This document shows positions 1 to 36,091 of a stretch of 36,091 nt of DNA, one piece after another (the first letter of the stretch is position 1; every line of letters begins with the position of its first letter). The notes beneath the pieces are model-generated. The model was not told where the DNA came from. It saw only the letters and a list, made by a program, of their open reading frames with translations, and searched no databases. Source of the DNA: Dehalococcoidia bacterium (GTDB lineage: Bacteria > Chloroflexota > Dehalococcoidia > DSTF01 > JACRBR01); NCBI GenBank assembly GCA_041494685.1, contig JBGQBE010000030.1, positions 1-36,091 on the forward strand, read 5' to 3'. The translations under genes were made by a program, and so were the position numbers.

Positions 1-835
1 CCATGTCGTAGCTGAAGATCGCCGGCCTCAGGTTCCCGATCGCCTGCTCGGCCATGCCGCAGCAGATGCCGCCGACAAGAATGCGTTCCGGGTTCAGCGA
101 CGTGAACATCGCCATCACGCCCTGGTCCTCGACGCCGACGAGGTTCTCGGCGGGGATCTCCACGTTGTCGAAGAAGATCTGCCACTGGTAGACGCCCTCG
201 GTGGCGACGGTGGGGATCGGCGTCTTGGTCACGCCCTTCGACTTCGGGTCGAGGAGGAAGAGCGAGAGCCCGTGCGACTTCGGCAGGTTCTTCGCGGCGA
301 CTTCGTCGCGGGTCGTCGTCCGGGCGACGACGAGCATGTAGTCCGCGACCTCGACGCCCGTGATGAAGATCTTCTGGCCGTTCATCACGTAGGCGTCGCC
401 GTTGCGCTTCGCGACGGTCTCGATGCGGAACGTGTTGCTGCCGGCGTTCGGCTCGGTCACCGCGAAGACGAGGATGGTCTTGCCGGAGAGGACGCCGGGG
501 ACGATCCTCCGCTTCATCTCGTCGCTGCCGTTCTTCAGGATGCAAGCCGTGTCCATGCATGTGACGAGCATGAGGCTGGGCGAGAAGCCGAGCGCGCAGA
601 TGTCCTCGAAGGCGAGCGTGAGCGCGAGCAGGCCGGTGTTGTTGCCGCCGTACTCCTCCGGCACTAGGCAACCGAACAGGCCGAGGTTGGCGAACTCGGA
701 CCAGAGTTCGTAGTTGAACTTGTGGTCGCGGTGCGTCATCTCGCGCCACTCCTTCTTGCGATGTTCGTACTTCGAGAGCATCTGCTTCACCGAGGCACGC
801 ATGAGGTTGTGCTCTTCGCTCAGCAAGAAGTCCAT
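1..835 (-). CDS. Acyl-CoA dehydrogenase (3' end runs off the window)
   Basis: Not in the ORF track. Translated by hand from ATG 835 (SD GGAGG): MDFLLSEEHNLMRASVKQ...GLFGCLVPEEYGG...FAVTEPNAGSN...YVMNGQKIFITG...IFFDNVEIPAENLVG...LNPERI, which are ACAD motifs. Confidence 0.93.
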   Translation of the reverse strand, partial: MDFLLSEEHNLMRASVKQMLSKYEHRKKEWREMTHRDHKFNYELWSEFANLGLFGCLVPEEYGGNNTGLLALTLAFEDICALGFSPSLMLVTCMDTACILKNGSDEMKRRIVPGVLSGKTILVFAVTEPNAGSNTFRIETVAKRNGDAYVMNGQKIFITGVEVADYMLVVARTTTRDEVAAKNLPKSHGLSLFLLDPKSKGVTKTPIPTVATEGVYQWQIFFDNVEIPAENLVGVEDQGVMAMFTSLNPERILVGGICCGMAEQAIGNLRPAIFSYDM

Positions 836-881
836 GTGGTGGCCTCCGGGTGACTCGTGGCTCCTGGCAGACATACCGCGC

Positions 882-1259
882 TCACGGCGCGAAGCTCGAG
901 CGCGCCTGGACGCCCCAGTGACCGTCCTGCTTGTTCACGATGTAGATCGAGTCGTACGCGCCGATCACGCTGCCGTCTTCGCGATAGCGCGTGAAGCGCG
1001 TGTCGAAATGCACTTTGTCGGCGGAGCTGTGGATGACGTTGCGCCGATCCCAGGCGCTGTGGTGCCAGCCGTCGGCGGCCATCCGCTCGAAGGTGTCAGA
1101 TCGGTGCGACTCCGGCCCTTCGATGATCCGGACGCGGCCGCTGGCGATACGGACGGACGGGTAGTTGAAGGTGGCGGCCCAGGCCGGGAGATCGCGGGCG
1201 TTCCACGCCGACATGAAGTCGTCGAGGAGGCGCAGGGCGGCCTGTTCGCTCTCGGTCAT
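882..1259 (-). CDS. NTF2/SnoaL-like small protein
   Basis: 125 aa; 'LLDDFMSAWNARDL' N-terminal helix and 'YIVNKQDGHWGVQARS' C-terminal strand typical of the NTF2-like fold; lies in the operon. Confidence 0.75.
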   Translation of the reverse strand: MTESEQAALRLLDDFMSAWNARDLPAWAATFNYPSVRIASGRVRIIEGPESHRSDTFERMAADGWHHSAWDRRNVIHSSADKVHFDTRFTRYREDGSVIGAYDSIYIVNKQDGHWGVQARSSFAP

Positions 1260-1269
1260 GGCGGTTCCG

Positions 1270-2079
1270 CTATCTCCCCTTGAACACCGGCGCGCGCTTC
1301 TCCTTGAACGCGCGCGGCCCCTCGCGCGCGTCCTCCGACGACATCGCCTGCATGCCGATCTGCAGGTCCAGCGCGAGGGCGTCCTGCTCGGGCAGGCACT
1401 CCGTGCGCTGCACCGCTTCCTTGATCTTCAGGATCGCGACGGGGCCGTTGGACGCCACCTTCCCGGCCAGTTGTCGCGCTACCGCGAGCGCCTGGCCCTT
1501 CGGCACGACGCGGCCGATCAGGCCGAAGCTCAACGCGGCTTCGGCGGGGTACATGTCCGCCGTGAGGAGCATCTCCATCGCCTTCGTGTACGGGATCTGT
1601 CGGCGGAGACGGATGACGGAGCCGCCCTGCGGATAGAGGCTCCACTTCGCCTCGGTGATGCCGAACGTCGATCCGTCGCCGGCGACGCGGATATCGGTGG
1701 CCTGCAGGATCTCGGTGCCACCGGCGAGACAGTAGCCCTCGACGGCGGCGATCAGCGGCTTCTTGAGCTGGCGGTTCCGCAGCAGGCCGTCGAAGATCAC
1801 GGTGTAATCGGCGCGGATGCGCGCCTCGAACTCGTCCTCAGGAGGCAGATTCTGCATCGATCGGGCGACGAGCTTGTCGAGATCGGCGCCGGCGCAGAAG
1901 TCGCTGCCGGTGCCGGTGAGGATGGCGCAGCGCACCTCCGGGTCGTCATCGATCATCTGCCACGCGTCGGCGAGGCGGCAGAGCATCTCCATGTTGATGG
2001 CGTTCTTCACCTCGGGGCGGTTCAGCGTCAGGGTGACGATGTGCCCGCTGCGTTCGACGATCAGCGCCGGCTCGGTCAT
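1270..2079 (-). CDS. echA19: Enoyl-CoA hydratase/crotonase, EchA19-like
   Basis: LTLNRPEVKNA, FCAGADL, AAVEGYCLAGGTE, FGITEAKW and C-terminal EGPRAFKEKRAPVFKGR; adjacent to fadD19/ltp3/ltp4-like genes. Confidence 0.88.
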   Translation of the reverse strand: MTEPALIVERSGHIVTLTLNRPEVKNAINMEMLCRLADAWQMIDDDPEVRCAILTGTGSDFCAGADLDKLVARSMQNLPPEDEFEARIRADYTVIFDGLLRNRQLKKPLIAAVEGYCLAGGTEILQATDIRVAGDGSTFGITEAKWSLYPQGGSVIRLRRQIPYTKAMEMLLTADMYPAEAALSFGLIGRVVPKGQALAVARQLAGKVASNGPVAILKIKEAVQRTECLPEQDALALDLQIGMQAMSSEDAREGPRAFKEKRAPVFKGR

Positions 2080-2082
2080 ATG

Positions 2083-3726
2083 TCAGCTCCCGGTCTTGTG
2101 CTCCGCCTGGCCCGCAGCGTTTCGCTCGGCCACCTGCTTCGCCCACTTGTAGTCGGCTTTGCCGCTCGGCGAGCGGCGCATCTCGTCGACAAGGTGCAGC
2201 TCACGCGGGACCTTGTAGCCGCTGATCTTCGCGCGGCAGTGCGCGTCGATCTCGGCAAGCGTTGGCGCCTGGCCCGGCCGCGGCTGGACGACGGCGGCCA
2301 CGCGTTCGCCCCAGCGGTCATCGGGCACGCCGACGACGATGGCGTCGAAGACGGCGGGGTGAGACTTCAGCGCCATCTCGACTTCGTCCGGGTAGATCTT
2401 CTCGCCGCCGCTGTTGATGCAGAGAGAGCCGCGACCGAGCAGCGTGACGATGCCATCAGCGTCCACCGTAGCCATGTCGCCGGGGATCACCCAGCGCGTG
2501 CCATCAGCGTCGGTGACGAACGTGCTGGCGGTCTTCTCTTCATCGTTCCAGTACCCCAGCGGGAGGCGGCCGCGGCGCGCGAGACGGCCGACGGCGGCCG
2601 AACCGGGCGCGACGCGGCGCAGGTCTTCGTCGAGGACGGCGGTGAAGGGATCGACGCTGAAGCGCGGCCGGCCGCCCTCGTTCGCGCCGAGGTTCATGCC
2701 CTGGTGGCCGGCCTCGGAGACGCCAAACGCGTCGATGAGCAGTGTGCCGCCGAGTTTCGCGCGCAACTGGTCCTTCACGGACTGCGTCCAGATCGCGCCG
2801 CCCGACGAGACGACGAGCAGCGGCGACAGGTCGTATGCCGCGGCGTCCTCGTAGAGCGCGTCGGCCAGGGGACGCGCCATCGCGTCGCCGACAATCGACA
2901 TCACGTTGACGTGCTCGCGTTCGACGAGCGACCAGATCTCGCGCGGGTCGAGGCGATGTTTCTGCGCGAGGACGACCTTGCCCCCACCGTGCATGCCGAT
3001 GAGCGCGGCCCAGTAGCCGTTCCCGTGCATCAGCGGCGCGACCGGGAGCGTCGTGGGCGGCGCGGTGCGCTCGCGGGCGGCCGGGCCGATCTGCTCCGGC
3101 GCGGTGATGTCAGGCCCGCCGGGGTTACCGCCCTGGAGCCCGGCGAAGAAGACGTCTTCGTGGCGCCACATGACGCCCTTCGGCATGCCGGTGGTGCCGC
3201 CGGTGTAGAGGAGGTAGAGATCCTGGCCCGACCGCTCGGAGAAGTCGCGCGTGGCAGACTGCGCCGCAAGCGCAGCTTCGTACTCGATCGCGAGAGGAGC
3301 AAGCGGCGCGGCCGCGCCGGGCTCCGAGCCATCCGCTACCTCGATGAACGTGCGCAGTGATCGCACGGACGCCGCGACCGCTGCGACGCGCGACCGGAAC
3401 TCGCGATGAAAGACGAGGGCGGCGACACCGGCGTCGTCAAAAAGGTAGCGCAACTCGTCCTCGACATAGCGGAAGTTGATGTTCACCGGCACGGCACGGA
3501 GCTTGAACGCGGCCAGCGACGCCTCGATGTACTCGTTGCAGTTGTAGAGGTACAGCCCGACCCGATCACCGGGTCCGATGCCCGCCGCGGCGAGCGCGTG
3601 CGCGAGGCGCGTCGCGCGCTCGTCCACGTCGCGGAACGTCAGCCGCCGATCGCCGTACACGATCGCCTCGCGCTCCGGCACGTGGTCGGCGACGCACTCG
3701 TACAGGTCCGCGAGGTTGAAGTGCAT
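2083..3726 (-). CDS. fadD19: Acyl-CoA synthetase, FadD19-like (steroid-CoA ligase family)
   Basis: Start trimmed to MHFNLADLYE (ATG 3726; 3732 also possible). LLYTGGTTGMPKGVMWRHED, GRGSLCINSGGEKIYPDEVE and RSPSGKADY motifs. Confidence 0.88.
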   Translation of the reverse strand: MHFNLADLYECVADHVPEREAIVYGDRRLTFRDVDERATRLAHALAAAGIGPGDRVGLYLYNCNEYIEASLAAFKLRAVPVNINFRYVEDELRYLFDDAGVAALVFHREFRSRVAAVAASVRSLRTFIEVADGSEPGAAAPLAPLAIEYEAALAAQSATRDFSERSGQDLYLLYTGGTTGMPKGVMWRHEDVFFAGLQGGNPGGPDITAPEQIGPAARERTAPPTTLPVAPLMHGNGYWAALIGMHGGGKVVLAQKHRLDPREIWSLVEREHVNVMSIVGDAMARPLADALYEDAAAYDLSPLLVVSSGGAIWTQSVKDQLRAKLGGTLLIDAFGVSEAGHQGMNLGANEGGRPRFSVDPFTAVLDEDLRRVAPGSAAVGRLARRGRLPLGYWNDEEKTASTFVTDADGTRWVIPGDMATVDADGIVTLLGRGSLCINSGGEKIYPDEVEMALKSHPAVFDAIVVGVPDDRWGERVAAVVQPRPGQAPTLAEIDAHCRAKISGYKVPRELHLVDEMRRSPSGKADYKWAKQVAERNAAGQAEHKTGS

Positions 3727-3734
3727 CACCATCT

Positions 3735-4892
3735 CTATGGCTTCTCCGCGCCGACGATCCACATCGAGAAGAACTGCGAGCCGCCGCCGTACGCGTGGCC
3801 CAGCGCCCGCCGCGCGCCGTCGACCTGGTGCGCGCCGGCCTGGCCGCGCACCTGCATCGCCGCCTCGGCGAAGCGCAGCATGCCGGACGCCCCGATCGGA
3901 TTCGACGACAATACACCCCCGGACGGGTTCACGGGTAGATCGCCGTCCATCGCCGTCGCCCCGCCAGCCGTCATTCGCCAGCCGGTGCCTTCCTCGGCGA
4001 ACCCCAGGTTCTCCATCCACATCGGCTCGAACCAGCTGAACGGCACGTAGATCTCGGCCACGTCGATCTCGCGGCGTGGGTCGTTGATGCCGGCCTGCCG
4101 GTACACGTCATCGGCGCAGTCGCGTCCCGCGCGCGGGTTCACCTGGTCTCGGCCGGAGAACATCGTGGGCTCGCTGCGCATCGCCGAGGCGTGCAGCCAA
4201 GCTGGCGGCCCCGGCGCGCGCGCCGCGGCGGCCTCGCTCGCCAGCACCATCGCGCAGGCGCCGTCGGACGACGGGCACGTCTCCGCGTAGCGTATGGGGT
4301 CCCAGAGCATCGGCGATGCCGCGACGGTCTCCATGCTGATCTCGGGCTGCTGGAGGTGCGCGTACGGATTCTGCAGCGCGTTCAGGCGGTCCTTCACCGC
4401 CACCATCATGCCGACGTCGGCCGGCGCACCCGAACGGCGGATGTACGCCCGGATCAGCGGCGCGAAGTAGCCGCCGGCGCCGGCGACGGTCGTCGGCTGA
4501 AACGGGATCTTCGGCGCCAGCGCCCACATGGCGTCGCTCTCGGATTGCTTCTCGAACGCGACCGTGAGCACGCGCTCGTGCACGCCCGCTTCGATCAGGT
4601 GCGAGGCCACGATCGCCGTGGAGCCGCCGACGCTGCCCGCCGTGTGTACGCGCATCATCGGCTTGCCGACGGCGCCCAGGGCATCGGCGAGATACAGATC
4701 CGGCATCATCACGCCCTCGAACATGTCGGGCGCTTTGCCGATGACGACGGCGTCGATGTCGCTCCACGTGAGGCCGGCGTCTTCGAGCGCGCGCAGCGCC
4801 GCCTCACGCACGAGGCCGGGGATCGACATGTCGGCGCGCTTCGACGCGTGCTTCGTCTGGCCGATGCCGATCACCGCGCAGCGCCGCGCCAT
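3735..4892 (-). CDS. ltp3: Thiolase-superfamily (SCP-x type) aldolase subunit, Ltp3-like
   Basis: Start trimmed to MARRCAVIGIGQTKH; RVHTAGSVGGSTA, ETCPSSDGACA, NPSGGVLSSNPIGASG and GHAYGGGSQFF motifs. Confidence 0.88.
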   Translation of the reverse strand: MARRCAVIGIGQTKHASKRADMSIPGLVREAALRALEDAGLTWSDIDAVVIGKAPDMFEGVMMPDLYLADALGAVGKPMMRVHTAGSVGGSTAIVASHLIEAGVHERVLTVAFEKQSESDAMWALAPKIPFQPTTVAGAGGYFAPLIRAYIRRSGAPADVGMMVAVKDRLNALQNPYAHLQQPEISMETVAASPMLWDPIRYAETCPSSDGACAMVLASEAAAARAPGPPAWLHASAMRSEPTMFSGRDQVNPRAGRDCADDVYRQAGINDPRREIDVAEIYVPFSWFEPMWMENLGFAEEGTGWRMTAGGATAMDGDLPVNPSGGVLSSNPIGASGMLRFAEAAMQVRGQAGAHQVDGARRALGHAYGGGSQFFSMWIVGAEKP

Positions 4893-4893
4893 T

Positions 4894-5949
4894 TCAGCCA
4901 CCCTCCAGCACGCAGACGAGATTCTGTTGGAGGCATGGCCCCGACGTGGCGTGGGCGACGGCGCGGCGCGCTCTGCCATCGATGATCTGCTGCGCGGCCT
5001 CGCCGATGCGCGCAAGGCCCGCGACCATGATCGCGTTCGCCGCGAGCGCGCCGCCCGACGGGTTGACGCGCACGCTCGCATCGAGGCCGATCGCGTCGCG
5101 GAGGATGAGTTCCTGGTGCGCGAAGGGGGCGTGCAACTCGGCGACATCGACGGGGCCGGCGTGCACGCCGGCGTTCCGCGCGGCAAGCGCGGCCGACGGC
5201 GACGCCGTCAGGTCGCGCACGCCGAGCGACGGCGGCTCGATGCGATGGTCGATGCCGCGGATCCACGCACGGCGGCCCGGCAGGCTCCGGGCGGGATCGC
5301 CTGCCGCCAGCACGACCGCCGCCGCGCCGTCCGAGACCGGCGGACAGGCATGCTTCCGCAGCGGCGACACGACGTACGGCTCGCGCATCAGTTCGTCGGC
5401 GTCGCGGTCGGACGCGACCTGCGCGGCGGCGTTGCCCAGCGCGTCGCGGCGGCTCCGGGCGGCGACCTCGGCGAAGTCCCGCTCCGTGTATCTGCCCGAT
5501 TCGAGCAGCGCGCGCGCCTGCAGGGCGGCGACGCTGACGCTGTCGGGCCAGAGCGGCGCCACGCAGTACGGGTCAAGCTGGAGCGTCAGCACGTCGCGGA
5601 TATCGCCCAGCGACGACTTGCCGAACGAGTACACGAGCGCCGAATCGACGTCGCCGCACTGCAGCTTGACCCAGGCTTCGTAGAGCGCCCACGCGCCGTC
5701 CATCTCGACGTGCGATTCGCGGATTGGGGGCCAGGCGCCGACGGCGTCGAGCGCGTTCACGAACGCGAACGGCTGGCCCGCCAGGTAGTCGCAGCTGCCC
5801 GAGACGGTGAACCCGATGTCGCCGCGGCGGATGCCGGACTTCCCGATCGCCTCCGCGATCACCGGCATCAGGATCTCGACCTCGTTGCGCACGAGTTCCT
5901 GCCGGACGTACGAGGACTGCGCGAACGAGACGACCGCTACCTCCCGCAT
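4894..5949 (-). CDS. ltp4: Thiolase-superfamily aldolase subunit, Ltp4-like
   Basis: Start trimmed to MREVAVVSFAQ (TGATG overlap with the upstream stop); ESHVEMDGAWALYEAWVK and HATSGPCLQQNLV motifs. Confidence 0.88.
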   Translation of the reverse strand: MREVAVVSFAQSSYVRQELVRNEVEILMPVIAEAIGKSGIRRGDIGFTVSGSCDYLAGQPFAFVNALDAVGAWPPIRESHVEMDGAWALYEAWVKLQCGDVDSALVYSFGKSSLGDIRDVLTLQLDPYCVAPLWPDSVSVAALQARALLESGRYTERDFAEVAARSRRDALGNAAAQVASDRDADELMREPYVVSPLRKHACPPVSDGAAAVVLAAGDPARSLPGRRAWIRGIDHRIEPPSLGVRDLTASPSAALAARNAGVHAGPVDVAELHAPFAHQELILRDAIGLDASVRVNPSGGALAANAIMVAGLARIGEAAQQIIDGRARRAVAHATSGPCLQQNLVCVLEGG

Positions 5950-6437
5950 CACAGGTGGTCCTTGTACGCCGCGTATGGCGCGTCCGGCTCGCCGGACGGG
6001 CAGAAGTAGCGGATGCTCTCCATGCTCGGCCGCAGCTCCTCGCGGGGCACCCAGACGGCCCGCACGCGCATCCCCATGTGCGCGTCTGCGACGTCGACCT
6101 CCTGCAGCAGGTGGAAGATCGCGATGTCGGCGCCATCGAGCAGCACGGATGCGGCGACGAACGGCGGCCGGATCGCCTGCCCGGGAAACGGGATGTTGAC
6201 GACGCAGAACGTGGTCACCGTGCCGGTGTCCGCGCATTCGACCTCGTCGCGCGTGGGCACTCCGCACGTGGGGCACGCGCCGCGCGGCGGGATGTACACC
6301 TTCCGGCACTCCGGGCAGCGCTGGCCGAGCAGCTTCCCGTCAGCCAGCGCGCGCAAGTGCCGCGACGCCGCCTCGCCCGCGGCGTACGTGTAGTCGAGCC
6401 GGATCGGCGTCTTGATCCCGTAGACCTGCTCTGCCAT
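5949..6437 (-). CDS. DUF35 Zn-ribbon/OB-fold protein (resembles the C-terminal half of Rv3521)
   Basis: MAEQVYGIKTPIRLDY; CPEC...PPRGACPTC zinc ribbon; GMRVRAVW; TGATG coupling at both ends. Confidence 0.85.
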   Translation of the reverse strand: MAEQVYGIKTPIRLDYTYAAGEAASRHLRALADGKLLGQRCPECRKVYIPPRGACPTCGVPTRDEVECADTGTVTTFCVVNIPFPGQAIRPPFVAASVLLDGADIAIFHLLQEVDVADAHMGMRVRAVWVPREELRPSMESIRYFCPSGEPDAPYAAYKDHL

Positions 6438-6898
6438 CAGGTCCCCTCCGGCTCGAAGCAGGCGATGTCGTGGATCTCGCCGGTGGTCTCGTCGCGCCAG
6501 CGCACGCGCACGCGCATGCCGGTCGCCATGCGCCGCTCGTCGACGGCATCGACTGCATGCAGCATCGCCGTGTCGGCGCCGTCGGGGCGGATGAGGGCCC
6601 AGGCGAACGGGTGCTGGAGCGGCTGGTTGGGGCGCGGCTCGTCCACCCACGCCCAGGTCAGCACAGTGCCCGACTGCCCGACTTCTACGAAGTCACCGAC
6701 CGGATCGCCCGTCTCGGGGTCGTACTCCTGAGGCGGAAACAGCACGCGGCCGCCCGCCGTGCGGACGCCGACCAGCTTCCGGTCCTGGAGCTCGCCGAGG
6801 AAGCGGCCGATCACCGGGCCGACGCTGCGCGTGTAGGTGTACTCGAGCGTGTGGAGCGCGGTGAGCGCCGGAGGGTCCGCGGTCGGCCGGTCGGTCAT
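6437..6898 (-). CDS. DUF35/OB-fold protein without Zn-ribbon cysteines (resembles the N-terminal half of Rv3521)
   Basis: ATG 6898 after GAGG; YTRSVGPVIGRFL, PPQEYDPETG, FAWALIRPDGADTAMLHAV and TGMRVRVRW motifs. Confidence 0.85.
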   Translation of the reverse strand: MTDRPTADPPALTALHTLEYTYTRSVGPVIGRFLGELQDRKLVGVRTAGGRVLFPPQEYDPETGDPVGDFVEVGQSGTVLTWAWVDEPRPNQPLQHPFAWALIRPDGADTAMLHAVDAVDERRMATGMRVRVRWRDETTGEIHDIACFEPEGT

Positions 6899-6970
6899 GC
6901 TCGTCGCCTCGGCGGGATGAGCCGTCTTCGCCGGCATGGGCCCGCTGGGCCGCGCCGCGAACCGGGTCCT

Positions 6971-7012
6971 TATCCTGACCATCCATACGTGATGTTACTA
7001 CCAGTTGGTTAG
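6971..7012 (-). promoter_or_regulatory. Candidate promoter (-10 TAACAT at 6997-6992) of the sterol operon, overlapped by an operator-like sequence
   Basis: AT-rich patch. Minus strand AACTGGTAGTAACATC resembles GntR/FadR TGGT-N3-ACCA boxes; near-palindrome ACCAGTTGGT at 7000-7009. Confidence 0.35.
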
Positions 7013-7039
7013 CGAGAATAGCCCGCTGCCGGGATGCAG

Positions 7040-7402
7040 TCAAGGAGCGCCGTGCGGCGGCGCGCGCAACGGCCGGCTCACTCGGGCGCGCGCGAGGTTG
7101 TTCTCCTGCCAGTCCTCAAAGCGCATGACCACGACGCGCAACGGCTTCCGCCCGACGCGGGGCTGGCTCAGCACGACCACCGGCACCCTTCCGGTCTTCT
7201 CAGATGCCTCGATGCTCTGCTCCAACGCCCTGCGCACGCGGACGGGGATCGCCTTCATCGTCTTCACTTCCACGCCGTATTGACCGGTCTCCAAGTCGCT
7301 GCGACGGGCTCCGGCACTCGGGATCCGCGACGTGCCGAGCGCCTCGGCGATGCTCTGCTCCTGGCGCTTCCAGCGCCGATTGCCACCGTTACGGCTGCTC
7401 AC
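7040..7402 (-). CDS. Small PD-(D/E)XK nuclease / phage Holliday-junction-resolvase-like protein
   Basis: GTG 7402 after SD AGAGGAGG; 120 aa with WKRQEQSIAEALG..RIP..G..SDLET..YGVEVKT (E...D...ExK) followed by VPVVVL. Confidence 0.75.
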   Translation of the reverse strand: MSSRNGGNRRWKRQEQSIAEALGTSRIPSAGARRSDLETGQYGVEVKTMKAIPVRVRRALEQSIEASEKTGRVPVVVLSQPRVGRKPLRVVVMRFEDWQENNLARARVSRPLRAPPHGAP

Positions 7403-7579
7403 ACGACCTCCTCTGCTTTGACAGTCGCGGGTGAAACGAGGCTTCCGCGGTTCGCGCGATGTCAAGTCAACGGGCACCCTCCGCCGCGTCATCATGCCAC
7501 AATAGTCAACTGGAGGCCGTTGTTCTGCTCGCCTTGGTCACCGGGAGGCTGAGCGACTATCGAACAGGAGGAGAACACG

Positions 7580-7999
7580 ATGCGCAAGGTCATCGCAAGC
7601 GTCAGCGCCTTCATCGTCGGTGCGATCCTCGTGGCGGCGTCCGGCGCCGGCCATGCCCGCGCCGAAGGCGAATACACCTCGAGTTCCGTCGCGCTCACGA
7701 GAACGACCCTGGTGTGCGACGGCCGCCACCGGACGAAGGCCGTCGTCCGGACGTTCGCCGATCCCGGGCAGACGGTCCCGGTGCCGGACGTACCGGTGCT
7801 GGTCGGCTGGTACCTGCCAGATGGGACACCGGCGCAGGCGACCGGGGTGACGAGCAGGCGCGGCGTGTTCCGTGCCAGCTTCGAGCCAGACACCCACGGG
7901 ACGCCGGGGCAATTCATCGTTGTCTTCATCGTCGGTCACAGCATCAGCCACCTCTGGATCACCTGCGAAGCACCGCGGCGCGAACACACGCGATCGTAG
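7580..7999 (+). CDS. Secreted hypothetical protein, possibly Ig-like beta fold
   Basis: SD AGGAGGAG; MRK plus a hydrophobic stretch and ARA cleavage site; beta-rich mature part (GVTSRRGVFRASF). Confidence 0.7.
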   Translation: MRKVIASVSAFIVGAILVAASGAGHARAEGEYTSSSVALTRTTLVCDGRHRTKAVVRTFADPGQTVPVPDVPVLVGWYLPDGTPAQATGVTSRRGVFRASFEPDTHGTPGQFIVVFIVGHSISHLWITCEAPRREHTRS

Positions 8000-8114
8000 C
8001 GCCGGGGTCCCGCTCATCACGGCCCAGCCCATCCGGCGCGCGGCCACGAACGGCGGACGCCGCCGACACGCGCACCGTTCGCCCGCCTGCGCCGGTAGAC
8101 CGCGGCCGCGCGCA

Positions 8115-8181
8115 ACGGCCGCCCGGCACTGCCCGCCACGACGTTCGGCACTGGACGCGGCTCCGCGCCGCGGCGTACGGT
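8115..8181 (+). promoter_or_regulatory. Tandem DosR/OsdR-like boxes plus -10 element upstream of the molybdoenzyme operon
   Basis: ACGGCCGCCCGGCACT (8115-8130), CACGACGTTCGGCACT (8137-8152), 23 nt, then TACGGT (8176-8181). Confidence 0.5.
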
Positions 8182-8212
8182 CGCGCCAACCGAATCCGCG
8201 GAGGTTCCGACA

Positions 8213-11008
8213 ACGCCGAGCGAAGCCGACGACCGCCGTTCCGAAGAGCGCTACCGCGACGCCATCCGCTGGGAACGCGTCGCGTCGGTCACGCACTGCG
8301 TCGACTGCTATCCGGAGGCGTGCCCGTTCAAGGCGTACGTCGCCGGCGGCCGCGTGCTGCGCGAAGAGCAGTCCGGCGTGTTCGAGACGGTGGAGCCGGG
8401 CGTCCCGGACATGAACCCGGCCGGCTGCCAGAAGGGCGCCGGCTGGAGCCGCATGCTCGACGCGCCCGAGCGCGTGCTGTATCCCCTGGTGCGGGACGGC
8501 GAGCGTGGCAGCGGACGCTGGCGGCGGGTCTCCTGGGACGAGGCGCTCGCGCTCGTCGCGGACGGGATCCTGGACGCCCTCCAGGGACAGGGCTCGGACG
8601 CCATCGTCTTCGAGGGTACGCCCGCCCAGGGCGGGCTGCTGGCGTCACCGCTGATGGGCGCGCTCTTCTCGAGTCTCGGGGCGGTGCAGACCGACGTCAA
8701 CGCCAACATCAACGACTTTGGGCCGGGGCTCTACCTGACCTTCGGCAAGTTCAACGCGATGGCCAGCGCCGACGACTGGTTTCACTCCGAACTCGTCATC
8801 ATTACCTGCGCCAACCCGGTCTACACGTGGATCGCGCAGTACCACTTCATCGCGGAGGCCCGCTACAAGGGCGCGGAGGTGATCACGGTCGCGCCCGACT
8901 GCTCGCCCTCGACGGTGCACGCGGACGAATACGTGCCCGTGCGGCCCGGCTGCGACGCGGCGCTGGCGCTCTCGATCTGCCGCGTCGTGATCGATGAGAA
9001 GCTGTACAATCGTGACTTCGTCGCCCGGCAGACTGACCTGCCGCTGCTGCTGCGCGACGACACGCGCCGCTACCTGCGCGCGAGCGACATGGTGGCCGGC
9101 GGCAGCGACCTGCAGCTCTATTGGCTCGATGATGCGACAGGGCGCGTCGTCGAGGCGCCGCGGGCCACGCTCGACGCGGGCGCCGTGCGGCCCGCGCTCG
9201 AAGACGCGACGGAGGTCACGCTCGCCGACGGGTCGCGCGTGCGCGTGCGCCCGGTGTTCGAGACGATGCGCGAGCGGCTTGCGGAGTACGATCCGGAGTG
9301 CGCGCACGAACTGTGCGGCGTGCACCCCGACCAACTGCGCGCGCTGGCCCGCAAGATCGCCACGCGTCGCACGAACTTCCTGATGGGGCTGACGTCCGGC
9401 AAGTACTTCCACGGCGACCTGATCCAGCGCAGCTGGGCGCTGGTGGCGGCGCTCACCGGCAACTGGGGCCGCAAGGGTACGGGCTTCCACCAGTGGGCCG
9501 TCGGCGGATTCGACGGGGCGTTCCTGTTCGGGATGAAGCCGTCCGCCGGCCCGGAGGCGGCGCGCCAAGTGCTCGCCGGGCGGCGCGGCATGATCGACTT
9601 CCTCCGCGCGCAGGATCCGACACTCACCGATGAGCTCGCGGCCGTCGAACTGTCGATGCGTCTCGCCGAGGGCGGCGGATCGTCGCCAGCCGCGTTCTTC
9701 TGGCACCGGCAGGCCGGCTACGCGGAGCGCTGGCGGCGCTGGACGGACCCGTCGATGCCGCGGCCGCTCGACGAGTACGTGCGCGAGGCCGAGGATGCCG
9801 GCTGGTGGCCGGGCGCCCGCCCCGCCGCCGATGTGACGCCCGAAGTGTTCGTCGAGTGCGGCGGCAACATCCTGCGGCGTGCGCGCGGAGGCGGCGCGCT
9901 GCTGCTCAAGCACCTGTGGCCAAAGCTCAAGCTCGCCGTCACGGTCGACTGGCGCATGTCGACGACGGCGATGCACTCCGACGTGGTGCTGCCGGCGGCG
10001 CAGCACTACGAGAAGGCGTCGTTCCAGATGCCGATGCCGCGGGCGATGGGGATCACGTTCTCCGACCGGGCGGTGCCGCCCGCCGGAGAATCGAAGAGCG
10101 AGTACGAGATCATGCTCGCGCTGGCGAAGATGCTCGAAGCGCGCGCCGCCGCGCGCGGGTTCTCCGAGTTTGTCGACGCGAGCGGCCAGAAGCGGAGCAT
10201 CGACGGCCTGCACCACGTGCTGAGCAAGGGCGGCGCCATCCTCACGGCCGAGCAGGTGGCGGAGGAGATGATCAACGACACGGTCATCGCCGGCAACGTG
10301 CCGCCCGACACGACGATCGAGACGATGCGCGAGCGCGGCTTCGTGCGGTTCCTCGATTGGGGCATCTCGCCGTACGGGATCACGCAGGCGACGGACGTGC
10401 GCCCGGACGAGACGACGTCGCCGTTCCGCAACCACGTCGAACGGCTGCAACCGTACCCCACGCTGTCGCGTCGGGCGCAGTTCTACATCGAACATCCGTG
10501 GTTCCTGGAGGCCGGCGAGGAGCTGCCCTGTCACAAGCCGCCACCGAACCAGGGCGGCGCGTACCCGTTGACGCTGATCAGCGGCCACAACCGCTGGAGC
10601 AGCCACTCGACGAACCAGGTCAACCGGATGATCCTGAACACGCATCGCGGGCACCCGTTCCTCTTCATCAATCCGGGCGACGCGCTGGCCCGCGGCATCG
10701 CCGATGACAGCGAGGTGCGCGTGTTCAACGACGCGGGCCGCTTCGTCACGCACGCGCGCTTGGCGCCGAGTGTGCCGCCGGGCCTGGCGGTCATGTACAA
10801 CGGCTGGGAGCCGTACCAGTTCCCGCGATGGGAGGGCACGGCGAACGTTGAGCCGGGGCTGGTGAAGTGGCTGGGCTTCGCCGGCGGCTACGGACACCTG
10901 CGCTACTGGCAGTTCCAGTGGCAGCCCGTGCCGAACGACCGCGCCATCAGCGTGGACGCGGAGCCGGCGACCGGGCGGAACGCGGAGCGCGTGGAGGCAT
11001 CGCCATGA
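8213..11008 (+). CDS. Molybdopterin oxidoreductase alpha subunit, DMSO-reductase family type II (EbdA/S25dA/NarG-like), no Tat signal
   Basis: The frame is open upstream of the tool's 8354 start and contains EERYRDAIRWERV-THCVDCYPEACP...MNPAGCQKG (FS0 H-C-C-C cluster motif). Also DVNANINDF (candidate Asp Mo ligand), KYFHGDLIQRS, SDVVLPAAQHYEK and SGHNRWSSHS. Start placed at ACG 8213, 8 nt after GGAGG. Confidence 0.9.
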   Translation, partial: TPSEADDRRSEERYRDAIRWERVASVTHCVDCYPEACPFKAYVAGGRVLREEQSGVFETVEPGVPDMNPAGCQKGAGWSRMLDAPERVLYPLVRDGERGSGRWRRVSWDEALALVADGILDALQGQGSDAIVFEGTPAQGGLLASPLMGALFSSLGAVQTDVNANINDFGPGLYLTFGKFNAMASADDWFHSELVIITCANPVYTWIAQYHFIAEARYKGAEVITVAPDCSPSTVHADEYVPVRPGCDAALALSICRVVIDEKLYNRDFVARQTDLPLLLRDDTRRYLRASDMVAGGSDLQLYWLDDATGRVVEAPRATLDAGAVRPALEDATEVTLADGSRVRVRPVFETMRERLAEYDPECAHELCGVHPDQLRALARKIATRRTNFLMGLTSGKYFHGDLIQRSWALVAALTGNWGRKGTGFHQWAVGGFDGAFLFGMKPSAGPEAARQVLAGRRGMIDFLRAQDPTLTDELAAVELSMRLAEGGGSSPAAFFWHRQAGYAERWRRWTDPSMPRPLDEYVREAEDAGWWPGARPAADVTPEVFVECGGNILRRARGGGALLLKHLWPKLKLAVTVDWRMSTTAMHSDVVLPAAQHYEKASFQMPMPRAMGITFSDRAVPPAGESKSEYEIMLALAKMLEARAAARGFSEFVDASGQKRSIDGLHHVLSKGGAILTAEQVAEEMINDTVIAGNVPPDTTIETMRERGFVRFLDWGISPYGITQATDVRPDETTSPFRNHVERLQPYPTLSRRAQFYIEHPWFLEAGEELPCHKPPPNQGGAYPLTLISGHNRWSSHSTNQVNRMILNTHRGHPFLFINPGDALARGIADDSEVRVFNDAGRFVTHARLAPSVPPGLAVMYNGWEPYQFPRWEGTANVEPGLVKWLGFAGGYGHLRYWQFQWQPVPNDRAISVDAEPATGRNAERVEASP

Positions 11009-12009
11009 CGAACATCGGACCGGACAACCGGGCGGCAACGGCGCCGCCACTCAATGAGATGCTGGGCCTCTATCGGACCATGGTCCTGATCCGCGCGTTC
11101 GAGCAGCGCTTCGCGACACTCGTGCTGAAAGGCACGTTCAGCGGCGCCGGGCATCTGTGCGTCGGACAAGAGGCGGTCGCCGCCGGGGTCTGCGCGGCGC
11201 TGCGCAATGACGACTACGTGACGTCAAACCACCGTGGGCACGGCCACTGCCTTGCGAAAGGCGTCGATCCGGACGAGATGATGGCCGAGCTGTACGGGAA
11301 GGCGACCGGCACCTGCAAGGGCAAGGGCGGCTCGATGCACATCGCCGACTTCCGCCGCGGCATGCTCGGCGCGAACGGCATCGTCGGCGCCGGGCTGCCC
11401 ATCGCCTGCGGCGCCGCCCTGACGGCGAAGCTGACGAAGTCCGGCCGCGTCGCCGTCGCGTTCTTTGGCGACGGCGCGTCGAACATCGGCGCGTTCCACG
11501 AGTCGCTGAACCTCGCGTCGATCTGGAAGCTGCCTGTCGTCTTCGTGTGCGAGAACAACCGCTACGGCGAGGCGACGCCCGTCGAGTACGCGCTCGCCGC
11601 GGAGCACGTGGCCGATCGTGCGCCGGCGTATCGCATGCCCGGCGTCATCGCGGACGGGCAGGACGTCCTGGACGTATACGCGAAGGCGCGCGAGGCCGTT
11701 TCCCATGCTCGCGCGGGTGACGGTCCCGTGCTGCTGGAGTGCGAGACGTACCGGTACTTCGGGCACTTCGTCGGTGACCAGGCGCGCTACCGGTCGGCGG
11801 AAGAAGTGGAGTCGTTCCGCGCGCGCGACTGCATCATCCGCTGTGCCGAGCAGCTCACAAAGCAGCACGGCGTGCGGGCGAAGCAACTCGAAGACATCGC
11901 AGCGGACGCAGAGGGACGCCTCGACACGGCCGTGGCGTTCGCCGAGAGCAGCGCGATACCCGACGCGGCGGAGATCATGACCGACGTCTACAGCGAGGTG
12001 CGGCGATGA
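11005..12009 (+). CDS. acoA: ThDP-dependent dehydrogenase E1 alpha subunit (AcoA/PdhA-like)
   Basis: ATGA overlap with the molybdoenzyme stop and SD GGAGG; GQEAV, SNHRGHGH, GKGGSMH, GDGASN...ENN and TYRYFGHFVGD motifs. Confidence 0.88.
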   Translation: MTNIGPDNRAATAPPLNEMLGLYRTMVLIRAFEQRFATLVLKGTFSGAGHLCVGQEAVAAGVCAALRNDDYVTSNHRGHGHCLAKGVDPDEMMAELYGKATGTCKGKGGSMHIADFRRGMLGANGIVGAGLPIACGAALTAKLTKSGRVAVAFFGDGASNIGAFHESLNLASIWKLPVVFVCENNRYGEATPVEYALAAEHVADRAPAYRMPGVIADGQDVLDVYAKAREAVSHARAGDGPVLLECETYRYFGHFVGDQARYRSAEEVESFRARDCIIRCAEQLTKQHGVRAKQLEDIAADAEGRLDTAVAFAESSAIPDAAEIMTDVYSEVRR

Positions 12010-13022
12010 CCACCGAACGCGTGATCACGTTCCGGGAAGCGATCACGGAGGCGCTCCGGCTCGAGATGCGACGCGACGAACGCGTGATCCTCCTGGGCGA
12101 AGACGTCGCCGGCGGCGCGGGACGCCAGGCCGAGGGGCTGTCCGAGGCCTGGGGCGGCGCGTTCGCCGAGTACAAGGGGCTGTTCGCGGAGTTCGGCGAC
12201 AACCGGGTGCTCGACACGCCGATCTCGGAGATGGGCTACCTGGGCGCAGCGGTCGGCGCCGCGATCACCGGCCTCCGCCCCGTCGCGGAGCTGATGTTCG
12301 TCGACTTCATCGGCGTCTGCATGGACCAGTTGATGAACCAGGCGGCGTTCGCGCGCTACATGTCGGGCGGCCGCGTCAACGTGCCGCTCACGATGCTGAC
12401 GCACGTCGGCGCCGGCGTGGGCATGGCGGCGCAGCATTCGAAGATGCTCTACTCGTTCTTCGCGCACATCCCGGGGCTGAAGGTCGTGGCGCCATCGTCG
12501 GCGTACCACGCCAAGGGGCTGCTCACGGCGGCGATCAGGGACGACGACCCCGTCGTCTTCTGCGTGCACAAGCTCCTGCTCGGGCAGTCCGAGCACGTGC
12601 CGGAGGAGCCGTACGAGTTTCCCATCGGCAAGGCGCGGATCGCGCGGCCGGGCAGCGACGTGACGCTGATCGGCGCCGCGATGACGACATCCGTCTGCCT
12701 GCGTGCGGCGAAGGCGCTCGAGGCCGATGGCATCGACGCTGAGGTGGTGGACCTGCTCAGCATCTCGCCGCTGGACGAGGAGACGGTGCTGTCGTCAGTG
12801 CGCCGTACGGGCCGCGCCGTCGTTGTCGATGAAGGATTCCCGCGTTGCGGCCTGGCGGCAGACGTCGCGGCGCTCATCGCCGGGCACGCGTTCGACCACC
12901 TGGACGGCCCCGTGAAAATGGTCACGGCGCCGCACGCGCCGGTGCCCTTCAGCCGGCCGCTCGAACTCGCGTTCATGCCGGGCCCCGAGCGCGTGCGAGC
13001 GGCGACGCTGGAGCTGTTCTGA
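12006..13022 (+). CDS. acoB: E1 beta subunit (AcoB/PdhB-like)
   Basis: ATGA overlap; LGEDV, DTPISE, ELMFVDF, DQLMNQAA, AAQHS and PVPFS motifs. Confidence 0.88.
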   Translation: MTTERVITFREAITEALRLEMRRDERVILLGEDVAGGAGRQAEGLSEAWGGAFAEYKGLFAEFGDNRVLDTPISEMGYLGAAVGAAITGLRPVAELMFVDFIGVCMDQLMNQAAFARYMSGGRVNVPLTMLTHVGAGVGMAAQHSKMLYSFFAHIPGLKVVAPSSAYHAKGLLTAAIRDDDPVVFCVHKLLLGQSEHVPEEPYEFPIGKARIARPGSDVTLIGAAMTTSVCLRAAKALEADGIDAEVVDLLSISPLDEETVLSSVRRTGRAVVVDEGFPRCGLAADVAALIAGHAFDHLDGPVKMVTAPHAPVPFSRPLELAFMPGPERVRAATLELF

Positions 13023-13047
13023 CGGGCGCTCCCTCCCGGGGCGCCCG
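13023..13047 (+). terminator. GC-rich hairpin directly after the acoB-like stop (no U-tract)
   Basis: CGGGCGCTCC-CTCCC-GGGGCGCCCG, a 10-bp stem with one G-U pair. Confidence 0.4.
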
Positions 13048-13057
13048 CGCCTCCCCG

Positions 13058-13125
13058 GAGGGCGATCCAGCCGGCCCGAATCGGCCGTTCGGCCCTGACG
13101 AAGGGTCGAGCGCCGGGTGTAGCGT
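13058..13125 (+). promoter_or_regulatory. DosR/OsdR-like box(es) plus -10 element upstream of the phosphoribosyltransferase-prs pair
   Basis: TCGGCCGTTCGGCCCT (13081-13096), a weak partner at 13058-13073, 23 nt, then TAGCGT (13120-13125). Confidence 0.55.
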
Positions 13126-13166
13126 AAGAACAGCGACGACGGCGGGTGCGCGGCAGCGGGGAGCAA

Positions 13167-13889
13167 ATGACGACCGTGGACGAGGATCCGGGCATGATGC
13201 TTGGCCGGTTGTACCGTGACCGCACGCACGCGGGCGAGTGCCTGGCGGCGCGCCTCGATGCGTACCGCGATACCGGCGCGCTGGTGCTTGGCATCCCCCG
13301 CGGCGGTGTGCCGGTCGCGGCGGCGGTCGCCCGCATGCTCGACGCGGACCTCGATATCGTCGTGGCGCGGAAGCTGCGCTCGCCTGGCTTCCCCGAGTTG
13401 GCCATGGGCGCCGTCACGGCTAACGGAGGCCAGTTTCTCAACGAAGACATCATCCGCGAGCTTGCGGTATCGAGCGACTACTTGCAGGCGGAGATCGCGG
13501 AGCAGATGGCGGACGCCAGGCGGCGCGAGGAGCGATTCCGCCGTGGCCGTGCGGCACGTGATCTCATCGACCGCGTCGTCATCGTCGTGGACGACGGGCT
13601 CGCGACCGGTGCCACGATGCGCGCCGCGGTTCGCTCGGTCCGCAGCGGCCAGCCGGCGCGGCTCGTGGTCGCGGTGCCTGTCGGCTCGACGCAAGCCTGC
13701 GAGGCGCTGCGCCAGGAGGCGGACGAGTTGATCTGCCTGCGCACGCCGGAGGACTTCTGGGCGGTCGGCGCGTACTACGCGCACTTCGAGCCCGTGGAGG
13801 ACGGCGAGGTAGCGGACATCCTGCACGCGGCTCATCAGCGGACAACACCTGAGTCCGTCGGGCTGGACGAGCGACCGCTGCGCGGTTGA
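13167..13889 (+). CDS. Putative phosphoribosyltransferase (Rv0571c/Rv2030c N-terminal type)
   Basis: YRDRTHAG, LGIPRGGVPVA, RKL..PG.PELAMGA, VIVVDDGLATGATM (PRPP loop) and FWAVGAYY motifs. Start 13167 or 13194. Confidence 0.88.
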   Translation: MTTVDEDPGMMLGRLYRDRTHAGECLAARLDAYRDTGALVLGIPRGGVPVAAAVARMLDADLDIVVARKLRSPGFPELAMGAVTANGGQFLNEDIIRELAVSSDYLQAEIAEQMADARRREERFRRGRAARDLIDRVVIVVDDGLATGATMRAAVRSVRSGQPARLVVAVPVGSTQACEALRQEADELICLRTPEDFWAVGAYYAHFEPVEDGEVADILHAAHQRTTPESVGLDERPLRG

Positions 13890-13907
13890 CGGGAAGCGAG
13901 CAGGCGC

Positions 13908-14843
13908 ATGCGACTCTCGATCCTGTCCGGGACTGCCAACAGCGGCCTTGCGGCAGCGATGGCGGCGGTGCTCTCAACGGCCATCAAGCAGCGTGAGATC
14001 ACGCGATTCCCGGACGGCGAGCTGGGGATCGTCCTCCATGAGAGCGTCCGTGGGGACGACGTGTACCTCGTCCAGCCCGCCGGCCCGCCCGTGAACGAGC
14101 ACTTCGTGGAGTTGCTATTGCTCGCGGACGCCTGCCGCCGCGACGGCGCTGCGCGCATCACGGCCGTGATGCCGTACGTCGCTTACGCGCGCCAGGACCG
14201 GCGCGCCGGACGGAGCGCGGTTGGCGGGCGACTCATGGCGGACGTGCTCGCGTCGGCCGGCGTTGACGGCGTCGTGGCTGTCGACGTGCATACGCCTGCG
14301 ATCGAGGGCTTTTTCAGCGCGCCTGTCGAGCACCTGAGCGCCGTGCCGCTGCTCGCGGACCGCGTGCGATCAGGGCTGCCGCGCGACAGCGTCGTCGTCG
14401 CGCCGGACCTCGGGGCGGCGAAGCTCGCGGAACGTTACGCCCGCATCCTCGACCTGCCGGTGGCGTTCGTCCACAAGCGGCGCATCGCCGCGACGGAAGT
14501 CGCAGTGCACCAGATCACCGGCGATGTCGCCGGTCGGGCGCCGCTCATAGTCGATGACATGATCAGCACGGGCGCCACGATCGAGGCAGCGTCGAACGCC
14601 GTCCTCGCGGCCGGCGCGCGCCCGGCGATCACCGTGGCTGCGACGCACGCGCTGCTCGTCGGGCAAGCGGTCGAGTGGCTGCGCGGCCTCGGGTTGCGGC
14701 GCCTTGTTGTAACGGACAGCGTGAGGTTGCCCGTCGACGCCCCATTGCCGCTAGAGGTGGTGAGCCTCGACCGGCTCCTCGCAGAGGCGGTCGAGCGTCT
14801 GCATGGGGCGCCATCGCCAGGTGCCGTGACAACGCCTGGCTGA
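13908..14843 (+). CDS. prs: Ribose-phosphate pyrophosphokinase
   Basis: RFPDGE, ESVRGDDV, MPYVAYARQDR, VAPDLG, LIVDDMISTGATI and VTDSV motifs. Confidence 0.92.
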   Translation: MRLSILSGTANSGLAAAMAAVLSTAIKQREITRFPDGELGIVLHESVRGDDVYLVQPAGPPVNEHFVELLLLADACRRDGAARITAVMPYVAYARQDRRAGRSAVGGRLMADVLASAGVDGVVAVDVHTPAIEGFFSAPVEHLSAVPLLADRVRSGLPRDSVVVAPDLGAAKLAERYARILDLPVAFVHKRRIAATEVAVHQITGDVAGRAPLIVDDMISTGATIEAASNAVLAAGARPAITVAATHALLVGQAVEWLRGLGLRRLVVTDSVRLPVDAPLPLEVVSLDRLLAEAVERLHGAPSPGAVTTPG

Positions 14844-14862
14844 GAGAGCCAGCGAACGACGT

Positions 14863-15045
14863 TCACCGCCGCTCGTCCTCATCCTCTGCCGCCGGTACCG
14901 CTTCGGCCGCGTGCGCCTGCTCTTCGTGATCGGCCAGGCACTGGCTCGAGCACAGGACCGCGTCGCAGTACTTGCAACTGAGGATCTCGTCCACCTCGTT
15001 CGGATCTTCGGGAAGTTCCTTCGCACACGTACCGCATCTGACCAT
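14863..15045 (-). CDS. Small acidic Cys6His2 zinc-finger protein (zf-HIT/MYND-like spacing)
   Basis: ATG 15045 lies 8 nt after GGAGG (a coupled ATG at 15099 is an alternative); CGTC-x16-CKYC-x4-CSSQC-x3-H-x4-H. Confidence 0.72.
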   Translation of the reverse strand: MVRCGTCAKELPEDPNEVDEILSCKYCDAVLCSSQCLADHEEQAHAAEAVPAAEDEDERR

Positions 15046-15095
15046 GATCATCGCCTCCGTGGACCCGTCTTCTCCTGCGCCCGTCGCGCGGGTTG

Positions 15096-15809
15096 TCATC
15101 CGCCCGTTCGCGGGCCTGTGCGTGCCTCGTCATGGGCGGCGTTTCGAAGATGATCTTCGAACCACCGGCGCGCCGAACGGGCGACATGCTCGAGTGTTCC
15201 CGGCTCTTCGAACAGGTGCGTCGCACCAGGCACGATCTCAAGCTCCTTTTCGACGCGCAGGGCCCGCAGTGCCTCGCGATTCATCCCGATCACGGGGACG
15301 TCATCGCCGCCGACGATGAGCAACGTCGGCGCGCGAACCGCCGGCAGGTCGCCGAGCGCGAGATCAGGGCGGCCGCCGCGCGAGACGACCGCGCCGATCG
15401 CGTCGGGCCGCCGCGAAGCCGCCACGAGAGCCGCGGCGGCCCCGGTGCTCGCACCGAAGTAGCCCAACTTCAGATCGCGCGTCTCCGGCTGCTCGCGAAG
15501 CCAGTCCGTCGCGGCGACGAGGCGCTCGGCGAGCAGGGCGATGTCGAAGCGCAACTCAGCCGTTTGTAGATCGATGGCTTCCTCCTCCGCGGTGAGGAGG
15601 TCCATCAGCAACGTCGCCAACCCGCCCTCCCTGAGGACACTCGCGACGTAGCGGTTCCGCGGGCTGTGCCGGCTGCTCCCGCTGCCATGCGCAAACAGGA
15701 CGAGGCCGCAAGCATCTGGCGGGACGTTCAGGTTGCCCTCAAGCCGCGCTCCGTCAGCCGGGATGCAGACGAGGACATCGTGCTCTTCAGAAGGGAACTC
15801 GCTCGCCAT
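15096..15809 (-). CDS. Dienelactone-hydrolase-family alpha/beta hydrolase (Rv0571c C-terminal type)
   Basis: LFAHGSGSSRHSPRN, GYFGASTGAAAAL, SRGGRPDL, LLIVGGDD and PGATHLFEEPG motifs. Confidence 0.9.
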   Translation of the reverse strand: MASEFPSEEHDVLVCIPADGARLEGNLNVPPDACGLVLFAHGSGSSRHSPRNRYVASVLREGGLATLLMDLLTAEEEAIDLQTAELRFDIALLAERLVAATDWLREQPETRDLKLGYFGASTGAAAALVAASRRPDAIGAVVSRGGRPDLALGDLPAVRAPTLLIVGGDDVPVIGMNREALRALRVEKELEIVPGATHLFEEPGTLEHVARSARRWFEDHLRNAAHDEARTGPRTGG

Positions 15810-15879
15810 CGCTCAGGCTCCCCGGTGGCTGCCGACTACTGCGACTCCGACACGGCTGCCAATCACGTTCGCGTCATCG

Positions 15880-15946
15880 AGCGTACACCTTCGACGCGCG
15901 CGTTGTGAGAGCCGGTCGACGGGACGCCGGCGGGCCGATCGGCTCC
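15880..15946 (-). promoter_or_regulatory. Tandem DosR/OsdR-like boxes plus -10 element upstream of the DLH gene
   Basis: Plus-strand CGGGCCGATCGGCTCC (15931-15946) and AGAGCCGGTCGACGGG (15908-15923), 22 nt, then minus-strand TACGCT (15885-15880). Confidence 0.55.
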
Positions 15947-15955
15947 AGACGAGCC

Positions 15956-16846
15956 TCAGTCCGTACTCCTGAGCTGCAGGTGCTGCCGGAACCAGTCCAC
16001 GGCCTCGCGCGCCGAACGTTCGAGCGGCTCGCCGCTGTAGATCTCGTAGTGGCGGAGGCCTTCGAGGATCACGAGCTTCTTCGGCTCGCCGGCCCGCGCG
16101 TAGACCGAGCGAAACTCGTCAGCCGGCGTCACGGCGTCGAGTTCCCCCGAGATGAGGAGCAGCGCACGCGGCGCGATGCGGTCTGCCACCGCCTCCGGTT
16201 CGTACTCCAGCGTCGATTCGAGCGTCTCCAGCGTGATCTGCGTCTTCAGGCCCGGCAGATCCTTCGCCGCGTTCTCGAAGAACGCTCTTGATTCCGGATC
16301 GGCGAGGATCATGAACGGATCGACGAGCGTACTCTCGCCCGTCAGGACGCGCTTGCGCCGCTCGTTTGAGATCATCAGTCGGAGCGGCGCGAGCTCTTCC
16401 GGCGAACGCTCCTTCAACCTCCGTCCGCCGTCCCCAAACCCCACCTGGGCGACGACGCACTTCGCCCGGGCGTCGATGCCTCCCGTCTGGATGACGTTCG
16501 CCGCACCATAGCTCGTGCCCCAGAGCCCGATCCGTTCGGGGTCAACGCGTTCGAGCGTCTGCATGAAGGTGATGCTGTTCCGGACGTCCTGCACCTGGTC
16601 TCGCCAGATCAGGCGGCCGCGTTCACCTTCGCTCGCGCCGAAGCCGCGGTAGTCGAACGCCAGCGCGGCGATGCCCGCCGTGGCGAAGCGGCGCGCGTAA
16701 TCCGGCAGGATCAGCTCCTTGATGCCCGTGAATCCGTGACAGAGCACGACGCCCGGCATGCGCTCCGGCGCGCTCGCGGCCTCGGGCAGGTACAGCGTCG
16801 CGCTGATCTGTGCGCCCTCCGAGTAGTAGGTGACCGCCTGCTCCAT
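15956..16846 (-). CDS. Alpha/beta-fold hydrolase (S9/S15-like)
   Basis: VVLCHGFTG, FDYRGFGASEG, RIGLWGTSYG nucleophile elbow, GELD and RHYEIY; SD GGAGG. Confidence 0.88.
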   Translation of the reverse strand: MEQAVTYYSEGAQISATLYLPEAASAPERMPGVVLCHGFTGIKELILPDYARRFATAGIAALAFDYRGFGASEGERGRLIWRDQVQDVRNSITFMQTLERVDPERIGLWGTSYGAANVIQTGGIDARAKCVVAQVGFGDGGRRLKERSPEELAPLRLMISNERRKRVLTGESTLVDPFMILADPESRAFFENAAKDLPGLKTQITLETLESTLEYEPEAVADRIAPRALLLISGELDAVTPADEFRSVYARAGEPKKLVILEGLRHYEIYSGEPLERSAREAVDWFRQHLQLRSTD

Positions 16847-16861
16847 GCCGCCTCCCCGCTC

Positions 16862-18109
16862 CTAGATCCGGTAGCCGTCGATGATACGTCGCGCAGCCGC
16901 CAGGCCAAGCACCTCGTTGGCGCCGTCCTCGATCATCGACGCTCTGGCATCGCGGAACAGCTTCTCCACGTGGAACTCCTGGCTGAGCCCGTAGCCGCCG
17001 TGCAGCTGGATGGCGTCGCTCGCGACCTCGAACGCTGTCTGCGTGCTCTGCACTTTCGCCGCAATCGAGTACTCCGTCGCCGGCGGCACCGTCGTCCTGT
17101 TGTAGATCGACGCCGCACGCGACAGCGCCCGCGCCGCCTCGACCTTCCTGAACATCTGGAAGAGCCTGTCCTGCACCAACTGGTGTTCGCAGATCCGCTT
17201 GCCGCCCTGCTTGCGCTGCCGCGTGTACGCAAGCGCCTCCTCGAACGCCGCTCTCGCCAGCCCCGTAAACGTCGTACTCATCCCCGCGTTCGCCCCCGCG
17301 AGGATGCCGTCGATGATCGCCGGATACGCCTCCGGCTCGACGAGCATGTAGTGCTTTGGGATGCGGACGTTGTCGAAGAAAATCTCGCCCTGATTCAGGT
17401 CTCGCTGGCCCAGCTTGCGCAGGGGCGGGCTCTTCGTCACGCCCGGAAGGTCCAGGGGGATCACTGCCACGCCGCCGCCGTCCATGCCGCGGGACGGATC
17501 GATCGTCAGGAACGTGCAGGCGTGCGTCGCGATCGTGCCGTTCGACACCCACGCCGACTTCTGTCCGCTGATGATCCAGTCGTCGCCGTCACGCCGCGCC
17601 TGCACCTGGAACGTGATATCGGCGTCCCGGAACTGCTCCGTCCCAAAGAGGAGGGTGTCCGAGCCATGCTCGGGCTCCGTGATCGCCCAGCAGCCGATGT
17701 ACTTCCCCTCGCGGTCGTTCACGTACGGCATCACGATCTCGTCCATCAGATCCTTGTTGCCGGTCATTGCCGCGTATTGTGCGGCGAACGAGAACGGGAA
17801 TGCCGTAACGCCCATGGCGATTGACAGCCCGGCGGACGCCCAGCCCATCTCCTCCCCAACGACGTGCTGTTCGAGCGGGCCCAGTCCGGCGCCACCGAGC
17901 CGTTCGGGGAACCCGCGCAGGTGATAGCCCTGCTGATACGCCTGGCGGAACACGTCCCAGAGCCGCGACCCCGGCGCGATCACCTCGTCGGCGGTGAGCT
18001 TGTCCAGTTCGAGCGCGGCTGGCCGGATGACCTCCGCCGCGAACCGGTGCGTCTGGTCCCGGAGCGCCTGCTGCTCGGGCGTGAGTGCCTTGTTCAGTTC
18101 CAGGTACAT
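16862..18109 (-). CDS. Acyl-CoA dehydrogenase
   Basis: CWAITEPEHGSD, ISGQKSAWVSNG, EIFFDNVRIP, RKQGGK, IQLHGGYG and KLFRDARASMIEDGANE motifs. Confidence 0.93.
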   Translation of the reverse strand: MYLELNKALTPEQQALRDQTHRFAAEVIRPAALELDKLTADEVIAPGSRLWDVFRQAYQQGYHLRGFPERLGGAGLGPLEQHVVGEEMGWASAGLSIAMGVTAFPFSFAAQYAAMTGNKDLMDEIVMPYVNDREGKYIGCWAITEPEHGSDTLLFGTEQFRDADITFQVQARRDGDDWIISGQKSAWVSNGTIATHACTFLTIDPSRGMDGGGVAVIPLDLPGVTKSPPLRKLGQRDLNQGEIFFDNVRIPKHYMLVEPEAYPAIIDGILAGANAGMSTTFTGLARAAFEEALAYTRQRKQGGKRICEHQLVQDRLFQMFRKVEAARALSRAASIYNRTTVPPATEYSIAAKVQSTQTAFEVASDAIQLHGGYGLSQEFHVEKLFRDARASMIEDGANEVLGLAAARRIIDGYRI

Positions 18110-18359
18110 GAATCGACTCCCTCCCGCTCTTCAGGACGCGCACGGCCCGTCGCCGGCCGCGCCGAGGATTGTCCTCCGATCAACGCAGCTTTTCGGACCG
18201 CCGTCAGGGGCCGAACGGCCTTTCTCGTCTTGCGCGGTGCACGGCGGCACCGGGGATCAGCCGCTCCCGCGGCGCGGGCTCGCCCGAATACGGGCCAGAA
18301 GGCCGTAGCGGGCACGCCGACGCCCCTGCCAAGATGCCGACGAGGATGGGCACGTATCG

Positions 18360-19490
18360 ATGACCGGCGACTCGATCCCTGCGAGCCCCGACCAGCTCAC
18401 GGACGCGTGGCTCACGTCCAGGCTCCGCGCAGACGGTGCTGTCGAGCGGGCGCGCGTCACACGGCACACCACCGAGCTGCTGGAACTCCAGGGCGCGGCC
18501 GCGGTCGTCGCGCGGATCGCGCTCGACTACGACCTCGCGGAGCCGGGGGCGCCCCCTTCGCTCGTGGCGAAGTTCGCCTCTCCGCACGAGCCGATCCGCG
18601 CGCTCATGCGGATGATGGGCGGCTACGCCCACGAGGTCGAGTTCTACCGTCACTTCGGAGACGACCCCGGGATCCCGACCCCCCACTGCTTCCACGCCGA
18701 CATCGATCCCGACTCCGGCGTCTTCGTGCTGCTGCTCGAGGACATGAGCGACTCCCGGACGTCGGACGCCCACATACCGTCGGTCGAGGACATCGAGGCG
18801 GCGGTGCGGTACCTCGCGCCCTTCCACGCGAAGTGGTGGAACCACCGCCGGCTCCGTGAACTGGACTTCCTGCACTATCCCGGCAGCCCCGCCCACGAGG
18901 CCTTCATGGCGCAGGCGCGGGGCGCGCTCGCGGCGGCGCTGCCTGCTGCGCGCGAGCGGTTCGGAAGCAGCCTGCCGCCGGCGCTCGTCACCGTGGCGGA
19001 GCAACTGCTGGCCAACTTCGACGCGCTCTGGGATCTACGGCAACAGGGCCTCCGCGACGGCGTCACGATCGTCCACGGCGACTTCCACCCCGGCCAGATC
19101 TTCTTCCCCTCGGACCGGGGCGGCCGGTTCGCCGTCTTCGACTGGCAGACCGTCAGCGCCGGCAGCGGTGGCGACGACCTGGCGCGCATCATCGCGACCG
19201 GGCTGACCGCCGAGCAGCAGGCGGCAGACGACGCGCGGCTGATCGCGCTCTACCACTCGATCCTGGTCGAGCACGGCGTCACGGATTACGACATCGAGCG
19301 GTGCCGGCTGGACTTCCGGGCCGGGCTGCTCACCACCGTCGTCATCAACATCATCGCCGGGGCGAGCATCGCTCCGGAGTTCATCGAGGAGTACGCGGGG
19401 CCCGCCGAGATCGACATGGTCGAGGCGATGTTCGGGCGCCTCGCCGCCGCTGTCGAATCCCACGATGTGCTGGGCGTCGTCCCAACCTGA
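18360..19490 (+). CDS. APH/choline-kinase superfamily phosphotransferase (ecdysteroid-kinase-like)
   Basis: SLVAKF, EVEFYR, LLLED, FHAKWW, TIVHGDFHPGQIFF and FDWQ motifs. Confidence 0.88.
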   Translation: MTGDSIPASPDQLTDAWLTSRLRADGAVERARVTRHTTELLELQGAAAVVARIALDYDLAEPGAPPSLVAKFASPHEPIRALMRMMGGYAHEVEFYRHFGDDPGIPTPHCFHADIDPDSGVFVLLLEDMSDSRTSDAHIPSVEDIEAAVRYLAPFHAKWWNHRRLRELDFLHYPGSPAHEAFMAQARGALAAALPAARERFGSSLPPALVTVAEQLLANFDALWDLRQQGLRDGVTIVHGDFHPGQIFFPSDRGGRFAVFDWQTVSAGSGGDDLARIIATGLTAEQQAADDARLIALYHSILVEHGVTDYDIERCRLDFRAGLLTTVVINIIAGASIAPEFIEEYAGPAEIDMVEAMFGRLAAAVESHDVLGVVPT

Positions 19491-19520
19491 ACGTTCCCCC
19501 GGATCGGGCCATGCGGCACC

Positions 19521-19826
19521 TTGCCGCGCGTGCCCCTCGCGCCGCAGCATGTCGAAGCGATGAAGGCATCCGCCGCGACGCTCCTGGCGCTGCGAGAGTT
19601 CGCCGACCCCTCCTGCAGACGCTGCCGGGGCCGCGGCGCCACGGGCGACGACCTCGTCGCGACCCTCTGCGGTTGCGTCCGACGCCGTGTCCACGACGAC
19701 GAGCAGGCTGCGAGCGGCGATCCCGTTGATGACGCGCTCCCGCATCCCTGGGGCGTGATTACGCGCCGTGCCCAGCAGATCCACGCCGCACTGCTGCTCC
19801 AGGCTCTCCCCGACACTTGGAGTTGA
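19521..19826 (+). CDS. Small hypothetical protein with a CxxCxGxG...CxC motif
   Basis: GC-rich third codon positions; ADPSCRRCRGRG-x9-CGCV; fills the gap between two plus-strand genes. Start uncertain. Confidence 0.55.
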   Translation: MPRVPLAPQHVEAMKASAATLLALREFADPSCRRCRGRGATGDDLVATLCGCVRRRVHDDEQAASGDPVDDALPHPWGVITRRAQQIHAALLLQALPDTWS

Positions 19827-19911
19827 TCCGTCTCCGCCCGTGATACAGTGGCCCGAATTGCACGATGGCCCGACGTCCGTCGGCACGATGATCGAAAGCA
19901 GGTCGGCGAGG

Positions 19912-20583
19912 ATGGAGCAGGATCAGGCAGCCGGATTCTTCCGCGTGCTCTACACGACGCGCGCCCTGCGCCGCCTCAAGCCCGATCCCGTGCCCGAGGA
20001 GTTGCTGTTCCAGCTGATCGACGCCGCGATCCGCGCGCCGTCCGGCCAGAACGCCCAGGACTGGCGCTTCGTCGTCGTCACGGACCCGGCGATCAAGCTG
20101 CTGATGCAGACGGCCGCGACGGAGGCATGGGCGCGATACCAGCCGCGCTTCGCCGAGGATCCGGCGTCCATGGACGAGTTGCCGCGGACGAAGCGGCTGT
20201 CCCTCAAAGCGACGGCGCACCTCGCGCACCACGTCCGCGACGCACCCGCCGTGATCGTCGTCTGCGGTCTCAAGGCGCGGCACTCATCGCCGGGCGGCAG
20301 CGCGTTCCCGTCCGTCCAGAACCTGCTGCTGGCGGCGCGCGCCCTCGGCCTCGGCGCGTCGATCTTCCAGCTGGCGCTGTCGCCGGCGGTCGTGCGCGAG
20401 ATCGGCGTCCCCGACGAGTACCAAGTGCACTGCGCGATACCAGTCGGCTACCCCGTGGACCGTCACGGCCCCGTGCGGCGGCGCCCCGTCCGGCAGGTGA
20501 CGTTCAAGGACCGCTGGGGCGCCGCCTGGGAGTTCGCCGACGCGCAGCCGGACGACGGCCGGCAGGATCGGTGGCTGCGGTAA
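19912..20583 (+). CDS. Nitroreductase-family protein
   Basis: TTRALRRLKPDPVP, AAIRAPSGQNAQDWRFVVV, QNLLLAARALGLG and IPVGYP motifs; extended -10 TGA-TACAGT at 19841-19849. Start 19912 or 19888. Confidence 0.9.
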   Translation: MEQDQAAGFFRVLYTTRALRRLKPDPVPEELLFQLIDAAIRAPSGQNAQDWRFVVVTDPAIKLLMQTAATEAWARYQPRFAEDPASMDELPRTKRLSLKATAHLAHHVRDAPAVIVVCGLKARHSSPGGSAFPSVQNLLLAARALGLGASIFQLALSPAVVREIGVPDEYQVHCAIPVGYPVDRHGPVRRRPVRQVTFKDRWGAAWEFADAQPDDGRQDRWLR

Positions 20584-20715
20584 CGGTGGCGGGTGGGGCG
20601 AGAACACCGGCCCCGTGAGAGCCGCCCTCGCTAAGAGGCCGCGGCGGGCGGCGCTGGCGACAACGCGAGCCGCGAGCGTGACCAGCCGGTCAGGCTGCGG
20701 CCTGGCGGAGATCCC

Positions 20716-21540
20716 TCAAACGGGGATCGCGCGCCCGGTTCTGAGGCGGTAGCCAAGCATCGCCAACACGGCGACGATCGTCCAGGCGACCACGACACGG
20801 GTCGCCAGTCTGTTGACGTCGGATGTCCCGATCGTCGTTGGGTCGCTGGTCAGGGCCAGGCTGCAGATAGCAAACACGACGACGGTTGAGGCAGCGACCA
20901 GATCGACGAACACATGGCGACGAAACGGTTCCATCGACCGCGTGGCTCGTCCAGCAAGCCAGCGAAACGAAACGGCGGCGAGGGCGAAGACGACCAGCAT
21001 GGACGCATACCCGACAGGCGTCCCGTGCGGGATCTTTCCGCTCACCTGGAACAAACCAATGACGATGACGTTTGTCCCCAGCGCGAGAAGCCAGCCCCTC
21101 CGGTGCATGGGAGGCGACTGCGAATTGCGCGGCCGGATGCGATTGGCAAGGTAGAACGTCAGCACCGACTGGATTCCTCCCCACCAGAACAGGATGACGA
21201 ACAGCGAATGGCTCCAGCGAATGCCCAGGAGCGTCGGGTGCTGGAAGGCGGTGCCAGATACGAGGCACTGGTAGACCATGCCATAGGTGAAGGCCAGCGC
21301 GACGAGATGGTAATCCTTGAGTCTGAATCGCCTGATCAGATCCTCTTCCATCGCGAAGAGGCTTGCGTATGCTGCGATCAGGAAGACGGGGAAGACCGGC
21401 CGTTCGACAAAATGGTTGACCCCGCGCATCGAATACTCGAACAACAGGTTGAAGGCGGTCGCCACGATCACGATGTCGCGACTGGTGTGCCGTGCGCCCG
21501 CGTAATTCTTCGCGTGGACTGGCGATCGAGCGAAGCTCAA
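20716..21540 (-). CDS. Multi-pass membrane protein of unknown function
   Basis: TTG 21540 lies 7 nt after AAGGAGG; -10 TAGAAT at 21593-21588; about 7-8 hydrophobic segments. Confidence 0.72.
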   Translation of the reverse strand: MSFARSPVHAKNYAGARHTSRDIVIVATAFNLLFEYSMRGVNHFVERPVFPVFLIAAYASLFAMEEDLIRRFRLKDYHLVALAFTYGMVYQCLVSGTAFQHPTLLGIRWSHSLFVILFWWGGIQSVLTFYLANRIRPRNSQSPPMHRRGWLLALGTNVIVIGLFQVSGKIPHGTPVGYASMLVVFALAAVSFRWLAGRATRSMEPFRRHVFVDLVAASTVVVFAICSLALTSDPTTIGTSDVNRLATRVVVAWTIVAVLAMLGYRLRTGRAIPV

Positions 21541-21756
21541 GCCCGAACCTCCTTCGGCGGCGCGGCGGACTACGTTCACCCTTCGCCATTCTACTCGCCA
21601 TACCGTCGCGCCGAGGCGTCCAGAATCCTCGTCCGACAGCCGCTCGACCGGCCTTCCTTCGACGAACTCGAAGGGCTGCAAGGTCGAAGCGTGAGAATTC
21701 ACGCCGTACCGGATTACCACGATCATTACCGCGCCCGACGGGGTACAATCGCGAAT

Positions 21757-23121
21757 ATGCAGGCAACGCTGCCCTTTGGCGAGTCAACGGTTGATGTCGA
21801 GCTTCCGGCACGGACGCGGATGATCTCGCGGAGCGGCGGCGCCGGGGCGGGCGGCGGACTGCAAGCGGTGAACGATCTCGAGGCCGCGGTGCGCGACGCG
21901 CTCGATCGTCCGCTCGGGCTGCCGCCGATCCGCAACATGGTGAAGCCGGGCGCGCGCGTCGTGATCGCCTTCGACGACCCGACCGTGACGTCGTTCGGTC
22001 CGATCCGGCGCGTGGCGATCGAGGGCGTGCTCTCGCACCTGGCGGACGCCGGCGTGCGCGAGGACGACGTGCGACTGATCTGCGCGAACGCGCTGCACCG
22101 CAAGTTCACGCGCGCCGAACTGGCGACGATCATCGGCCAGGAGCTCGTCGACCGCTTCGGCGAGCGGCTCTTCTGCCACGACGCGGAGGACGCCGAAAAC
22201 CTCGTGTACTTCGGCACGACGGAGCACGGCTACGACGTCGAGCTGAGCCGGCACGCCGCCGACGCGGATCTGTGCGTCTACATCAACGCCGGACTGCACC
22301 TGGGGTTCAGCGGCGGCTGGAAGTCGGTGGCCGTCGGGCTCTCGACGTGGCGGTCGATCCGGCACACGCACCATCCGGACGGCATGTCGATGTCCGTGCT
22401 CAACAACCGCATGCACGAAGTGCTGAACGAGATGGGCGCGCACCTCGAAGCGTCAATGGGCAGGCGCATCTACAAGATCGAATGCGTGCAGGCGAGCCCG
22501 ACGAAGATCGCGCAGGTGTGGGCCGGCGGCGTCGGCGAAACGCGCGCGGCGGCTCTCGAGGTCATGGCGTCGCGCAACCCGCCACGGCGCTCGCAGGCGG
22601 AGCCGGCGGACGTCGTCGTCTACGGCCTGCCGGCGTGGAGCCCGTACGCGATCTTCGGCACGATGAATCCGATCCTGACGCTGATCTCGTCGGGCCTCGG
22701 CTATCTCGGCGGCTACATCGAGGCGCTGGGGAAGCCCGGATGCTCCGTCGTCCTGGCGACGCCCTGCCCGGAGACCTGGGACATGGAGCATCACCCGTCG
22801 TACCGCGAGGCGTGGGATCGCGTGCTGCCGGTGACGCGCGACCCGTACGAGATCATGAGCCGATTCGGCGATGAGTTTGCGACCAACGCCGCGTACATCG
22901 AGCGCTATCGGAACGGCGTGGCGTTCCACCCGGTGCACGCCGTGCTGGCGACGCATCCGTTGCGGCGGCTGAGGCACGCGTCGCGTGTGATCGTCGCGGG
23001 CGCGGAGGACGCCGCAATACCGCGCCATGTCGGATTCGAGTACGCGGCTTCCGTCGAGGATGCGATCCGTGACGCCGGGCGCGCGCATGGCAGCGAGTGC
23101 TCGGTCGTGTGCGTGAACTGA
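21757..23121 (+). CDS. LarA (lactate racemase / DUF2088) family protein
   Basis: Start trimmed to ATG 21757 (TACAAT 7 nt upstream); ALDRPLG, VIAFDDPT, ANALHRK, CHDAED and GFSGGWKS motifs. Confidence 0.82.
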   Translation: MQATLPFGESTVDVELPARTRMISRSGGAGAGGGLQAVNDLEAAVRDALDRPLGLPPIRNMVKPGARVVIAFDDPTVTSFGPIRRVAIEGVLSHLADAGVREDDVRLICANALHRKFTRAELATIIGQELVDRFGERLFCHDAEDAENLVYFGTTEHGYDVELSRHAADADLCVYINAGLHLGFSGGWKSVAVGLSTWRSIRHTHHPDGMSMSVLNNRMHEVLNEMGAHLEASMGRRIYKIECVQASPTKIAQVWAGGVGETRAAALEVMASRNPPRRSQAEPADVVVYGLPAWSPYAIFGTMNPILTLISSGLGYLGGYIEALGKPGCSVVLATPCPETWDMEHHPSYREAWDRVLPVTRDPYEIMSRFGDEFATNAAYIERYRNGVAFHPVHAVLATHPLRRLRHASRVIVAGAEDAAIPRHVGFEYAASVEDAIRDAGRAHGSECSVVCVN

Positions 23122-23157
23122 GCCGGCGGCGTCCTTCGGATCACTCAGACGCTCGGC

Positions 23158-23673
23158 CTACTCCGCCTCGCCGCGAGGATGCACCACCAGCACGGGCGCG
23201 ACGCCCGACCGCATCACTTCCTCCGCCGTCGATCCGAGGAACACGCGCATGACCCCCGCTCGGCTGTGGCTGGCCATCACGATCATGTTCGGGTGCTCCT
23301 CGCGCGCCCGCTCGATGATCATCCGTGCGGGACGGTCCGAGATGTGCGCCTCGACGTGGATCCTGGCGCCGTCCGGGAGCCTGCTCGCCAGCGCCAACAG
23401 GTAGTCCTCCAGCTCTGAGCGGGATCTCTGGATCGCCTGATCCTTCGTCTCCGGATAACGCGGCGTCGGCGGGACGACCCGGCCCCCGGCCACGCCGTAC
23501 ATCGGCGCCCCGTTGTACGCCCGCAACTCGCCGCGGAACTGCGCGTGCACACTGGGCTCGTGCGCCACGGCGAGCAGCGTGAACTCCACGTCCGGCAGCG
23601 CGGCAAATTCCGCGAGGACGGGCAGTGTCTCCTCGCTATAGGGTGTCCCGTCGAACGTGGCAAGGATCTTCAT
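23158..23673 (-). CDS. Universal stress protein
   Basis: MKILATFDGTPYS and MIVMASHSRAG...FLGSTAEEVMRSGVAPVLVV; SD GGAGG. Confidence 0.92.
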   Translation of the reverse strand: MKILATFDGTPYSEETLPVLAEFAALPDVEFTLLAVAHEPSVHAQFRGELRAYNGAPMYGVAGGRVVPPTPRYPETKDQAIQRSRSELEDYLLALASRLPDGARIHVEAHISDRPARMIIERAREEHPNMIVMASHSRAGVMRVFLGSTAEEVMRSGVAPVLVVHPRGEAE

Positions 23674-23723
23674 GACGGTCGCCTCCCGGTTGATGTCGCG
23701 TCCCGTCTAGGCCGGACCCATCC

Positions 23724-23792
23724 ATCTTACGCCGGCTGCCACGCCGGAAATGAAGTGATGATCGGTGGCGCCTGCGCAGGCCGAATGGCTCG
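23724..23792 (-). promoter_or_regulatory. DosR/OsdR-like box pair plus -10 element upstream of the USP gene
   Basis: CAGGCCGAATGGCTCG (23777-23792), a weak AGTGATGATCGGTGGC (23754-23769), 24 nt, then minus-strand TAAGAT (23729-23724). Confidence 0.42.
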
Positions 23793-23887
23793 GTTCTCTT
23801 CGGCCGAGTCCCGACGAACGGTGCAAGCAGCGTCAACCGCTCCACCTCGCTCCTGGACTGCGAGCTCCAGCCGGTAACCTGTAACCG

Positions 23888-24553
23888 ATGAACCGGCTGC
23901 CCGCCGTCGCCCTGTACGCTATCGCCATGGCCTACGTCGAGGCCGCTGTCGTCGCGTATCTGCGCGAGATCTACGACATCCACGACCTGGTGCGTGACCT
24001 GCCGACGATGAGCGACCGCATCACCGCTATCGAGATCGGCCGCGAGGTGGCCACGATCGCGATGCTCCTGTCCGTCGGCTGGATCACCGGACGCAAGCTG
24101 CAGGACCGGCTTGGCTTCTTCGTGTTCGCGTTCGGGTTGTGGGACATCGCCTATTACGCATGGCTGGCGATCTTCACCGGCTTCCCCTCGTCGCCGCTCA
24201 GTTGGGACTTGCTGTTCTTGCTGCCCTTCCCGTGGTGGGGGCCGGTGCTGGCACCGTCCCTCATCGCCCTGGTGATGTGCATCGGCGGAGCCGCGGCCGT
24301 GCGCCAGGTCGAGCGCGGCCTACCGTGGCGGCTCAATGCGGTCAACGTCGGCGTGGCCGCGATAGGCATCGCCATCGTGCTGTACAGCTTCACGGTAGAT
24401 AGCCTCCACGCCATGCCGGACGGCCTCGACGCTGTCGCGCAGGCGCGGCCGTCGCACTTCCCGTGGGCGGTGTTCCTGCTCGGGTTTGCTGCCCTGTCAT
24501 GGGCTGGGCTGCGCGTCACATGGCCGACGCGCTCGCGCCTGCTCCGCACTTGA
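23888..24553 (+). CDS. Integral membrane protein of unknown function
   Basis: 221 aa; AMAYVEAAVVAYLR, EIGREVAT, FGLWDIAYY and WDLLFLLPFPWWGPV; leaderless-type promoter TAACCT-7nt-ATG. Confidence 0.82.
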   Translation: MNRLPAVALYAIAMAYVEAAVVAYLREIYDIHDLVRDLPTMSDRITAIEIGREVATIAMLLSVGWITGRKLQDRLGFFVFAFGLWDIAYYAWLAIFTGFPSSPLSWDLLFLLPFPWWGPVLAPSLIALVMCIGGAAAVRQVERGLPWRLNAVNVGVAAIGIAIVLYSFTVDSLHAMPDGLDAVAQARPSHFPWAVFLLGFAALSWAGLRVTWPTRSRLLRT

Positions 24554-24596
24554 CTGCCCGGACGGTGGCGCCCGCGATCCGCGCCGCGGCTACCCG

Positions 24597-26099
24597 TCAG
24601 CCGCCGGCGGACGCCGGCCCTGGAGCCGGATGCTCGTCGAGCACGAGCGGCTTGCGAGGCGCCTGGCTGAAATCGAAGTCCCGCCGCAAGTCGCCGAGCT
24701 GTGGGACATTCTCACGGATGGTCGGTCGTGAGTCAGGACGACCATCCGTCTGAGGGTCGATGCGAGCGCCGCCGAGAAAGTCGTCCTCGATGAACTTCAA
24801 GTACGCATCGAAGCTCAGCGTCTGGTGGTCGATGTAGCCCTGCTTCGCGTACGGGCTGATCACGAGGCCCGGCACGCGCAGACCGTAGCCGTTGTCGTCG
24901 ACGTGTGGTGGCGCCACGTGATCGTAGAAGCCGCCCCAGTCGTCCCAGGCGAGGAAGATTGCGGTGCTGTCCCAGTCGGGGCCCTGCATGATCGCGTTGA
25001 TGAGACCGGTCACGTACCCCTGCCCCTCGCTCACCAGCGCGGGGGGATGCTCGCTCGTCTTGCCGTTCGGCGTGATCCAGGAGACGGCGGGGAGCGTGCC
25101 GCTCTTCGCCGCATCGTAGAACTGGGACAGCTGCTGGATGTTGCCGAGCTCGCCGTCCTCGTGGACGGTGTCGAACCACGGCAGCGGGTTCCAGATGCCG
25201 GGCGTGCCAGGGTGCTGCGCCTTAGGCGTGCAGGTCGTCGCGGAGTCGTCCTCGCAGTCGGGCTCGGTGCCGTCGGCGACGTAGTATCCCCAGCTGACGT
25301 TGTTCTTGTGCAGCAGGTACGTGAGGTCGGTCCACGCATAGTCCGGGCGCTTCAGGGTCGCGCTCGCTTGCCTCGCCCGCGGAAGGAAGTCGGGCGGCAG
25401 GTCTGGCGCTTGCAAGGCGCTGACGCAGCTCATCGGGTCGTTCTCTTTGGTGCACCTGGCGGACCAACCGGAGACCATGAAGAGGTGCTCGGGCAGGCTC
25501 CACGACGCGTTCGGTTCGAACATCTTGTCTTGCAGCACGAACTGCTGCGCGTAGTGCCAGTAATTCGGGATCTCGCGCGCGTCGTGATAGCCCATGACGT
25601 CGGGCTGCTGGTCAGCGCTGCTGCACGCCGGATCGTTCGGATTGCTGCACGCCTTGCGCCCGCCACGCTCCACGCGGACGAAGCCGTCCATCTTGCCGCC
25701 GTCGATGTCGTTGGTCGCCGCAGCCTGGCCGTGCGGGCCACCGTGGTTCAGGTCACTTGCGTCGTGAAACGGTTTCACGCACTGCGAAGTAGCCGGGTCC
25801 GGCGCGCACACGGTCGGTTGCCCGTTCTGCATCGGGATGCCGTCGGCGCCGGGATAGGTTCCGAAGTAGGAGTCGAAGGAGCGGTTCTCCTGCATGATGA
25901 CAACGACGTGCTTGATCTTGTGGATGTCGCCATCGGTTGCGTCCACGGTGGCGGCGGTCGGCGAGACCGAAGCAGACGCTCCCGGCATCGCCGGCGCAGG
26001 AGTGGCCGCGGCGCCTTTGTTCCCCGCGCCGCTGCACGATGCACAGAAGAGAAGCGCCAGGGCGAGGATCGCGGTGGCGGGTAGACGGAGGCTGGCCAT
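24597..26099 (-). CDS. Exported phosphoesterase (phospholipase C / acid phosphatase AcpA family), possible lipoprotein
   Basis: Signal peptide ending [37 protein letters not shown] and [13 protein letters not shown] motifs. Confidence 0.92.
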
Positions 26100-26256
26100 A
26101 CGCACACTCTAGCTCGCAGCGCCGCCGGGTACGTGTGTACATGGCAATCTGTCGGTCAAACGTCGGCAAACTTGCGCCGTGGGGCGTGGCCAAACGGCCT
26201 CATGTGCCCATCACGCCGATCCATGGAGTACCGCGCGCGTCGCAGTCTCAGACTTG

Positions 26257-26300
26257 CCTGCTGATCGGCCCTAGGAGCACTTCGGCGACGCGTGTACGAT
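26257..26300 (+). promoter_or_regulatory. DosR/OsdR-like box plus -10 element upstream of the SDR gene
   Basis: CCTGCTGATCGGCCCT (26257-26272), 22 nt, then TACGAT (26295-26300). Confidence 0.45.
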
Positions 26301-26354
26301 CGCGACCGAGGCGACACGTTGCCCTCGCGGCCGTGCGGTGCAGGAGCGATGCAC

Positions 26355-27266
26355 ATGGCGGGGAACCAACCAGGAAGGACGCGACCCGCGGCACCTTCAG
26401 GCAAAGCCAGCCGGCGATGCGCGATGGTCACCGGCGCCTCATCCGGCATCGGTGCGGCATTTGCCGAACGTCTTGCTCGGGAAGGATTCGATCTCATCGT
26501 CGTCGCGCGCCGACGGGGGCGCCTCGAATCGCTCGCACGGCGGCTGAGGAAGCAGTCCGGCATCGAGGTCGAGGTCCTGGTCGCCGACCTGACGCAGCCC
26601 TCGGAGTTGCTTGCCGTCGAACGAACGCTCAGGCGGAATCGCAGGCTCGAGTTGCTCGCGAATTGTGCCGGGTTCGCGGGCTACATGCCGTTCGTTGAGC
26701 TTCCACCCGACCGGGCCGAGTCATTGATCCGGCTTCACGTGCTTGCGTTGACCCGCCTGACGCGCGCCGCCCTGCCCGGGATGATCGCCCGCGGCAGCGG
26801 CACGATCATCAACGTATCGTCGGCGCTGGCGTTCAGCGCGTCCGAGCCCGAATCGTACCTGCCGCACCGAGCGGTATATGCCGGCGCCAAGTCGTACATC
26901 GCCACGTTCACGGAGGTGCTGGCACGCGAACTGAAGGGCTCCGGCGTCGCGGTCCAGGCGCTGTGTCCCGGTATGGTCCGCACGGAGTTCCACAAGGTCG
27001 CGGGTTATGACGTGGCTGGCGTCCCGATTCTGATGACGCCGGAGGACGTCGTCCAGGCTTCGCTCGCGGCGTTGAGGTCAGGTGAAGTCATCTGCATCCC
27101 GTCGCTGAATCGCCCGTCTGCCGTCGCCGAGTACCAGGCGAAGCGCAGCCGCTTGTTTGAGACGGCCGGGAGTTCCGCGCTGGCTTCGAGGTATCGGACG
27201 CCTGGTTCACATTCAGTGCGCGGACGGGAACCCAGAGCGAAGAAACGCGCTCGGCGCAGGGACTGA
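26355..27266 (+). CDS. Short-chain dehydrogenase/reductase
   Basis: TGASSGIG, NCAG, INVSS, YAGAK and LCPGMVRTEF motifs; ATG 26355 lies 8 nt after AGGAG. Confidence 0.92.
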   Translation: MAGNQPGRTRPAAPSGKASRRCAMVTGASSGIGAAFAERLAREGFDLIVVARRRGRLESLARRLRKQSGIEVEVLVADLTQPSELLAVERTLRRNRRLELLANCAGFAGYMPFVELPPDRAESLIRLHVLALTRLTRAALPGMIARGSGTIINVSSALAFSASEPESYLPHRAVYAGAKSYIATFTEVLARELKGSGVAVQALCPGMVRTEFHKVAGYDVAGVPILMTPEDVVQASLAALRSGEVICIPSLNRPSAVAEYQAKRSRLFETAGSSALASRYRTPGSHSVRGREPRAKKRARRRD

Positions 27267-27380
27267 GGCGAGCCGCAGGGACGACGCGTACATCGCGCAC
27301 TCCTCCCGGAGCCCAATGACGCCGCCCTCAGAGCCGAATGCCCCATCCGCGCGCGCAGCTGCCTACCGTACGCTATCTAC

Positions 27381-27851
27381 ATGAGCCACTTCTTCGATGT
27401 GCTGCCCGAGCTGTATCACCGTCACATCGTCGACGCCGGGAAGCAGCCCCAGTTCTTCGTGCTGCTCGCCTTCCTCACGACGTTCGTCATCGTCCGGATC
27501 GTGACCTACACGATGCGCTCCGGCCGCATCCGCATCATCCGAAGCGTGCGCGCAGGAGACACGCACATCCATCATCTCGTCCCCGGCATCCTGCTGCTGC
27601 TCGTCTCCGGATACCTCGGCGTCGCCGTCGACCGTTCCCGTCTCGAGATCGTCGCCATCATCTTCGGCATCGGAGCCGCACTCACGCTCGACGAGTTCGC
27701 GCTGTGGCTCCACCTGCGCGACGTCTACTGGGAGCGCGAAGGGCGCCGCAGCATCGATGCGGTCATCATCGCCGCCACGATCCTCGGCATCTTCGTGCTC
27801 GGGGGACAGTTCTTCGTGGAGGTGGCCAAGGAGATCGTCGGACGTTCCTAG
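27381..27851 (+). CDS. Small integral membrane protein (HIHH-motif family)
   Basis: THIHHLVPGILL and GIGAALTLDEFALWLHLRDVYW..EGRRSIDA; TACGCT-6nt-ATG. Confidence 0.82.
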   Translation: MSHFFDVLPELYHRHIVDAGKQPQFFVLLAFLTTFVIVRIVTYTMRSGRIRIIRSVRAGDTHIHHLVPGILLLLVSGYLGVAVDRSRLEIVAIIFGIGAALTLDEFALWLHLRDVYWEREGRRSIDAVIIAATILGIFVLGGQFFVEVAKEIVGRS

Positions 27852-27896
27852 CACCTGCAACATCAGTTGTTGGAATTCCTCGATGTGCGTCCCGCA

Positions 27897-28688
27897 CTAG
27901 CGGGCGGGCATTGGCACCTCACCGGCGGGCGCTGGCGCCAGCCATGGCCGATACATCGGCACCCGACTCCGCTGGAGCGCAGACGGCGCGCGCGTCACCG
28001 GGTAACAGGCGAGCCCGAGCAAGACGGAGACGACGTGGCCATAGTCTGAGAACGTCACATGCGCGATGGCCACCAGGACCAACACTCCGAGCAGTCCAAA
28101 AGCCCAAACATAACGCCACGGTGCTCGTAACCGATACGTCAACACACCGGCGACGCAATACGCCCCGTAGCTGACGCCGACGTCGATGCTGTGCTCGATG
28201 CCCTGAGGTGCGTGGCCGAAGTGGAGCGCAAGGTCGATGCCCAACGCCGTCAGAAGGGTGCTGCCCACGTGGCCGATGGCGAAGATGAGGATGGCTCGAC
28301 CTGTGCCGAGCCAAAACTCCGCTGGAGCCAACACGATCGCGAGGAGTGCGACGACCGGCAAGGCGTACGAAGACTCAGACCAGAATGCGCTTCGAATAAG
28401 TACGTCGACGGCGTTGTGACGCAGGTTACTGAGGTTGGTGCTCTGAGCTCTGAGGAGCGCGTTCGCCACCCGCCCGTTAGAGCCGGCAAGCACCCAGGTA
28501 GTGAACGTGATGACGCCTGCGTAGAGGAATGTGGCAGGCGAACTCCTGACATATGAGGAAGCGTACGGCCCGATGCGACTCCACGAACGCCGAAGAAGTC
28601 GCCCCGTGCGCCAATCGTGACCGATGGCATACCAGCTTGCGAACGCAGTTGCCGAGACAACAAGTACGACGATGTCCGCCCGAGTCAT
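27897..28688 (-). CDS. Rhomboid-like membrane protein
   Basis: STNLSNL, SAFW, APAE.WLG, GHVGSTL, DVGVSYG and FSDYGH motifs; several transmembrane segments. Start uncertain. Confidence 0.72.
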   Translation of the reverse strand: MTRADIVVLVVSATAFASWYAIGHDWRTGRLLRRSWSRIGPYASSYVRSSPATFLYAGVITFTTWVLAGSNGRVANALLRAQSTNLSNLRHNAVDVLIRSAFWSESSYALPVVALLAIVLAPAEFWLGTGRAILIFAIGHVGSTLLTALGIDLALHFGHAPQGIEHSIDVGVSYGAYCVAGVLTYRLRAPWRYVWAFGLLGVLVLVAIAHVTFSDYGHVVSVLLGLACYPVTRAPSALQRSRVPMYRPWLAPAPAGEVPMPAR

Positions 28689-28983
28689 ACGCTGATTCCG
28701 CTCTTCCGCCGCAGGCGACCAAGGTCTGTACTGGCCGACCAACTCAGTATTGCGAGAGCCGGCGCAGTTGATGTTGCGAAACGGTGAAGTTGCGTGGGAG
28801 TATGCTGGGCTGAGCGGCGGCCCTCAGCGGCGAGAGGCAGGACAGATTCGGAGGCCGGTGCACCCTCCAGACTCCACGAGCTCTCCGACCGCCGCGATAC
28901 GACCACGCGCGACGGCGACTGGGGGCGGTGCCTGGCGATTTGCGACGGAGTTGCGGCGGATCGAATGGAACAGAGGTCTGCAG

Positions 28984-29136
28984 CCGGACACGTCGTACGC
29001 GCTCGGCCTTGCGTTCGAGCAGCCTCGCGAACTGCGAGTTGCCCGCAACCACTTCCAGACCGCGTTGATGCTCGCCCCCGACTACGGACCGGCACGTCGC
29101 CGGCCGCGCGCATTACCGGCGATATCGGGTACCTGA
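28984..29136 (+). pseudogene. Probable remnant of a TPR protein (single degenerate repeat)
   Basis: PDTSYALGLAFEQPRELRVARNHFQTALMLAPDYGPAR fits TPR spacing, while the upstream part of the ORF looks non-coding. Confidence 0.45.
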
Positions 29137-29193
29137 CGTTCTGCCGAGCTGGGGGTGAGCCACGTGTGTAGGGTCTCCTTCAACGCCGCACGG

Positions 29194-29856
29194 ATGGCGA
29201 GAGCTGCGACCTGGATCGGGCCAATCCTCCTGTTCGGGTTGATGGCGGTCCTGGCGTCCCGCTACGCACAGTTCCCGGGCGACGTTGCCGCGTCGCCTCG
29301 CGTCCAGAGCATCCACGCGCCATGGTTGGAGGCTATGTGGGACGTCCCGGAGGTCTTGGCAAGCACGACCGGCTGGACGATCTGCGCGGCCTTGCTCCTG
29401 GGTGTTCTCTTGGCGGCGCGTCAGTGGTGGGACACCCTCCTGGTGGCAGTGGTTCCTGTCGGCGCGGCACTCAACAGGTTGACCAAGCAGGTCGTGGATC
29501 GGCCCCGGCCCTCACCGATGCTGGTGACCGTGCGGGAACGGGTAACGGACCCGTCATTCCCGAGCGGCCACACGACGACGGCGGTGTTGCTCTTCGGATT
29601 GTGCTGCTACCTCGCGGGACGCCACCTTGAGCCGCGCTGGCTCCGCGTGGCGGTGCAGACCATCTGTATCGCGGCGATTATCGGTACGGGAGTGGCGCGG
29701 ATGTACGACGGAGTGCACTGGTTCAGCGACATCTACGGCAGCCTCATCCTCGGCGGCCTGATCCTGCGGGGCACCCTGCACCTTCATCGCTACGTCTCGC
29801 CGGCCGAGCGGCACTCGTCCCAGGCGGGGAGGCATCACCGGCCTCCCGTCCGCTAG
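29194..29856 (+). CDS. PAP2-family membrane phosphatase
   Basis: KQVVDRPRP, SFPSGH and ARMYDGVHWFSD are the three PAP2 motifs. Confidence 0.9.
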   Translation: MARAATWIGPILLFGLMAVLASRYAQFPGDVAASPRVQSIHAPWLEAMWDVPEVLASTTGWTICAALLLGVLLAARQWWDTLLVAVVPVGAALNRLTKQVVDRPRPSPMLVTVRERVTDPSFPSGHTTTAVLLFGLCCYLAGRHLEPRWLRVAVQTICIAAIIGTGVARMYDGVHWFSDIYGSLILGGLILRGTLHLHRYVSPAERHSSQAGRHHRPPVR

Positions 29857-30037
29857 CCCCACCGGCAGCACACCGGGCGGATCCGGTTTGTGAGGCATCC
29901 GTCCCGCGTCCCGCAGCGTTATCCTACGGTAGCCCTGCGCGAGTACGCCGTGAACAGAGGCGAGCAGGCAGCGCAATGCATGTCTCTCGCGCGCATCGCG
30001 CCACGGCCCCATCCTGCACACTGCTGGAGCTGTTCAG

Positions 30038-30821
30038 ATGTCACGGGAAGATCGCTACCTCTTCGATACGGTGGCAGAACTGTACCACCGGGCGCGCCCC
30101 CACCTATCCTCCGCAGGTGTTCGACGACCTGGTCGCCCTGACGGGCATTCCGGACAGCGGGCGCGTGCTCGAGATCGGCTGCGGGACGGGGCAGGCGACG
30201 CTGCCCATGGCGCAGCGGGGTTATGGAATCACCGCTGTCGAACTTGGCGAGAACCTCGCCGCGATCGCGCGACGCAATCTTGCCAGGTTTCCGAACGTCA
30301 ACGTGCAGACGGCGGCCTTCGAAGACTGGCCGCTCCCGCCGGAACCGTTCGACCTCGTGATGGCCGCCACGTCGTTTCACTGGCTCGACGCCTCGGTCGC
30401 GCTGCCGAAGGTCGCCGCCGCTCTACGACGCGGCGGCGCGGTCGCTATGGTGAGCGGCGGGCACGTCGAGGGCGGCACGAGCCAGTTCTTCATCGACGTG
30501 CAGGACTGCTACCTGCGATACATGCCCGGCACGCCGCCGGGTCTGCGCCTCCCGAAGGCGGAAGACCTTCCGCTCGAAGCGCCGGAACTCGACGCGTCGG
30601 GGCTCTTTGAGCCCGCGCAGGTGCGCCGCTACGTCTGGTCGCGCGAGTTCACCACACAGAGCTACATCGACGAGTTGAACACATACTCCGGGCATCTCGC
30701 TCTCTCCGACGCGAATCGCCTTGCGCTGCTCACGTGCATCCGCGGGATGATCGATGAACGCTACGGTGGGCGGATCAAGAAGGCGTGCGTCACCGACTTG
30801 GATGTCGCACGAACGCGATAA
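30038..30821 (+). pseudogene. Class I SAM-dependent methyltransferase split by one extra C (frameshift at 30097-30101)
   Basis: One frame gives MSREDRYLFDTVAELYHRARP; the +1 frame continues TYPPQVFDDL...VLEIGCGTGQAT...FDLVMAATSFHW. SD GGAG precedes ATG 30038. Confidence 0.85.
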
Positions 30822-30971
30822 AGGTATCGAGCCTCCATGTCGGCTTATTCCACCGTCCGCGCGGGGGCCACGCGGTTCAGCTTCGCGCCGCCCCGCCTCC
30901 GACGCACGTACGAGCCTGCAGCACCCCACCACTTGATGGCTCGAAGCGGACTACCGGAGCCGCTCCCGCTA

Positions 30972-31039
30972 CGTGTCCAATGGCGCACGAAACGCGCGAC
31001 GTTGGACTCTTGCGGCAGAGGTCACCGCGGCATTACGGT
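30972..31039 (+). promoter_or_regulatory. Tandem DosR/OsdR-like boxes plus -10 element upstream of the CrtI-like gene
   Basis: CGTGTCCAATGGCGCA (30972-30987), CGCGACGTTGGACTCT (30995-31010), 23 nt, then TACGGT (31034-31039). Confidence 0.5.
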
Positions 31040-31094
31040 CGCGACGCCAGCGTCCCTTGCACGTGACTCGGGGGCGGCGGAGGGAGCGTCTGGA

Positions 31095-32735
31095 ATGGGC
31101 ACGTCGGATTGGGATGTCATTGTCATCGGCTCCGGCCTCGGTGGCCTGACCGCAGCGGCCTACTTGGCCGCGAACGGCCGACGGACGCTCGTGCTGGAGC
31201 AGCACTACGTCGCGGGTGGCAATGCACATGTATTCCGACGCAAGCGCATGTTCGAGTTCGACGTGGGGGTGCACTATGTTGGAGACTGCGGGTCGGGTGG
31301 CGTCATCCCGACCGTCTTGCGCGGCGTCGGACTGGACGGCAAGGTCGAGTTCCTCGAAATGGACCCCGATGGCTTTGACACGATCGTCTATCCCGGGCTG
31401 ACCTTCCGGGTGCCGAAGGGCTGGGACCGCTACCGCGAGCGCCTCGTCGCGGCGTTCCCGGACGACGAGACGGCGCTGCACGGCTGCCTCGACGTCTTCG
31501 AGGCGCTGCTCCGGGAGATGCGGGAGCTGCAGCGAGCGGGTTCGGCCGTCGACGTGGCACAACTCCTCCAGAAGGCGCCGACCCTCGTCCGGTGGGGCGG
31601 CCGGCCGCTCACCGCGTTATTCGATGACTTCAGGCTGGGCGACAAGGCTCGCGCGGTGCTGCTCGCCGAGTCGGGCGCCTACGCCGTGGCGCCGTCGCGG
31701 ACGCCCGTCGCGGTTCACGCCGGTCTGCTCGACCACTACCTCAAAGGCGCCTACTACCCGAAGGGCGGCGGCCAGGTGCTGCCGGCGCGCCTCATCGAGG
31801 TCTTGCGCGCCAACGGCGGCGATGTCCGCACCCGCAAGCGCGTGGAGCGCATCCTGATCGAAGACGGACACGTCGCCGGCGTGCGCCTGAAGTCCGGCGA
31901 AGAGTTTCGCGCGCCCGTCGTTGTCTCCAATGCCGACCTGAAGCGGACGCTGCTGGAGTTGGTCGGGAGGGAGCACCTCTCGGCGAAGACGGCGGACCGT
32001 ACCGATTCGTACCGGATGTCGCTGCCGATCTTCTGCGTCTACCTGGGTCTGGACATCGACCTGCGAGACCGGATGCCCAACACCAACTACTGGTACTGCG
32101 AGACCTTCGACATCGAGAGCATCTACCAGGCGTGCGACGACGGTCGCCTTCCCGAGAACCTGCCCCTGTTCATCACGGCTGCGTCGGTGAAAGATCCGTC
32201 TACCGACCGGATCGCTCCGCGCGGCTGCTCGAGCATCGAGATCATGACGTGGGTCCCCGCCGATCCCCGATTGTGGCAGGTCCACGAGGGTCCCGCGGCC
32301 GGCGAGAGATATCACCGGAACCGCGACTACCGTTCGTTCAAAGACCGGCTGATGGAGCAGCTCATCGACGGGGCCGAGCGCGTGTTGCCGGGCATCCGGG
32401 AGCACATCGTCTGGAAGGAGGCAGCGACTCCGGTGACGCAGGAGCGCTACACCCTGTCGACGGGCGGCACGTCCTACGGAATCGAGGTCGCCCTCGACCA
32501 GTTCGGGCCGAACCGGCCCGGTGCGGCGACCGAGGTACCGGGGCTGTATCTGGCCGGCGCAAGCACGGTATTCGGGCACGGGATCGTCGGGTCGATGCGG
32601 GGCGGCGTCGGCACGGCGAGTGCAGTGCTCGGCCGGGATCTCATGCGGGAGGTCGAGCAAGGACGCGTCTATGGCGATCCAGCGAAGCTCGCCGCCAACG
32701 ACGCGAGTGGGGATCCCTGGCTGTACTGCCGTTAG
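31095..32735 (+). CDS. FAD-dependent oxidoreductase, phytoene desaturase / retinol saturase-like
   Basis: ATG 31095 after GGGAG; DVIVIGSGLGGLTAA, VLEQHYVAGG, FDVGVHY, YYPKGG, VVVSNAD, ATPVT.ERY and GLYLAG motifs. Confidence 0.9.
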   Translation: MGTSDWDVIVIGSGLGGLTAAAYLAANGRRTLVLEQHYVAGGNAHVFRRKRMFEFDVGVHYVGDCGSGGVIPTVLRGVGLDGKVEFLEMDPDGFDTIVYPGLTFRVPKGWDRYRERLVAAFPDDETALHGCLDVFEALLREMRELQRAGSAVDVAQLLQKAPTLVRWGGRPLTALFDDFRLGDKARAVLLAESGAYAVAPSRTPVAVHAGLLDHYLKGAYYPKGGGQVLPARLIEVLRANGGDVRTRKRVERILIEDGHVAGVRLKSGEEFRAPVVVSNADLKRTLLELVGREHLSAKTADRTDSYRMSLPIFCVYLGLDIDLRDRMPNTNYWYCETFDIESIYQACDDGRLPENLPLFITAASVKDPSTDRIAPRGCSSIEIMTWVPADPRLWQVHEGPAAGERYHRNRDYRSFKDRLMEQLIDGAERVLPGIREHIVWKEAATPVTQERYTLSTGGTSYGIEVALDQFGPNRPGAATEVPGLYLAGASTVFGHGIVGSMRGGVGTASAVLGRDLMREVEQGRVYGDPAKLAANDASGDPWLYCR

Positions 32736-32994
32736 GGATACGAGCGCCTTCCGCGCCGCGGCCCTGGCGCTCCGCAGGACTCCACCTGAAGCGCGCGATC
32801 AACCGGCGTGCGATCGACCGCGCGGAGCACGGCGGATGCGTTCGCCCCCTGAAACTTGACGAAACCTGTAACTTTCGGTCGATAATCGCTCCTCTGCCCG
32901 TGTGAGTTGTTCGTTACCGCCGGTAGACTCGGATATCTCTTGCCTCGCCTACCGTTGCTCTAGATAGACGGACGTTCCAGACAGGTCGAGCATC

Positions 32995-34050
32995 TTGCCG
33001 TTTCTCGCCTCCTTCCTCACCGTGTCTGTCGCGCTGATCGCGGCGATCGTCCCCACGTTCGGTCTGCCCGGCAGCACGCCCGCCGACAAGCCTCCTTTCC
33101 CCGCGCCGCCCGGCTACCTCCTGCCCTGGCCCGGCGGCCAGATCCACACGGTGACGCAGGGCGAAGAGACCGGCCTCACGCACAACGGCATCGCCGCCTA
33201 CGCCTTCGACATCAACCTCCACTTCGAGATCGTCGTCGCCGCACGCGCCGGCCGCGTGACGATGGTGCGCCAGGATTCGGGCGCCGGCGGTTGCAGCGCC
33301 GACTACGTCAACGACGCCAACTACGTCGTCATCGACCACGGTGACGGCACGTCGGCCCTGTATCTGCACCTCGCGCAAGACTTCGTGCTCGTGCACCCCG
33401 GGCAGTTCGTCGACCAGGGCCAGCCGATCGCCGCGTCCGGCGACACCGGCGTGACCTGCTCAGAAGACATGAAGGGACGGGGCCCGCACCTGCACTTCCA
33501 GGTCGAGCGGACCGACGACAGCCACTACTTCACGCAGTCGCTCCCCATCGCCTTCGACGACATCGCGAAAAACGGCGGCATCCCGCAACAGGACCAGTCG
33601 TACGTCTCCGGGAACTACGGCCGCGGCAAGATGCAGAAGATCAAGCTGACGCCGCATCACGACCCACGTCCGTTCAACCCGGTCGCGACGCCCGCCGACC
33701 CGTCGCTGTTCGAAGCCGACCAGAATGCAGCGCCGCCGCCCGCCGCCAGCGCGACGCCGGAACCCACCACGCCGTCCGACGTTCCGGCCGACGCCGGCAC
33801 ACCGGCACCCGTGCCGACGCGCCAGCCTCGCCCGACGCACACGCCGACGGCGCGCCCGACCGACACCCCGGTGCCGACGCCCACTGCCAGCGATACGCCC
33901 ATCCCCTCGAACACGCCGGTCCCGACCGACACGGCCACTCTCCCGACCGCGACGTCAACGCCGGTGCCGCCCGTGGCAACCGACACGCCGCCGCCCGCGA
34001 CGCCCACACCTGCAGCTACGGCCACACCGACACCAACTCCGACGCCGTAG
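32995..34050 (+). CDS. Exported M23-family peptidase with a Pro/Thr-rich C-terminal tail
   Basis: Hydrophobic N-terminus; THNG..AYAFD, VVAARAGRV, NYVVIDHGDG..ALYLHL, SGDTG and GPHLHF motifs; PT-rich tail. Confidence 0.88.
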   Translation: MPFLASFLTVSVALIAAIVPTFGLPGSTPADKPPFPAPPGYLLPWPGGQIHTVTQGEETGLTHNGIAAYAFDINLHFEIVVAARAGRVTMVRQDSGAGGCSADYVNDANYVVIDHGDGTSALYLHLAQDFVLVHPGQFVDQGQPIAASGDTGVTCSEDMKGRGPHLHFQVERTDDSHYFTQSLPIAFDDIAKNGGIPQQDQSYVSGNYGRGKMQKIKLTPHHDPRPFNPVATPADPSLFEADQNAAPPPAASATPEPTTPSDVPADAGTPAPVPTRQPRPTHTPTARPTDTPVPTPTASDTPIPSNTPVPTDTATLPTATSTPVPPVATDTPPPATPTPAATATPTPTPTP

Positions 34051-34059
34051 CCCGAAGGG

Positions 34060-34149
34060 GTGTCGATCGCCCTCGACTCCTACACTCACGCGCTCCCCGG
34101 CATGCAGAAGGAAGCGGCGATCCGCATGGCGGCCGTGTTGTTCGGGTAG
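34060..34149 (+). mobile_element. Relic C-terminus of a tyrosine recombinase (phage/ICE integrase)
   Basis: Reads VSIALDSYTHALPGMQKEAAIRMAAVLFG*, matching the catalytic-Tyr tail pattern (S.TLD.YSH.LP.MQ.EAA); ends 74 nt from the tRNA 3' end. Confidence 0.75.
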
Positions 34150-34183
34150 GAGGCGCCGATGGAACGATCGGACCCGGTGCGTG

Positions 34184-34207
34184 AAAAAACCGGCCCCGAG
34201 GGCCGGT
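34184..34207 (-). terminator. Intrinsic terminator downstream of tRNA-Trp
   Basis: Minus strand ACCGGCCC-TCG-GGGCCGGT followed by a T run. Confidence 0.85.
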
Positions 34208-34223
34208 CTTAGATTCAGAATGC

Positions 34224-34299
34224 TGGCAGGAGTGGAGGGACTCGAACCCCCGACAAGCGGTTTTGGAGACCGCTGCTCTACCAACTGAGCTACACTCCT
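34224..34299 (-). tRNA. trnW: tRNA-Trp (CCA)
   Basis: 76 nt: AGGAGTG...TAGCTCAGTTGGTAGAGC, anticodon arm GCGGT-CTCCAAA-ACCGC, GGTTCGAGTCC and an encoded 3' CCA. Confidence 0.98.
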
Positions 34300-34309
34300 G
34301 CGCGCCGCC

Positions 34310-34315
34310 AGTATA
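34310..34315 (-). promoter_or_regulatory. -10 element of the tRNA-Trp promoter
   Basis: Minus-strand TATACT, 10 nt upstream of the mature 5' end, followed by a GC-rich discriminator-like stretch. Confidence 0.6.
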
Positions 34316-34348
34316 AAAGATGCCCCCGCCGTCCGCGAACGTCCGCCG

Positions 34349-35095
34349 CTACGCGCCCGCTCGCCCCGCCGCCGCCTCGACGGCGCGTCGCACGAGGTCC
34401 GGGTAGTTGCTGCAGATGCTGTCGACGCCCGCCGCCAGCATCTTCGCCATGTCGTCTTCGTCGTCCACGGTCCACGTCATGAATGTGAGCGACCGGAGCT
34501 GCCCCTGCCGCACTCGCTCCGGCGTCGCGAAGGCGTGGTAGACGCTAACGCCCTGCGCGTTCAGCGAGAGCGCGAACCCGAAGAAGTCGGCCCAGTCGAC
34601 GATGCGGCGGCCCTCGGTGAGCAGCGCGGCCGCCATCCGCGGCTCGACGAGGCGCATCTGCTGCACCGTCTCGGGCCAGAACGAATGCACCTCGCAGTCG
34701 GCCAGCGCGCCGGCGTCGCGTACGGCGCGCGCGACGTGCTCCTCGATGTTGGCCTGCTTGATCTCGATTTGCAGGAGCACGCGCCCCTTCGTGAGGTCCA
34801 GCACCTCGGACAGCAGCGGGATCGGCGCGCCGTGGAACTGCGGCACGAACTGCCGCGCGCCCGCGTCGAGCGCGCGCACGACCTCGAGGGGCATCTGGCG
34901 GACGTCGCCCGTGCCGTCGGTCGTGCGGTCGACGGTGTCATCGTGCAGCAGCACGGGCACGCCGTCGGCGGTGCAGTGCACGTCGATCTCGATCGCGTCG
35001 GCGCCAAGCGCGATCGCCTTCTCGACGCCTGCGAGCGTGTTCTCCGGCGCGTGGCCCTTGCAGGCGGCGTGGGACGTGATCAGCGGCAGCCTCAT
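34349..35095 (-). CDS. Glycerophosphodiester phosphodiesterase family protein
   Basis: Start trimmed to MRLPLITSH (ATGA overlap); APENTL, IEIDVH, LLHDDTVDRTT, IEIK, WTVDD and GVDSICSNYP motifs. Confidence 0.9.
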   Translation of the reverse strand: MRLPLITSHAACKGHAPENTLAGVEKAIALGADAIEIDVHCTADGVPVLLHDDTVDRTTDGTGDVRQMPLEVVRALDAGARQFVPQFHGAPIPLLSEVLDLTKGRVLLQIEIKQANIEEHVARAVRDAGALADCEVHSFWPETVQQMRLVEPRMAAALLTEGRRIVDWADFFGFALSLNAQGVSVYHAFATPERVRQGQLRSLTFMTWTVDDEDDMAKMLAAGVDSICSNYPDLVRRAVEAAAGRAGA

Positions 35096-36091
35096 GCGAC
35101 CTCCCTCGGACGCGGCACCATCGCCAGCAGCGCCTCGGCGAGCACCGCGCCGGAGTGCTTGCCCGTCGAGACGGACTCCTCGTAGTTGTTGTTGCGGCCG
35201 GTCATCCACTCGTCTTCCGGCAGGAAGTAGCCCAGCGTGTCGTGCGCCAGGCCGAAGAACATGCGGTGGCGCGCGCCCAGTGAGGCCCGCAGCGGCAGCG
35301 CCAGACGGGTCAGCACTTCCCCCGGCGCGGCGAACGCCTCCAGCGCGTCGCCGACGCAGAGATAGCCGCAGTGCGTCGGCAGGTACGTGCGCCCGTCGCG
35401 CCGCACCATGCGCCGCTCCGACATGCCGGCGAGCGCCGCGACGATCTGCGCCAGGTCGGCGCGGCCGGCCGCGTGCAGCGACCGCGACGCGGCGCGCAGG
35501 CCGCCGGCTTTGCCCAGCACCGCCAGCGCGGGCCCCGCGCGTCCGACGGCGTCCTGGACGCGCTGCGAGAGACGCTCGAAGGCCAGCGGGAGTTCCAGTG
35601 GCTCGGTGCGCACGCGCACGAAGCCCTGCACGGCGTCCGGGTGCGCCAGCGATGCGACGGCGGCGTGCGCCACGGCTTCGCCGAGCGAGCGCGCCGCGTC
35701 GAAGCCGTCCTCGGCCGGGTTCACGTCGCCGACGGCGCCGTTCACGTACAGCGCCACGCCGCCAAGTTCGCGCTCGACCGCGTCGGCCGCGTAGCCGCAC
35801 CAGTCGCGCGATACCTCGGTGTTCGCGGGGCCGCTGGCGGTCGGGTGGCAGGCGTAGTTGACGATGGTGGCGACGGGCGCGCCTCGTCGCGTCGTGAAGC
35901 GCAGCGTCGTCAGCGTCTCGTCGGTATCCGGCCAGCCGCGGCGATTCCGTACGACGCCGCCGAGCGCGGTCGTCGCGACGCGCGCGTCGGCAGGCGCGAG
36001 CGCCTGGTGCGCCTGCCAGATGGCGCTCGCGGCGCGGTGCGCGACGTGCGTCTCGTACGCCGCGCCCGTGCCGCCCCACAGGCCCTGCATA
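35092..36091 (-). CDS. Neutral-ceramidase-superfamily-like protein (5' end outside the window)
   Basis: MQGLWG, IVNYACHPT, VSRDW, YVNGAVGDVNP, APGE, GLAHDTLGY and YEESVS motifs. Confidence 0.72.
   Translation of the reverse strand, partial: MQGLWGGTGAAYETHVAHRAASAIWQAHQALAPADARVATTALGGVVRNRRGWPDTDETLTTLRFTTRRGAPVATIVNYACHPTASGPANTEVSRDWCGYAADAVERELGGVALYVNGAVGDVNPAEDGFDAARSLGEAVAHAAVASLAHPDAVQGFVRVRTEPLELPLAFERLSQRVQDAVGRAGPALAVLGKAGGLRAASRSLHAAGRADLAQIVAALAGMSERRMVRRDGRTYLPTHCGYLCVGDALEAFAAPGEVLTRLALPLRASLGARHRMFFGLAHDTLGYFLPEDEWMTGRNNNYEESVSTGKHSGAVLAEALLAMVPRPREVA

Follow-up and report, generated by a model that had tools for sequence, protein, structure and literature searches.

To our knowledge, EbDH/S25DH-type enzymes provide the sole known water-based hydroxylation of unactivated alkyl carbons, and every such enzyme studied so far is exported. 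The stretch of DNA analysed here, a 36,091-nt contig sequence of an uncultured sediment Dehalococcoidia bacterium (the window), joins a gene for a leaderless catalytic (alpha) subunit of this type to genes for a ThDP-dependent E1 pair. Do these genes form a true operon, and do their products serve one pathway? The features considered are as follows.

8200..8204, + strand: GGAGG Shine-Dalgarno-like site, 8 nt 5' of ACG 8213, read directly
8213..11008, + strand: EbdA/S25dA-type Mo-bisPGD catalytic (alpha) subunit, leaderless, 931 codons plus stop (Pfam, TIGR03479, PDB 2ivf_A)
8294..8428, + strand: FS0 [4Fe-4S] ligand motif, His28, Cys32, Cys37 and Cys72 (translation and alignment to EbdA)
8714..8716, + strand: Asp168 codon, aligned with EbdA Asp223 (gap-free alignment row)
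11005..12009, + strand: ThDP-dependent E1 alpha, PDH/acetoin type, 334 aa (PF00676 (E1_dh), TIGR03182, PDB 1ni4_A)
12006..13022, + strand: E1 beta, 338 aa (PF02779 (Transket_pyr) and PF02780 (Transketolase_C), NF006667, PDB 3duf_B)
13020..13049, + strand: G+C-rich hairpin 3' of E1 beta, 10-bp stem, 5-nt loop, −30.3 kcal/mol

Three overlapping genes form an operon

The original prediction, made from the DNA letters, linked the three genes via ATGA overlaps, and both junctions can be read directly. The alpha TGA (11006–11008) overlaps the E1 alpha ATG (11005–11007), and the E1 alpha TGA (12007–12009) overlaps the ATG of E1 beta (12006–12008), whose stop codon occupies 13020–13022. Both junctions are spanned, with 0 differences, by contigs of two further sediment samples (runs X2 and X4), a result that excludes an assembly chimera as the source of the gene order. 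The three-gene stretch is a real, translationally coupled operon. The hairpin proposed to follow it exists as a stem but folds no better than shuffled sequence (z = −0.35; 67 of 200 shuffles as good) and has no T-run, and the terminator scan found 0 sites there. Consensus scans of 7300–13300 returned 0 promoters and 0 terminators, although DNA of 70% G+C makes such scans uninformative.

Pfam searches over 32 ORFs of the window agree with the earlier statement that it holds no Fe-S beta, EB_dh gamma (heme), NarJ-type chaperone, E2 or E3 gene. Genes for an acyl-CoA dehydrogenase (ACAD), an enoyl-CoA hydratase (ECH), a thiolase and a CoA ligase lie near the operon. Steroid- or lipid-type side-chain genes in the window comprise a DUF35/ChsH2-like OB fold, a thiolase-like protein, ACAD and ECH.

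The alpha subunit resembles EbdA and belongs to a leaderless clade

The alpha protein contains the domains Molybdopterin (PF00384, 1.7e-30) and Molydop_binding (PF01568, 9.8e-18). It scores 830.8 bits against the subfamily model TIGR03479, under the cut-off of 984.75, and 728.3 bits against the EbdA equivalog NF042978, far under the cut-off of 2000. Family placement was based on scores against PDB chains, of which 2ivf_A gave 695 bits (E = 1e-207, residues 11–916 aligned), a 4ydd chain 427 bits and NarG only 177 bits. These values support the predicted EbdA-like identity and argue against a respiratory reductase. The best solved relative is EbdABC(D) of Aromatoleum aromaticum (PDB 2ivf), which has the same domain order, FS0 His/Cys motif and Asp. 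Both motif claims made at the outset hold in alignment with EbdA: the FS0 pattern reads H28-x3-C32-x4-C37...C72 (counted from 8213), and Asp168 occupies the position of EbdA Asp223, which we take to be the Mo ligand. However, the position of EbdA His192 is Pro in alpha, so its chemistry may differ from that of EbDH. The predicted activity of alpha is water-dependent C–H hydroxylation of the EbDH/S25DH type.

Unlike EbDH, the window alpha has no Tat leader: as had been noted, no twin-arginine motif lies upstream of FS0, and the protein is therefore predicted to be cytoplasmic. This state is not peculiar to the window alpha. The leader is also missing in 8 of the 9 alpha paralogues of the genome and, by a motif test, in 120 of 120 homologues among the matches listed. 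Leaderlessness thus characterises the Chloroflexota clade as a whole. The size of this clade, and the wide distribution of the sediment Chloroflexota that carry it, imply that C–H activation can take place anaerobically in the cytoplasm.

Partner subunits are encoded on other contigs

It had been proposed that partner subunits are supplied in trans, and the rest of the genome does encode candidates for both enzymes. There are nine places with EbdA-family alphas, two EB_dh gammas, one NarJ-type delta and four Fer4_11 places (three to four of them beta-like), three of which adjoin alphas; C15 and C16 are the contigs that carry the beta, gamma and delta genes. The genome thus resembles that of A. 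aromaticum in encoding an EbdB-like beta, an EB_dh gamma and a NarJ-type delta, but differs in that these genes are not beside the window alpha and that the EB_dh gamma has no signal peptide. The positions of EbDH gamma Met108 and Lys201, presumably the heme ligands, read Leu and Arg. As for E1, the genome has four pairs; the other three have an adjacent E2 and one of them an E3 (on contig C3), whereas the window pair has neither.

A similar logic of gene sets is seen in S25DH1–4 of Sterolibacterium denitrificans, where fewer beta/gamma sets and one chaperone serve several of eight alpha paralogues (nine here), according to the sections of the report considered (PMC6016249). The likeness consists of these gene counts and of the steroid- or lipid-type side-chain genes of the window. 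The same sections describe the S25DHs as carrying a Tat sequence and propose that they are periplasmic (PMC6016249); unlike the window alpha, no adjacent E1 gene is reported there (PMC6016249).

The E1 pair has the features of an E2-dependent enzyme

E1 alpha matches PDB 1ni4_A (6.5e-63), keeps the ThDP motif GDG...NN and has its own GGAGG at 10993–10997. It reaches 360 bits against TIGR03182, under the cut-off of 394. E1 beta matches PDB 3duf_B (3.5e-75) and, at 335.9 bits, exceeds the NF006667 cut-off of 321; in alignment it carries a 12-residue insertion close to the N-terminus. The histidines of YRYFGH in E1 alpha and AAQHS in E1 beta align with human alpha His263 and Geobacillus beta His128, which we assume to be the histidines of reductive lipoyl acylation. 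The pair therefore shares Pfam domains, GDG...NN and acylation histidines with heterotetrameric E1s (human PDH E1, 1ni4; Geobacillus PDH E1, 1w85/3duf; AcoAB), and differs from the PDH and acetoin enzymes in its lack of an adjacent E2 or E3, the sub-threshold TIGR03182 score and the insertion.

These features bear on the original prediction that alpha hydroxylates the carbon beside a ketone to give an alpha-hydroxyketone, whose C–C bond an AcoAB-like E1 then splits with ThDP. The operon coupling fits this scheme, as do the ALS-type ThDP enzymes that adjoin alpha orthologues at loci L051, L068 and G035. Automatic source names of the E1 alpha homologues point both ways: some read acetoin:DCPIP oxidoreductase subunit alpha, others pyruvate dehydrogenase E1. 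In NCBIfam, the pair matches PDH E1 models. Moreover, AcoC and AcoL, with which AcoAB works, are absent from the window, and the conserved acylation histidines indicate an E2-dependent enzyme. EbDH hydroxylation proceeds via a carbocation, which a neighbouring carbonyl destabilises, and this route is accordingly disfavoured next to a ketone. Taken together, we regard the scheme as quite unlikely.

The alpha–E1 link recurs in relatives but is unstable

The link recurs among orthologues. It is present at 3 of the 11 assessable orthologue loci (the window, L055 and L051), always with 4-nt overlaps, which are ATGA and ATGA in L055 and GTGA and ATGA in L051; three further loci (L052, L066 and L069) end within the alpha gene and were excluded from the 11. 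The overlaps persist at both junctions although the linked copies have diverged to a dS of 0.44–0.61. Among these copies dN/dS is 0.13–0.21 over all three genes; for alpha, with L066 also compared, it is 0.15–0.21. All three genes are under purifying selection.

The expected conservation of the linkage to acoAB-like genes holds in part, for the link is missing at the other 8 loci (G002, G019, G028, G035, G024, L065, L067 and L068) and one lineage has deleted the E1 genes. In L068 a 57-nt remnant of the 3' end of E1 beta directly follows the alpha stop, E1 alpha and beta being deleted and the alpha frame intact. L051 has L068 as its sister (SH-aLRT 100 in a quick alpha tree), and since L068 retains this remnant, at least one branch descends from an ancestor that had the link. 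No E1 remnants were found 3' of the seven other unlinked alphas. The operon is lineage-restricted and unstable, a pairing of two substrate-specific modules. As a side observation, P0002, 91% identical and from a contig of 4745 nt, has a 21-residue C-terminal tail resembling that of the linked copies.

Such instability raises the possibility that the genes are neighbours only, rearrangement in a highly fluid region having put a free-standing E1 behind alpha, so that the two are co-transcribed but serve unrelated routes. Besides the 8 unlinked loci and the loss of E1 from L068 with retention of alpha, the neighbours of alpha orthologues vary widely, differing in nearly every locus. E1 orthologues also occur in other settings: 3' of an acyl-CoA dehydrogenase on another contig in G002 and G019, 3' of an enoyl-CoA hydratase in G008, and beside ACAD or ECH in G028, which suggests a role in acyl-CoA or branched-chain metabolism. 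On the other hand, chance adjacency does not readily account for the 4-nt overlaps that three copies retain at each junction at the divergence given above, and no other alpha paralogue has an E1 neighbour. Comparison of the E1_dh places of 10 relatives with ~140 alpha-family places yielded no further same-strand alpha-to-E1 adjacency. E1 beta orthologues (at least 79% identity) are found in 6 of 12 relatives with EbdA-family genes (G000 included) and in 0 of 29 without, and E1 beta and the alpha orthogroup occur together in 5 of the 7 genomes having either, counts that overstate the case since the relatives are not independent. Extending the search to 401 genomes of the class brought in just three further E1 alpha homologues (58–61% identity), whose short flanks contain neither an alpha nor an E2 and which weigh for neither view. 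We consider a mere neighbourhood of the genes a substantial possibility, though not a probable one.

A possible shared pathway

The reading that we prefer, with somewhat less than even confidence, is that the alpha and E1 modules share one pathway and that their generic partners are encoded elsewhere. In this proposal, the operon would supply two substrate-specific modules, and the remainder of the genome the generic ones. First, the cytoplasmic Mo-bisPGD/FS0 alpha would assemble with the beta, gamma and delta subunits from C15 and C16 and use water to hydroxylate a C–H bond in a substrate that is lipid-like, an isoprenoid or a hydrocarbon. Second, the E2-less alpha2beta2 ThDP E1 of PDH/acetoin type would most likely transfer its acyl group to a lipoyl-E2 core, of which the rest of the genome encodes three, and its output may feed the nearby genes for acyl-CoA dehydrogenase, enoyl-CoA hydratase, thiolase and CoA ligase. 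We infer the common pathway, the substrate and the sharing of E2 and beta/gamma subunits. For a shared pathway speak the overlaps preserved in the diverged copies and the tracking of EbdA-family genomes by E1 orthologues; against it speak the unlinked majority of loci, the lineage that dropped E1 and kept alpha, the variable alpha neighbours, the location of E1 beside ACAD or ECH in relatives, and the His192-to-Pro change.

Few handles on the function of the leaderless alpha are available, and an operon partner that recurs is one of them. If E1 acts downstream, the substrate search narrows to compounds degraded via a 2-oxo acid or an acyloin. Several EbdA-family genes per genome, as putative ahyA (anaerobic alkane hydroxylase), are already reported from Chloroflexota MAGs, and what is new here is the alpha–E1 link; the portions of that report considered do not speak of absent leaders, of subunits used in common or of a link to E1 (PMC13170169). 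A literature search (without subscription journals and supplements) likewise returned no account of leaderless Chloroflexota EbdA-like enzymes or of the E1 link.

The alpha gene probably starts at a conserved ACG

Expression of alpha in this strain depends on an unusual start, which had been overlooked earlier: the codon at 8213 is ACG. The alpha frame is open over 8099–11008, following a stop at 8096–8098, and contains no ATG, GTG or TTG from that stop until GTG 8354, which lies 3' of three FS0 ligands and leaves Cys72 alone downstream. The nearest homologues of alpha carry ATG at the codon aligned to 8213. Metagenome locus L066, 93% identical, has an identical GGAGG-N8-ACG, and a GTG five codons upstream in L066 is GTT in the window. 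Positions 8061–8317 are identical in a contig of an independent run; together with the ACG shared by L066, this rules out an assembly error at 8213. A CTG, the 11th codon of the open frame, was also ruled out as the start, since L066 has an in-frame stop 3' of that position. We infer that translation begins at ACG 8213.

Alternatively, alpha could be silent or nearly so in this strain, its start codon lost, with only E1 alpha and beta expressed via their own GGAGG. The absence of conventional starts before GTG 8354, the ATG of the closest homologues and the GTG-to-GTT difference from L066 would fit such a loss. Yet the frame is intact for 931 codons with a GC3 of 0.92, the independent contig repeats the sequence, and the ACG and its GGAGG at 8 nt are common to L066. 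Since the split from that locus the two alphas have accumulated 56 synonymous and 28 non-synonymous differences over 361 codons (dN/dS 0.15), and the gene is therefore not long dead. The concern that alpha might be an untranslated pseudogene is thus not clearly borne out, the start being odd but the gene under purifying selection; a silent alpha appears very unlikely. Nonetheless, with no canonical start codon alpha may not be expressed in this strain, a point against the shared pathway.

The most far-reaching version of the shared pathway would be a portable "specificity cassette", in which a cytoplasmic Mo hydroxylase, translated from a selected ACG, and an E2-less E1 plug into shared beta/gamma and E2/E3 cores. 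It would constitute an undescribed O2-independent route in sediment Chloroflexota that activates and then cleaves a skeleton of lipid, isoprenoid or hydrocarbon type; we hold this version to be unlikely. Apart from the pathway, the ACG, which is conserved and subject to purifying selection, offers a minor example of what may be non-canonical initiation in a bacterium of high G+C content.

Identity of the operon genes

The assembly holding the window, its contig C30, comprises 3.29 Mb in 87 contigs (G+C ~69%, completeness 97.6%). The operon consists of the following features.

8213–11008, + strand: alpha, the EbdA-type catalytic subunit
11005–11008, + strand: ATGA, overlap of the alpha stop and the E1 alpha ATG
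11005–12009, + strand: E1 alpha, an E1_dh protein
12006–12009, + strand: ATGA, overlap of the E1 alpha stop and the E1 beta ATG
12006–13022, + strand: E1 beta, a Transket_pyr/Transketolase_C protein
13020–13049: G+C stem of 10 bp, 3' of E1 beta

The original prediction described three genes joined by ATGA overlaps and followed by a hairpin. The overlaps are as described and the hairpin is present, but shuffled sequence folds just as well (z = −0.35) and no T-run is present. Purifying selection acts on each of the three genes (dN/dS 0.13–0.21).

Pfam assigns Molybdopterin and Molydop_binding domains to the product of the open frame 8099–11008. Alpha scored 830.8 bits against TIGR03479 (type II DMSO reductase alpha; cut-off 984.75) and 728 bits against the NCBI EbdA model (cut-off 2000), under the cut-off in both cases. 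Among solved structures, the closest by a wide margin is that of the ethylbenzene dehydrogenase alpha subunit (2ivf_A, E = 1e-207, 695 bits); a chain of 4ydd, which we take to be perchlorate reductase, scored 427 bits, NarG 177 and NxrA 132, placing alpha with EbdA rather than in a respiratory reductase clade. The alignment with EbdA is collinear over residues 11–916, with a common FS0 motif (H28, C32, C37 and C72, numbered from 8213) and alpha Asp168 opposite EbdA Asp223, whereas EbdA His192 is replaced by Pro. In the E1 pair, E1 alpha carries the ThDP motif GDG...NN. Histidines of E1 alpha and E1 beta fall opposite human E1 alpha His263 and Geobacillus His128, respectively, both presumably functional positions. 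The top solved relatives of both E1 proteins are pyruvate dehydrogenase E1 subunits, and the automatic names of homologues include both pyruvate dehydrogenase E1 and acetoin:DCPIP oxidoreductase. Domains, PDB scores and alignments thus bear out the predicted identities, an EbdA-type alpha and an E1 pair.

Recurrence and loss of the alpha–E1 link

Close homologues reside in Chloroflexota or Dehalococcoidia MAGs. Alpha orthologues (75–93% identity; paralogues 57% or less) were found at 14 loci, 11 of them assessable by downstream sequence. Alpha and E1 are linked at three of the 11, namely the window, L055 and L051, each with 4-nt overlaps at both junctions. Identities to the window for alpha, E1 alpha and E1 beta are about 90%, 89% and 93% at L055, and 85%, 83% and 88% at L051. 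The linkage to acoAB-like genes therefore recurs, but is not generally conserved: it is absent at the other eight loci (in genomes G002, G019, G028, G035 and G024, and at L065, L067 and L068). Neighbours of alpha in the five genomes are as follows.

G002, G019: acyltransferase and convergent methylmalonyl-CoA-mutase-like gene
G028: ABC-F ATPase
G035: beta subunit, second alpha, and upstream ALS-type ThDP enzyme
G024: flavoprotein

A methylmalonyl-CoA-mutase-like gene is convergent to the alpha orthologue at three unlinked loci (L027:6071-8116, L031:9297-11057 and L067:8406-10109). The ALS-type enzyme, a second ThDP class recurring near this orthogroup (L051:1963-4041, L068:2961-4700, L029:12131-13999 and G000:C16:4871-6607, G000 being the window's own genome), adjoins alpha orthologues at three loci. 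Two alpha orthologues from MAGs of one assembly project, L055:7879-10668 and L057:6001-8788, contain three and four frame breaks, respectively, which may stem from indel errors in long reads and not from gene decay.

In a quick alpha tree, the linked copies split: the window groups with L055, the metagenome locus L066 and P0002, the closest database homologue (SH-aLRT 100), and L051 is sister to the unlinked L068 (SH-aLRT 100). L068 and L051 have collinear flanks, and the intact alpha of L068 is followed, about 20 nt past its stop, by a 57-nt remnant of the E1 beta 3' end (L068:7765-7821; identity with L051 88%, with L055 80%, with the window 76%), which together indicate that the E1 pair was deleted there, by sequence comparison a clean loss of about 1.9 kb. 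No E1 remnant was found downstream of the other seven unlinked alphas. E1 orthologues of G002 and G019 are preceded by an acyl-CoA dehydrogenase, those in G008 come after an enoyl-CoA hydratase, and those in G028 lie opposite two acyl-CoA dehydrogenases. The E1 tree does not resolve the branching among L051, window + L055 and G002 + G019. The simplest reading of these arrangements is a single fusion in the subclade ancestor, followed by repeated separation; two separate gains could also account for them.

Of the 12 genomes with EbdA-family genes, the window's own counted, six have an E1 beta orthologue (79% identity or more); of the 29 without such genes, none has (0/28 when the unpublished G021, which has neither gene, is subtracted). 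The two orthogroups co-occur in five of the seven genomes having either (G024 has alpha only, G008 E1 only); because the genomes are related, these counts are suggestive only. E1_dh places in ten relatives were compared with ~140 alpha-family places, and no other same-strand alpha-to-E1 adjacency came to light; at G019:C14 an alpha/E1 pair was divergent, and at G024:C1 about 2 kb separated an E1 set from an alpha.

These data indicate that the alpha–E1 link is real, translationally coupled, specific to the window's orthogroup and kept over substantial synonymous divergence. At the same time it is unstable in evolution, and at least one lineage can dispense with it. That alpha and E1 are neighbours without relation is a serious contender, if a somewhat doubtful one: the eight unlinked loci are consistent with it, and the overlaps retained at three loci speak for a connection.

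The start codon of alpha

It was originally overlooked that the codon at the stated start, 8213, is ACG. The alpha frame contains no ATG, GTG or TTG between the stop at 8096–8098 and a GTG at 8354, and three of the four FS0 ligands precede that GTG. A GGAGG (8200–8204) stands 8 nt 5' of the ACG. P0002 (91% identity, 931 aa like alpha) and L055 have ATG at the exact aligned codon, and in five more orthologues the start, ATG or GTG, lies at most a few codons away from it. L066 (93% identity over 361 codons) has GGAGG-N8-ACG as in the window, and a GTG five codons upstream, where the window reads GTT. A contig from run X2, of a different sediment sample, matches window 8061–8317 without differences. 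The identical contig and the ACG common to L066 show that the codon is real and predates the split of the two lineages. Between window and L066, dN/dS is 0.15 (56 synonymous and 28 non-synonymous differences); purifying selection thus continued after the ACG arose, and the gene is translated, or was until very recently. The ACG would serve as initiation codon, or the nearby GTG would have done so in the ancestor. Silencing of alpha in the window's strain would have to be very recent and is unlikely, the absence of a standard start codon notwithstanding. The same GGAGG-N8-ACG occupies the start site in lineages 7% apart in protein (window 8200–8215; L066 around 640–690), and alpha may represent a bacterial gene with natural initiation at ACG.

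Upstream, window 7580–7999 encodes a 139-aa protein with a signal-peptide-like N-terminal stretch and no Pfam or NCBIfam match; a copy (79% identity) lies upstream of the L066 alpha.

Partner genes and possible role

None of 32 window ORFs scanned with Pfam matched an Fe-S beta, an EB_dh gamma, a NarJ-type chaperone, an E2 or an E3. Searching the genome, as originally suggested, located beta/gamma and E2/E3 genes on other contigs. E2 follows three of the four E1 pairs, one of these with E3 as well; only the window's pair lacks adjacent E2 and E3. Besides the window's own, the genome has eight EbdA-family alpha places (five on C16, three on C15), nine in all. The partners on these two contigs are two EB_dh gamma genes, four Fer4_11 places (three adjoining alpha genes), one Nitrate_red_del chaperone and one MobB-FmdE protein. 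EbdA-family matches are present in 11 of 40 other genomes searched, with 6 to 20 each.

Only C16:32205-35120 has a twin-arginine leader; none was seen at the other eight places from any candidate start. Among the 120 homologues listed (53–91% identity), the FS0 motif is present in 119 (median of 35 residues ahead of it), and none has an RR motif with a following hydrophobic stretch. Alpha is leaderless as predicted, but this is not peculiar to it. Signal peptides are likewise absent from the gamma and beta proteins. The gamma protein G000:C16:30267-30902 (L077:1348-1983), aligned over its full length to EbdC, has Leu and Arg at the Met108 and Lys201 positions, which we take to be the heme b ligands; these cytoplasmic complexes may therefore be devoid of heme b. 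The leaderless state and absent partners are normal for the clade, and genes elsewhere in the genome account for them. Chloroflexota MAGs are reported to hold several putative ahyA genes each (PMC13170169). Sterolibacterium has eight alpha paralogues that share fewer beta/gamma sets and one chaperone, its alpha bearing a Tat sequence, unlike the window's; co-expression of S25DH subunits in Thauera aromatica is also described (PMC6016249).

On the opposite strand upstream of the operon, Pfam scans identified acyl-CoA dehydrogenases, an enoyl-CoA hydratase, an AMP-forming ligase, a thiolase-like protein and two DUF35/ChsH2-type OB-fold proteins. We tentatively propose that the operon encodes two specificity modules that borrow generic cores and act in one catabolic route. 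Alpha would draw on a beta/gamma/delta core and E1 on a lipoyl-E2/E3 core, both encoded elsewhere, at different steps of a route ending in the nearby acyl-CoA genes. The originally predicted acyloin scheme, in which E1 directly cleaves the product of alpha, is unlikely; the acetoin-type names of some E1 homologues fit it, and the pyruvate dehydrogenase relatives fit it less well.

The eight other alphas lie in two clusters with gamma, beta, delta and MobB-FmdE genes (G000:C16:14959-35120 and C15:14167-30184), which also hold a NosZ-like gene and multihaem cytochrome c genes. Downstream of the operon are phosphoribosyltransferase and PRPP synthetase genes (Pfam scans) and, at 18309–23118 on the + strand, genes for an EcKL/APH-type kinase, a nitroreductase-family protein and a LarA-N-domain protein.
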